Positions 1 to 64,000 of a stretch of 64,000 nt of DNA are shown piece after piece. Origin of the DNA: an uncultured Chroococcidiopsis sp. (lineage in GTDB: Bacteria; Cyanobacteriota; Cyanobacteriia; Cyanobacteriales; Chroococcidiopsidaceae); the NCBI GenBank assembly GCA_964248365.1, contig CAXTYC010000016.1, positions 49,063 through 113,062 on the forward strand, given 5' to 3'. Below the pieces are notes generated by a model, which did not search any database, had not been told where the DNA came from, and saw only the letters and a program-made list of their open reading frames with translations. Each line of letters starts with the position of its first letter. The stretch's first letter is position 1. Made by a program: the position numbers and the translations under genes.

Positions 1-62
1 AGGGACTCCAGGGGGGGAAATACTACTGACTACTGACTTCTATCTCCTGACTCCTGACTACT

Positions 63-1034
63 TTAATCTGAAATTGTGATGTTTTCTAATCCCTGTTCTG
101 CTGGTGGATATTGGGGATTCATGGCTTCTAGGGTGTCTGCGATCGCTCGTGCAATCACTAAATTTTTATACCACTTCTTATTTGCAGGTACAACATACCA
201 AGGAGCGATCGCTGTGGAACAATTATTAATTGCATCTTCATAAGCTTGTTGGTAATCATCCCATAGCTTGCGCTCGTTGACATCGTTAATCGAGAACTTC
301 CAAAGCTTATTTGGATCTTGCAAGCGACTTTCTAGCCGAGATTTTTGTTCGTCTTTGGAAATGTGCAGAAAAAACTTGATTACTGTGATGTTATTGAGGG
401 TGAGCATCTGCTCAAATTCATTTATGGTGTGATAGCGTCTGCGCCATACTTCCTCTGGAACCATTTGCTTGACGCGGACAATTAGCACGTCTTCGTAGTG
501 CGATCGGTTAAAGATCGTAATCATTCCCCGTTGGGGTGTACGCTGATGGTAACGCCACAAAAAATCGTGATTGGCTTCCTCATCGCTGGGTTTTTTGAAT
601 GACCAAACTTGACAGCCTTGGGGGTTAATACCTTGAAAGACGTGTTTGATTGTGCCATCTTTGCCGCCAGTATCCATTGCTTGCAGCACAATCAGCAAAC
701 TACGCTTATGCTCAGCATACAGGCGTTCTTGTAATTTATTTAGGCGATCGCGCTGATACTCTAGTTCCTCTTCTACATCTTTCTTTTTTTTGTATTCTTC
801 AGAGGTATTTGGATCAATTTCGGCTAATTTGATTGGTTCTCCTGGTACAACTCGATAGCGGGGATAATCTGGTTTCCCCCGTGGCGCATCTACTACCGTT
901 GTCTCCGGTGACATGACATCTGCAATTTCTTGGGTCTTCTGATCTACGGCTTGCTGGGTTGTGCCGGATTCCGCAGAGGCGATATCCTCCGTTGCAAGAT
1001 TTTTTTTATTTGGCGATCGCTTGGAGTGACTCAT
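63..1034 (-). CDS. ppk2: Polyphosphate kinase 2 family protein (PPK2, class III-like)
   Basis: LQAMDTGGKDGTIK Walker A, FNRSHYEDVL, PWYVVPANKKW motifs. Confidence 0.93.
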   Translation of the reverse strand: MSHSKRSPNKKNLATEDIASAESGTTQQAVDQKTQEIADVMSPETTVVDAPRGKPDYPRYRVVPGEPIKLAEIDPNTSEEYKKKKDVEEELEYQRDRLNKLQERLYAEHKRSLLIVLQAMDTGGKDGTIKHVFQGINPQGCQVWSFKKPSDEEANHDFLWRYHQRTPQRGMITIFNRSHYEDVLIVRVKQMVPEEVWRRRYHTINEFEQMLTLNNITVIKFFLHISKDEQKSRLESRLQDPNKLWKFSINDVNERKLWDDYQQAYEDAINNCSTAIAPWYVVPANKKWYKNLVIARAIADTLEAMNPQYPPAEQGLENITISD

Positions 1035-1540
1035 AGGAACAATGTTGTCACCGAAACTATTGTTGTAGATACTAATTCATAAGACGAGCAAGTGTTTCCC
1101 TCAAAAGGTAGACACAAGAATATTACAAAATCTTTACTAATCGATTGTAATTTCTTGTAGTAACTATAAGTCCGCCTGTTAGTTTTTTCAGTCACCCTGA
1201 TTACATTTATTACTATTTTGTTGAATTTCTGGAAATGCCTCTCAAGAAGTTGAATAACTCAGTAGTGGATGATTGAGCAAATCGCTCCACATATATACCA
1301 CTTTTTATTAGAGTATCAGGCTAGCCAATAGACGTATTGGATAAGGAGCCCCGCCCTCCTTTTTGCGTCCGAACGATCGCGGCTTTGCGCGGACACTTTG
1401 CCTCCTGTCGGGAAACCCGCCCACCTGGGTGTCCAAGTCTATTGCGAGAAACAAAAAAAAGACGAGTGCAAGAGTTCTAATAAATTAAGCAATGGTAGTC
1501 AATTCATTCTGTTTGTGAAGATAAATCAAAGGATATTTAT

Positions 1541-2068
1541 ATGCTTATTCATGACAATCTTTATCATTTTTGGTTCCGCTCCGTTGGCATTTGGGATTCC
1601 CTACTTGTCAAGGTTGCAGCAAGCTGGTTGTCTGAGCAAGAACTATTATCACTGAGCCAAATACACCATCTTTGTCAACCAGAATTTGGAGTAAAGGTAA
1701 GTTGGGAATATAAGAAAAAATCCGAAGAGGGAAATATGTCTTGGTGTGTTGATGCCAATCACCCCAACTTGATTTTTGCTAACAAAACCCTAAAGCATAA
1801 TACCCCGCCTAGTATATTAAATTATCAACTGCCAGATGCTAGCAAACTAGTTATAACAGTTGATGAATTAGAAGAAACGTTTATGCTAGCAAGCAACACG
1901 CGAAGATTGAGAGAACTGAGGTATCAGGGCAAACTACTTAGAAGACTTTGGGAACAAAAGGTTAATGATGAAATTACTCAAAGCAGGTTAGTAACTCCAA
2001 GTGATTGTATTACAAAAAATGGTGAATTGATGAAATTTCCAGAACTGGGTACACGTCCTTTGTCTTAA
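1541..2068 (+). CDS. Divergent CpcS/CpeS-type phycobiliprotein lyase-like protein (CpcV-like)
   Basis: N-terminal FW.RSVG.W.S and C-terminal EETFMLASNTRRLR resemble the FF..S.G.W.S and EER.WF...N.R.R patterns of S/U-type lyases. Confidence 0.55.
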   Translation: MLIHDNLYHFWFRSVGIWDSLLVKVAASWLSEQELLSLSQIHHLCQPEFGVKVSWEYKKKSEEGNMSWCVDANHPNLIFANKTLKHNTPPSILNYQLPDASKLVITVDELEETFMLASNTRRLRELRYQGKLLRRLWEQKVNDEITQSRLVTPSDCITKNGELMKFPELGTRPLS

Positions 2069-2838
2069 TATCCGCTTAGCATTCCCCGCCGCTTTGCCTC
2101 GCGTTCAGCTAGACGGAAAAGTAGTAATCCCACAGTGAAGTATACTGCGCCATTTATGAAGGCTACAGCCAATTTTGCCAAATTTAAACTTTCCCCCCGT
2201 GCCATCAAATCGCGTAGTAATCCTGCACCAGGACACATGGGCAGTAATTGTCCTAAAATTTGAGCATATCCTGTCCAAGTCTCGGTTGGAGTTGTTAGTA
2301 AAAACAAGGGGATAAACTGAAAGATGATTTGTAGTTGTTGAACGCGCTTTAATAATAAGGCTAAAGATCCAAGGGTAAAAGCAATACCGTAAGCTCCCAT
2401 TAATACAGTGGCAAAAGGTAAAAGTAATGTCGGGGGAAAATTGAGACGACTTTGGGTAAGTGCCATAATAATAAATAAAATGGCAGTGATTTGAAAGATC
2501 TGCAAAAATAGTTCAGCCACTGTCCGCATTAAGAATACTTTAATAGCACCAAAGCGCGACAGGAAAAGTTGTTCTAAAGTACCTGTTTGAGCTTCAGATT
2601 GTAAACCTCCGGCAATGCTAGCCATGATGAATATAACCAAAGACCAAAGTACATAACCAATTACAATCGAGTCAAGGCGATCCCCAAGTTGTAAACTAGG
2701 ACCTGCAATGTAACGGGCGCTTAAAAAAAGTCCATAAAAAAGGATAGTACAAATTAAAATTCCACCCAAAGCCTCAAATTGATAACTGCGATATATAATC
2801 CAACTGCGGCGTAATTCAGCTAGAAATAATTCCCACAT
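2065..2838 (-). CDS. ABC-2 type exporter permease
   Basis: Six hydrophobic segments, E...GTLEQL motif, overlaps the ABC ATPase gene. Confidence 0.88.
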   Translation of the reverse strand: MWELFLAELRRSWIIYRSYQFEALGGILICTILFYGLFLSARYIAGPSLQLGDRLDSIVIGYVLWSLVIFIMASIAGGLQSEAQTGTLEQLFLSRFGAIKVFLMRTVAELFLQIFQITAILFIIMALTQSRLNFPPTLLLPFATVLMGAYGIAFTLGSLALLLKRVQQLQIIFQFIPLFLLTTPTETWTGYAQILGQLLPMCPGAGLLRDLMARGESLNLAKLAVAFINGAVYFTVGLLLFRLAEREAKRRGMLSGY

Positions 2839-3760
2839 CTCGATTTTTTCCTGCTCTAACTATTTTCAAAAAGATTTGCGTCAAGTCTGCTTGTTCTTTC
2901 TCGACAAAATGCAGTGGTAGAGGGTTGAGAATTTCTAGCACTTTGTAGAGCAATTCTTGCTTTCTAACATAGATAGTTTGCCGATTGACAACGTCTGCCC
3001 CAATTGTTTCTAATTGTGTAATGCGTCCATCATCAAGGGTGGCTTCCATCTCAATTTTGTAAGTTTTACCGGAAAATTGTCGAATTAGTTCAGGCGTTGG
3101 TGAAGAAGTTAAGATTTCACCTTTTTGGATAATGGCAATTCTGTCTGAAAGTTCTTCAGCAATAGCAAGTTGGTGAGTAGTCAACAAAATAGCGCAACCA
3201 GAAGCAGCAATTTCTCGCACCAAAATTTTGACATCTTCAGTTGCTTCTACGTCTAGCCCTAAAGTAGGTTCATCTAACAATAGCAGTTGGGGTTGATGTA
3301 TTAAAGAGACTGCGATCGCTAACTTCTGCTGCATTCCCCGTGAAAGATTTTGCACTGAGGTACGGCGTTTATGCAGCAAACCAAATCTCTCTAAAAGTAC
3401 CATTGCTGACTTGCTGGCTTGTCTACGGTTTAGCCCCTTGAGTACCCCGAAGTATTTCAAATTCTCTTCTGGAGTCAGTCGCCAGTAGACGTTGCGATTT
3501 CCTTCTAGCACTGCACCCAGGTTTTGCAGTGCAGCTGGGTTGCGGTGGGGATCACTCCCAACAATTCTCACCCAACCTGCATCCGGCTTAATCAGTCCTG
3601 CCATCATTTTAATGCAAGTTGTCTTGCCAGCCCCATTGGGACCGAGGAAAGCCAGCACCTCTCCAGAACGAATGGTTAAGGAAACGTTTTTGACGGCTTC
3701 AACAAAAGAGTTGTTATGGCGGTAAGTTTTTTTGAGGTTGTAGGCTTCCAGTGCATTCAT
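2816..3760 (-). CDS. ABC transporter ATP-binding protein (DrrA/CcmA-like)
   Basis: GPNGAGKTT, LSRGMQQ, LLLDEPT, TTH motifs. Confidence 0.95.
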   Translation of the reverse strand: MNALEAYNLKKTYRHNNSFVEAVKNVSLTIRSGEVLAFLGPNGAGKTTCIKMMAGLIKPDAGWVRIVGSDPHRNPAALQNLGAVLEGNRNVYWRLTPEENLKYFGVLKGLNRRQASKSAMVLLERFGLLHKRRTSVQNLSRGMQQKLAIAVSLIHQPQLLLLDEPTLGLDVEATEDVKILVREIAASGCAILLTTHQLAIAEELSDRIAIIQKGEILTSSPTPELIRQFSGKTYKIEMEATLDDGRITQLETIGADVVNRQTIYVRKQELLYKVLEILNPLPLHFVEKEQADLTQIFLKIVRAGKNRDVGIISS

Positions 3761-3903
3761 AAAGTCAGGCTGGGCATAGTTATCAGATATGCTTTATCCA
3801 GCTATATCCTACTTTGCCCAGTGTTGCGAACACTAGTTCCCAGGCATCGCTGTGGGAACTAAATATATATCTAGTAAATCCCCCCCCCGATAGAGACAAT
3901 GGC

Positions 3904-3935
3904 TAGACTCTCCCCTCAGCTGGAAGATTTAGCAT
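3904..3935 (+). promoter_or_regulatory. MerR/CueR-type promoter of the copper ATPase
   Basis: -35 TAGACT (3904-3909) and -10 TAGCAT (3930-3935) with a 20-bp spacer holding the imperfect dyad ACTCTCC..GGAAGAT. Confidence 0.5.
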
Positions 3936-3964
3936 ACAAACATAGCGACACAGAGATAGCAACA

Positions 3965-6301
3965 ATGGAAACAGTGCAGTTGCAATTGCGGGGGATGAGT
4001 TGTGCAGGTTGCGCCCGTTCAATTGAAAAAGCCATTCGCGCTGTTGTTGGGGTAATTGACTGTAATGTGAATTTTGGGGCGGAACAGGCGAGTGTTACCT
4101 ACAACCCCAGAGAAACAAATATAGAGAAAATTCAGCGAGCAGTGGTAGAGGCGGGATATGCAGCTTCTCCACTGAAGGAAATGGGTTCAAAAGAAGATGA
4201 TGCCGAAGTTGCTGCTAGACTTGCCCAAAAGCGAGACTTAACGCGCAAGGTGGTAGTAGGGGCGTTGATTAGTGTTCTATTGCTGATAGGATCGCTGCCA
4301 ATGATGACAGGGTTAAATCTGCCATTGATTCCCACTTGGCTACATAATCCTTGGGTACAGCTAGTATTGACAGCACCTGTCCAGTTCTGGTGTGGTAAAT
4401 CTTTTTATCGGGGTGCGTGGAGGGCTTTCAAACGTCGGGCGGCGGATATGAATACCCTGATTGCTTTGGGTACTAGTGCGGCGTATTTCTATTCCGTCTT
4501 TGCCACCATTAGCCCTGGGTTCTTTCAAAGTCAGGGACTGATGCCGGAAGTGTACTATGAAACCGCTGCTATTGTAATTACTTTAATTCTACTAGGGCGA
4601 TCGCTGGAAAATCGGGCTAGGGGTCAAACTTCTGAAGCCATTCGTAAACTGATCGGTTTACAAGCACGAGATGCCAGAATAATTCGTAATGGCAAGGAAA
4701 TAGAAGTTCCCATCCAAGCAGTCAGGGCTGGGGATATAATTTTGGTGCGCCCAGGTGAAAAAATTCCCACTGATGGGGAAGTAATTGATGGTGCTTCTAC
4801 CGTCGATGAGTCGATGGTGACGGGTGAGAGTTTACCAGTTAAAAAGCAGCCAGGGAATGAAGTAATTGGGGCGACGATTAATAAAACTGGTAGTTTTAAA
4901 TTTCGGGCTACACGAGTCGGGAAAGATACGGTTTTGGCGCAGATTGTCCAACTAGTGCAGCAGGCGCAAGGATCGAAAGCACCAATTCAGCGTTTGGCGG
5001 ATCGAGTGACTGGGTATTTTGTTCCCCTAGTGATTGCGATCGCGATCGCAACTTTTGTAATTTGGTTTGACATCATGGGCAATTTGTCTCTTGCCTTAAT
5101 TACTACTGTTGAGGTATTAATTATTGCTTGTCCCTGTGCTTTGGGTTTAGCTACACCGACATCGGTTATGGTGGGAACGGGCAAAGGTGCAGAAAATGGC
5201 ATCTTAATTAAAGGTGCTGAAAGTTTAGAACTGGCACATAAAATTCAGACTATTGTATTAGATAAAACTGGGACATTGACTGAAGGTAAACCCACTGTCA
5301 CTGATTTTGTAACGGTACATGGAACAGCAAATCGCAATGAACTAAAACTGTTGCGGCTGGTGGCATCGGTGGAACATAATTCAGAACATCCCCTTGCTGA
5401 TGCGATTGTCAAATATGCTTCTTCTCAGGAAGTGGATTTAATAAATGTACAAAACTTTGAGGCGATCGCTGGTAGTGGTGTTCAAGGTATAGTAAGCGAT
5501 CGCCTGATACAAATTGGTACTCAAAGATGGATGGAAGAATTAGGCATCGATACCCAACAGCTGCAAAGCTACAAATCTGCTTGGGAAGCTGCTGGTAAAA
5601 CCGTTGTCTGGATCGCAGTTGATAGAGAAATTCAGGGAATTATGGGTATTGCTGACACCCTCAAACCCTCCTCAGCCGCCGCCGTCAAAGCTTTACAACG
5701 TAATGGTTTGGAAGTAGTGATGTTAACTGGAGATAATCGCCCAACGGCAGAAGCGATCGCCCAAATCGTCGGAATTACCCGCGTCTATGCCGAAGTTCGC
5801 CCCGATCAAAAAGCGGCAATTGTCAAGTCTCTCCAAGGGGAAAAGCCCCGTGGCAGAGGAACCCCGTGGCAGAGGAGAAAATTTAATCCAAAATCTCCTA
5901 GCCTCCAGCCCCAAGCCCCTAGCCCCTCCATTGTCGCAATGGTAGGTGATGGTATTAATGATGCCCCTGCTTTGGCACAGGCTGATGTAGGGATTGCTAT
6001 TGGCACAGGAACAGATGTAGCGATCGCTGCTAGTGACATTACTTTAATCTCTGGTGATCTGCGAGGTATTGTTACAGCAATTGAATTGAGTCGTGCCACT
6101 ATACGTAATATCCGGCAAAATTTGTTTTTTGCCTTTATCTACAATGTCGCTGGTATACCAATAGCCGCCGGAATTCTTTTCCCCTTCTTTGGCTGGCTAC
6201 TCAATCCAATTATCGCTGGTGCAGCAATGGCATTCAGTTCAGTCTCTGTAGTGACTAATGCCCTACGCTTACGCAATTTTCAGCCCAAAATTAGCTTCTA
6301 A
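3965..6301 (+). CDS. Copper-translocating P1B-type ATPase (PacS/CopA-like); likely start ATG 3965
   Basis: GMSCAGC HMA domain, [43 protein letters not shown]. Confidence 0.95.
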
Positions 6302-6321
6302 GCAAGGAGGAATCGCTGCAA

Positions 6322-6585
6322 ATGTTAAAAATAAGCAAGATTTGGGGTAGCGTTATTAGTCTAGGATTACTGTTAGGATTTGCTTCAGGTGTAAAGGCAG
6401 CAGAAAGGCAAGATCAGCATTTAGGAAATCAATTTCGCCGCATTGAACAACCTTTAGGCTTGAAAGTAGCTGTCACATTAGGTGGAGTGGGGTTAATTGC
6501 AGCCCAATTATGGTGGTTTCTTTTGAGTCAAAACCCACAATTGCAAGCAAGAAATAACCAGAACTTAGGCAAAGATATCCCATAG
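6322..6585 (+). CDS. Small membrane protein; N-terminal part of the cupredoxin-domain protein that usually follows cyanobacterial Cu-ATPases (truncated)
   Basis: AGGAGG RBS, signal-like N-terminus, FRRIEQPLGLKVAVTLGG..L.WWFL segment; no cupredoxin domain follows. Confidence 0.6.
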   Translation: MLKISKIWGSVISLGLLLGFASGVKAAERQDQHLGNQFRRIEQPLGLKVAVTLGGVGLIAAQLWWFLLSQNPQLQARNNQNLGKDIP

Positions 6586-6714
6586 CCTCCCTTTTTATTG
6601 TTTTAGTCCGTTTTAACCCACTTAAGCTATTGGTTCTGCGGAAATTAATTTCCAGGCGGGTTATAAATCAAATGAAACGCCCCCCTTTTTAACTCCTGTT
6701 GGCGGTATCTTCAA

Positions 6715-7173
6715 CTAAACCCCTGTGTAATGCATGATTGTCACAGGAAGGCGAATCAAAATATTGGCTAAAGCAGATAAGCCAAACTTGATTTTAAGCG
6801 ATCGCGGTAACTCCCGCCATGAAACTGGCACAAAGCCAAAACGAGTATAAAAACTCGCAAGGCGGCTACCCAGACATTCTAGATACAGTGGCTGCGTAGC
6901 CTGTTGCACTAAATGTCTAACTAGATACGTACCCAATCCTTTACCGCGCATTGCTGGTGCTACCACTAGGCTACCAAGTTCTTGCGCCCCAGAAAAGGAA
7001 CGCAACTGCCCACAAGCAACCAAACGCCCATTACATTCAATTACCCAAAATTGCTGCCAGCTAACCTGTGTCGGATCGAGTGCCGCCCCTAACACTAACG
7101 AACGTATTGCCCATATATCTTTAGCTGTAGCTGGGCGAAGAATACAGCCTAGTGGTAACTCAGACAAGGACAT
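6715..7173 (-). CDS. GNAT family N-acetyltransferase
   Basis: LVVAPAMRGKGLG acetyl-CoA motif, FYTRFGF. Confidence 0.9.
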   Translation of the reverse strand: MSLSELPLGCILRPATAKDIWAIRSLVLGAALDPTQVSWQQFWVIECNGRLVACGQLRSFSGAQELGSLVVAPAMRGKGLGTYLVRHLVQQATQPLYLECLGSRLASFYTRFGFVPVSWRELPRSLKIKFGLSALANILIRLPVTIMHYTGV

Positions 7174-7284
7174 TACTAAACTTCAGAAATTTAAGTACCT
7201 TCTTTATTCTCCTCTCCCCCAGCTTCCCCTACTCCCACAGCGAACCCTGCAATCATCATGAAGAATATTGAACTCACCACGAGA

Positions 7285-7863
7285 TCAGGGCGATCGCATT
7301 GGTAATGGCTTCCAGTTAGAGTATTGAGCTAAATGGTTCCAGTATGCCAAATATCCTGTAAAAGCGAAGATTAAAGCCGCAACTACCAATACAAACGCCC
7401 CTACTATTCGCAAGCTTCGGTTTGTCTTGAAATAAAGTGTAGGTGCAGCACAGATCCCACCTAAACCAGTCAGGATGAAACCAATTCCAGACAGTAATGG
7501 TTGTTTTGTCAAGCCTAAATTAATAATACGTAAACCAACCACAACAGCAGCCACACCAGCAAAAAAGCCGTAAATTGCCACAGTGATTAAATCATAGTCA
7601 AGAGCGATGGCAAAACACGCCCCCAAAAACAAGATTCCGAACAATACAGACATTTCACCGTAAGCAATATTGAAGCTACCTGGAACTGTCCAAGTGAAAA
7701 TCATGTGTAACCCTGTGACAAGAGCGATCGCCCCCGTCATTCCAAAGCCTGGAATCCAACGTTTTTGATTTGTGTCACTCAAACCCCAATACACATAGGC
7801 AGCTAGGAGAAATAGCCCAGCTACCAAATTGATCAGCATTAAAGTGATGTAGTTGATAAACAT
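7285..7863 (-). CDS. DUF981-like integral membrane protein
   Basis: MFINYITLML start, TW..PGSFNIAYGE motif, six TM segments. Confidence 0.7.
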   Translation of the reverse strand: MFINYITLMLINLVAGLFLLAAYVYWGLSDTNQKRWIPGFGMTGAIALVTGLHMIFTWTVPGSFNIAYGEMSVLFGILFLGACFAIALDYDLITVAIYGFFAGVAAVVVGLRIINLGLTKQPLLSGIGFILTGLGGICAAPTLYFKTNRSLRIVGAFVLVVAALIFAFTGYLAYWNHLAQYSNWKPLPMRSP

Positions 7864-8007
7864 TATTCTATCTAGTAGTTATTACCAAGCCACCTTAACT
7901 AAGAAATAAATATATATTCCCACTTAATTATTACTACTTTATGCAGAACTAAAGCAATAAAAAATAGACTATATTCTTGCTGATTAAATCTTACCAATAG
8001 ATGAATT

Positions 8008-8718
8008 ATGGCTCAAACTTGGTTATGGATTGGCGTTATAGGTATGGCGCTAGGATCTGTATTTTTCGGGATAGGCGCACACAATGCTAAAAATGAGCGT
8101 TGGAGAATACTGTTTACACTTAATTTCTTTATTTGCGCGATCGCTTGTGGACTATATCTATCAATGGCATTAGGTCAGGGTAAAAGTGAAATTGCGGGTC
8201 GTCCCACTGTTTGGGTTAGATACATAACTTGGTTTTTGTCAACCCCACTATTAATCTTAGACCTTACCTTTCTGGGCAAAACCAGCCTGCCAATTACAGC
8301 TAGCATACTGGGAGCAAACGCATATATGATTGTCACAGGCTTTGTTGCCACTATATCAGCTGACAGAGCGATCGGGCATATTTGGTACGTTGTTAGCTGC
8401 TTTGCTTTCCTAGCTACTCTCTACTTATTGGTCAACCAATACCGCAAAGAAGCCGAACGCAAGCACCCAAGATCTAAAAAAGTATTTCGCAAACTGCTAA
8501 CAGTTCATATAGTATTTTGGACTCTTTATCCAATAGTTTGGCTACTGGGTAACACCTGGCTTAACATCATTAACCAAGGTACTGAAACAATGTTTTACAC
8601 ACTCCTAGATCTTGCCTCTAAAGTCGGATTTGGTTTCCTATCACTCAACTCCATGCATAATCTAGAACAAGCAAACGAAGCACCACCCATGCATGGATAC
8701 GAATCTTCAGCCATTTAA
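8008..8718 (+). CDS. Microbial rhodopsin, cyanobacterial halorhodopsin (TSD motif, Cl- pump)
   Basis: Seven TM helices, R71-Y-I-T74-W-F-L-S78-T-P-L-L-I-L-D85, LYPIVW, Schiff-base DLASKVGFG. Confidence 0.92.
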   Translation: MAQTWLWIGVIGMALGSVFFGIGAHNAKNERWRILFTLNFFICAIACGLYLSMALGQGKSEIAGRPTVWVRYITWFLSTPLLILDLTFLGKTSLPITASILGANAYMIVTGFVATISADRAIGHIWYVVSCFAFLATLYLLVNQYRKEAERKHPRSKKVFRKLLTVHIVFWTLYPIVWLLGNTWLNIINQGTETMFYTLLDLASKVGFGFLSLNSMHNLEQANEAPPMHGYESSAI

Positions 8719-8794
8719 TCTGACAGCATTGCACACCAACAGATGATCTCCTTTGTTTCACTTAGCGCCTTTGCGTCTTTGCGTGAGGTAAAAA

Positions 8795-9682
8795 TCAACT
8801 TTCCTCACCCCAAGTCCGTAGTTGAAGATATACCAGTAAAAACGCCACAGCTAACAACACTGTGGCGGCTGCTGCTGCATAACCAAAATCAAATTGACCA
8901 AAAGCTTCCTGGTAAATGTAATAGACCAAAATATTAGTAGAATTTAATGGACCACCGCCAGTAATAACATAAATTTGCTCGAAACTTCGCAAGGTAAAAA
9001 TAGCAGTGGTAATTGTAGCAAATATCAACGTAGGTCTTAATCCTGGTAGGGTAATATGCCAAAATTGCTGCCAAGCATTCGCGCCATCTAATTCGGCTGC
9101 TTCATAACGACCTAGTGGAATTGCTTGCAATCCAGCCAAAAACACCACCAAATTGAAACCTAATTGTTTCCAAATACTTAATAAAATTAATACTGGCATT
9201 GCCCAAGTACTGCTACCCAACCAGGGTATTGGTGCAATTCCAAAGGTATTTAATAGCGCGTTTACTGGACCTTCGGTTTGAAATAGCCAGCGAAAACCTA
9301 ACCCTGCTGCTACCAGTGAGGTAATGGAGGGGAGAAAATAGGCACTGCGTAGCAATCCTCGCAAAACTAAGGAACGATTTAACAAGACGGCTAACCCCAA
9401 GGGAATGATGAGACTGGGAATAACTGTTGCAACTGTGAAATAAACAGTATTTCCAATGACTTGCCAAAAATCAGGGTCGAGTAGCAACCGCCGATAATTG
9501 TTTAAGCCAACCAGCTGAACACCTGCTAAAGTAAAACTTCCCCTGGTCACGCTCAGATAAAACAAGTAGGCGATTGGAAATAGTAAAAATATACCAAGCA
9601 TCAGCAGCGCAGGAGCAAGAAAGATCCAAGCTGCAACAGTATCATTATCAAGTAATTGCTTGTGAGAACGCCTTGGAGTCAT
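8795..9682 (-). CDS. Carbohydrate ABC transporter permease
   Basis: EAA motif YEAAELDGA, GGGPLNST, FDFGYAAA. Confidence 0.92.
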   Translation of the reverse strand: MTPRRSHKQLLDNDTVAAWIFLAPALLMLGIFLLFPIAYLFYLSVTRGSFTLAGVQLVGLNNYRRLLLDPDFWQVIGNTVYFTVATVIPSLIIPLGLAVLLNRSLVLRGLLRSAYFLPSITSLVAAGLGFRWLFQTEGPVNALLNTFGIAPIPWLGSSTWAMPVLILLSIWKQLGFNLVVFLAGLQAIPLGRYEAAELDGANAWQQFWHITLPGLRPTLIFATITTAIFTLRSFEQIYVITGGGPLNSTNILVYYIYQEAFGQFDFGYAAAAATVLLAVAFLLVYLQLRTWGEES

Positions 9683-9838
9683 GAAGAGCCTAAATTGTTT
9701 TTGTTATTCTACGTCTGTACTGGTAGTTGGTAGTTGGTAACAGCGCCAGCTAACCGCTAACCACTAACCGCGCGCCTGGTAACTGGTAACTGGTAACTGA
9801 TAACACCTAACAGCTAACTGGTAACTGATAACTGATAG

Positions 9839-10504
9839 ATGACTAATCCAGCCACCCCTGACACTACTGCTTGCCTAATTTCTCCTTCTGTTTATCCTAG
9901 TGTGCAACCAGGTGAACCTATAAAATTGGGTATTCTTGCCTCTGGTAGCGGTACTAACTTTGAAGCAGTAGCAAGGGCGATCGCCTCCTGCTTGCTTAAT
10001 GCTCAAATTCAAGTTTTAATCTACAATAATCCAGAGGCTAAAGTAGCGACACGCGCAGCTAATTGGAATGTACCAGCAGTTTTATTAAATCACCGCCACT
10101 TTCAAAGCCGCGAAGATTTAGATCGGCAAATTGTCCAAACCTTGCAACAATATCAAGTAGAATGGGTAATCATGGCAGGTTGGATGCGGATAGTTACACC
10201 AATTTTAATTGATGCCTTTCCTGATCAAATTATTAACATCCATCCGAGTTTATTACCTAGTTTCCGAGGAGTCCGTGCCATCGAGCAAGCACTCGCCGCT
10301 GGAGTGAAAATCACAGGCTGTACAGTTCATCTTGTCGCGCCGGAAGTAGACAGTGGTACAATTTTGCTTCAAGCAGCTGTACCTGTATTGCCCGATGATA
10401 CTCCCGAAACGCTACACGCTCGCATTCAAGTGCAGGAACATCGAATTTTACCTCTTGCGATCGCAATAGCCAATACAAACATGGTAGTGCAATCAGGTTC
10501 CTAA
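9839..10504 (+). CDS. purN: Phosphoribosylglycinamide formyltransferase
   Basis: LASGSGTNF, AGWMRI, NIHPSLLPSFRG, GCTVHLV..EVDSG. Confidence 0.96.
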   Translation: MTNPATPDTTACLISPSVYPSVQPGEPIKLGILASGSGTNFEAVARAIASCLLNAQIQVLIYNNPEAKVATRAANWNVPAVLLNHRHFQSREDLDRQIVQTLQQYQVEWVIMAGWMRIVTPILIDAFPDQIINIHPSLLPSFRGVRAIEQALAAGVKITGCTVHLVAPEVDSGTILLQAAVPVLPDDTPETLHARIQVQEHRILPLAIAIANTNMVVQSGS

Positions 10505-11280
10505 AACTCACGCCGCGAGAAAATAAAAATAGCGATCGCTATCACCAATACTGTATAAGCTAATCCATAACTAGCATTACTTACTAGTGTAAGTGGGTTG
10601 GGTAAAGCCTCGCTGCCATAAACCGCTTGATTCTTCAAATCCAGTCGGGATAAGTCAGGCAAGACAAGATACAATTTTTGTGTCAGGCTTTCTAAACCTG
10701 GGTTTTTGCTCAGTCGTCCGAAAGCAACAAGATCTGGGCTTAAATTACCCATCAGATACACGCCAAAGCTCAGCATCGTTGCTAATACTGAACTGGTAAA
10801 TACACCCAAAGCAATAGAGATCGCACTTACCAGACACAACTGCAAAAATAGGAAAACCACTGCTAGAAAAATACTACCTAACGGGTAAGTATATCGATTT
10901 AATTGCAGCAAGACGATGTAAATTACCGTCATAGCAGTAATTAGCGCGGCTAGAACGGCTGATAATCCTAAATGTTTGCCCGTAATAAACTCACTGCGGC
11001 TAATCGGCTTGGCAATCAAGACAAGGACAGTACGTTTTTCGATTTCCTTGTTAACCAGCCCAGTACCGACAAATATAGCAACGATTAAGCCCAGCACACT
11101 CATCGCCGCCAAACCAAAATCCAAAAAGATTTTACCGTCGGTTGCAGCTGCGACTTGAGGAAGTATTTGGATTGCAACGCCCAAAAGAAGCGCATAAAAT
11201 GCGATAATCCACAAAATGCGATCGCGCACCACTTCCCGAAACACATTTGAAGCAATTGTAAAAACTCTAGCTAAACTCAC
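10501..11280 (-). CDS. ABC-2 family transporter permease; likely GTG start at 11280
   Basis: KEIEKRTV..LIAKPISRSEFITGK motif; GGAGG RBS upstream of the GTG. Confidence 0.85.
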   Translation of the reverse strand: MSLARVFTIASNVFREVVRDRILWIIAFYALLLGVAIQILPQVAAATDGKIFLDFGLAAMSVLGLIVAIFVGTGLVNKEIEKRTVLVLIAKPISRSEFITGKHLGLSAVLAALITAMTVIYIVLLQLNRYTYPLGSIFLAVVFLFLQLCLVSAISIALGVFTSSVLATMLSFGVYLMGNLSPDLVAFGRLSKNPGLESLTQKLYLVLPDLSRLDLKNQAVYGSEALPNPLTLVSNASYGLAYTVLVIAIAIFIFSRREF

Positions 11281-11301
11281 TTTTCCCTCCAAAATCCTCC
11301 T

Positions 11302-11498
11302 GTAGGGGGCGGGTTTATTAGATATCCAGGCGGACAATCAGATTCGCTAAAACCCGCCCCTACAAATCAATTCACCATACATCATTTATAATTCCTGTTT
11401 TTCCCTAGCCCCTTATATTTACAAGAGGGCGGGTTTATTAAATATCCACAACAGACAATCAGATTCGCTAAAACCCGCCCCTACACATCAATTCACCA
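11302..11498. repeat. Two tandem GTAG-type REP-like palindromic units
   Basis: GGGCGGGTTTATTA...GACAATCAGATTCGCTAAAACCCGCCCCTACA..TCAATTCACCAT occurs twice. Confidence 0.85.
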
Positions 11499-11640
11499 TT
11501 CATCATTATATACTTCAGCCTTTTCGTGGGTCGTGGGTCGATCTTCGTGGGTCTCCTCCTATTTAACCGAACAATCTTAACCAATAGAATCAGACTCCGC
11601 TAAGATCAAAAACTGCGGTTTTTAAGATGGGAGAGCGACT

Positions 11641-12774
11641 TTGACTAGGAACGGCATCGGTATTCGGACAGCGCAATTACGTACCCACCGGATAGTAGGT
11701 CAAATTCATGTTTACGATGGAGTGGGAAAAGGCAAGTCTCAAGCAGCGCTGGGCGTGGTTTTGCGTTCAATTGGACTAGGAATCAATAGCTGTAATGACA
11801 CCCGTGTTTTGCTGCTGCGGTTTCTCAAAGGACCTGGAAGGGCTTATGACGAAGATGGGGCAATTAAAGCACTGCAACAAGGTTTCCCTCATTTAATCGA
11901 CCAAGTGCGTACCGGACGGGCGGAGTTTTTTGGTGCAGATGAGATTACCCGCTTTGACCGCATGGAAGCACAGCGTGGTTGGGATATCGCTAAGGGGGCG
12001 ATCGCTTCTGGGTTATATTCAGTTGTAGTCTTGGATGAACTCAACCCAGTGCTGGATTTGGGCTTGCTAAGCTCTGATGAAGTTGTCAAAGTGCTGCAAT
12101 CCAAACCGGAGGAGTTAGAAATTATTGCCACTGGTCGAGGTGCGCCTCAACAGCTACTTGATCTTGCCGATTTACACTCGGAAATGCAACCCCATCACCA
12201 CCCCACCGCCGCCGCATTGAGCATTTGTGGCATTGAAATTTATACAGGTTCCGGTAAAGGTAAGTCTACCAGTGCGCTGGGTAAGGCACTGCAAGCAATT
12301 GGTCGGGGAATTAGTCAAGATAATTCTCACCGAGTTTTGATTGTACAATGGCTCAAAGGAGGAAGTGGGTATACAGAAGATGCAGCGCTCGCAGCCTTAC
12401 AACAAAGTTACCCTGACTTAGTAGATCATCAACGTTGTGGTCGAGATGCAATTGTTTGGCGTGGTCAACAACAAGAGCTAGACTATGTAGAAGCCGAGCG
12501 AGGTTGGGAAATTGCCTCTGTAGCGATCGCCAGCGGGCTTTACAAAACAATTATTCTAGATGAACTCAATCCCACCGTCGATCTAGAATTACTCCCCGTT
12601 GAACCAATCGTGCAAGCCTTATTGCGTAAACCCCGTGATACAGAAGTTGTAATCACCGGACGTTGCCAAAATCCGCCAGCCTATTTTGACCTAGCCAATG
12701 TACACTCTGAAGTATTTTGTCATAAACATTATGCTAATAGTGGTGTAGAACTCAAACGCGGCGTTGATTTTTAA
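11641..12774 (+). CDS. cobO: Cob(I)yrinic acid a,c-diamide adenosyltransferase, two-domain cyanobacterial form
   Basis: Two CobA/BtuR repeats: YDGVGKGKS and YTGSGKGKSTSALG, each with LDELN and TGR. Confidence 0.88.
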   Translation: MTRNGIGIRTAQLRTHRIVGQIHVYDGVGKGKSQAALGVVLRSIGLGINSCNDTRVLLLRFLKGPGRAYDEDGAIKALQQGFPHLIDQVRTGRAEFFGADEITRFDRMEAQRGWDIAKGAIASGLYSVVVLDELNPVLDLGLLSSDEVVKVLQSKPEELEIIATGRGAPQQLLDLADLHSEMQPHHHPTAAALSICGIEIYTGSGKGKSTSALGKALQAIGRGISQDNSHRVLIVQWLKGGSGYTEDAALAALQQSYPDLVDHQRCGRDAIVWRGQQQELDYVEAERGWEIASVAIASGLYKTIILDELNPTVDLELLPVEPIVQALLRKPRDTEVVITGRCQNPPAYFDLANVHSEVFCHKHYANSGVELKRGVDF

Positions 12775-12879
12775 ACCAGTGGTAGTTGGTAGTTGGTAGT
12801 TGGTTAAAGGTTAAATCAATTCCCTTTACCCTTTACCGCAATACCTCTTTACCGCAATACCTCTTTACCTTACACAAAC

Positions 12880-12993
12880 ATGGAAAACACTCAAACACTA
12901 GATTTGATTACTGGTATTTTGGCGCTAGCCATTCTTATTGGTGCATATCTGATGATGCACACCACTGTTTTCACCACCAAAAAAAAGAAATAG
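12880..12993 (+). CDS. Small single-TM protein, 37 aa (not in ORF track)
   Basis: MENTQTLDLITGILALAILIGAYLMMHTTVFTTKKKK: hydrophobic helix plus basic tail; hairpin follows. Confidence 0.6.
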   Translation: MENTQTLDLITGILALAILIGAYLMMHTTVFTTKKKK

Positions 12994-13207
12994 CAATGCG
13001 CTGTTAGCATTGTTAATTGCTAACAGCTAAAATCCAAACTTATAAATTATTTCTCAACTATCTAAAGTTAGATTTATTTAACTTAATTTTATCTAAAGAA
13101 ATGAGTCAAAAATCTTACATACAGCACTGTTAAAGTAGTTAAATAAGAAACACAATAGTGTTATAAGATACAGTAATTAGCTATTAGCCTCAGTGCGAAA
13201 GCTACCG

Positions 13208-14098
13208 ATGAATAAGAAAAAAGGAAAACGATCGCTCACTCTTTCGCTGCAAGAATATTTGCGGGGGATTACGGGTGGACTGTTGTTTAGTTTGCCACTA
13301 CTTTACACGATGGAAGTATGGTGGGCTGGGTTTATCAGCCATCCCTTGCGCTTGCTAATCTACGTCCTCGTCACCTTCACCCTGCTATTGGGTTATAACC
13401 GCTACGGTGGGCTACGACGCTCTGCCAGTCCGGTTGAGGTAGCAATTGATTCGGTCGAGGAAATGGGAATTGGTTTGGTCATTGCCGCAGTTGTTCTCTG
13501 GCTACTAGGTCAAATCAGGGCTGAAATGACGATTGCAGAAATTGCCGGAAAAATCATTGTGGAAGCAATGACTGTAGCGATTGGTGTATCTGTAGGTACT
13601 GCTCAGCTAGGTGGTGGTGAAGGTGAGCAGGAGGAAGATAAGGGGATGAAGGGCGAAGACGACTGTACAAGTTCTAGTCCTGCACCTTTCTTGGCAGACA
13701 AGGATAACGACTTGGGAGGACAGTTAACCCTTGCTTTATGTGGAGCCGTCCTGTTTGCTAGCAACGTCGCCCCAACAGAAGAAATTATCCAGATTGCGAT
13801 TGAAACTTCGCCCTGGAAATTGCTCGGTCTAGCGGTACTCTCGATACTGCTAGCTACACTGATCCTATTTTACAGTGACTTTACTGGCTCACAGCGCTTT
13901 AGTGAAGCCAGAGGCATTAAAACCGTCGTCTTTGGCGCAGTTGTGACATATGCGATCGCTCTAATAGCTTCTGCTGCCATCCTCTGGTTTTTTGGACGCT
14001 TCGACGGCACTGCACCGATTCTAAGCCTTGCTCAAACAGTCGTTTTAGGAGTCGCCTCCACCCTAGGTGCTTCCGCTGGTAGGCTTTTACTGCAATGA
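13208..14098 (+). CDS. TIGR02587/DUF2391 family membrane protein
   Basis: GGLLFSLPLLYTMEVWW and NVAPTEE motifs; paired with the next gene. Confidence 0.85.
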   Translation: MNKKKGKRSLTLSLQEYLRGITGGLLFSLPLLYTMEVWWAGFISHPLRLLIYVLVTFTLLLGYNRYGGLRRSASPVEVAIDSVEEMGIGLVIAAVVLWLLGQIRAEMTIAEIAGKIIVEAMTVAIGVSVGTAQLGGGEGEQEEDKGMKGEDDCTSSSPAPFLADKDNDLGGQLTLALCGAVLFASNVAPTEEIIQIAIETSPWKLLGLAVLSILLATLILFYSDFTGSQRFSEARGIKTVVFGAVVTYAIALIASAAILWFFGRFDGTAPILSLAQTVVLGVASTLGASAGRLLLQ

Positions 14099-14481
14099 AT
14101 AAACTAGAAAAGAATTGGCTAGAGTGGATTGTGTTTGCTGCCAGTCTAGTCCTTGTATTGAGTACACTGGGATATTTGGTTTACGATGGTGCTACTATGG
14201 GAGACTCCCGTGCCAAAATCGAGTTTCAACTCGGTCAACCGCAACCGCAATCAAACTACTTTATGGTTCCTGTAACAGTGAGCAATCGCGGCGACGAGAC
14301 GGCGGAAGGAGTGCATATTGAAGTTACGCTCGAAAGCGGTGGTAAGGAACAAGAAAATGCCTCTTTCGAGATCGCTTTCCTCCCTCGACACTCCACCCGT
14401 GAAGGCTGGGTAACATTTAAAACTGATCCCCGCAGTGTAGAACAGATGCAAGCACGGGTACTGGGTTTTGAAAAGCCTTAA
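14095..14481 (+). CDS. TIGR02588 family protein
   Basis: KNWLEW start, V.N.GDETAE.V.IEV, FLPR.S...G.V.F..DP; ATGA overlap with upstream gene. Confidence 0.8.
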   Translation: MNKLEKNWLEWIVFAASLVLVLSTLGYLVYDGATMGDSRAKIEFQLGQPQPQSNYFMVPVTVSNRGDETAEGVHIEVTLESGGKEQENASFEIAFLPRHSTREGWVTFKTDPRSVEQMQARVLGFEKP

Positions 14482-14774
14482 TAGAGGCTAGGGGCTAGGG
14501 GCTAGGGGCTAGAGGAAAGCAGGGGGAGCTGGGGAAGAAATTACCTTTACCGCAATACCTCTTTACCCTTTTACCTTTTCCCTTTTCCCTTTTCCATCTG
14601 CTAGGTAAATTCTCAGATTTAAAATTGGCTATTAAATTAAGGGTTTTAGCTCTATCTTTATACAGATTTTATAAAAAGAAAACTTTCTTTTTGAAATTAT
14701 TATGCAACTGCATATACTTAAGGTGCTAATTATTACTATCATAGCTAAGTGCAGATAATTTTGATAATTTAGCT

Positions 14775-16889
14775 ATGGCAGATCGCTCGCCCAATAATAG
14801 TAATTATATTGATGCCATTGTTAAACAGGTGCGCTCTAAAACTCGTGCCAGCATCATCAATCAGTGCGGCACAATGCAAGTGCTGGATATGACACAGCCG
14901 ATTGGATTAAATGACATTTATGTCAACGTAAATATTCTAGAAACAATAGTTGGGCGTAGGCGACTAGACATAACCCAATTGCTCGAAAGTAGTCAACCAG
15001 AACAATTTAATCGCTGGGGATTAAGCAAGGTTACAGAGCAAAGGGTATCTGGTCTAAATGCTGTTGAAAAATATTCAAAGCTAGTTGTACTAGGTAAACC
15101 AGGCTCAGGTAAAACAACTTTTTTGAAGTATTTAGCTCTTGGGTGCAGCTTGGAGGAATTTCTAGTTAAAAAATTTCCAATTTTTATTACTATTAAGGAC
15201 TTTGCAGAAGCCCAAGCCCCTACATTACTCATTTACATAACGCAAATAATGCAAGCTTGCGGCGTAACTAAGAAGCAAGCAATCAAGTTATTACAACACG
15301 GTAAAGCAATAATTTTATTGGATGGCTTAGATGAAGTAAAAGAAGAAGACAGCCAGCGTGTCTTACAGCATATACAAAATTTTTCTACTCAATTCAACCA
15401 AAATAACTTTGTTATAACTTGTAGGATTACTGGAGAACAATATAATTTTAATAGTTTTACAGAAGTTGAAATCGCCGATTTTGATTTTCAGCAGATTAGT
15501 ACTTTCGTTAGTAAGTGGTTTGCCAGTGTTGAGCCAATTAAGAGTAAGAGATTTATCCAAAAGCTTCAAGAAAATGAATCGATTCAAGAATTAGCAAATA
15601 ATCCGTTATTGCTAACTTTACTGTGCTTAACGTTTCAAGAAACAGCCGAATTTCCTTGGAATCGTTTAGAGCTATACCAAGAAGGAATTAACCTGTTGCT
15701 GAAGAAATGGGACGCTAAGAAGAATGTGGAGCGATCGCAGCTATATAAAAAGTTATCTTACCAGCACAAACAAGACTTACTCAGTCAAATTGCCTATATT
15801 AATTTTGAGCAAAATAAATACTTTTTTAAACAGCAAGAACTAGAGCAATATATTGCAGATTATATCAGCAACTTATTTGATGCTGATCCTGCCCACTTAA
15901 GAATTGATAGTGCAAAGATACTGAAAACGATTGAATTACAACATGGTTTATTAGTAGAAAGAGCAAAAGGAATTTACTCATTCTCCCACTTGACTTTTCA
16001 AGAGTATTTTACAGCTAGACAAATTGCTGTTTGTTCTCACCCACAAGCATTAGAAACGTCTTTGCAAAAACTAGTAAGCCGAACTACAGACAAAAGATGG
16101 CACGAAGTATTTTTATTAACTGTAGGAATGTTGCGTAATGCAAGCTATCTGCTCCAATTAATGAAGAAAAAAGTTGATTTGATAGTAGCTGGGGATCGGC
16201 AATTACAACAATTTATTGCTTGGGCAAGTTATAAATCTCAGACTGTAGTTGCACCCTATAAACAAGGAGCATTACGAGCTTTTTATATAGCTCTTGGTAT
16301 AAGTCTTTATCAGGTAGGACAAGCTAACCTTGACGCTGCCCTTGATTTGGCTAGTGATATTCTGGATCTTGCTTTTACCTTAGATCCTGCTTTTATCCTC
16401 AATCGTAAAGTAGCAATTGACCTAGTTATAGATAAAGCTCTTATCGTGGCGTTGGCTAGGGCAATTAATCTCAAGTTTGATTTTACCCAAGCAGGCGAGC
16501 TAGTCTCTGTATTGAGTTTAGGTATTAAACTTGCTATGGAGCCGAAGCTAAGGCAGAATGGGCAGTCCTCACTGTTATCGAAAATGCTCCTCGATCTGCA
16601 ACAGCAGTTACCTAATTTAGAGCCACAAGCAAAATATGAACAGTGGTGGCAAAGTAACGGAATGGATTGGACAAAGCAGTTAAGAGCTGTGATGATTAAT
16701 CAGCGTCACATTGGTTTAGACTTGCAGTTAGGCGATCGCCAAAGGGAAACATTAAAGCGGTATTATTATGCCAATCAATTGCTGCTGGCGTGTCTTGCAT
16801 CCGATTGTTATGTGACCAGAGACGTGCGATCGTCTATTGAGAATACATTACTGTTGCCTGTAACACAACTGGCACAACTAGAATTTTAA
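14775..16889 (+). CDS. NACHT-family NTPase (STAND) with cyanobacterial C-terminal helical domain
   Basis: GKPGSGKTT Walker A, LLDGLDEV Walker B, ITCR, NPLLLTL, FSHLTFQEYF. Confidence 0.92.
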   Translation: MADRSPNNSNYIDAIVKQVRSKTRASIINQCGTMQVLDMTQPIGLNDIYVNVNILETIVGRRRLDITQLLESSQPEQFNRWGLSKVTEQRVSGLNAVEKYSKLVVLGKPGSGKTTFLKYLALGCSLEEFLVKKFPIFITIKDFAEAQAPTLLIYITQIMQACGVTKKQAIKLLQHGKAIILLDGLDEVKEEDSQRVLQHIQNFSTQFNQNNFVITCRITGEQYNFNSFTEVEIADFDFQQISTFVSKWFASVEPIKSKRFIQKLQENESIQELANNPLLLTLLCLTFQETAEFPWNRLELYQEGINLLLKKWDAKKNVERSQLYKKLSYQHKQDLLSQIAYINFEQNKYFFKQQELEQYIADYISNLFDADPAHLRIDSAKILKTIELQHGLLVERAKGIYSFSHLTFQEYFTARQIAVCSHPQALETSLQKLVSRTTDKRWHEVFLLTVGMLRNASYLLQLMKKKVDLIVAGDRQLQQFIAWASYKSQTVVAPYKQGALRAFYIALGISLYQVGQANLDAALDLASDILDLAFTLDPAFILNRKVAIDLVIDKALIVALARAINLKFDFTQAGELVSVLSLGIKLAMEPKLRQNGQSSLLSKMLLDLQQQLPNLEPQAKYEQWWQSNGMDWTKQLRAVMINQRHIGLDLQLGDRQRETLKRYYYANQLLLACLASDCYVTRDVRSSIENTLLLPVTQLAQLEF

Positions 16890-16965
16890 ACTTGGAACAA
16901 TTTATATCCTTGCCAGTCTCGATAACTAGCAAACAAGTGCAATTGTAAAAAAGAAAATTAATTAT

Positions 16966-17619
16966 ATGTCTATCAAGTCTTGGCAATCAGGAACAGCCGC
17001 ACTCATGGCATTGGCAATTACAAGTACAACTACACCCATGCTGATGATCCAGCCTGCTGCTGCTCAACTTTTCCCCCAATCACCTGAGAGATCGTATCAA
17101 ACCACAATTCGCGCAGGTGCTTCTATTCCAGTCCGGTATGAACAGGCAAAAAAAATCGTTGTCAGTCCCAATGAAAGAATGCCTTTAACTCTCAAGGTAG
17201 CAGCTGACGTTACCAACCGCAGTGGTACTGTATTAATTCCAGCTGGCAGCTTAATTGAAGGTCAACTGCAACCCGCTGATGGAGGATCGCAGTTTGTTGC
17301 CAGAGAATTGGTAACATACAACGGTAGACGACAACCAATTGATGCAACTTCTGATGTAATTGAAACTACCAGAATTAATCGGGGAGTCAACACCGGATCA
17401 ATATTGAAAGGTGCAGTCGTTGGAGCCGCAGCAGGGGCGGCGCTGGGAGGACTCACAGGCAACCGCCACATCGGAGTAGGAGAGGTGTTGCTCGGTGCGG
17501 GAGTTGGTGGTGCTGGTGGGGCAGTGCTAAGTCCCAAAAAAGCAGATGTGGTTGTGATTGAACCGGACAAGGATTTAGATTTGACGCTGCGCTCTAGTTT
17601 GGCAGTACAGGCATACTAG
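16966..17619 (+). CDS. Exported protein with glycine-zipper segment (cyanobacterial TrbI-like hypothetical)
   Basis: Signal peptide ending PAAAQ, IPAGS.IEG, GAVVGAAAGAALGG. Confidence 0.75.
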   Translation: MSIKSWQSGTAALMALAITSTTTPMLMIQPAAAQLFPQSPERSYQTTIRAGASIPVRYEQAKKIVVSPNERMPLTLKVAADVTNRSGTVLIPAGSLIEGQLQPADGGSQFVARELVTYNGRRQPIDATSDVIETTRINRGVNTGSILKGAVVGAAAGAALGGLTGNRHIGVGEVLLGAGVGGAGGAVLSPKKADVVVIEPDKDLDLTLRSSLAVQAY

Positions 17620-17636
17620 GAGTGGAACTAGTCACT

Positions 17637-18527
17637 CTATCGCGGTACTAATTGAATTTGCTGCTGTGGCTGGGAGGAGCGATTCTGCAGAGCAGTTTGT
17701 ATGCGCGGTGTTTGCAGGAACTTTTTCGTAGCGGCGAGGAGGCGATCGCCCCAAAGATTTTGTCTGAGGAACTCTAAATCGCCATAACGACCATCTATCT
17801 TAATCGCCGCTTCTCCCATTTTTAGACCTTGTTCGCGTTCGCCTTTGTTATAAAGCGCCACTCCCATCGCCAGTAGAGGTTCTGCTGCTTGCTTCTCAAT
17901 TGATACTGCTGCCCGCCACTGCTTGATTGCTTCATTCACATTGCCTTGTTCGTATCTGACCAAGCCAATATTGTTAATTGCGGGCCATTTTTCCCAGTTA
18001 GGTTGAATAACTGCTTTATTGTAAGTGGCGATCGCATCAGTTAGCTTACCTATCTTGTAGTAAGTATTACCTAGATCGAATAGCCCTTGGGGGTCATTGG
18101 GTTTTAGCCGCAACCCAGCTTGTAAACTGTCAATTGCCTTGTTGTAATTTCCCTGTTGAAAGTTTGCCGAACCGATCAAAAACAAAATTGAGGGTTCTTT
18201 GGGGGCTAGAGTTTGCGCCTTTTGGAGAGCGACGAGTGATTGGTCATACTTATTTGTCTGTAAATACAAACCCCCTAAAATAGTCCATGCCTTGAAATTT
18301 TTGGGAGCCAATTGGGTTGCTAGCCGCGCTCTAGGCAAAGCCATATCAAACTGTTGGAATTGTGCTAACTGATATGCTTCCTGTGCTAGAAACAAACCTT
18401 GCTTTTCCATGCGAGCTGAATCAAGTTCTACTGTGTGAGGTATAAGTGCCTGCCCCGATGCAGGCGTAGTCATACTTCCTAAACCTAAAATTACCAGGAA
18501 AGATAGCAAGTAATTGCGATTCGGCAC
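17637..18527 (-). CDS. Exported tetratricopeptide repeat protein
   Basis: Signal peptide and repeated LG..Y...G.Y..A helical units. Confidence 0.88.
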   Translation of the reverse strand: MPNRNYLLSFLVILGLGSMTTPASGQALIPHTVELDSARMEKQGLFLAQEAYQLAQFQQFDMALPRARLATQLAPKNFKAWTILGGLYLQTNKYDQSLVALQKAQTLAPKEPSILFLIGSANFQQGNYNKAIDSLQAGLRLKPNDPQGLFDLGNTYYKIGKLTDAIATYNKAVIQPNWEKWPAINNIGLVRYEQGNVNEAIKQWRAAVSIEKQAAEPLLAMGVALYNKGEREQGLKMGEAAIKIDGRYGDLEFLRQNLWGDRLLAATKKFLQTPRIQTALQNRSSQPQQQIQLVPR

Positions 18528-18864
18528 AGTTTCCGCCTCAGTCTAATTGCAACATAATCTTCAGTTAGCTTAAACCATACTTCTACAAATCGGCAGCAAT
18601 CTTTAGCCTCTTGCTCGCCTTTGCGCCTTGGAAGCGGGGAGTTGGAAAGGGTAAAGGATAAAGGATAAAGAAGTATTGCGCTAAAGGTAATTTCTCCCAC
18701 TCTCCCCTCTTGGGTAATCTACTAGGCAATACTCATCCTTTGATGCTAATACAGTAGCGGAAATCACCCAGTCAAATGGGCAAATATTACCCATTGCGGT
18801 GTAGCCTGCCCTATCGTACCACCAGCTAGGATGGTAAGTATACGAAATAATTTTGATGCCAGCA

Positions 18865-19023
18865 GTAGGGGCGATCTTTAATAGACATACCTATAACAGA
18901 ACAAGCAATGCATGAAAAGATCGCCCCTACAGACTTCAATTTTACAGGTATATCTTTTGTAGGGGCGATCTTAAAAGATACGCCTAAGAACTACTAGACA
19001 ATCATAGAAAAACCCGCCCCTAC
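18865..19023. repeat. Two GTAG-type REP-like palindromes
   Basis: GTAGGGGCGATCTT...AAGATCGCCCCTAC followed by GTAGGGGCGATCTT...AACCCGCCCCTAC. Confidence 0.8.
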
Positions 19024-19058
19024 CTCACCCTTCGTTCCTCACCCCTTTTCCCCTCGTT

Positions 19059-20513
19059 ATGACCACCAACCACCTAAAACTTCCTCTAATTGGTAAAATC
19101 AAGCATCCGTCTCGCTGGTTACTTGGACTAGCAACAGCTGGGGTTGTGGTTATTGGCTCTACGACTTATTTTGTTGTAGAGCAGGCAAAACCCAAGTTAG
19201 ACGTTGCTCAACTGACTGTACCCGCCGAAGCAAAAAATGTCACTTTGCGAATTAACGCCAGCGGTAAAGTCGTACCGATTCAGAGCGTGAACCTTAGTCC
19301 TAAAACGGCTGGGGTATTGGTAGATTTACTTGTAGAACAGGGAGACAGGGTAGAGGCTGGGCAAGTTATTGCTCGAATGGACGATGCCGATTTGCAAGCG
19401 CAACTGCTCCAATCTAGAGCGCGTCTGGCACAGGCACAAGCGCAGTTAGATAAACTACGTACAGGTAGTCGTCCCGAAGAAATTGCCCAGGCTAGAGCGC
19501 GTCTGGCACAAGCAGAAGCTCAGCTTTCAGAAGCACGTAACGGGACTCGTCGAGAGGAAATTGAACAGGCTAAAGCTCAAGTAGAGTCGGCACAAGCACG
19601 GCTGAATCTGGCTACTAGTCGGGTGCAACGCAATCGTGAATTATACCAGCAAGGAGCAATTTCTCAAGATAAGCTCGATGAAGTTTTAGCAGATGAGCGC
19701 AGTGCCAGAGCTACCATAACAGAGATTCAAAGACGGCTAGCGCAGCTAGAAAGCGGCTCTCGTACAGAGGAAATAGCCCAAAAGCAAGCAGCAGTCGCAG
19801 AAGCTAGGGAATCTTTACGGCAGTTAGAAAATGGCAGTCGTTCAGAAGATATTGCTGATGCTAAAGGGGCTGTTAACGCTGCTCTTGGGGAATTGAAGGG
19901 TGTGCAGGTGAAGCTGGAAGACACAATTATTCGCGCTCCCTTTGCAGGAGTTGTGACGCAGAAATATGCTACAGAGGGAGCTTTTGTTACACCAACAACT
20001 TCGGCTTCTAGCACGGCATCAGCAACTTCGACTTCAATTGTAGCGATCGCTCGTGGTTTAGAAATCTTAGCTGAAGTTCCTGAAGCTGATATCGGACAAA
20101 TTAAACCAGGACAACAGGTGGAAATTATCGCTGATTCTTTTCCAGACAAGGTATTTAAAGGTCATGTTCGCTTGGTTTCTCCCGAAGCTGTACTAAACGA
20201 AAACGTCACATCTTTCCAAGTAAAAGTTGCCCTCGATACTGGTAAAGATAAACTACTTTCTGGCATGAATGTAAACTTAACCTTTTTGGGTGCAAACCTA
20301 AAAAATGCCTTGGTAGTGCCAACAGTGGCGATCGTAACCCAAAAAGGTAAGACTGGGGTGCTAGTACCTGGTGAGAATAATAAACCATTATTTCGCCCAG
20401 TCACAATTGGTTCAAGTATCCAAGACCAAACTCAAATTTTAGAGGGTTTGAAAGGAGGCGATCGCGTTTTTATTAACCTCCCTAAAGATCAGCAACCGAA
20501 GCAAGATGAGTAG
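19059..20513 (+). CDS. MacA/HlyD-type periplasmic adaptor subunit
   Basis: N-terminal TM, lipoyl half-motifs VEQGDRV and IRAPFAGVV, long coiled coil. Confidence 0.93.
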   Translation: MTTNHLKLPLIGKIKHPSRWLLGLATAGVVVIGSTTYFVVEQAKPKLDVAQLTVPAEAKNVTLRINASGKVVPIQSVNLSPKTAGVLVDLLVEQGDRVEAGQVIARMDDADLQAQLLQSRARLAQAQAQLDKLRTGSRPEEIAQARARLAQAEAQLSEARNGTRREEIEQAKAQVESAQARLNLATSRVQRNRELYQQGAISQDKLDEVLADERSARATITEIQRRLAQLESGSRTEEIAQKQAAVAEARESLRQLENGSRSEDIADAKGAVNAALGELKGVQVKLEDTIIRAPFAGVVTQKYATEGAFVTPTTSASSTASATSTSIVAIARGLEILAEVPEADIGQIKPGQQVEIIADSFPDKVFKGHVRLVSPEAVLNENVTSFQVKVALDTGKDKLLSGMNVNLTFLGANLKNALVVPTVAIVTQKGKTGVLVPGENNKPLFRPVTIGSSIQDQTQILEGLKGGDRVFINLPKDQQPKQDE

Positions 20514-20572
20514 TCATTTGTCCTTTGTCCTTTGTCATTGGTCATTTGTTCAAGAATAATAACTAATGACCA

Positions 20573-20953
20573 ATGGCAACAAAGCGTTTTCAAGAATTAC
20601 AGGTTTATCACTTAGCAGAACGGTTAGCCGATGAAATTTAGAAAACTGTTAATACCTGGGAACCATTTGCAAAGGATACCGTAGGTAAACAGATTGTTCG
20701 TGCAGCAGACAGCATAGGTGCAAATATAGCAGAAGGAGTGGGAAGAGGATCTTTTCAGGACAATAAACGTTTTGTGAAGATAGCGAGAGGCTCTTTAAAT
20801 GAAACTCAACATTGGCTAAGACGTGCTTATAATCGCAATCTTTTAACGCCTGAACAAATATATGAACTCAACCAAATCATTAACGAACTAGCACCCAAAT
20901 TAAACTCTTACCTAAAATCAATTGGTCACTTTCCACAAGAAAATGACAAATGA
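20573..20953 (+). pseudogene. Four-helix-bundle protein (23S rRNA-IVP/TIGR02436-like) with in-frame TAG at 20639-20641
   Basis: MATKRFQELQVYHLAERLADEI*KTV...QIVRAADSIGANIAEG.GR....N.RF..IARGSL.ET; the stop sits where Trp (TGG) is expected. Confidence 0.85.
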
Positions 20954-20970
20954 CAAATGACAAATAACAA

Positions 20971-22194
20971 ATGACAATGGACATTTTAGAAAGCGTCAAA
21001 ATGGCGACAAATACGCTGCTAGCTAACAAGTTACGCAGCAGTCTCACTATGTTGGGAATAATTATTGGTAACGCCTCGGTGATTGCGATGGTGGGAATTG
21101 GACAAGGAGCGCAAAAGTATGTAACTGGGCAGCTTGAGTCTCTGGGAACGAATGTATTATTTGTAGTTCCAGGCAACCGTGATGCCCAGCGGACAACGAT
21201 GAATTTACCGAAAACTTTAGTTTTAGAAGATGCACAAGCGATCGCTACCCAAGTGCCAACGGTAGCAAAAGTTGCTCCTCAATTGCACTCTAGAGAATTA
21301 GTTAGCTACCGCAACAAAAACACTTATAGTTTGATTGTTGGAACTAACCCAGATTATACAGTAGTACGCAACTTTGATACTGCTCGTGGTAGATTTCTAA
21401 ATAACCTGGATCTGAAGCGAAGTAACAATGTTGCTACCCTTGGTTCAGATTTGGCAAATAGATTGTTTGGCAACCAAAATCCTGTCGGTCAGCAAATAAG
21501 GATTAAAAATGTCAGCTTTTCAGTGATTGGGGTGATGGAGTCCAAAGGCTCAGCTTTGGGAACAAACTATGATGATAGTGTCTATATTCCAGTCACTACA
21601 ATGGCAAGCCGAATTATTGGTAAAAATTCTCCTTATGGTGTGAATTTAACATTTATCTCGGTTTCGGCAAAAAATGATGCCAGTGTAGAAGCTGCCCAAT
21701 TTCAAATTAGAAACTTGCTGCGGTTGCGGCATAAAATTATTAGAGAAGATGACTTTAGCGTCCAAAGCCAAAAGGATGTTTTACAAATTGCTGGGACTGT
21801 TACTGGTGCATTAACATTAATGTTGGCAGCGATCGCTGGGATTTCTCTGTTAGTTGGTGGTATTGGTGTGATGAACATCATGCTTGTTTCCGTTACCGAA
21901 CGCACCCAAGAAATTGGACTACGCAAAGCTCTTGGTGCTACCCAGCAAGATATCCTGATTCAATTTTTGATTGAAGCCGTCATGCTTTCTGCTGCTGGTG
22001 GTTTATTGGGTACTGGTTTGGGTGTCGGTGGAGTTTTATTAATTGGGGCTACCACTCCGTTTCAAGCAGGAGTTTCATCAGTGGCGATCGCTTTGGCTGT
22101 AGGTATCTCTGGCGGTATTGGCGTAATTTTTGGCGTTGTTCCAGCCCGTCGCGCCGCTCAACTTGACCCGATTGTTGCTCTTAGAAGTGCTTAA
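20971..22194 (+). CDS. MacB/FtsX-type ABC permease
   Basis: RSSLTMLGIIIG, GGIGVMNIMLVSVTERTQEIGLRKALGA, PARRAAQLDPI. Confidence 0.95.
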   Translation: MTMDILESVKMATNTLLANKLRSSLTMLGIIIGNASVIAMVGIGQGAQKYVTGQLESLGTNVLFVVPGNRDAQRTTMNLPKTLVLEDAQAIATQVPTVAKVAPQLHSRELVSYRNKNTYSLIVGTNPDYTVVRNFDTARGRFLNNLDLKRSNNVATLGSDLANRLFGNQNPVGQQIRIKNVSFSVIGVMESKGSALGTNYDDSVYIPVTTMASRIIGKNSPYGVNLTFISVSAKNDASVEAAQFQIRNLLRLRHKIIREDDFSVQSQKDVLQIAGTVTGALTLMLAAIAGISLLVGGIGVMNIMLVSVTERTQEIGLRKALGATQQDILIQFLIEAVMLSAAGGLLGTGLGVGGVLLIGATTPFQAGVSSVAIALAVGISGGIGVIFGVVPARRAAQLDPIVALRSA

Positions 22195-22274
22195 TTAAGC
22201 TAATTACCAGTTACCAGTTACCAGTTACCGACTACCAATTACCAATTACCAACTACCAATTACTCATCATTAAA

Positions 22275-23051
22275 ATGTTAAACAACCAACTTAAAACTCA
22301 CCCCTCACCCCTCAAGAGTCACCCCTCGCCCCTCACCCCTGTCATTGTTCGCTTAGAAAACATTTCTAAAGTGTACGGCTTTGGAGAAACAGAAGTTAAA
22401 GCTTTGTCGGATGTCAATTTAATTGTAGAACAAGGCGAGTATTGCGCCATTATGGGTGCGTCTGGTTCCGGTAAGTCTACAGCAATGAATATTATCGGCT
22501 GTCTTGACCGACCTACAGAAGGACACTATTACCTAGATAATTTGGATGTGGCAAAACTGGATGATGCAGAATTAGCACACATTCGTAACTTAAAAATTGG
22601 GTTTGTTTTCCAACAATTCCACCTCTTGCCCCAGTTGAGTGCTTTAGAAAATGTGATGCTACCGATGGTTTATGCTGGGGTAAATACTGCTCAACGCCGC
22701 GATCGCGCTATTGAAGCTTTGAAGCGAGTAGGTTTAGAAAACCGCCTCAACAATCGACCAAATCAACTTTCGGGGGGACAGCAACAACGGGTAGCGATCG
22801 CAAGGGCTATTGTCAACCGACCAGTTTTACTACTAGCCGATGAACCTACTGGCGCTCTTGACTCTCGCACTACGCAAGAAGTATTACAAATATTTGGTGA
22901 ATTAAACATGGGTGGCATTACCATTGTCATGGTGACTCACGAGCCAGATGTAGCACGGCAAACTCGGCGCATTGTCTGGTTCCGCGATGGTCAAGTTATC
23001 CACTCCCACCTAACTCCCGAAGAAATTGGTCAGGTTGCAGCCAGTCATTAA
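22275..23051 (+). CDS. MacB/LolD-type ABC ATP-binding protein
   Basis: [34 protein letters not shown]. Confidence 0.95.
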
Positions 23052-23375
23052 GGGCTAGGGGAAGGGTAATGGGTAATAGGTAACCCAGTAGAAAGTAGGG
23101 GAAATACCATTTTTCCAACTACCGTACGCGCGGGTTTATCAAACATACTTGTGAACAAGCGGAAAGTGGGGGTGAGGGGCGCGAAAAGTTGGGGGGTTTT
23201 TAGCAAGGGGTCTCCCCGCCTGCCCCCCATCCCCAGAGAAAACCCCATGCCCCCCCAAGCGAGTCAAGACAGAGAAGGGGAAACCCCCTCTCCCCCAACT
23301 TTTCAAGAGAACAAATAACTTGTTTAAAGTGCGCCCCTACCAATTACCAATTACCAACTACCACCTAGTTTCTAA

Positions 23376-23888
23376 TTACAGACTTGCTGTTTTACCTGTT
23401 TGCGCTTGAGTTTCTATAGGCTTAACATCGGTATAACCCATCTCGCCAGCAATTGTTCGGAAAATTGAAATCTGCTCCTCAAATTCAAGTCCTTCAATTT
23501 GAGAAATTAGATTGTTAATTGCTTCGCTGGCGTTGTAGTCTTGAGGCATACCAACTACTGAGTTTCCCATTCCTTGCGCCCAAGCATACCAAACCATGAG
23601 CTGATTATTTTCTTTGATTGCTCCATAGGCATGAGAATATTCTGTATTCTCTCGGTTAACAATTTGTCGCATAATTGCCAGTTGCTCTTGATCTGACAAT
23701 TCATAAAACTTTCCCATCAGCAGGGGTGCTAATTCAGGCTCGGTTGCAGCAGGAGCAGCTGGAGTAATTGAGTCTCCCATTTTTTTATAAACTAAATAAA
23801 ACCAAGCAAGTTTGGCATCAGTATCTAAAGCATTGAAACCTTGCACTACTTTCTGAGTTTCATCGGAAAGTGCTTGAGGACTATTCAT
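23376..23888 (-). CDS. Helical carotenoid protein (stand-alone OCP N-terminal domain)
   Basis: KLAWFY..Y..MG.SITPAAP, EQL.IMR, YGA...N.QL..WY.WA..MG motifs. Confidence 0.9.
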   Translation of the reverse strand: MNSPQALSDETQKVVQGFNALDTDAKLAWFYLVYKKMGDSITPAAPAATEPELAPLLMGKFYELSDQEQLAIMRQIVNRENTEYSHAYGAIKENNQLMVWYAWAQGMGNSVVGMPQDYNASEAINNLISQIEGLEFEEQISIFRTIAGEMGYTDVKPIETQAQTGKTASL

Positions 23889-24113
23889 AATTCATCTCCA
23901 GAGTAAATTCATACTATCAAGCTTAGGGTTATCAGAATTGATAGATGCAAGTCGCCCTCCAATAGAGATAGTTTCCTCAACAAAATTTACTCCCCAAGAT
24001 GTAGGAAGGTAGCGATTGTAGAGAGTTGAAAATCTATCTCAATGTGGTTATGAAGGCAGGCGTAGCTCTATAAGATTACAGCAATAATAAATAAATCTAA
24101 ATAGGAGTTACTA

Positions 24114-24416
24114 ATGCCTGAAGAGATTAAGCCCAATGCCAATCAAGCTCCTACTCAAGATGCCCAACTAGCTGCTGAAAACATGAATAGTGGTCAAGAA
24201 GCAGTGCCAGCGGTAGATTTTGACGCAGACTATGAAGCAGCTCAACAATTTAGTATTAGTGATGTAGATCGCACAGGTGAAGGCGCAAAAGCAGCACAAA
24301 AAGCTACTGCTCCTGAACATCAATTGTCACAGCCAGAGGAGACAAGAACAGAAGCACAGCCTACAGGCGATCCTGCTGACTATATGGATATGGCAAAAGA
24401 CGTTACTCATCAGTAG
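24114..24416 (+). CDS. Small acidic hydrophilic hypothetical protein
   Basis: AGGAG RBS; A/E/Q/D-rich, likely disordered. Confidence 0.75.
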   Translation: MPEEIKPNANQAPTQDAQLAAENMNSGQEAVPAVDFDADYEAAQQFSISDVDRTGEGAKAAQKATAPEHQLSQPEETRTEAQPTGDPADYMDMAKDVTHQ

Positions 24417-24487
24417 TAGTGTGGGTCATCCCCACATTACATATAATTCTTGTTCCCCTGCGATCGCATGAGAACACGACCTACCTG

Positions 24488-24566
24488 AAAAAAAAGAGAC
24501 AGCCTTCAATGGGAGGATATCTGCGCATTTTCGAGGGATCTTTTAAAAAGGCTGTCTCTTTTTTTT
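24488..24566. terminator. Bidirectional long-stem hairpin between convergent genes
   Basis: A8-GAGACAGCCTT / AAGGCTGTCTC-T8, perfect 19-bp stem with 41-nt loop. Confidence 0.7.
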
Positions 24567-24679
24567 ATGTCGGATGGCTACTGGAAACGAGAAACTGCAT
24601 AAATAAATAATAGGGTGGGCATTGCCCACCCTACTGATTTTTTACCACTTGACTATTTACACCTAATGTGTATCAAGGC

Positions 24680-25627
24680 TTATGTTAATGCCTGAGCCCC
24701 GCCAACAACCTCAAGAATTTCTTGGGTAATTGCGGCTTGCCGTGCCTTGTTATAGGAAAGGGTGAGCGTACCAATTAATTCGCTAGCGTTGTCACTGGCA
24801 TTATTCATTGCCGTCATCCGCGCCGCTAATTCACTGGCTGCTGATTCTTGTAACGCCCTCAATAACTGGTTATTCAGGTATAGGGGCAAAAGAGCATCGA
24901 GAATCTGCACCGGATCTTGCTCGAAAAGCATATCTCGAGGAAAACTCCGCGTTGGGGTAGACACTTTTTGTCTTTCTACCTCAAATTCACCGCCTTTGGT
25001 AGTGAGGCGGAAGACTTCGTCATCGGCTGTTTCTAGACCTTGAGCATCAAGTGGTAGTAGGGTTTGTACTACTGGTCGGGAACTAACCAGAGAGACGAAT
25101 TTTGTATATACTAGCTCAATCCGGTCTACGCTTTCCGACAGAAATAAGGAAAGAAGCTCATCAGCAATTCTGCTTGCTTCTGCTGCGGTAGGAATTTGCT
25201 CTAAACCTGTGTAGGTAGCGTCGATGGGCTGGTTGCGACGTTGGAAGTACTGGTTAGCTTTGCGCCCAACTAGGATGTATTTGTAATCCAAGCCTTCGGC
25301 TTTTAGTTCGTTAGCACGGGCTTCAGCACGACGAATGACATTGGTATTATAAGCGCCACACAAACCGCGATCGCCTGAAACTACCAATAAGCCGACTGAA
25401 CGAACTTGCCGTTTTCGCAGTAATGGCAGGTCTGCGTCTTCAAACCGCAAACGACCTTGTAAATTGTATAGCACTTGCGCCAAGCGATCGGCAAAGGGGC
25501 GGGTAGCGATCACCTGTTGTTGGGCGCGACGCACCCTAGCAGCAGCCACTAGGCGCATTGCTTCTGTGATTTTTTGGGTATTTTTGACCGACCCAATGCG
25601 ATCGCGTATTGCTTTGAGATTAGCCAT
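24680..25627 (-). CDS. atpG: ATP synthase F1 gamma subunit (cyanobacterial atpC)
   Basis: [47 protein letters not shown]. Confidence 0.99.
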
Positions 25628-25714
25628 AGTTTTGTCCTTAGTCTTTTGTCCTTAGTCTTTTGTCCTTAGTCTTTTCTTTTGACAAATGACCAAGGACAAA
25701 TGACAAGTGACGAT

Positions 25715-27232
25715 TTATGCTGTTGCCATGAAGGTTTGCTTGTACTCAGTGATCGCTTCTTTCAACAGCTTTTCGGCTTCGTCATTCAGTTGCTTTTCGT
25801 TGCGGACAATATCGACATATTGCTGCTTGCTGGTTTGCAAGTATTCCCGCAGCCCTCTAGCGAAGGTGGTGACTTTTTCTGTTGGAATTTCATCTAGATA
25901 GCCGTTAAGACCAGCGTACAGAACTGCTACTTGCTCATATACAGCTAGAGGCGAGTACTGGGGCTGCTTGAGCAGTTCGCGTAACCGTTCACCCCGCGCT
26001 AGCTGATCTTGTGTCGCTTTATCCAAGTCGGAAGCAAACTGAGCAAATGCTTGCAGGTCGTCAAACTGGGCTAATTCCAGCTTCAATTTCCCAGCTACTT
26101 TTTTCATCGCCTTGGTTTGCGCTGCCGAACCTACCCGCGACACCGAGATACCTGGGTTTACCGCCGGACGCAGACCAGAGTTAAACAAGTCGGAAGACAA
26201 GAAGATCTGACCATCCGTGATCGAAATCACGTTGGTAGGAATGTAAGCAGATACGTCACCTGCTTGGGTTTCAATAATTGGCAGGGCGGTCATACTGCCT
26301 TCACCCAGTTCATTACTCAATTTAGCGGCACGTTCTAGTAAGCGAGAGTGGAGGTAGAACACGTCGCCTGGGTAAGCTTCCCGACCAGGCGGACGACGCA
26401 GCAGCAGGGACATTTGGCGATAAGCTGCGGCTTGCTTAGATAAGTCGTCATAAATTACCAAGGTAGCTTTGCCCTTGTACATGAAGTACTCAGCCATTGT
26501 TGCCCCAGTGTATGGCGACAAGTACTGGAGGGTAGCAGGTTCGTTGGCATTAGCAGCAACGACTATTGTGTAGTCCATCGCTCCCTTTTCCCCGAGGACG
26601 TTGACTACGTTAGCGACCGTAGAAGCCTTTTGACCAATGGCGACGTAGACGCAGATTACATCTCCGCCCTTTTGGTTGATGATAGTGTCTATAGCGATCG
26701 AAGTTTTACCAGTTTGGCGATCGCCGATAATTAGTTCTCGCTGACCTCTACCAACTGGAATCATCGCGTCAATAGCTGTAATTCCTGTTTGCATCGGTTC
26801 GTAAACAGAACGACGCGACACAATTCCTGGTGCTGGAGATTCAATCAAACGAGTTTCCCCTGTGTTGATGTCTCCCTTACCATCAATGGCGCGACCCAGG
26901 GCATCCACCACCCGCCCAATCATGGCATCTCCCACTGGAACCTGGGCAATTTTCCCAGTAGCGGTGACAGAACTACCTTCTTGAATGTGAAGCCCTTCGC
27001 CCATTAGCACTGCGCCTACGTTGTCTTCTTCCAAGTTCAAGGCGATGCCAACTGTGCCGTCTTCAAACTCCAATAGTTCTCCCGCCATGACTTTTTCTAA
27101 GCCATAAATCCGGGCAATACCATCACCTACTTGCAATACTGTGCCGACGTTAGCAACTTTAACTTCTTGGCTGTATTGCTCAATTTGCTGCTGAATAATG
27201 CTGCTGATTTCGTCTGGTCTAATGCTGATCAT
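25715..27232 (-). CDS. atpA: ATP synthase F1 alpha subunit
   Basis: [31 protein letters not shown]. Confidence 0.99.
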
Positions 27233-27415
27233 GGTAACTGTTTGTTTTTAAGGAATTAAGGATGGGGGAAAGGATGAAGGATGAAGGGTAAAGGGTAAAG
27301 GGTAAAGGGTAAAGGTAATTCGTAATTCGTAATTCGTAATTAATTATTCTCCCCTGCTCCCCTGCTCCCCTCTCCCCCCTATCCCCAGAGGGGACCCCGA
27401 GTCCCCCCTGCCTCT

Positions 27416-27967
27416 TTATGTGCCACTGGTTAAGCGCAGGGAAAGGCGACGCAGTTGCCCTTTGATGCTAGCATCAACGACCTGAGAGCCTACTTTAATG
27501 ATCACACCACCAATTAAGTCTCGATCGATCTTTGTTTCTAGTTCAACAGAGCGGGCATTAGTCATGGCTACAACGCGATCGCGTACAGCCTGCTGCTGTT
27601 CTTCTGTGAGTTCTATGGCTGAGGTGACTTCAGCCAAAACAGTTTGATTCAACGAGCGCAACTGATTTAGGAACTGCTGACAAATTCCTTCTAGCAACAA
27701 TATACGTCGCCGATCTACTAACAGCATCAAGAAATTGCGAATAGAGGGATTAACGTCTTCACCCAGCACTCGCCCTAACACAGCCTTTTTATCTTCTGGC
27801 TTGATGAAGGGATTAGCGAGAAAATCTCGAAATTGCTCTGATGATTGTAGTAGATTGAGTATGGAACGCATCTGTTCACCAAACTGTTCTGTTTGATTTT
27901 GTTTGCTGGCTACAGACATTAGTGCTTGTGCGTATGGATCTACTACTTTTTCATTTACTGCTTTCAT
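27416..27967 (-). CDS. atpH: ATP synthase F1 delta subunit (cyanobacterial atpD)
   Basis: [27 protein letters not shown]; operon position. Confidence 0.97.
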
Positions 27968-28527
27968 CGACTTCCTCCCAGTAGCGCAATACTGCGGTCA
28001 ATTAATTTTTGTTGAGTAGCGTCATCTACCCCCTGTTGCAATTGGGATTCGACTTTTTCTAATGCCATAGCGACTACCCTGGCTCGCAGCGAAGCGATCG
28101 CTCTTTCTCTTTCTGAGTTCAAATCTTGGCTAGCTGTTTCTTGCAACCGTTGAATGTCTGTTGCTACCTGTGACAAAATGTTTTCTCTTGCTTTTTGAGC
28201 GCTATCATCGGCGTTCTTACGGATTCTTTCAGCTTCTGCTTGGGCTGAAGCCAAGTTTTGCTGCTGCTTTTGTAGTGCTGCTGCTGCTTCGGCTGCGCGT
28301 TTTTCTGCCGCTACAATTTCTGTCTCAATTCTTTCACGGCGATCGCTCAAGGTTTTACCCACTACTTTGCGCCCGAAAAATACCAGCACACCAACCAGAA
28401 TGGCAAGATTAATCAGGTTTGTTTCTAAAATATCGAAATTAAAACCAAACCCGCCCTCTTCTGTTGTCTCTGCCACTTCTGCCACGAAACTGCTAGCTTT
28501 TGTCACCAACCATAAAAAACTTCCCAT
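27964..28527 (-). CDS. atpF: ATP synthase F0 subunit b
   Basis: [19 protein letters not shown] plus coiled coil. Confidence 0.97.
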
Positions 28528-28717
28528 CTTAACCCATCCACAATTGCGCTGCTGATTTAAAAGCTAAAAGCTGTTAGCTGTTAGCAATTAGCTGTTAGCA
28601 ATTAGCTGTTAGTATATCTTCTTTGTTTCTAGCTTTTTTGGAGCTTTAATACGAGAGCGTCTCAATGAGTGTTGCTAATTGCTAAACGCTAAAAGCTAAT
28701 GACTAAACGCTCGCCTA

Positions 28718-29152
28718 CTAGCGTTGTACCAGTTCAGTTCCTAACAGTTTCTCCAGCATCTGGCGACCCAGTGCATCTACCTGTTGCTGCAACGAAACCA
28801 TAGCTTGCTCTTTTTGCTGCTCTATTTCCCTCGCTGCTTGTTCTCTTTGTGCTTGTGCCTCTTTTTGTGCAACTGCTATTTTTTCTGCCGCCATCTTTTG
28901 GGCTGCTGCTTGAGCTTCGGCAACAATTTTTTGCGACTGCCTGCGAGCGTCTGCTAGCTGCTGCTGATATTCTTGAGTCAATCGCTCAGCTTTTGCCAAA
29001 CGTTCGCGCGCCTCAAGATTATTCGTTCGGATGTAATTATCGCGCTCGTCCAGCACCTTTGTCAGTGGCTTATAAAAAATTACATTCAACAAGGCTGCCA
29101 ACAGTAGGAACTGCAATGCCATCACGGGCAAGGTAGCATCGAAATCAAACAT
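28718..29152 (-). CDS. atpF2: ATP synthase F0 subunit b' (cyanobacterial atpG)
   Basis: [23 protein letters not shown]. Confidence 0.96.
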
Positions 29153-29324
29153 TTCTCTCCTCTGTGGCTGTAATAACAGTTTTCATGGCAAGCCAAATCA
29201 TCTTACCTTTCATATTTCTAGAATCTTGATCGCCAACAAGGGTCAACCCATTAGAATGACTCTAATCAAAACACATTCGAGAGTAGAGGCGTTTCATGGA
29301 ACGTCTCTACTGCAAAATCAGGTT

Positions 29325-29615
<291 letters not shown>

Positions 29616-29720
29616 TTAACTAGCAAATACGTGTTTTTCACGCTGCACCAAGTTCTAACATCGCGCTTGCGACGCATTGAGCCAAGATGCGTGGGATAAT
29701 AATGCCATCAACCTCGCGCT

Positions 29721-30491
29721 TTAAGCAGGTAAATGCTCATCATGCTCTCCTTCACCATGCCCTTCCATTGCCTCATGGATATAGGCGGCGGCTAAGGTTG
29801 CAAAAACTAGAGCTTGAATAGCACTGGTAAACAAACCCAAAGCCATCACTGGCAGAGGTACAAACAGGGGAACTAGTAGAACCAGCACCGCCACCACGAG
29901 TTCATCCGCCAAAATGTTGCCAAATAGTCGGAAGCTTAGCGAAAGAGGCTTGGTGAAATCTTCTAGAATTGCGATCGGCAATAGGATTGGTGTCGGTTCT
30001 ATATACTTCTTGAAGTAGCCCAAACCGCGTTTGCTAAAACCTGCGTAAAAGTACGCTAAAGAAGTCAGCAACGCCAATGCTACTGTCGTATTGATGTCAT
30101 TAGTGGGAGCAGCTAGTTCACCTCCTGGCAGCTTGAGCAGCCGCCAAGGAACTAAAGCACCCGACCAATTCGATACGAAGATAAACAAAAACAGTGTGCC
30201 GATAAATGGCACCCAGGGTCGGTACTCCTTCTCACCAATCTGGTTTCTGGTCAAATCCCGAATAAATTCCAGAGCATATTCCATTAAATTTTGGATGCCT
30301 CTGGGAATTCTCTGGCTGTTCCGAGTAGCAGCAACAGACGCCACTACTAAAATTCCAATTACAAACCATGAGGTGAGAAAAACTTGCCCATGTAGTTTGA
30401 GATTGCCCAATTGCCAGTAAAAATGATGACCTACTTCCAATGCGGCAAGGGGAAAAGATTTAAAGGAGTTTAAGACACTAAGCATTTGCAT
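29721..30491 (-). CDS. atpB: ATP synthase F0 subunit a
   Basis: [31 protein letters not shown]. Confidence 0.99.
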
Positions 30492-30545
30492 TCAAGCAGT
30501 TTCCCCAAAAAGGAAAATTGGAGGATTGTTTTTGTGAAGCCCAAC

Positions 30546-30989
30546 TTATTTAGAGTCAGGAATGAACGCAGTTTGCACCATGTAGACGATGAGTGTGGCT
30601 TTGTAAGTAAGAAATCCCAAGAATATGGGCATAATCTGTAGTTGACTCCATTGAGTTGCCACTACAATTAACAAAATAAACAGAGCAAAACGTGATTTGC
30701 TCAGTTGCTTTTTTTCATTACCCAGCCGCTCAACGTCTTTAGCCAACATTCTCAAGTAAACCACACCTGTGCACGCCCCGATCAAATAGTTCAGGGCAAT
30801 GTTGAGTGAGTAAAAAATCCACACACAGATAAAAATAATCCCTGTCAATACAAGGGTTATTGTCAACAACTGCCCAGAGAGTTGATGAAACTCTTGCATT
30901 GATCTAGTTGTTTGGGAGGTAGCAGAACCAGGTTGAGAATTTACCCCAGTTTCCAGTGTGTGTTGAGTCGATTCGTCTGACAAGTTCAC
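30546..30989 (-). CDS. atpI: ATP synthase protein I (Atp1)
   Basis: First gene of the operon; [21 protein letters not shown]. Confidence 0.93.
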
Positions 30990-31079
30990 AAAACTCGCAA
31001 ACCAGCGCAGCTAATTGTTTCAGCTCAGATGAGCCACGTAAAATCATAGCACGTTGAGGTAACAATACTTAAAAAAAAG

Positions 31080-32285
31080 TTACCTTGGTGTCAGCAAAAT
31101 TAGTTGTCCTCGTTGAAGACTTCGCACCCAATCCAATCCCAACTGCACAACAGTTAAGATTTCTCCCACTGTTGCTTTACCATCACAGGCTTGCAAAAAC
31201 TCGAATTCTGGTTCTGATAAGTTAACAATCTGATAATCGTAGTTAAACAGACACCGACTGGGAAAGCCATCGATACAAGGGTTACGTTCAGGAATGGCTG
31301 CTAAAAGTGCTGCATCCGCTGACCAATCAGCTTTCGGTAGGGGTGGACGACCTAGAAAGAACTCGTAATGAGTGACTTCTGGATCTAATAGTTCGATTAA
31401 GCGATATGCTTGGCGTTGGGCTTTGCCCTTGCCTTCGGCATCGCTTAATCCTTTTGCCCGTTCTATCAAGCTTGGATCTTTACCCAAAAGTCGCTCTAGC
31501 TGCCAAAAAGTTGGATTCGAGAAACCAATAAAATCCAATCGAGAAGCGTCTATTAATTCAAAAAGTGTGTCGATATTGTAGTCAATCTCTTGGGGATGAA
31601 CATACATATCAGCAAAGCATTCATCCCGATGATTTTCTAAAGACCAGCGTTCTTTTTCGCGCTTGACAATTCGATTCTTTTCTGGTAAAGAAGCAAATAG
31701 TTTACGACCGAGTTGAACGCCATCCTGGTAGTCGCCGCGCTTGTCACCTTGGAGAAGAGCGATCGCCTGCTGCATCAGCTTAATTTCCCAGCGTCCCAAT
31801 TCTCCATATACAAAGATATGCATCAATCCGCCTGGAGCTAACTTTGTCGCCAGAGACTGAATACCACGAATTGGATCGGGTAAATGGTGCAGCACACCGA
31901 CACAATTAATTAAATCAAATTCACCTGGAAGTTGGTCTACATCGTATAGGCTGAGGTGATGGAATTCAACGCGATTAGCCCCAGATCTTTGACAGCGTTC
32001 TTTTGCTACTGCCAAAGTACCAGCACTCAAATCAATTCCGACGACATGAGCTTGGGGATTGAGATGGACTAAATATTCAGTACTTACCCCAGAACCACAG
32101 CCAGCATCGAGAATGCGAATATCTTGTTTTTGGGGTTTTTGTCCGGTGCAAAAATTATAGGCGGCTTGCCAATTCCAGCGCCAGTTGTAGCCTGGGGGTG
32201 GCTCGTCTAGTATTGGTTCGGGAGGAAACGGGTAAGTATCGTAGAGTTTAGCAACAGCAGCACTGACTGCTTGAGGATCTGACAT
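31080..32285 (-). CDS. Class I SAM-dependent methyltransferase upstream of the atp operon; likely start 32285
   Basis: ILDAGCGSG, GIDLS, GVLHHL, LAPGG. Confidence 0.9.
   Translation of the reverse strand: MSDPQAVSAAVAKLYDTYPFPPEPILDEPPPGYNWRWNWQAAYNFCTGQKPQKQDIRILDAGCGSGVSTEYLVHLNPQAHVVGIDLSAGTLAVAKERCQRSGANRVEFHHLSLYDVDQLPGEFDLINCVGVLHHLPDPIRGIQSLATKLAPGGLMHIFVYGELGRWEIKLMQQAIALLQGDKRGDYQDGVQLGRKLFASLPEKNRIVKREKERWSLENHRDECFADMYVHPQEIDYNIDTLFELIDASRLDFIGFSNPTFWQLERLLGKDPSLIERAKGLSDAEGKGKAQRQAYRLIELLDPEVTHYEFFLGRPPLPKADWSADAALLAAIPERNPCIDGFPSRCLFNYDYQIVNLSEPEFEFLQACDGKATVGEILTVVQLGLDWVRSLQRGQLILLTPR
31413..31444. mobile_element. 24-nt small dispersed repeat (SDR5-like) inserted into a HIP1 site
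   Basis: GCG|TTGGGCTTTGCCCTTGCCTTCGGC|ATCGC; two mini-hairpins; in frame. Confidence 0.75.
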
Positions 32286-32352
32286 GGTGGGCAATAATGG
32301 CAGCATCAAGTAGTGTAGCGAATGTTTTGTCACTAGGGCTATGTTCCCAAGT

Positions 32353-32480
32353 CAGCCAGAGAATGAATTCTCTGGCTAATAACGAAAGTCCACTTAAGTG
32401 GACTAAATACAGCTAGTTTTACAGCAGTCCTCTTGAGAGGACTTCAGCTATTAGCTGTGCGATTTGAATCGCTGGCGGGA
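32353..32480. repeat. Multi-hairpin dispersed repeat (MITE/REP-like); partial relative at about 6605-6662
   Basis: Palindromes AGCCAGAGAAT/ATTCTCTGGCT, AGTCCACTTAAGTGGACT, AGTCCTCTTGAGAGGACT, then GCTATTAGC...GCTGGCGGG. Confidence 0.7.
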
Positions 32481-32802
32481 AAGGTGCTTGCGTTACATTC
32501 AAGGAATTCCTCCTTTTAAAGTAACAAAAGCCAATCTGGGGCGGTTCGCGCTTAATTTATAACTTGCTTTAAAAACAATGTTATTAACTACATATCTGCT
32601 AGTGAACTATTAGTTAAATTCCTGCATGGTTTGGGGAACACTATGAATAGGCATATTAGTTGCCTGTAATTAGTTGAATCAATAGTTATACCAGATCTTT
32701 ATGACTACGCCAAAGACGATCGCCCCAAGGGGATCTGAATCTGTGCAAGGACAAACAGAATTGGTATTAGACCTGCTAATAGTTATTCGTGAGCTTTGAA
32801 AT

Positions 32803-32970
32803 ATGTGGATCGTATTCGATTGGTTATTCGGGCTGGCTGGGTTGTTTTGGAACTTATGGAACCGTTTACCTGAGAAAGCAAAACGTGAAATTATTGAAGC
32901 AATTATTAAAGCAATGGAAGAGCTACTTCGTGCTTTCTATAGAAATACAAGAGCAAAAGAGGAAAATTAA
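32803..32970 (+). CDS. Small protein, 55 aa (not in ORF track)
   Basis: MWIVFDWLFGLAGLFWNLWNRLPEKAKREIIEAIIKAMEELLRAFYRNTRAKEEN; stop is 2 nt before the next ATG. Confidence 0.65.
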   Translation: MWIVFDWLFGLAGLFWNLWNRLPEKAKREIIEAIIKAMEELLRAFYRNTRAKEEN

Positions 32971-32972
32971 GA

Positions 32973-33293
32973 ATGAGTAGCTTCAAAGAATTTATGAATA
33001 AAGCTCAAGAGTTGTCAAATCAAGCTTTACCATCATCAAACATATCTCTTGCAAGTATCCAAACTTCTCTAGCAACGTCGATTAATGGAATTTCGTCATT
33101 ATTTCTTATGCCTGATGAAGAACAAAAGTTTTCAGAAGAGGTATCCAGGCTAGTTCAGAACGAAGCTTTTCTCTCTGAGTTTAGCGATCAAATTGGTGAG
33201 CCACTACAAAATGAGTCTGAAGATGAATTTGTGGGGCGCGGTAGTGATGTACTGAGAAAAATGCTATATAAGCGGTTTGGCATCAAAGGTTAG
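32973..33293 (+). CDS. Hypothetical protein, 106 aa
   Basis: GAGG RBS inside the upstream ORF; acidic helical C-terminal IGEP...ESEDEFV.R. Confidence 0.7.
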   Translation: MSSFKEFMNKAQELSNQALPSSNISLASIQTSLATSINGISSLFLMPDEEQKFSEEVSRLVQNEAFLSEFSDQIGEPLQNESEDEFVGRGSDVLRKMLYKRFGIKG

Positions 33294-33411
33294 GCTCAGT
33301 TAATTTAGCAAACTTGTCTACTTATAATCGTGCTGTAACAGACGGATGAGTAATTGTTCGATCTGAGATCGAAAACAGGAAATGAGGTTGTATCTTTCCT
33401 AGCAAGCATTA

Positions 33412-33612
33412 CTAAATAGACTGCCCGTTCATCAGCTCGTACAAATCTGGTTCATCTGACAAAAAATCAAAAGCTTCGCTGTTTTGAGCAAGCTTCATTA
33501 TTTCAAGGGTTGTTGGATACGATGCATCCCAAAATAGTTTTGTTTCTAAAAGCGTTTCCTCTTTTGAGAGTGAGAAGATCGCTTGTAGCAATTCAATCAG
33601 CTTAGTGTTCAT
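33412..33612 (-). CDS. Small antitoxin-like hypothetical protein, possibly degenerate
   Basis: MNTKL...LS.EE..LLE.KLF and FDFL.DEPDLY pattern of small cyanobacterial TA-associated proteins. Confidence 0.5.
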   Translation of the reverse strand: MNTKLIELLQAIFSLSKEETLLETKLFWDASYPTTLEIMKLAQNSEAFDFLSDEPDLYELMNGQSI

Positions 33613-33776
33613 TTCTCTGTTGCGTAGAGGCAATATTTATTCCAAAATTACTCGATAGTCTTTGCTAGTTGAATTGCGAAGCGACTCATCTCCTTTGACA
33701 CTAACGAATGAACTTTTATGCATCTGGCACTATTGGAAACAGACAAACGATCCAAATCTGATATTACACTCCACCT

Positions 33777-34046
33777 AGGGAATTCGAGTGGAATGAAGAA
33801 AAAGCAGCGTCCAATTTGTTGAAGCATAGAGTCTCATTTGAGGAAGCTAAGACTGTTTTTGACGATCCGCTTTATGTCGATTTTTACGATCCAGACCGCT
33901 CTTACGATGAAGATCGTTACATTATCATTGGAGAGTCTGTGCAGGGTCGTTTGTTGCTTGTGTCGTACACAGAACGAGGCAATGCAATTCGGCTAATTAG
34001 TGCAATTGTGACACGAATGGAGCGAGAAGCTTATGAAGAGGGATGA
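33777..34046 (+). pseudogene. BrnT/DUF497 family toxin with start codon lost (AGG in place of ATG)
   Basis: (R)EFEWNEEKAASNLLKHRVSFEEA..VFDDP...EDRY..IG.S..GRLL.V.YTERG..IRLISA; in-frame TGA at 33759 and no earlier start. Confidence 0.75.
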
Positions 34047-34260
34047 GACGGAAAGATCAGATGAGCTTCGACCAGAGTACGATTTGCGGAGTTTGCAGGT
34101 TAGGAAGGTTGGTTCTGGGCGGAAAAGTTTCGGCGAGACGACAATTCGGCTAGATCCTGACTCTGCATCCGTCTTTCCAGATACAGAGTCAGTAAATGAG
34201 GCACTCCGATTTTTAATCAGGATTGCGAAGGAAAATAAGACGTGGCTTCCTAGAAGATGA
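34033..34260 (+). CDS. BrnA-like antitoxin
   Basis: Overlaps the toxin; DELRPEYD, IRLDPD...VFP..ESVNEALR. Confidence 0.75.
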   Translation: MKRDETERSDELRPEYDLRSLQVRKVGSGRKSFGETTIRLDPDSASVFPDTESVNEALRFLIRIAKENKTWLPRR

Positions 34261-34326
34261 AATCACGCCGTACCAGAGATTCTACTAGCTTAGTGTTCAT
34301 ATCTATGATTTTTAGGGATAGTGGTA

Positions 34327-35058
34327 ATGAACACGATTTATAACCAATCAGAATTCGATTTGCGCTGCGAGTGGGGTGAAAAAGGCGTTACTCAACTTGC
34401 TCCCATCAGTGATGTTGTAGTTATTGTCGATGTTTTGTCATTTTCTACCTGTGTAGAAATCGCCACAAATAATGGAGCAATGGTCTTTCCCTACCAATGG
34501 AAATATGAGTCAGCCCAAGTTTATGCTAAGTCTGTGCAGGCAGAAGTGGCTTCGTGCGATCGCACATCCAACAATGGTTATTCTCTCTCACCTACATCGC
34601 TAACTCAAATTCCTGCGGAAACTAAACTAGTTTTACCTTCACCCAATGGCTCTTACCTAACATTACTTACCAATAAAACACCAACTCTAACTGGTTGCTT
34701 GCGAAACTGCGAAGCTGTGGCTAAGTTTGCTCAAAGGTATGGTTCCAAAATTGCAGTAATTCCATCTGGTGAACGATGGGAAGATGGAAGCTTACGACCT
34801 GCGTTTGAAGATGCGATTGGTGCTGGGGCAATTTTGAGTTATTTGAATGGAAGTTTATCACCAGAAGCACAAGCCGCTGTGTCAGTATTTCATGCTTTCA
34901 GCAAGGATATGCTGACGTACTTGAAAAGATGCAGTTCTGGTAAAGAGTTGATAGCACGAGGGTTTGAGTCTGATATTGAACTTGCCGCCGCTATCAACAT
35001 TAGCAATTGTGTGCCTTTGCTGGCTTGCAAAGCCTATGTTAAATCGGCTGTTGCATAA
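34327..35058 (+). CDS. 2-phosphosulfolactate phosphatase (ComB) family protein
   Basis: VVIVDVLSFST, SLSP, LPSPNGS, LRN..AVA, ED.IGAGA. Confidence 0.88.
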   Translation: MNTIYNQSEFDLRCEWGEKGVTQLAPISDVVVIVDVLSFSTCVEIATNNGAMVFPYQWKYESAQVYAKSVQAEVASCDRTSNNGYSLSPTSLTQIPAETKLVLPSPNGSYLTLLTNKTPTLTGCLRNCEAVAKFAQRYGSKIAVIPSGERWEDGSLRPAFEDAIGAGAILSYLNGSLSPEAQAAVSVFHAFSKDMLTYLKRCSSGKELIARGFESDIELAAAINISNCVPLLACKAYVKSAVA

Positions 35059-35244
35059 GCCCTATTCTCAATCCTCAGCTATTTAGAGGCTTTTTGAGTT
35101 AATTTTCTCTTCTGTCTTTAGACAGATCTTCAATAATCAACATACCTGATACATATCACCATAGAAAATACATATCTGTGACACATAAATTTAATCCCAA
35201 CATCTTATTGTTATTAACGGAGTGAAAAATTAATGTAACAAGCC

Positions 35245-35583
35245 ATGAAAAAACTTTTTGCCGCAAGCTTAACAACTCTAGTTGCCTGTGCTACTGTAAC
35301 CAGTTTGTTTGTTCAAAATGCTTCTGCTCAAACTAACTTACAAAGTATTGAGCAACGTCAAGCAAATCAAGAACAACAAATTCAACAAGGAGTTCAGTCT
35401 GGTAGAATAACTCCTCAACAAGCAAGAAAATTAGAAAGAAGAGAAGCGAAAATTCGCAAACTAGAAGGTAAATATCAAGCTAATGGAAAAATTTCTAATC
35501 GAGAAAGCCGTAAGCTTGATCGCAAGCTCAATCGAGTAGATCGAAGCATTTCTAAAGCTGAACGCAATCGTTCTCCTATCTAA
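35245..35583 (+). CDS. Secreted small basic helical protein
   Basis: Signal peptide ending ASA-Q; RQANQ...IQQGVQSG.ITP.Q...LERRE repeats. Confidence 0.8.
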   Translation: MKKLFAASLTTLVACATVTSLFVQNASAQTNLQSIEQRQANQEQQIQQGVQSGRITPQQARKLERREAKIRKLEGKYQANGKISNRESRKLDRKLNRVDRSISKAERNRSPI

Positions 35584-35606
35584 AACTAATATTAATATCA
35601 CTTCAT

Positions 35607-35644
35607 TAATCTTTCTAGGAATTTACCTAGAAAGATTATTTTTT
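35607..35644 (+). terminator. Intrinsic terminator
   Basis: 13-bp stem TAATCTTTCTAGG/CCTAGAAAGATTA plus T-tract. Confidence 0.7.
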
Positions 35645-35800
35645 AAATTATTGAAATAATTCAAGCAATTTAATATTAATAATTTATAGATTGTGTTTTG
35701 TTTAGGTATACAATCTATAGAAACTAACATATCGCAAAACAGTTTTGACTCCAGAAGCACTCTTACCAAAGGAAAGAGCAAAAATTACTTGTAATAGAAA

Positions 35801-35953
35801 TTCAACCCACAGGAGCGATCGCTATTGATTTATCCACCTAGACAGCAACCAGAATTGTTACAAGACACTCAAGTGCTACCCGTTCCTGACATAGTAGCCG
35901 ATTTACGACTAACAGTAGATGAATTATTTGGATGGCTGAGATTGGCAGCTTAG
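35801..35953 (+). pseudogene. C-terminal remnant of a Uma2 (DUF820) endonuclease
   Basis: FNPQERSLLIYPPRQQPELLQDTQVLPVPDIVADLRLTVDELFGWLRL*; no start codon. Confidence 0.65.
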
Positions 35954-36391
35954 TTACCTCAGAAGAAGACCCACGACAGGAGACAGGAGACAGAAGTCAC
36001 AAGTCAGAAGTTATGAATATTTAATTCTTTCATCTCCCCGAGGCTCCCCTTTGCTTCCCCTGCTTTCTTCTGTCTCCTTTCATGATTTGCCTTTAGTGAC
36101 AAGCGTTTGCAACTAATGCGATTGGAATCAAGTAACAAACCTTATCTTTAACCTAAGTAAGCTTATTTATCCACTGCTCGTCCTTTTAGTTCTAGATTTC
36201 AAAATCTACACACTTCTTAATAATACGGCGTAAATCACCCAAAACGTTTTAATCTAAAAGCTGACAGGGTAATTTTTTTTAGGGGATCGTTACCTCACCT
36301 ATGGCGAGGAATAGTCCCTTTCTGGGTCAGGGCAAAATATTAAGTAGTCCAAAGTAATTTAAATTACACCCAGGTCAGACTTAACACATAA

Positions 36392-39823
<3,432 letters not shown>

Positions 39824-39828
39824 CAGCA

Positions 39829-40074
39829 GAGGCTAGGGGCTAGGGGCTAGGGACTAGGGAAAGCTGGGGGGACAAGGGGAAACTACATCCAATTCTCCCC
39901 CCCTCTCCCACTCCCCCCTCCTCTTCTAGGGGCTAGGGACTAGGGAAAGCTGGGGGGACAAGGGGACAAGGGGAAACTACATCCAATTCTCCCCCCCTCT
40001 CCCACTCTCCCACTCCCCCCTCCTCTTCTAGCCCCTAGCCACTAGCCTCTAGCCCCTCAAAAGAGGGGCTTTTT
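39829..40074. repeat. Nested STRR-type inverted arrays with an internal duplication of about 85 bp, ending in a terminator
   Basis: GGGGCTA/TAGCCCC arms; GGGAAAGCTGGGGGGACAAGGGG..AAACTACATCCAATTCTCCCC occurs twice; AGCCCCTC-AAAA-GAGGGGCT-TTTT. Confidence 0.85.
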
Positions 40075-40105
40075 CTGGTCGGCAGTAGTAATTATGAAAA
40101 AAAAT

Positions 40106-40123
40106 ATTACAAACTGTTAAGAC
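40106..40123 (+). promoter_or_regulatory. HLR1-like (RpaB) direct repeat upstream of apcA
   Basis: ATTACAAA-CT-GTTAAGAC. Confidence 0.4.
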
Positions 40124-40347
40124 CTGAATCAAAAGATGAACAAAATGCCGCAAAATATTTGCGGAAGGTAACTGAGAATAACAGCTTGTGTAACACTGAT
40201 TACCCAAGCCACCTCGTGAATGTACTAGCTCAATGGGCAGTTAACCTGTTAAGTTGAAGTAAGGCTGCCGAGGATAAACTCAGTCACTTGTTTGAATCGC
40301 GCCAGTTTAAATAAACTAGGTTTCATTTTTTTTGGAGGAATCGGTTA

Positions 40348-40833
40348 ATGAGTATCGTCACGAAATCGATCGTGAATGCGGACGCAGAAGCCCGCTATCT
40401 TTCTCCTGGTGAGCTAGATCGGATCAAGAGCTTTGTTACAAGTGGTGAGCGTCGTCTACGCATCGCCCAAGCCTTGACTGATAACCGTGAGCGCATCGTT
40501 AAGCAAGCGGGAGATCAGTTGTTCCAGAAGCGCCCTGACGTGGTTTCTCCTGGTGGCAATGCCTACGGTCAAGAAATGACTGCAACTTGCCTGCGTGACC
40601 TAGATTACTACCTCCGCTTGGTAACATACGGAGTTGTAGCTGGTGATGTCACACCAATCGAAGAAATTGGGATCGTGGGTGTCCGCGAAATGTACAGGTC
40701 TCTTGGCACTCCCATCGAAGCTGTAGCAGAAGGCGTTCGCGCTATGAAGAATGTCGCTACCTCGATGATGTCTGGTGAAGACGCTCAAGAAGCAGGCTCT
40801 TACTTCGACTACCTAGTCGGCGCGATGCAGTAA
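40348..40833 (+). CDS. apcA: Allophycocyanin alpha subunit
   Basis: [34 protein letters not shown]. Confidence 0.99.
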
Positions 40834-40892
40834 GGCAATTAATATCTAGTGGTTGAATATTTCAACTTTGTGTGACATAAGGAAGCAAAACA

Positions 40893-41378
40893 ATGCAAGA
40901 CGCAATTACCTCTGTAATCAACACTTCGGACGTTCAAGGTAAATACTTGGACACCTCGGCAATGGAGAAGCTAAAAGGCTACTTCCAAACTGGTGAACTG
41001 CGCGTACGGGCTGCTACTACAATTAGTGCTAACGCAGCTGCGATCGTCAAGGAAGCAGTGGCTAAGTCGCTGTTGTACTCTGACATCACTCGTCCCGGCG
41101 GCAATATGTACACCACTCGCCGTTATGCTGCTTGCATTCGTGATTTAGACTACTATCTGCGTTATTCTACCTACGCGATGCTAGCTGGCGATCCTTCCAT
41201 TCTGGATGAGCGTGTACTCAACGGTTTGAAGGAAACCTACAACTCTCTAGGTGTACCCATCGGTGCTACTGTTCAATCTATCCAAGCAATGAAAGAAGTA
41301 ACTGCCAGCTTGGTAGGTCCTGATGCTGGTAAGGAAATGGGTGTTTACCTAGATTACATCTGCTCTGGTTTGAGCTAA
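40893..41378 (+). CDS. apcB: Allophycocyanin beta subunit
   Basis: [27 protein letters not shown]. Confidence 0.99.
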
Positions 41379-41434
41379 TTGTAGCTTTCATCAAGGCGAA
41401 AAGTTGCAGCTGATTGAAGGCAATCGTCTCTATT

Positions 41435-41544
41435 AAAGTCTGGGAGTCGGTCGTGAGTGCTAGAACGTTCTGTCGCTTGTCTGACTTTTGTATATGGTAG
41501 ATGAGTGTTAGCGGTCTAGTATTGATGCTTGACTCCCAGTCTTT
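41435..41544 (+). promoter_or_regulatory. Long stem-loop in the apcB-apcC spacer
   Basis: AAAGTCTGGGAGTC pairs with GACTCCCAGTCTTT (13/14); inner AGTGCTAGA/TCTAGTATT. Confidence 0.6.
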
Positions 41545-41751
41545 GATCAAAAGAGTTAAAAATTGATCGATTAAAAATTTTCTGTGAACGTCTACCCAAT
41601 ATTCTCCACAGAAGAAGAAAAATATAGAAGTGAGTCTAGGGTAGTAAATGAATTGAGTGCTTGCTACGTGATAAATGTGCTGCACTCACAACAGTACTCA
41701 CAACAGTTGAAATCAAAAATTTTTCTAACTTGATACAGGAGATATCAACCG

Positions 41752-41955
41752 ATGCGGATGTTTAAGGTAACGGCGTGTGTTCCCAGCCAAACTCGTATCC
41801 GAACACAGCGGGAACTTCAAAATACCTATTTTACTAAGCTAGTTCCTTATGACAACTGGTTTCGGGAACAGCAGCGGATTATGAAAATGGGTGGTAAAAT
41901 TGTCAAGGTGGAGCTAGCTACTGGTAAGCCTGGTATGAATACAGGGCTGCTGTAA
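41752..41955 (+). CDS. apcC: Allophycocyanin core linker LC7.8
   Basis: MRMFKVTACVPSQTRIRTQRELQNTYFTKLVPY. Confidence 0.99.
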   Translation: MRMFKVTACVPSQTRIRTQRELQNTYFTKLVPYDNWFREQQRIMKMGGKIVKVELATGKPGMNTGLL

Positions 41956-41988
41956 TTTCCATTACTCTTGAAAGCTGTTAGAAGTTGC

Positions 41989-42013
41989 AAGGAGGTTGTT
42001 ACCTCCTTTTTTA
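41989..42013 (+). terminator. apcABC terminator (duplicated at about 42110-42134)
   Basis: AAGGAGGT..ACCTCCTTTTTT. Confidence 0.7.
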
Positions 42014-42167
42014 TAGCAACCCTAAATCATTCGTGAACAGTAGATGATTTAGTAGGGTGGGCATTGCCCACCCTACTGTAATATTGGTATGTTTACTGTT
42101 AGAAGTTGCAAGGAGGTTATAGCCTCCTTTTTTTATTAGAGTAATTAGCAATTAGCCATCCATCTAT

Positions 42168-42517
42168 CTAATCCCGAACAGGGATTACTTTGCCATTAGA
42201 ACCAGTGATGGAGTAAGCATCAAAATTGTCGTCGTCATACTTCCTTTGTCACAGTAACTTGTTCTCCTAGAGAAAGTTTAGCTTGCTGTAAAGCGCGCTC
42301 TTGTGCATCAATCAAGATTTGTTTTTTGCCAGTATCAAGCACGAAGTCATCATCGCCGAGTCTAACAACTTTTCCAGAAATCTGGGTGCTGCGAGACTGT
42401 TGCATCTCGCTAGGCTGATTCTGCGCCCAAACCAGGCTAGGAACAGTTAACATAGCCTTCGTCAGTAAAAGTAACAGCAGACACAGCGCTAAGTTTTATA
42501 GCTTGTATACTACCCAT
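42168..42517 (-). pseudogene. Exported OB-fold (YgiW/YdeI-like) protein with two frameshifts
   Basis: MGSIQAIK / LALCLLLLLLTKAMLTVPSLVWAQ...ISGKVVRLGDDDFVLDTG..QILID...LSLGEQVTVT / KYDDDNFDAYSITGSNGKVIPVRD*. Confidence 0.65.
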
Positions 42518-42525
42518 TTAATGTT

Positions 42526-42580
42526 TAGTATGCCACCCATGCCCACCAAATTATTGAAGGTGGGCATGGGTGGCATACTA
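42526..42580. repeat. Perfect 22-bp inverted repeat (REP/MITE-like)
   Basis: TAGTATGCCACCCATGCCCACC-N11-GGTGGGCATGGGTGGCATACTA. Confidence 0.85.
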
Positions 42581-42731
42581 CTACTATATCTGCCTTGGTA
42601 AGAATGGCATTTTCCAGACCAACAGACGCTACAACTAGAAATTACTATGACAGAAGGAATGGAGAGCGATCGCAAGTTTTCCCACTTAAGGAGCGCTATA
42701 CTCCTATTGTCCTTTTACAGACTTAGCTACT

Positions 42732-43922
42732 GTGGAGCTACGCCGTCTTTTTATTCCTTTTTTTGACCCTTCAGTGTCTCAATGGGGTATTCTAGCTCGG
42801 TTGTTGCGCTGGATGACCTTTCTTTGGCTATTTGTAGGGTTAGCAATTTTGTTTTCTGCCTCCTATCCCGTTAGTGCATTGAGTAATGCATACGGTGGCG
42901 ATGGGCTGTACTACTTCAAGCGTCAACTGTGCTGGGTTTTGGTTGGCTTAATCGGATTTAACTTCGTAGTGCATTACCCTTTGCGTCATGTTTTGGGTGT
43001 AGCTCAATGGTTCGTGCTAGGACTTTTAGGCTTAATCTTTATGATCAGGCTTGACGGTGTGGGAGTAACTACCAATGGTTCAGAGCGCTGGCTGGCGCTA
43101 GGTCCGGTACAAATCCAACCATCAGAGTTAATCAAGCCGTTTTTGGTGCTACAGAGCGCTCGGATTTTTGGTCAGTGGCAAAGAATGCGCTGGAACGTCC
43201 GTCTTTCTTGGCTGTTAATTTTTGCGCTTGTACTGTTGGGGATTTTGATCCAGCCCAACTTAAGTATGACAGCACTATGCGGTATCACCCTTTGGCTAGT
43301 GGCACTAGCAGCAGGCTTACGCTTTCGTTACTTACTGCTAACTGCCGCCAGTGGGATGCTTTTAGCATCCGTGAGCCTACAACCGTTCCAAAAGCTGCGA
43401 ATTATGTCTTTTCTTGATCCTTGGAAATATCGAGCCGGAAGTGGATACCAGCTGGTAGAAAGCTTGTTAGCGGTTGGTTCTGGTGGCACTTGGGGAAGTG
43501 GATACGGATTATCAAACCAAAAGTTGTTTTACTTACCGTTTCAGGACACTGATTTTATTTTTGCGATATTTGCAGAAGAGTTTGGCTTGATTGGTGGTTT
43601 ACTACTGTTATTGATGTTACTGGTTTACGCTACACTGGCTTTGCTGGTGGCATTTAACGCTCGCAACGCGGTTCACCGACTTGTAGCAGTTGGGGCAATG
43701 GTTTTGATGGTAGGACAGTCGCTGCTAAATATAGGTGTGGCTACGGGCGCTCTTCCTACTACGGGTTTACCCTTCCCTCTGATTAGTTATGGTGGCAGCT
43801 CAATGCTTAGTAGCTTGTTTGTGGCGGCGCTGTTGATTCGTGTGGCAAGAGAAAGTACTGGCGCACAGGTAGTTTCGTTTCAGGAACGTAGTCAAGGAAA
43901 GGGGCAGAGTAACTCAGTTTAG
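42732..43922 (+). CDS. ftsW: SEDS peptidoglycan polymerase FtsW
   Basis: NGSERW, QPSELIK, QPNLS, GSGG.WG.GYG.S.QK, TDFIFA..AEEFG, TGLPFPLISYGGSS. Confidence 0.93.
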   Translation: MELRRLFIPFFDPSVSQWGILARLLRWMTFLWLFVGLAILFSASYPVSALSNAYGGDGLYYFKRQLCWVLVGLIGFNFVVHYPLRHVLGVAQWFVLGLLGLIFMIRLDGVGVTTNGSERWLALGPVQIQPSELIKPFLVLQSARIFGQWQRMRWNVRLSWLLIFALVLLGILIQPNLSMTALCGITLWLVALAAGLRFRYLLLTAASGMLLASVSLQPFQKLRIMSFLDPWKYRAGSGYQLVESLLAVGSGGTWGSGYGLSNQKLFYLPFQDTDFIFAIFAEEFGLIGGLLLLLMLLVYATLALLVAFNARNAVHRLVAVGAMVLMVGQSLLNIGVATGALPTTGLPFPLISYGGSSMLSSLFVAALLIRVARESTGAQVVSFQERSQGKGQSNSV

Positions 43923-44076
43923 TAGAGGTTGTCTAATGTCAAGATTAAGCCCTAGCCCTAGAGAGGGCTTTTGTCCAAACTACAAGGAATTATCTACAAG
44001 AGTGTTTAGAAGAACGGTTGTACAGGCTGTAGTGCGATCGCGCTTGTAATGTCTATTGATTATTATTGTACGCTGC

Positions 44077-44406
44077 TCAATGAGACTCAACGCGATCGCC
44101 ACTTTGCAAAAAGCCCATACCTGCCACAATCAAACTTACGCCGATGAAATTTGTCCAAGAATAATTTTCTTGAAAAAGAAACACACCAAATAAAAACGCT
44201 AAAACTGATTCAAGACCAAGTACGATTACATACGTAACGCCAAGAGCAGACTTACGCATAGCAATGGTTTGTATGCTTGCTCCTGCTATAAAGAAAATAT
44301 ATACTAACAAGCTGGGAATTAGCTCGGATAACCCTTGCGACAGTTTCATAAAGATACCGCCAACGGTAAACAAAATTGCTGATAACAGAACCATTAATAA
44401 ATACAT
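44077..44406 (-). CDS. SMR/DMT family small membrane transporter
   Basis: Four TM helices, MKLSQG, LGVTY...LGLE, G..LIVAG. Confidence 0.8.
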   Translation of the reverse strand: MYLLMVLLSAILFTVGGIFMKLSQGLSELIPSLLVYIFFIAGASIQTIAMRKSALGVTYVIVLGLESVLAFLFGVFLFQENYSWTNFIGVSLIVAGMGFLQSGDRVESH

Positions 44407-44858
44407 AACTAAATTGGTGTTGGTTTTGTAGATATTTAAGGCACTATTGACTGACTATTAATCTAAAAATCAATAGTTGCCTAATATTGAAGTGGAATGC
44501 TCTAAAAAATAAATCTACTTTTAGTTAGGTTTTAGCTTATTCCTTGCTTTGTAATCTCGATTTCTCAGCACTATATTGGTAGCAAGCGCAAATGTTGCCC
44601 ACTGCATTGACATTTGCTTTTGTTATGCAGTCACAGTTGTAGATACATTTATGCATTTTCTAGTCATATTTATAATCTTCACAAGATTAATTTCTATTAA
44701 AGAAACTGGGGCTATTAATATAGATTATTCTTATGATATCTATTAGACATCCGCAACTTCACTGAAGATTTTACCTGGCAGTATTTGGATTTAATTAATC
44801 TTTGTGAAAATGTGTTTTATCAAATTAAGTTTTTTGCCATACCTAGATATTTACCGTA

Positions 44859-45130
44859 TTAAGTAGTTACACTTAAAATTAGATAAATATAAAATAAATA
44901 TAAAATTAAGGCACAATTACATTGCGACAAAAGTTAAGTAAAAATAAAGAAGTTGTGATTTTTATTAGAGGAAGTTACTGAAAACAGCCTGCCATCTTAA
45001 GTAGTTACACTTAAAGATAAATATAAAATAAATATAAAATTAAGGCAGCAGTTACATTGCGACAAAAGTTAAGTAAAAATAAAGAAGTTGTGATTTTTAT
45101 TAGAGGAAATTACTGAAAACAGCCTGCCAT
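44859..45130. repeat. Tandem duplication of an AT-rich segment of about 135 bp
   Basis: TTAAGTAGTTACACTTAA...GAAAACAGCCTGCCAT at 44859-44995 and 44997-45130. Confidence 0.9.
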
Positions 45131-45359
45131 AAACTATCAGATGGTTTCCAGAGGATAAATCCCTGTTCTGGAATTCTGCCTCTAAGCTGCTTACAAGCGG
45201 GAATATAGCAGGAAATACGCACAATGCCGATAATTGAAAGCTCAAGCACCTAATTGAATAGAACAGCAAAAGACAAGTTGCAGCTTTTGGAACGGTTCGC
45301 CCTAAACTTTGTGTAAGCTAAAATTCAAGCATAGATAGCATTTCTAAGACTCGCAGCCC

Positions 45360-46097
45360 ATGCTCGAAATACAAACACAAGTTTACAAAGTCGAATCTTT
45401 TGCTAATCACCTAGTCTCAAATCAGCTAACGCATTTAAGCTGGGTCAGTATTTGCATCATCTTTGTAGCTGGGTTGCTTACCAGTTTAACTCCCTGTATG
45501 CTCTCGATGCTGCCGATTACGATTGGCTACATAGGAGGCTATGAAGCTAAAAGCCGACTAGGAGCAGCAATAGCATCAACCTGGTTCGCTTTGGGTTTAG
45601 CAACCACCTTGGCTGGTTTGGGAATAGTGGCTGCATTTGTAGGACAAGTCTACGGTCAAGTGGGAATTGGCTTGCCTATTATCGTCAGCATTGTGGCTAT
45701 TCTCATGGGGCTGAACTTACTCGAAGCCTTGCCTTTCCAGTTTCCATCCTTTAGCGGCGGTCTGAATTGGTCTAAAGACTTACCAGAAGCTGTGCGGGCT
45801 TATCTAATCGGTCTAACTTTTGGTTTGGTTGCTTCCCCGTGTAGTACACCAGTTTTGGCAACATTACTCGCTTGGGTGGCGACGACAAAAAATATGGTTT
45901 TAGCTTGTGTGTTATTACTGTCCTACACAGGCGGCTACGTGACACCACTAATATTAGCTGGTACTTTTACCGCTACCATCAAGAAATTACTAGAGTTACG
46001 TCGGTGGTCTGGTTGGATTACTCCAGTCAGTGGAGCGCTTTTAGTCGGATTTGGTGTGTTTTCCTTGCTGTTTCGGATTCCAGTAGGAAGTTTTTAA
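45360..46097 (+). CDS. ccdA: Cytochrome c biogenesis thiol-disulfide transporter CcdA
   Basis: [11 protein letters not shown] and ASPCSTPVL Cys motifs. Confidence 0.95.
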
Positions 46098-46101
46098 GCA
46101 A

Positions 46102-47505
46102 ATGACTATAGAAAACTCGAATCAACAGTCACTGTTGTTAGTTATTAGGCAATTCTGGCGGCGAGAGTTGTTGCCATTACTAATAGATTTACGCTTGGCG
46201 ATTTTGCTGTTGCTAGCGATCGCCTTATTGAGTATATCTGGTACAGTGATTGAGCAAGGACAATCTGTTGCCTTCTATCAAGCAAACTACCCAGAACATC
46301 CAGCCCTCTTCGGCTTCCTTACCTGGAAAGTACTGCTAAGTATAGGATTGGATCATGTCTACCGTACCTGGTGGTTTCTGGCACTACTGATCTTATTTGC
46401 TTCTAGTTTGACTGCTTGCACCTTTAAACGCCAGCTACCAGCACTCAAATGGTTTTCACGTACGTGGAATTTCTACAGCAAACCCCGCCAGTTTCAAAAG
46501 TTGGCGCTGAGTGCTGAACTAGATAAAGGTTCTCTCTCATCCCTGACGCAGCTTTTACAACAACGACGCTACCGCGTATTTGAGGGCGAAAATAATACTT
46601 TGTACGCCCGTAAAGGCATAGTCGGACGTATTGGTCCTATCATCGTTCATTTAGGCATTTTAATTATTCTGGTTGGGGCAATTTGGGGAACCATGACAGG
46701 CTTTATGGCTCAGGAAATGGTCGCCAGTGGAGAAAATTTTCAAGTTCACAATATTGTAGATGCAGGTCCCTGGGCTTCCCCCCAAGTTAAGCGCGATTGG
46801 TCTATGCGGGTAAATCGGTTTTGGATCGACTATACATCAACAGGAGACATCAATCAGTTTTACTCAGATTTATCGGTTTTGGATCAGCAGGGACAAGAGG
46901 TTAAACGCAAAACAATTTTCGTAAATGAGCCTTTGCGTTATCGGGGTGTGACTTTTTATCAAACTGATTGGGGAATTGCGGCGATTCGCATCCAAATCAA
47001 TAAAAGTCCGATTCTACAATTACCGATGGCTCAGTTAAATACTAACGGCAAGGGACGTTTGTGGGGAACCTGGATTCCGACTAAAACAGATTTAAGTGAG
47101 GGTGTTTCCCTATTAGCCAAAGATTTACAGGGAATGCTGTTAATCTATGATGCCAAAGGACAGCTAGTGGATACCCTGCGCCCTGGAATGGCTACAGATA
47201 TCAATGGGGTGACGCTGAAAATTGTGGAGGTAGTGGGTAGCACTGGCTTGCAAATCAAAGCTGATCCAGGTATTCCGATTGTTTATGCTGGCTTTGGTTT
47301 ACTGATGCTGGGCGTAGTGATGAGCTATGTTTCCCACTCACAAATTTGGGCGCTGCAACAAGACGGGCATTTCTACATAGGTGGGAAAACTAATCGAGCG
47401 CAGGTAGCCTTTGAGCGAGAATTTATCGAGGTTTTGAAGCAAATTAGCAATCCGTTGGATGAAGACGAGGTGGCGATCGCAAAGACACAATCTGTTGCTA
47501 GTTGA
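46102..47505 (+). CDS. ccs1: Cytochrome c biogenesis protein Ccs1/CcsB (ResB family)
   Basis: [45 protein letters not shown]. Confidence 0.95.
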
Positions 47506-47513
47506 ATAATTTT

Positions 47514-47656
47514 GGTGCGTTTCTTTGGACTAACGCGCTGGTTGAATACTTTGGTGCGTTACGCTTTGGGCTAACGCACCCTACGTGTTATGGTAAGGGC
47601 GGGTTTAATTAAATTGTTCCTAGTGGCACAAGTGTTTCTCGTAAACCCGCCCCTAC
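47514..47656. repeat. Cluster of REP-like palindromes
   Basis: GGTGCGTT...TAACGCACC units, then GGGCGGGTTTA...TAAACCCGCCCCTAC overlapping the queF stop. Confidence 0.7.
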
Positions 47657-48081
47657 TTTTGGTGACGTACTTCAATTACTGTATGGACGTTGCCACGCGG
47701 GGTAAAATCTCCTTTAATATAAACTTCTAAGGGGTCACAAGCAGCAACAAAGTCATCTAAAATTTGATTGACTGATTCCTCGTGGGAGATATAGCGATCG
47801 CGGTAGCTATTGATGTAAAGTTTGATCGCCTTCAGTTCTATCACGCGCTGATCTGGAACATAGGTAATGTGAATCGTCGCAAAGTCAGGATAGCCAGAAA
47901 AAGGACACTTACAAGTAAATTCTGGCAATGTAATGTGAATATCGTAACGCCTTCCGACACGGGGATTGGGAAATGTAATCAGTTGCCCTTCGGCAATCTG
48001 ACGTTCACCATACTTCATTTGAGTGCCAGAAGGGGAGTCTGATTCAAAAGATGACGATGGCAAAGATGGAGAATTATTCAT
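47653..48081 (-). CDS. queF: preQ1 synthase (7-cyano-7-deazaguanine reductase, type I)
   Basis: PEFTCKCPFSGYPDFA, ELKAIKLY, SHEE, PRGN. Confidence 0.96.
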   Translation of the reverse strand: MNNSPSLPSSSFESDSPSGTQMKYGERQIAEGQLITFPNPRVGRRYDIHITLPEFTCKCPFSGYPDFATIHITYVPDQRVIELKAIKLYINSYRDRYISHEESVNQILDDFVAACDPLEVYIKGDFTPRGNVHTVIEVRHQK

Positions 48082-48113
48082 CTTCGGATTAAAAAACGCC
48101 CATTACGTCTTTA

Positions 48114-48524
48114 CTAAAAAAAGTATTCTTCCTTTTCCCAGTCTGGGCAATGTTCATCATCCCAACCATAGGGATGCATAGCACAGACTAAAAGATTACC
48201 ACTGTAAACTTGCCCGTGATAGTTGCGGCAACCAATACACGCTGGATGTTTTTCTGCCGTAGGATCTACCATATAAGGCAAAGCTTGCGAATCAACATCG
48301 CCTACGATATCTTCCAGATCCCAATAAGCGTCTAAAAATGGTTCAGTTATCTCATTTAAATACTGCTCAATGTCAGTAGCAATGGTATCCTGAATTTGCT
48401 GTGTAATTTCTTCGGAAAAGTCAAATAGCGTTTCTACTGTTTCATTGACTCCCTGGAAGAACTTATCTACTTCATCCGCCACTGTTTCTAGGATTTCAAA
48501 AAAATCTTTTTGCCACTTTTCCAT
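48114..48524 (-). CDS. Conserved cyanobacterial protein with C-terminal Cys cluster
   Basis: HPACIGC.NYHG..Y.GNLLVCAMHPYG....CPDW. Confidence 0.8.
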   Translation of the reverse strand: MEKWQKDFFEILETVADEVDKFFQGVNETVETLFDFSEEITQQIQDTIATDIEQYLNEITEPFLDAYWDLEDIVGDVDSQALPYMVDPTAEKHPACIGCRNYHGQVYSGNLLVCAMHPYGWDDEHCPDWEKEEYFF

Positions 48525-48700
48525 ACGCTTCTAAGCGTTTATTTGCTATAATTAAGGTTTTTACAGTCGCAGCAATTGGGATAGCTAACGCTTCGTGACT
48601 AATTTCTATTTATATATCCCAACAAGTTGAATTGCCCTATTTACGCACTAAATTGCAACCTAACTTAAATAAATGTCTAATCTTTGGCTGCTGTTATTTA

Positions 48701-49081
48701 CTATTCGCGCTGTAGTCGTTTTAGTTCTTCTTGTAGTTTTAACACCTGATCCCTGAGCTGATCTACATTATTTGATGGTGGCACAGAAGAATTTGGCTTA
48801 TCTTCGTCGTCAGAGAGAATTTCGATTCGGCGGGGTTCATTAGGAGTTTTATTGGTAGTTGACTCAGAAGTTGGTGGTTGTTGAGCTTGTTTCATTAAAT
48901 CATCGACGAAACGTTTACCCTCTTCAGTCGTCATCTCACCACGAGCAACCATTTCATCAGCCAGTTTTTGAGCTTGCGATCGCAGTTCTGCTAATTTCCC
49001 CCCTGCTTTCTCGCCTGCGTAAGAAGCTAATCCAACGCCGAGGTAAAACGCCTTTTGTACAATATCTCCAAAACCAGGCAT
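48701..49081 (-). CDS. Phasin-like coiled-coil protein
   Basis: KAFYLGVGLA, DEMVARGEMTTEE. Confidence 0.75.
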   Translation of the reverse strand: MPGFGDIVQKAFYLGVGLASYAGEKAGGKLAELRSQAQKLADEMVARGEMTTEEGKRFVDDLMKQAQQPPTSESTTNKTPNEPRRIEILSDDEDKPNSSVPPSNNVDQLRDQVLKLQEELKRLQRE

Positions 49082-49105
49082 GGCTGCAAATGCTCCCTCA
49101 AACTA

Positions 49106-49202
49106 GGCGACCCGGAGACCACGCCTATCTCAAGCGTCCCGTATTGCTGCTACCTTCCGGTCCTGACAAGATTTGGGCGTTGCGATCGCGCAGATCCAGG
49201 TC
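49106..49202 (-). ncRNA. ffs: Signal recognition particle RNA (small SRP, 4.5S)
   Basis: Minus strand carries TCAGGACCGGAAGGTAGCAGC (domain IV), pairing termini, and a TATAGT -10 just upstream. Confidence 0.93.
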
Positions 49203-49338
49203 TAGTTACACTATAACATTTTTCAATCAATATTGGTAATGGGTAAAGGGAGTAGGGAGTAGGGGGAGATACCAACTACCAACTACCAACTACCAAAAAA
49301 CTGAGGAGTATAGCATGAACGGGAGTTGCTAAATTATC

Positions 49339-49605
49339 CTATTCCACAACCACACGCCATTCGTATAGTTCGTAGTTAACGCAGCTGTTTTGTACCAAGG
49401 GATCTTTAGCTACAAGTGCTTGCGCTTCATCCATTGAATCAGCCTTAAACAACATCATACCGCCACCCCGACAGCCCCAGTAGCCGCTACGTGCTTGGTG
49501 TCCTGTGGCGATTAGTTCCTGTACGTATGCTTTATGTTCTGGCACAAAAGAATCAAAGATAGGCTTTTCTACTATGCCTTTCTCAATCTTGACAAACCAA
49601 GGCAT
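49339..49605 (-). CDS. YciI family protein
   Basis: H..YV, GGGMMLF.A.S..EA......DP. Confidence 0.85.
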   Translation of the reverse strand: MPWFVKIEKGIVEKPIFDSFVPEHKAYVQELIATGHQARSGYWGCRGGGMMLFKADSMDEAQALVAKDPLVQNSCVNYELYEWRVVVE

Positions 49606-49687
49606 TTACCCAAATCCTCTAAACTTAACAATAGTATTTTTAACTGCGATCGCTATTTTTTAGATTCGTATTTACCACGAAACTACT

Positions 49688-50239
49688 TTGAATAAAGAAA
49701 CCAGCTTGTTCTTCATCGCACTGCTACCACCTCCTGAGATTCAAGATTACGTCACCCAGATTAAACAAGATTTTGCCAATCGCTATGCTAGCCGTGCTGC
49801 TTTGAAATCTCCACCGCACATTACTTTACAACCACCGTTTGAATGGGCAGCGAATATCTCGACCCTAGAAGAATCCATCAAAACCTTTGCCAGTGGTAGA
49901 GAGTCAGTACCAATCGCACTCGAAGGGTTTGCCGCCTTTCCACCTCGCGTTATTTATGTCAATGTCCTCAAAACGCAGGAATTGCTAGCTTTACAAGCTG
50001 ATTTGATGGTACAGATGAAATTGCTAGGAATTGTTGACTCGGTTTCTAAAACCCGTCCATTTGCGCCTCACATGACAGTTGCATTTCGGGACTTAACCAA
50101 ACAGAACTTTAGGACAGCATGGACAGAATTTCAGCACTTGCCCTTACATTTCGAGTTTACAGCTACCCACTTGACATTACTGCTACATGATGGTGGTAAG
50201 AGATGGAATGTCAGCGTAGAGTTTCCTTTTGTGCCTTAA
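49688..50239 (+). CDS. 2H phosphoesterase / 2'-5' RNA ligase family protein
   Basis: Two HxT motifs: PHITL and PHMTVA. Confidence 0.9.
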   Translation: MNKETSLFFIALLPPPEIQDYVTQIKQDFANRYASRAALKSPPHITLQPPFEWAANISTLEESIKTFASGRESVPIALEGFAAFPPRVIYVNVLKTQELLALQADLMVQMKLLGIVDSVSKTRPFAPHMTVAFRDLTKQNFRTAWTEFQHLPLHFEFTATHLTLLLHDGGKRWNVSVEFPFVP

Positions 50240-50357
50240 AGCAGCAAAACGAAGTGACTAGTGGCTGGTGGCTAGTGGCTAGAGAATAATTTTGCTCTAC
50301 ACTCTCCCCTGCCCCTTGCGCCCCTTGCGCCCCTCTCCTGACTACTCAGTTATTTAG

Positions 50358-51170
50358 TTACAGAAAAACTCGGTGTTGCAGGGAAGGCATTTGACGGCGG
50401 ACTTGTTCTAAGCGAAGTGGGTTAATTTGGGCTAGAGCCACTCCTGGTTTTTCACCAGCATCAGCAATAATCACTCCCCAAGGGTCAATAATTACCGCAT
50501 GACCGTGAGAATGCCGTAAAGCATAGTGTTGACCAGTCTGCGCTGGAGCAATCACATAGCAAGTATTTTCAATTGCTCTTGCTTGAAGCAGCACTTGCCA
50601 ATGGTCTTTGCCAGTATAAGCAGTAAAAGCAGCTGGCACAAACAGAATATCGGCTCCCTTGTAAGCTAAATGACGGTAAAGTTCAGGGAAGCGGACATCG
50701 TAGCAAATTGAGAGCCCTAAATTACCTAGTTCGGCACTGGGGTAGACTGTGGGCAACTGTGTACCCGCCATGACAGTGCTAGATTCTTGATAAGTGTTAC
50801 CGTCAGGCAAGTTGACATCGAATAAATGTACTTTTTGGTAACGAGCGAGTTCTTGTCCATTAGGACCAATCAATAAGGCAGTGTTGTAAACTCTAGTGTT
50901 ATCTACGGGGACTGGAAAGCCACCACCTAGAATTGTCACCTGAAATCGCTGAGCCATCGTTTTGAGGAATTTTTCACTTGCAGATGCGATCGCCCCGCCA
51001 GAGGCTATCTTTTCTACCTCTTGCCCCAAAAACGAGAAGTTTTCTGGCAAGGTTACTAACTCAGCCCCTTGACGCACGGCAAGTTCGATCAGTTCTTCCG
51101 CCTGAACTAGGTTTTTTTCTAGGTTAGGCAAGCTAGTCATTTGAATGGCAGCGGCGAGATAAGATTTCAT
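50358..51170 (-). CDS. Carbon-nitrogen hydrolase (Nit1-like deaminated glutathione amidase)
   Basis: LPENF, YQKVHLFDV, ICYDVRFPE, ARAIEN catalytic E-K-C. Confidence 0.9.
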   Translation of the reverse strand: MKSYLAAAIQMTSLPNLEKNLVQAEELIELAVRQGAELVTLPENFSFLGQEVEKIASGGAIASASEKFLKTMAQRFQVTILGGGFPVPVDNTRVYNTALLIGPNGQELARYQKVHLFDVNLPDGNTYQESSTVMAGTQLPTVYPSAELGNLGLSICYDVRFPELYRHLAYKGADILFVPAAFTAYTGKDHWQVLLQARAIENTCYVIAPAQTGQHYALRHSHGHAVIIDPWGVIIADAGEKPGVALAQINPLRLEQVRRQMPSLQHRVFL

Positions 51171-51374
51171 ATATTGTGCTGAAATTATCTAGATAGATGA
51201 TTAAAAATATCTTTCAGGAAGAAAGATGAAGTAAGTTGAATTGCCATTTAGAGCAGATTAACACCTAATTATGCTTAAATTCAAATCGAAAAACCAGTTG
51301 TAGATCGACCTCCAGATGTGGAAAGCGAGGGGCTACCCGCGTTACCCTGAAGAAAATAACTCCTCAATTTTCCT

Positions 51375-51968
51375 GTGGATGTCTCTGTTCTAATTAAAAC
51401 CTTTGTGGCTGTGTTTGTTTTAGCGGATGCCTTGGGTAATGCGCCGATTTTTTTAGTTTTGACTAAGGGCATGGAACTAGAGCAAAAAAACAGCGTAGTG
51501 GATCGAGCAAGTCTTGTTGCAACAGCCGTCCTGCTAGCATTCGCTTTTGGTGGTCAATGGATTTTAAAATACCTAGAGATTAGCATCGGCTCTTTGCGAG
51601 TAGCTGGAGGATTGCTACTGCTATTGATTGCCTTGCGGATGCTAGAGGGCGAACTAGACACACCGATAGTAGAACAGCAGAGGGATGTAGCAATTACTCC
51701 CCTTGCTTTGCCACTTTTAGCAGGACCTGGAACTCTAACTACAGTCATGTTATTGATGTCTGAGTCTCCTAATGCTCATCTTAGCGTGGTGGGTGGTATT
51801 GTTGCTGCTATGTTGGTAACTTGGTTTATTGTGCGACAATCGGCGCGAATTGACCATTGGCTAGGTGCAGAGGGTGCGGTGATTATTACTCAGCTTTTGG
51901 GGTTTTTGTTAGCGGCGTTGGCTGTAGAGATTGGTAGTACGGGAATTCGGGAATTGTTTTTAAGTTGA
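51375..51968 (+). CDS. MarC family membrane protein
   Basis: VAGGLLL, PLALPLLAGPG. Confidence 0.9.
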   Translation: MDVSVLIKTFVAVFVLADALGNAPIFLVLTKGMELEQKNSVVDRASLVATAVLLAFAFGGQWILKYLEISIGSLRVAGGLLLLLIALRMLEGELDTPIVEQQRDVAITPLALPLLAGPGTLTTVMLLMSESPNAHLSVVGGIVAAMLVTWFIVRQSARIDHWLGAEGAVIITQLLGFLLAALAVEIGSTGIRELFLS

Positions 51969-52513
51969 TGAGCATTAGATAAGAAGAAGAAAACGAACCG
52001 CAAAGACGCAAAGGACGCGAAGGAAGAGGGGAGGGCGTGAGCGTCTGGTGTTTTGCTATTTCGAGCTTGGAGGTTGATTATTGAATTTAGGATCTGGAAA
52101 TTTTTAGCCCAGCGCTTGAATGATGGGTTTTTGAGCTTTGAAGTGGGGATGGTTCTAAAGCTTATTGCCCTAATTGTGTTTTGTTGCATCCCGTCGCTTT
52201 GCACGCAGTAGGGAAAATCACTGCCCCAATAGATGTCTGGATTCTACTGTCAGTAGGCACTGTTTATGTTGAGTTGTATAAATAACTGCCCAACACATTT
52301 TCTGGTTTAGCTACAAAAATAAGTAAGAGCCGTGCATTAAAGGGCAATTTTGGGAACTCTACTACTAGTAGGCATGAAAAATTGCTTTGAAGGCTAACTG
52401 TCAATTTCACTGATAGAAGTTGGTGGCTAAAATTGCTTTGCCCCGCTGGAATAGTCTAATTGTCTACTTGTTTTAAGTGTGAACCATTGAAGCCGTTGCC
52501 AGGGATGCTAGGA

Positions 52514-55441
52514 ATGAAAAGACTACCGTTTTATGTCGTTGTGTTTAATAGTTTGTTTTTTGGTTTAGCATCTGCTGGTGCGCGGCTTCCTGCTTGGGCT
52601 TTGTCTTTGCCATCTGGGTCGTCTGGACAGATAGCAAAGGCTCAATCGCTAGAACCGCAGGCGAAAGTATGGGGAATCAATGACAATCAGCAGCTTCGTC
52701 ATCAACCTTATATAGGGTTAGTTAAGGACACAAAGCTTGCTGACGGGCAACCTTTATTAGTGGCAGTTAAAAACCCGAAAAAGGCACAATCAACAAATTT
52801 TCAGCTAGCTAAAGAGTCTAAACAATCAGAACTAAAGCCGTTTAGTCAGCTAGTGAAGAATACTTCAATGGTGAAGGGATTATTCACGCTCTACCGCAAC
52901 AAGGAAACGGGGAAAATCTTTCTGGAACTTAAGCCGGAGCAACTAAATAAAAACTACCTCAGTACCATGACGATGGAAGCTGGCATTGGCGAACGCGGGA
53001 TTTATAGTGGTATGCCTTTGCAAGATTATCTATTTTACTTTCGTCGGGTAAATAATAATTTACATTTTGTTGTCCGTAACGTGAATTTTCGCGTTAGTCC
53101 AGGTTTGCCACAAGCGCGATCGCTTCAGCGTTCGTTTAGTGACTCTGTTCTCTACTCAGTTCCAATTAAAAGTATTCACCCACAGCGCAAAACGTTGCTG
53201 ATTGACTTGGGTGATTTGTTACTCAAAGATTTACCAGGGCTTTCATCAGCTTTATCATCCCAGCTAGACGCAACTTATCAGCTAGACGATAACAAGTCTT
53301 ATTTTGGCGATGCTAAAGGGTTTCCCCTTAATATGGAAATTGAGTCGGTTTATGGGTTCTCTTTTACTGGGGCTAAGAGTAACACACCAAATTTATTGAC
53401 ATTGCCTGACAGTCGCGCCCTGACTGTGCGTGTTCGCTATAGTCTTTCTCAATTACCAACAAACTCTAGCTACCGTCCTCGTCTAGCTGACGATCGCGTT
53501 GGGTATTTTATCACCGCCTTTGAGGACTTTGCGATCGAAGATCGTAAAGAGCCGTTTACTCGCTATATCAACCGCTGGAATTTAGAAAAGCAAGATCCAT
53601 CAGCACCTCTGTCGCCACCAAAAAAACCGATTGTGTTCTGGATTGAAAATGCTGTACCACTCGAATACCGAGATGCAGTTAAAGAAGGCGTATTGATGTG
53701 GAATAAAGCTTTTGAGAAAGCAGGATTCAAGAATGCAATTGAAGTGCGCCAAATGCCAGATGATGCCAAATGGGACCCAGCGGATGTCCGTTACAACACA
53801 ATTCGCTGGATCAATACTGTAGATGGATTTTTTGCTCTAGGACCATCACGGGTTAATCCGATGACGGGGGAAATTTTGGATGCTGATATTTTGGTAGACG
53901 CGAGTTTTGTGCGATCGCTTAAACAGCAGTATCGTCTCCTAGTGCAAGAAAATCATTCGCAACCGACTTCTGTATTATCACAGCTAGTCCAGCAGCGCAA
54001 CCTTTGCGGCAATGGTATGGGGCGAGAGAACACAGCAGGGGGAGCTGGGGGAGACTCGCCCTCTGGTTCCTCTAGCCTCTCGCCTTTATCCAAATTAGCA
54101 ACTCAGTATGATCTTTGCTACGGAATGGAAGCGGCAAATCAATTTGCGTTTGGTTCTTTGGCGTTGTCAATGTTCCAAAACGTAATGCCCAGTAGTAACC
54201 AAATGAAAGAATACATTCATCAATATCTGCGCCTGGTCATTGCCCACGAAGTAGGGCATACTCTGGGCTTGCGTCATAATTTTCGTGGTAGTACTTTACT
54301 TCCTCCAGACGAGTTGAACGACACCAAAATCACCCGATCTCAAGGTCTAACTACGTCGGTAATGGACTATATTCCACCTAACCTAGCTCCCCAAGGTGTA
54401 AAGCAAGGTGACTATTTTCCAGCTAGTGTTGGTGCTTACGACATTTGGGCAATTCAATACGGTTATACACCATCTGGGGCGGTACATCCTTTGGCTGAAC
54501 GGCGATTTTTGGATCGAATTGCTGATCTTTCTGCCAAACCTGAGTTGGCTTACGCAACCGATGAGGATATGTTTGATCTTGACCCAGATGTTAATGCTTG
54601 GGACAACAGCAATGATGTGCTGCGCTATTCTCAATGGCAATTAGACAACGCGAGGGTGATGTGGGAACGGCTCAACAAGCGTTATCCGGCAAAGGGTGAG
54701 AGTTACAGTGAGCTTAGTGAACTGTTCGATCAGGTATTCTCTCACTATCTAAGACATATTTACTACACGACTAAATATATTGGTGGGCAAACATTTTACC
54801 GCGACCACGCCGGAGAATCTAATGGACGATTGCCATTTGCAACAGTACCTGTAGAAAAACAGCGACAGGCTTTAGCAATGCTACAAAAGTATGTCTTTGC
54901 TGCGGATGCTTTTAACTTCCCGCCGTCACTACTAAATAAGTTAGCACCATCGCGTTGGATGCACTGGGGCGATCGCGCGATGATGGGTCGTCTTGATTAT
55001 CCGATTCACGAAAGTATTTATGCGCTACAGAGTTTGGTGTTGAAAGATTTGCTATCTGGCGATCGTCTGGGTCGTCTGCGAGATATCGAACTCAAGAGCC
55101 AGCCTGGGCAAGCCCTTACTCTACCTGAATTATTTACTACTCTACAACAAGATATCTGGACAGAAGTAGTCCAACCAGATAAACAACCGATGAACATTTC
55201 TAGTCTGCGGCGGGCTTTGCAACGGGAACACCTGAAAATCCTGACTGATATGGTATTAGGTAATCAAGATGTGCCAGAAGATGCTCGGACTCTCGCTTGG
55301 TATAATTTACGTCAACTGCGCGATAAGCTAAACAAGGCAATCTCGCATTCTGGTAAGTTAGACGAATATAGCTTGGCTCATCTAGAAGCAACGCGCGATC
55401 GCATTAACAAAACTTTAAACGCCCAAATTCAATCTAAGTAG
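52514..55441 (+). CDS. Exported zinc-dependent metalloprotease (DUF5117/DUF4953 type)
   Basis: PRLADDRVGYF, WNKAFEKAGF, TGEILDADI, HEVGHTLGLRHNF, SVMDY Met-turn. Confidence 0.9.
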   Translation: MKRLPFYVVVFNSLFFGLASAGARLPAWALSLPSGSSGQIAKAQSLEPQAKVWGINDNQQLRHQPYIGLVKDTKLADGQPLLVAVKNPKKAQSTNFQLAKESKQSELKPFSQLVKNTSMVKGLFTLYRNKETGKIFLELKPEQLNKNYLSTMTMEAGIGERGIYSGMPLQDYLFYFRRVNNNLHFVVRNVNFRVSPGLPQARSLQRSFSDSVLYSVPIKSIHPQRKTLLIDLGDLLLKDLPGLSSALSSQLDATYQLDDNKSYFGDAKGFPLNMEIESVYGFSFTGAKSNTPNLLTLPDSRALTVRVRYSLSQLPTNSSYRPRLADDRVGYFITAFEDFAIEDRKEPFTRYINRWNLEKQDPSAPLSPPKKPIVFWIENAVPLEYRDAVKEGVLMWNKAFEKAGFKNAIEVRQMPDDAKWDPADVRYNTIRWINTVDGFFALGPSRVNPMTGEILDADILVDASFVRSLKQQYRLLVQENHSQPTSVLSQLVQQRNLCGNGMGRENTAGGAGGDSPSGSSSLSPLSKLATQYDLCYGMEAANQFAFGSLALSMFQNVMPSSNQMKEYIHQYLRLVIAHEVGHTLGLRHNFRGSTLLPPDELNDTKITRSQGLTTSVMDYIPPNLAPQGVKQGDYFPASVGAYDIWAIQYGYTPSGAVHPLAERRFLDRIADLSAKPELAYATDEDMFDLDPDVNAWDNSNDVLRYSQWQLDNARVMWERLNKRYPAKGESYSELSELFDQVFSHYLRHIYYTTKYIGGQTFYRDHAGESNGRLPFATVPVEKQRQALAMLQKYVFAADAFNFPPSLLNKLAPSRWMHWGDRAMMGRLDYPIHESIYALQSLVLKDLLSGDRLGRLRDIELKSQPGQALTLPELFTTLQQDIWTEVVQPDKQPMNISSLRRALQREHLKILTDMVLGNQDVPEDARTLAWYNLRQLRDKLNKAISHSGKLDEYSLAHLEATRDRINKTLNAQIQSK

Positions 55442-55560
55442 GGGCTAGGGGCGAGGGGCGAGGGGCTATAAAAAGGCTAGGGGAGCAGGTTCGCGCTAGG
55501 GGAGCAGGGGAGAGAACTGATGAAGATTTCCCCCAGATCCCCCTGCCCCTCTGCTCTCTT

Positions 55561-55935
55561 CTAGAGTGTTTCCAAATAACTGAGCAAATCAGCCATTTCT
55601 TGAATACTGGGCTGAAACTGTGGCATTGGCGGCGTGTCACCACTTATAACCTGGTGAATTAGACCATAGCGAGATTTTCGCTTTGAGACACCTTGCAGGC
55701 TAGGACCAACGTTCCCATCTGCCTCAAACCCATGACAAACGGCACAGTTCATTTGAAAGATAGCATGACCTTGAACTTGGTCGCCTCTCAAAGATAGAAC
55801 ACTCTTAATATATGGATCGGACAGGCGCAGCATATGAAAGCTATAAATGGCTAAAGCGATCGCTAGCACAACCGCCATACCAATTAAAACTAGCCGCTGC
55901 AACAATGTTTCAGTTAGGACGCGCTGGTTATCCAA
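55561..55935 (-). CDS. cytM: Cytochrome cM
   Basis: N-terminal TM, DPY...VL.L.GD...G.AIFQ.NCAVCHG, GPSL, TPPMPQF. Confidence 0.88.
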   Translation of the reverse strand: MDNQRVLTETLLQRLVLIGMAVVLAIALAIYSFHMLRLSDPYIKSVLSLRGDQVQGHAIFQMNCAVCHGFEADGNVGPSLQGVSKRKSRYGLIHQVISGDTPPMPQFQPSIQEMADLLSYLETL

Positions 55936-56191
55936 AAGGTTTCACTTTAAGTCGTAATTGACAAAACTCTTTGCTCTCTTACACATAGCTTAAAAGTTCT
56001 TGATGTAGTAGGCAAGCTTTGGATGACTATATTAGGCTCACTAGCCACTGTCCCCATGCATCTGCAAACTACACAGGGAAATAATTTGGTATAAGTTTTC
56101 TGTTTCCCAACTGATGCAAGGTAAGATGAGAGACAGGAAAAAAAAGTTAACTGACTCAAACTAATATCAATTTACGTAAAGGAGATTCAAC

Positions 56192-56305
56192 GTGATTGAG
56201 CCGCTACTTGATGGACTTGTACTAGGTTTAATTTTTATCACCCTGGGTGGATTGTTTTTTGCTGCCTATCAGCAGTACAAGCGTGGAAAGGAGTTAGGGC
56301 TGTAA
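56192..56305 (+). CDS. petG: Cytochrome b6f subunit V (not in ORF track)
   Basis: [46 protein letters not shown]. Confidence 0.95.
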
Positions 56306-56475
56306 TGAGGGGCGATCGTACTAGGGGTTAGGGGCTAGGGGGAGAGTGGGAATCAGGGGAGAACTACAAAACTACTGACGTGGGACTCCTGACTACAAAA
56401 CTACTGACGTGGGACTCCTTTTCCCTTTTACCTTTTCCCTTTTCCCTTCATCCTTCATACTTTATCCTTTACACT

Positions 56476-57033
56476 TCATACTTCTGGCGCTGACTCTGGG
56501 CGATAAAAAGTCAACGCTGTGTTACCGTAGATTTTTTGGCGACAAATTTCTAACCTGGGAACTGGTTGAGGCATCCTCACTTCAGGATTGTGTTCTACTG
56601 CCAGTTCTCCATTAGGATGCAATAGCTGATAGTGAGCGATCGCCTCTAATACTGGCTGGTATAAAAGGCTTGCATAAGGCGGATCGAAGTATATCCGGTC
56701 AAATTGTTCTCCTGCTAAAGTTTTTAATCGCTGTACTACATCGCCTCGCAATACTTGAAACTTCTGTTCGCTTTGAGCTACTTGCTGCCAATTTTGTTGG
56801 ATAATGGCACAAGCACGGCTCGATTGTTCAATTCCTACTACTAAGCTTGCTCCTCTACATAAAGCTTCTGCGCCCATTGAACCAGTACCAGCGCATAAGT
56901 CTAACCATCTACATCCAGATATTGCTTGTTGCCAAATATTAAATACTGCCTCCCGTACCCGCCCTGTTGTAGGTCGAGTTTCTCTCCCTGGTAAGGTTTT
57001 TAGCTGGCGGTTGCCATAAATTCTCAAACTCAT
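56476..57033 (-). CDS. rsmD: 16S rRNA m2G966 methyltransferase
   Basis: TRPT..RVREAVFN, LDLCAGTG.MG.EAL.RGA, DPPY. Confidence 0.95.
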   Translation of the reverse strand: MSLRIYGNRQLKTLPGRETRPTTGRVREAVFNIWQQAISGCRWLDLCAGTGSMGAEALCRGASLVVGIEQSSRACAIIQQNWQQVAQSEQKFQVLRGDVVQRLKTLAGEQFDRIYFDPPYASLLYQPVLEAIAHYQLLHPNGELAVEHNPEVRMPQPVPRLEICRQKIYGNTALTFYRPESAPEV

Positions 57034-57096
57034 AATCAGGGGTGAAGGGTGACTCTTGAGGGGCGAGGGGCGAGGGATTAAAAACGCCCCACTTCG

Positions 57097-57732
57097 TCAA
57101 GCAGGGACTTTCTCTCGTACCAGGGCGACGAAATTTGACAAAATTTGCCCTCCTGTGGTAGAAGACTTTTCGGGGTGAAATTGGACAGCCGTTAGGTTAT
57201 TGTCGGCAATCGCAGCTGTGACTGTTTGACTACCATGAGTCACAGTTGCAGCAGCCACTTGCGGATTAATTGGATCGACATAGTAGGAGTGGACAAAATA
57301 AACCCAAGGCGCATAGGGTAACTGTTGCCATAATGCACATTCGGGTTGGGTAATTTCAAGTTGATTCCAACCCATGTGGGGAATAGTTATGCCAGGTTCA
57401 CTGGTGAATCTGCGTACTGTACCAGCTACAATTCCTAGTCCTGGTTCCTTGCCTTCTTCACTGTTGTCAAATAAAATTTGCAGCCCTAGACATATGCCTA
57501 AGAAAGGTTTACCACTGGCGATCGCTTTTTTAATCGGCGCTTCCAAGCCACGCGATCGCAGATGTTGTACAGCCGGATCGAAAGATCCTACTCCAGGCAG
57601 CACTATTGCATCCGCTTCTAGCAATTCAATTGAGGAGTCAGTAATCTTAGGAGTTGCCCCTGCTTTTTCTAGCCCTTTTCCGACTGAGTGCAAATTTCCC
57701 ATGTCGTAGTCTACAATCGCAATCACTGACAT
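57097..57732 (-). CDS. hisH: Imidazole glycerol phosphate synthase glutaminase subunit
   Basis: DY.MGNL.SV, LPGVG, GICLG, PHMGWN, YFVHSY, QFHPEKS. Confidence 0.97.
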   Translation of the reverse strand: MSVIAIVDYDMGNLHSVGKGLEKAGATPKITDSSIELLEADAIVLPGVGSFDPAVQHLRSRGLEAPIKKAIASGKPFLGICLGLQILFDNSEEGKEPGLGIVAGTVRRFTSEPGITIPHMGWNQLEITQPECALWQQLPYAPWVYFVHSYYVDPINPQVAAATVTHGSQTVTAAIADNNLTAVQFHPEKSSTTGGQILSNFVALVREKVPA

Positions 57733-57799
57733 TGACCCACTCCGAGTGCAAATTATTTTTTCAGGCTGCTTCTATTTTAAATCATAATCAATATTTTGT

Positions 57800-58312
57800 A
57801 TGCCCAAAAATATATTATTGACTTCTTTTACTACTTGGCTTCCTCATCAAATATCCAATTCTTCTGATGATTTATTGGAAAAATTAACTACTTTTAATTA
57901 TCTATCTTTATCTCTCAGTTTTTTGAGAAAATTACCTGTTGATGTTGCTCTAGCTAGCAGTTATGTAATTGACAAAATTAATGATATTACACCGGATGTC
58001 ATTATTTGTTGTGGCATGGCAGAATGCCGAAATCAATTAAGCATAGAATCTAACGCCACTTGTGGAGATATGATATTAAGAACAAATATTGAGCTTGAGA
58101 AATTATTAGATGATGTAGATAGAATTCAAATTAGTCACGATGCTGGTAAATTTGTTTGTGAAGGTCTTTATTATGCAGTTTTGAAGTACATTTTTGATAG
58201 TAAACTCAAGGCAGATTGTATCTTTGTCCATGTTCCTATTCTGACTGAGAAAAATTTGTCTCTAATTGTGGAAGATTTTATGTTAATACTTCATGAAATG
58301 GAATGTTATTAG
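57800..58312 (+). CDS. Pyroglutamyl-peptidase I (C15) family protein
   Basis: LLTSF, LPV, S.DAGKFVC, FVHVP. Confidence 0.85.
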   Translation: MPKNILLTSFTTWLPHQISNSSDDLLEKLTTFNYLSLSLSFLRKLPVDVALASSYVIDKINDITPDVIICCGMAECRNQLSIESNATCGDMILRTNIELEKLLDDVDRIQISHDAGKFVCEGLYYAVLKYIFDSKLKADCIFVHVPILTEKNLSLIVEDFMLILHEMECY

Positions 58313-58430
58313 CAAACTTATTGTGTGTTTGAACAAAATCGCTCATAGCACCATTTGTTAAGAATGTAAGGTAATACGATATATTTACATACGCCCCGCG
58401 ATCGCTACCTGCAAAAAAATTTTCCGCTGT

Positions 58431-59801
58431 ATGTTACATTTGTTGCCAATTCTAACTATTGCTCAAGCAACTTCCACCCCACTACCTCAAGAAGTGGTGC
58501 AACCCCAAGTAGTGCGTCCTCTACCTGGTAGTTTGGATAAGATACCAGTGTTTAACAGCAATAGTCCAGAACTAGTGCAAACAGAAGGCATTTTACTTTC
58601 GACTTTTCCCCCAACTGGTAAACGAGTAAAAGCAGCTCACCTCAATTTTGGGTTGCAAGGAAGATTTGATATATTTGCCCATCATGTCGCTAAGCCTACC
58701 ACACCAGATAATTTACGAACCCTGTACTTGGGAGTGATATTGCATAACCCTGGTAATCAAACAGTTAAGGTGGATGTTTTGCAGGCTGCTAGTTATCTAA
58801 GTCAACCAGATGCGCCTTTTGGAGAGTTACCGCCCCAAGCCCAGAATTTGTTGGGTAATGTTTATGCAGGACCTGGCGATCGCGTAATGAATGATGTGCT
58901 ACGCAGTCAGCGACAGTCGGGTTTTCCAGCTCAACTGCTGATCCCACCTAAACAAAGCCAGATGTTGCTTAATCTTCCCATTCCTGTGCGCGGTCTAGAT
59001 CCGCCTCTGAATGGTCGGTCTACATTTATGCGCTTGCGAAGTAATGGTATAGTCTATGCTGCTAGTCTGGCAATGTATGCACCTGTAAATCCTGATGGGA
59101 GTGAGCGATCGCCTACTTTAGCACAATGGCAGCATTTGTTAGACACTGGTGATTTAGCTCAACCACGAGATAAAACCCCAACGATGCCACAACAAACCAA
59201 GGGTGCGGTAGTATATGGTCGTGTAGCAGGAGTAGCTGGGGGTTCTGTGTGGCGAAGTCAGCTGGTAGATAACCCAGCAGTGAGCTATCTAAGTATTCCC
59301 CCAAGCAGTAGGGCTTTTTCCTATGGTCTGAGTACCCTGGATAGGGGAACGCTGGGAACTACACAAGTTCAAAGTGCGCCGCTTTTAGTTCGCTACCCAG
59401 ATACAGCTTATCAAGCTCATGGTAACTACGCTATTGAGTATAGCCTTACTTTGCCGCTTTACAACAATACTGGTAAACCTCAAATCGTTACTTTGTCAAT
59501 TCAAACGCCATTGAAGGAAGATCAGTTAAGTAAAGGAGGACTGCGTTTCTTAAATCCACCCGCGAGTCAAGTTTTCTTTCGTGGTACAGTTAGACTACGC
59601 TATAACGATGACCAAAATCTACCTCGAACGCAATATGTACATTTAGTGCAAAACAGAGGACAGATAGGGGAACCTTTGGTAATGCTGAGGATGAAAGAGG
59701 GCGATCGCCGACTGGTACAAATAGATTTTCTCTACCCACCAGATGCAACCCCGCCACAGGTTCTCACAGTCAAAACTCTAGCTCACTCCAACTTGAATTA
59801 A
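58431..59801 (+). CDS. DUF3370 family exported protein
   Basis: LPG.LD..PVFNSNSPE, GILLSTFP, F.HH, YGRVAGV, AHGNY, YPPDATPPQ. Confidence 0.8.
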   Translation: MLHLLPILTIAQATSTPLPQEVVQPQVVRPLPGSLDKIPVFNSNSPELVQTEGILLSTFPPTGKRVKAAHLNFGLQGRFDIFAHHVAKPTTPDNLRTLYLGVILHNPGNQTVKVDVLQAASYLSQPDAPFGELPPQAQNLLGNVYAGPGDRVMNDVLRSQRQSGFPAQLLIPPKQSQMLLNLPIPVRGLDPPLNGRSTFMRLRSNGIVYAASLAMYAPVNPDGSERSPTLAQWQHLLDTGDLAQPRDKTPTMPQQTKGAVVYGRVAGVAGGSVWRSQLVDNPAVSYLSIPPSSRAFSYGLSTLDRGTLGTTQVQSAPLLVRYPDTAYQAHGNYAIEYSLTLPLYNNTGKPQIVTLSIQTPLKEDQLSKGGLRFLNPPASQVFFRGTVRLRYNDDQNLPRTQYVHLVQNRGQIGEPLVMLRMKEGDRRLVQIDFLYPPDATPPQVLTVKTLAHSNLN

Positions 59802-60598
59802 CCATAGCAAGGGGTTTGCTTCAACTCCAAGGAATATTCTTCATAGGTAGCGATAATTTCAAATCCTAGCCAGGTGTAACACGCAATCGCACTTGTGTTG
59901 TCCGCTTTAACATTCAATCCAATATGATCCGTTGTCTGCAACAAATCTTGGCACAGTTTCGCACACACTGCTTTTGCTAACCCAAGTCCTCGAAACTGGG
60001 GATGAGTTGTAATGTTGCCCAGCGCTGTAACTCTGTACTGTTGTGAGTATACATGAACCCCCGCCACGCTAACTAAAGATGCACCTTGCCGTATGCCATA
60101 GTAATAACTAGTTTCTAGCATACGCGGCTCAAACCAATTGCTAGGGTAAGCTACACGGTATAGTTCTTCTAAGGCAATAATATCGTACACTACCAGCGGC
60201 TTGACACCAGATGTATCAACAGTATCCAAAAGCGTAGTGTTGGTTAAAGCCATTTTGTAGTGTAAACCGTGTGATTTTATTTGGTACTCATCTGCAAGGA
60301 CAGTTGCTACATCTCGACTTAGATGAGCATAAAATCTTTTAGGTAGTAGGTGGATAAGCGATCGCAGCAACTCCTTCATCAAATCTGGTTCTTCGGTAAG
60401 TCCAAGTAGAACAGGTAGAGAAGCTCCACTATAGAGCAAAACAAGTTGTTTGATCCGTTCCTCGTCTATGAGGGCATACCATGTTGTGTAGTGCCAAAAA
60501 AAGTCATCTAAATCTCCAATCGAGTAAAGATGAAGAAAGGTGTGACGACGGAGAAACGCTTCAATTTCGTCTTTAGCGTGTAAACAGACCGTCTTCAC
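59798..60598 (-). CDS. GNAT (FR47-like) acetyltransferase
   Basis: GNITTHPQFRGLGLA, LNV..DN..AI..Y..LGF. Confidence 0.88.
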   Translation of the reverse strand: MKTVCLHAKDEIEAFLRRHTFLHLYSIGDLDDFFWHYTTWYALIDEERIKQLVLLYSGASLPVLLGLTEEPDLMKELLRSLIHLLPKRFYAHLSRDVATVLADEYQIKSHGLHYKMALTNTTLLDTVDTSGVKPLVVYDIIALEELYRVAYPSNWFEPRMLETSYYYGIRQGASLVSVAGVHVYSQQYRVTALGNITTHPQFRGLGLAKAVCAKLCQDLLQTTDHIGLNVKADNTSAIACYTWLGFEIIATYEEYSLELKQTPCYG

Positions 60599-60719
60599 TT
60601 AGTTTTCTCCTTACTCAAAAACAGATCGGCTAAAATTACTCTTGCGTTAAATCCACAGATATGCTTTAATTGTTATGGACTTTGTTTGCCCATTTAATGC
60701 AAATTAAGTCAAAACCCAA

Positions 60720-62066
60720 TCAAGACTTTTGAAAGCCGAAGCCTGTTTTCTTTTTGTTTTTGCTCTTAGAGCTAGATTTATTTACCTCTGCCACAGCTTC
60801 TTGAAATAGATTGTGTAAGTGTAGTGGTACACTGGCTGTTTCTGGTAAATCTGGCGAGGTAGGTTTATTAAATTCTTGCAATAGTGCTTCTAAATCACGG
60901 TCTAATTGGATAGGACGATTTAACACTGTTTGCAAGATTTTTTCTAGTTGGTTTGGGTATTGTTGCGCTAACCGTTGCCAGATAAAAGCATTAATTGTTG
61001 AGTTCTCTAAGTAGTAGCGAACCAATTTTTCAGCACCTTCAACATTCTGCCAATCTTCGGCTTCTAATAGTGCTTTGAATTGACTATATGTAGGTAAAAA
61101 CATTTGACCCCATCGAGGATGGGACATAGCAGTTACCTGTTCTGCTTTCCTCAGTTCGGCAGGTAATTCCACCTTTGGTGTTACCATTTTGGTAGTGCTT
61201 TTGCTATCAAACAGTTGGGATACGATTTTTGAGTCAGCACCTGCTTCGGCTGCTGCTGCTTTAATTTCCTCTTCTCCCATTCCAGCTTCTTGGGCGACTT
61301 CGGCTAATGTTTTAGACTCATCAATACCAGCTGCTGCTAGGCTTTCTTGCATCATTAATTCTTGGAATTCAGCAATCTTTTTATTTAGCTGATATCCTGG
61401 CATTGTTACTTCGTCACTACCAAAAAAGTCAACAAACTGCTGGTGATATTGTGCGACAGACTGCCAAGCCTGTTCTAGCAAATCTGGAGCATCACTGTAA
61501 AGAGAGCTTTTATAATTCTCTTTAAAATTACCAATTGCTACTGCAAGTTTGGGTTTGCCTAACTTACCCATTGCTGTCGCCGGACCTGAAAACATCCAGT
61601 AGCTATCAGTAACAGGAGCAATGCGAGTTAGTAAAATTTCTCCTTCTTTAAACCGAGACATTTCCCCAAGTGTTTGAGGGTTGTTTGGCTTGACGATGTA
61701 ATGCTTGTCTGTCAGCCAGTTCACTAGTTCAAATCCATCGGGTAGAACCTGAGTTACAGCAAATAAGCCTATAAAACTACGTCGCCAAGCATCAACTAGC
61801 TGGCGATCGCTTTGTGTCAAATCTGGCTGGCTTTCTAGAAATAAATCTATTGGTGTCTTGTCTCCAACTTTCCCTTCTGTGAGAAAGGAATCAATTATCA
61901 AGTCTTGTTGCACCCTATCATGACTGTCTCGGCGCGACTTAGCAGCCGCATAAGCTTCCAAAGATTCTGCTAGTTCTCCTTCAGCGTCAAGGACAAAATC
62001 AGTTAAGGCTTGTTTTAGTTCGCGCGATCGCTCTAATATTGCATCCACAACTTCATCTCTTGGCAC
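60720..62066 (-). CDS. Conserved cyanobacterial hypothetical protein
   Basis: 448-aa ORF with KKKTGFG tail; no motif recognised. Confidence 0.8.
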   Translation of the reverse strand: MPRDEVVDAILERSRELKQALTDFVLDAEGELAESLEAYAAAKSRRDSHDRVQQDLIIDSFLTEGKVGDKTPIDLFLESQPDLTQSDRQLVDAWRRSFIGLFAVTQVLPDGFELVNWLTDKHYIVKPNNPQTLGEMSRFKEGEILLTRIAPVTDSYWMFSGPATAMGKLGKPKLAVAIGNFKENYKSSLYSDAPDLLEQAWQSVAQYHQQFVDFFGSDEVTMPGYQLNKKIAEFQELMMQESLAAAGIDESKTLAEVAQEAGMGEEEIKAAAAEAGADSKIVSQLFDSKSTTKMVTPKVELPAELRKAEQVTAMSHPRWGQMFLPTYSQFKALLEAEDWQNVEGAEKLVRYYLENSTINAFIWQRLAQQYPNQLEKILQTVLNRPIQLDRDLEALLQEFNKPTSPDLPETASVPLHLHNLFQEAVAEVNKSSSKSKNKKKTGFGFQKS

Positions 62067-62228
62067 AACACTTCTCTAGGTTAAAGGTTCCAAGAGAATT
62101 TGAGCAAAGGTTGGTAGGGATGTGATGGTGTTTAATACGGTTGAGGGGGGCCAATGCTGCCACTATCTATTACATTGGTTACATATCCATTGCCAACTTA
62201 ACCCAAAGGCGATCGCTTACAATGCATT

Positions 62229-62498
62229 ATGAAAGTTCATTGGTTACAAGAACCTGTAAAAGTTGACTTTCACTTGGATCATGGCTACACACAGGTGATT
62301 TTAGAGCGTCTAGTGAGGATGGGATTGGCAGATGGAAATATTAATTGGGACATTCCAACCAACTCCATACCATCAGATTTACGAACAATAGGTTCCCGTT
62401 TCTTAATTTCCGTGCCATCTATTAACTTAGATGAACACGACAGTATAGAAGACATCCGTGCAGCTTGTCGTAGCATCCGTATATACAGACTTAAATAA
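62229..62498 (+). CDS. Hypothetical protein
   Basis: 89-aa ORF with ATG start. Confidence 0.5.
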   Translation: MKVHWLQEPVKVDFHLDHGYTQVILERLVRMGLADGNINWDIPTNSIPSDLRTIGSRFLISVPSINLDEHDSIEDIRAACRSIRIYRLK

Positions 62499-63848
62499 GA
62501 GCAGCTGGAATAAGTACTGTGTTAACCGCGCCATAAGCATATCTCAAAATGCACTCTCCCTTGGGGTCAAACAACCAATATTCCAGCACGCTGCCCTGCT
62601 GATACAGAATCTTCTTGAAACCCATGTCCTGCTCTCTAGTTGCTTGAGAAGTAATCTCAAAAATAACCCCAGGCACTTTTCCCTCTTCCCAAATCTTGTA
62701 ATTATCCCGACCCACAGGTGCAACATTGAAAATTATTATTACATCTGGAACTACCCGTAGTTTAGGGAAACCTTAAGCATAATACAGAATAATACAGAAA
62801 CTGATTACCCAGAACGGAGATGTTATCAAGCTGTGGATGTGCTAACCTCTACGTAGAGTCAGAGCAACATCAACTTGATTGGGAGTCGTCGTGATTACAC
62901 AAGTACTACACTGTCCTAATTGTGAGGGTACAGTATTGTTAAACATGGCAAGTCTCCAGAAGGAAAGCAACGATATAAATGTCGGGAGACTGCCGGAGAT
63001 GGTCGCACATTTATATTAGATTATGCTTATCCTGGTCAATCCAGGTTGGTAAAACAACAGATTGTGGATATGGCACTCAATGGGAGTGGGATTCGAGATA
63101 CAGCGCGAGTTTTACATATCAGTCCCAGTACAGTCATTCGGGAATTAAAAAAAAAGAACCACAATTACAACAAGTAAACTTGCAGGTATTGAAGCAATTG
63201 AACTTAGAGCAAATTCAAGTTGGTATTTATTTGGTTCATTCGCCTGAACAACCCAACAAGTTAGAATCTGAGCTAGATGAGATGTGGAGTTATGTCAGCA
63301 AAAAAGATAATCCAAGATGGTTATGGGATGCTATCGATCATACTAGTGGAAAAGTTTTGGCTTACGTCTTTGGGAGACGTAAGGATGAAGTTTTTCGGCA
63401 GTTGAAAGCCGAACTTGAGCCTTTTGGGATTAGCCGCTTTTATACAGATGGATGGGGAGCTTATGAACGTCATTTAGAAACCGAAAGACATGAAGCAGGC
63501 AAACAATATACGCAAAAGATAGAAAGCAAGCATATAAATTTACGTACAAGGATTAAACGTTTAGCTCGAAAAACCATTTGTTTTTCTAAAAAGATTACCA
63601 TGCACGATATTGTGATTGGGCTATTTATTAATCGCGCTTGAGTTTGGGGTAGCAATTTGATATCTCATCCACAGCTTTAAAACACCTCCCCCAGAACGGT
63701 TGCCTGCCGACCCAGCTAATACTAGCCTTAAGACCTCTAAAGTTACTAGCAAGGCGTACAAATGAATATACGTTTGTGCCAAGGTTTCACCATCCGAGTT
63801 TGGGTAAAAAATTTTAGCAGATTGAGATGTGGGTACGATGCTAGGCAT
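62491..63848 (-). pseudogene. Uma2 (DUF820) endonuclease split by IS1 and further degraded
   Basis: 5' part IFYPNSDGETLA.TY.HLYA..GRQATVL right of the IS; 3' part GNQFLYY..PDV..F.V...GRDNYKIWEEG.VP.VIFEITS..EYWLFDP left of it. Confidence 0.85.
62816..63689 (+). mobile_element. IS1-family insertion sequence, 874 bp, with 8-bp TSD CCCAGAAC
   Basis: 24-bp IRs GGAGATGTTATCAAGCTGTGGATG / GGAGGTGTTTTAAAGCTGTGGATG; TSD at 62808-62815 and 63690-63697; InsA from 62891, A9 slip site at 63147-63155, InsB DEMW, YTDGW, IE..H..LR. Confidence 0.95.
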
Positions 63849-63902
63849 AATTAGCTACCAAATTTAGAAATAGCTGCATGATTCTATTGTCCTAGCTCTA
63901 AT

Positions 63903-63940
63903 AAAAAACCCCCTCTCAACAAAGAGAGGAGGCTTGTTTT
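63903..63940 (-). terminator. rRNA operon terminator
   Basis: CCTCTC/GAGAGG stem with a T-tract on the minus strand, downstream of 5S. Confidence 0.65.
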
Positions 63941-63949
63941 AGATTATCA

Positions 63950-64000
63950 ACCTGGCACGGAGCTATTTTGCCGTGGGGCTACCCCCAAAGTATCGTCGCC
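63950..64000 (-). rRNA. rrf: 5S rRNA, 3' portion (truncated by window end)
   Basis: Minus strand GGCGACGATACTTTGGGGGTAGCCCCACGGCAAAATAGCTCCGTGCCAGG matches the cyanobacterial 5S 3' half. Confidence 0.92.

Follow-up and report, generated by a model that had tools for sequence, protein, structure and literature searches.

The window analysed here, a stretch of 64,000 nucleotides taken at its full length, contains an efflux operon with the gene order adaptor, MacB-like permease and ABC ATPase. Between the first two genes lies an insert of 470 bases in which two arms of tandem heptamers enclose a small gene (Table 1); it sits between two protein genes and not within a 23S rRNA gene. In the left arm the units are GTCATTT, GTCCTTT, GTCCTTT, GTCATTG and GTCATTT (20513-20547), and in the right arm AAATGAC three times, AAATAAC, AAATGAC and AATGGAC, as read from the sequence and by TRF. 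Both means confirmed the positions given in the initial annotation for the two arms and for an internal set of reverse orientation. The annotation had also proposed that the arms overlap the flanking stop and start codons. This held for the adaptor stop, and the right arm contains, besides the gene's own TGA (20951-20953), two in-frame permease ATGs (20971 and 20977). By orthology, however, the permease starts at 20977 (orthologs begin MD..) and not at 20971, which is an in-frame ATG contributed by the arm. An imperfect 21-nt direct repeat of arm units, with the form "right-arm end + ATG", flanks the gene (20557-20577 and 20962-20982). In the model the left arm and the internal set also form a stand-alone short hairpin (-20.8 kcal/mol); such an internal right-type set is present in 5 of 135 loci. 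Sigma-70-like sites numbered 14 in the region against 6.9 expected. Between 18000 and 28000 no Rfam family matched at the gathering level, and the sub-threshold matches were miRNA-like only.

Table 1. Features of the insert, its host genes and a related hairpin (positions in the window)
Feature	Position	Strand	Evidence or remark
Host gene, efflux periplasmic adaptor subunit	19059..20513	+	TIGR01730, 183 bits (cut-off 94.9)
Adaptor stop codon, TAG	20511..20513		Runs into the left arm, which begins on the stop's last base
Left arm, five GTC(A/C)TT(T/G) heptamers + GT	20513..20549	+	Sequence, TRF
Weak sigma-70-like match, TTGTCA-17-AATAAT	20532..20560	+	10/12, consensus match only; within the left arm, shortly before the gene
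Internal right-type set, three units	20557..20577	+	Ends in the gene's ATG (20573)
Four-helix-bundle gene (PF05635 / TIGR02436), 126 codons	20573..20953	+	TAG at codon 23
Right arm, six AAATGAC-type heptamers	20941..20982	+	Complementary to the left arm; sequence, TRF
Host gene, MacB-like ABC permease	20977..22194	+	Best match MacB, below equivalog cut-off
Gene-less hairpin of the window heptamer type, between presumed atpA and atpG	25630..25711	.	Arms-only counterpart of the cassette

With X read at its stop codon, the enclosed gene scored 103 bits on PF05635 (cut-off 33.8) and 97 bits on TIGR02436 (cut-off 24). The four-helix-bundle family first assigned to it is therefore correct, but its frame is not intact, as codon 23 (20639-20641) is TAG in the assembly. 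Tryptophan occupies this position in 91 of 93 clade members and is invariant in the 37 that were aligned. Since the reading frame has no frameshift, only this single nonsense codon, and dN/dS is about 0.04-0.17 against seven relatives, the loss of the gene looks recent, or else the TAG may be an assembly error. Sequence comparison indicates that purifying selection acted on the protein until the single nonsense change. An alignment of 37 sequences across phyla has 27 invariant columns, and conservation of this strength could equally fit a benefit to the host or a catalytic role. The G+C content of the gene is 37.5%, that of the genome 43.4%. As assembled, the window copy cannot give a full-length protein; it is an inactive passenger, and its value is as a trace of cassette arrival.

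The model of an intact homolog, 75% identical, reached a pLDDT of 95 and a TM score of 0.91 to Xcc0516 (2GSC), a homopentamer (PMC4990558), while a single-sequence fold was weak (pLDDT 69). The modelled protein thus has the four-helix fold of the Xcc0516 / BT_0352 type. Against Avd (PDB 4DWL) the same model gave a TM score of 0.77 (E 0.018, 15% identity). The likeness to Avd and the kinship to rRNA IVPs that had been noted for the family both hold. We rejected an identity as DGR Avd because (i) the bAvd profile (PF22296) did not match the window copy and matched only two other copies, below cut-off, and (ii) no reverse transcriptase is linked to it: none lies on the window contig, and the 14 RVT_1 matches in the genome are all on other contigs. 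The cassette protein thus shares the fold of DGR Avd (PDB 4DWL; PMC10053308) but differs in its low sequence identity and in the missing PF22296 match. The structure model showed no nuclease or transposase fold, and neither profiles nor the model showed an HUH tyrosine transposase.

The genome carries 2,347 heptamer arrays, which made control ORFs essential, and arrays adjoin both ends of 450 out of 4,577 ORFs. Such numbers would suit an ordinary small gene that adjoins arrays only because the genome is full of them. We scored the ungapped inverted-repeat match between 230-nt flanks of mechanically called ORFs and took a score of at least 15 as complementary; this unbiased score was used because a detector set strictly to a period of 7 overlooked units of 8 bases and arms that were noisy (4/7 own copies, 19/31 relatives). 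The window gene scored 25. A score of at least 15 was reached by 6 of the 7 PF05635 genes of the genome versus 101 of 4,577 other ORFs, so that the arms are strongly enriched around the family and not, as the initial annotation had allowed, equally frequent around control genes. Each of the seven copies has a different unit, they are 46-58% identical to one another in nucleotides, and four are broken. The family was present in 47 of 60 relatives (48 of 61 with the window genome). We examined 172 loci, 5 of which were dropped for short flanks or duplication; retrieval for the relatives began with the top matches, which leaves frameshifted copies under-represented. Scores of at least 15 were obtained for 71 of 89 loci from relatives (two own copies included), 66 of 78 clade members from named genomes and, in an independent set of metagenome contigs, 59 of 67 loci (13 of 80 dropped, short flanks), compared with 17 of 600 when flanks were swapped between relatives' loci as a mismatched control. 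The arms are real and non-random. With these flank controls, and with an arm type that follows the protein into other phyla (see below), the notion of an ordinary gene among chance arrays is refuted, and we give it hardly any credence.

The clade of the window gene was found in Cyanobacteria, Planctomycetota, Acidobacteriota, Verrucomicrobiota and others. After removal of same-site duplicates, the arms of the window subclade cross-paired with those of non-cyanobacterial clade members in 197 of 396 pairs, with more distant cyanobacterial clade members in 77 of 429 and with other clades in 49 of 2,013. The window arms themselves matched 19 of 33 non-cyanobacterial clade members versus 1 of 61 other-clade loci. 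These comparisons indicate that arm type tracks protein clade across phyla; the tree of the proteins was built quickly and leaves many forks open. The 158 armed loci fall under 106 neighbour keys (neighbours called mechanically), and of the 149 for which both neighbours were called, 122 have co-oriented genes on their two sides, with 86 in sense and 36 in antisense direction relative to the operon. At 87 of 109 loci the beginning of the left arm falls within -15..+10 of the upstream stop, and at 64 of 96 no more than 15 nt separate the end of the right arm from a start.

The closest homologs of the window gene (75% amino acid identity) come from outside the family of the host; matches were obtained in 28 of 151 genomes, and within that family in 6 of 27. 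Its dS is 0.79 to a Nostoc copy versus 1.95 to the same-genus copy, values that come from about 120 codons and are noisy, and this favours horizontal arrival. Host genes gave dS values of 0.59-0.71 against the nearest genome and of 1.4-2.0 against others. The dS of the gene to its copy in another relative (G058, 1.31) was by our reckoning not lower than that of atpA (1.41) and was counted against. On these sequence distances the cassette likely arrived horizontally. Its inverted ends, small uniform size and many sites would also suit a MITE-like element or a defective IS, moved in trans by an unrecognised transposase with the arms as terminal inverted repeats. We consider this very improbable, as the genome has no near-identical copies (46-58% nucleotide identity), the ends are not fixed, the units vary even at one orthologous site, and matches were found in only 2 of 72,556 plasmids and 0 of 50,697 phages. 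A multiplying transposon was rejected on the same divergence of the own copies.

A search of 61 genomes returned 30 junction loci, 28 with both neighbours, and the gene is absent at all 27 of the other adaptor-permease junctions (27/27). This agrees with the initial description of a discrete, optional insert without a transposase and speaks against vertical conservation of the gene at this locus without arms. The comparison of relatives showed the gene to be missing elsewhere, but not a precise presence or absence of the cassette, since the relatives carry other arrays at the junction. At the 12 closest junctions the gaps are 53-160 nt and 10 contain heptamer arrays, mostly of other units; the junction is therefore a recurrent repeat site with no clean empty allele. 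One relative (G006) has the GTCATTT unit right after the stop, as in the window left arm. None of the other IVP loci examined was located at this junction. The atpA-atpG junction holds a gene-less hairpin with a different unit in each of the four genomes seen. An integration event at the adaptor-permease junction was not observed, the nearest genome being about dS 0.6 away and a search for same-species contigs giving 0 exact matches (best protein match 75%).

In the RNA, the whole region folds modestly better than shuffled sequences (z = -1.94, 3 of 100 shuffles as good). The model predicts a duplex of left and right arm of -39.0 kcal/mol with a mean pairing of 0.75; its stem has several mismatches and holds ATG 20971 and the first base of ATG 20977. 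The 23S rRNA intervening sequence of Coxiella burnetii has an S23p ORF, 5' heptamer repeats and a 28-bp stem that is cut by RNase III (PMC4990558). It resembles the cassette in protein family, size (428-444 nt), complementary ends and tandem 5' heptamers, and in being sporadic and horizontally acquired with a decaying ORF (PMC4990558). The window cassette differs in lying at an mRNA stop/start junction and not in rRNA, and in that both of its arms are periodic arrays; the available text of the Coxiella account describes no copies outside rRNA (PMC4990558). By analogy, the arms could pair in the mRNA and RNase III could cut the stem, which would also cover the permease start, and so set the ratio of upstream to downstream product. 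The Coxiella precedent, the pairing of the arms in the model and the 122 of 149 loci between co-oriented genes speak for such an mRNA-level intervening sequence. Selection for RNA pairing, however, left no sign in a G.U bias test: G.U pairs were not in excess over A.C mismatches in 141 loci (192 vs 260) or in gene-less hairpins (113 vs 119). Moreover, 36 of those 122 loci run antisense to their operon, the copy within a methylase gene (see below) leaves the host frame open, and in relatives the junction works without the insert. We therefore think this role unlikely.

Cyanobacterial STRR and SDR are intergenic heptamer repeats, and the repeat family on both sides of the window gene also occurs scattered through the genome as hairpins without a gene. 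The example at 25630..25711 lies between two genes that we take, from sequence likeness, to be atpA and atpG. The genome has 130 such close pairs, 107 in cassette polarity versus 9, and they mostly abut stop codons, as cassettes do. No IVP remnants were found inside the gene-less hairpins, and nhmmer returned only the 7 known copies and no weaker match with arms. As a separate observation, the host appears to be a cyanobacterium, judging from 5,556 HIP1 sites in its genome and from named homologs. Intergenic heptamer repeats are on record as GGGAATC/GGGGA(C/T)T in Xanthomonas and Nostoc (PMC4692102) and as TAACTGA in Beggiatoaceae (PMC4679880). Like the hairpins here, they form convergent inverted pairs near stops or just upstream of starts (PMC4692102, PMC4679880), and convergent polarity with after-stop placement is published for gene-less heptamer pairs (PMC4692102); unlike for the cassette, a gene-bearing form is not described in the available text of those two papers.

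Genome-unit pairs with a matching armed IVP had a median of 169 triple-unit matches, with 10 of 13 at 40 or more, versus a median of 0 and 30 of 231 for pairs without one. The IVP count correlated with four unit totals over 61 related genomes (rho 0.45), which are kin and so not independent. The RAYT/REPIN system likewise has a single-copy gene flanked by repeats that are also dispersed as gene-less hairpins, with family-specific repeats and long persistence at a site (PMC5581495). By this parallel, each IVP clade would serve, in single copy, as the dedicated factor for its own heptamer unit; it would recognise this unit and spread the gene-less hairpins made of it through the genome, perhaps aided by a reverse transcriptase or nuclease of the host. 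Several observations fit: units are clade-specific, a genome has one copy per clade (46-58% identical), gene-less hairpins share the polarity and placement of the cassette, genomes with armed IVPs are usually rich in matching arrays (10/13 vs 30/231), and the unit at the hemE site described below tracks the genome's common repeat. The cassette differs from RAYT/REPIN in that it lacks an HUH transposase, its repeats are tandem heptamer arrays that persist without a detected gene, and many copies are broken. Arrays abound without a PF05635 match in three genomes (358 in G054, 110 in G024 and 336 in G027, which is 65% complete). G001-G006 and G048 are likewise rich in GTCATT arrays, and the loci fetched from them included no copy armed with this unit. 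Only 5-18 matches were counted in three genomes whose arms are of the GGAGYGA unit; the reversed control of this pattern is almost the pattern itself and is hence uninformative. A one-to-one dependence of repeats on the gene is thus unsupported, and the gene appears not to be needed for the repeats. The link to the spread of repeat arrays that the initial annotation had suggested stands as an association, but repeat-rich genomes without a detected gene speak against more. With no nuclease or transposase fold, no IVP remnants in the gene-less hairpins and a sample of non-independent kin, we regard the RAYT/REPIN-like reading as possible but rather doubtful.

The account that we prefer, by somewhat more than an even judgement, is that the window holds a broken PF05635 arm-gene-arm insert that arrived horizontally and entered, by recombination through its arms, a hairpin already resident at the stop/start junction. 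The cassette would be the gene-bearing form of the genome's heptamer hairpin family. At the window locus the gene-less hairpin would have been first at the junction, and the gene would then have entered by recombination through matching arms. New sites would be reached rarely, by homology of the arms to resident arrays with a matching unit. Such arm-homology integration would account for the constancy of the unit within each clade and for the position of the gene between direct "right arm + ATG" repeats; since the internal direct repeat is present in only 5/135 loci, it is suggested for the window locus and not for the family. The cassette would be tolerated because its arms provide stop and start codons and the genes on either side stay complete. 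A predicted Avd-like nucleic-acid-binding ring would aid the cassette's own transfer and not the host, so the gene would decay after arrival. Once placed, the cassette would pass to descendants, and recombination in the flanking genes would bring about its gain or loss, a course already proposed for intervening sequences of rRNA.

A bolder reading, for which we have only a tentative and minority expectation, is that PF05635 proteins are the missing factors responsible for bacterial heptamer hairpins: each clade would be an Avd-like ring that binds its own repeat unit and, together with enzymes of the host, seeds arm pairs at translation junctions. If true, the family would be a transposase-free counterpart of RAYT/REPIN and also the source of ORF-bearing rRNA intervening sequences. 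The family-wide cassette is real and is apparently undescribed at mRNA junctions: in the main texts of largely open-access papers we found no arm-gene-arm design outside rRNA or at mRNA junctions, and the design appears to be published only for rRNA (Coxiella, PMC4990558). 23S_rRNA_IVP genes have been seen wedged tightly between genes of cas operons, including cyanobacterial cmr3-cmr2 (PMC3936711); there they were read as having a cas-associated function, and the available text, unlike our description of the cassette, does not mention flanking repeats (PMC3936711). The cassette ties a family with solved structures to intergenic heptamer arrays, each clade keeping its own unit across phyla, and would make intervening sequences of rRNA just one of the places where a general cassette can land.

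Two other sites bear on what happens after arrival. At the hemE-epimerase junction, 27 paired loci comprised 9 with a cassette, 10 that were tight and empty, 7 with 44-126 nt and one with 1,019 nt. Two empty genomes nest among filled ones in a hemE tree (FastTree) and, by eye, the junction of G002 has the look of the empty type; together these suggest that the cassette was lost there by recombination. In the filled sites the heptamer unit differs between genomes, on both arms together, and tracks the genome's own common repeat (219 vs 1 in G000; 10 vs 239 in G003). This change of arm unit in place is unexplained by plain recombination. Another copy in the window genome lies in frame inside an Eco57I-type methylase gene, where it adds 153 residues; 25 of 26 other methylase loci have a short loop instead of the insert. 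Among 138 intact cores no other has an alternative same-strand frame free of stops, which suggests, from this single case, that the methylase insert is read through rather than spliced out.

The methylase ORF that harbors a nested IVP cassette (L261; see table) stays uninterrupted despite this insertion and, in addition, has further in-frame inserts derived from heptamers. At a second locus, L201, where the IVP gene lies between hemE and an epimerase gene, the arms are made of the commonest hairpin unit in this genome (G000), and the cassette is present at the hemE-epimerase site in some relatives and absent from others. In the closest genome, G005, the epimerase at the locus examined there (L203) clusters with that of G000 while hemE clusters apart from its G000 counterpart, and this discordant grouping of the two sequences suggests a gene replacement.

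Three other loci (L093, L078 and L153) carry IVP cassettes that adjoin distantly related efflux adaptor or permease genes. These are independent insertions into similar operons.

Heptamer arrays also occur without a gene. At the junction of atpA and atpG (both named from sequence likeness), the heptamer units found in relatives at the same position differ from one another and from those of the window. Elsewhere in G000, an ORF with inverted flanks (C1, 339340-339915) has an N-terminus that we take to resemble a REP-associated tyrosine transposase.

Coordinates of repeat-associated features in the window and in other contigs (C) of G000
Location	Coordinates	Feature
G000:C1 (L261)	20120-20590	Intact IVP cassette, out of frame inside Eco57I-type methylase ORF
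G000:C13 (L201)	81103-81730	Intact IVP, antisense, between hemE and epimerase gene
Window	25630-25711	Inverted heptamer pair without gene, occupying atpA-atpG junction
Window	within 22202-22340	AATTACC array, nine units, filling permease-ATPase gap
Window	within 22202-22340	CTCACCC array, coding for part of N-terminus of ATPase ORF as called
Window	23064-23363	Nested hairpins inside inward-facing GGGTAAT/TACCAAT pair; ORF absent
Window	44859-45130	Tandem duplication, 135 nt x2
G000:C15	107404-107938	Tandem duplication of ~280 nt, hairpin arm included
G000:C3	270393-270786	Inward heptamer pair enclosing tRNA-like sequence (judged by eye)
G000:C1	339340-339915	ORF bordered by inverted flanks
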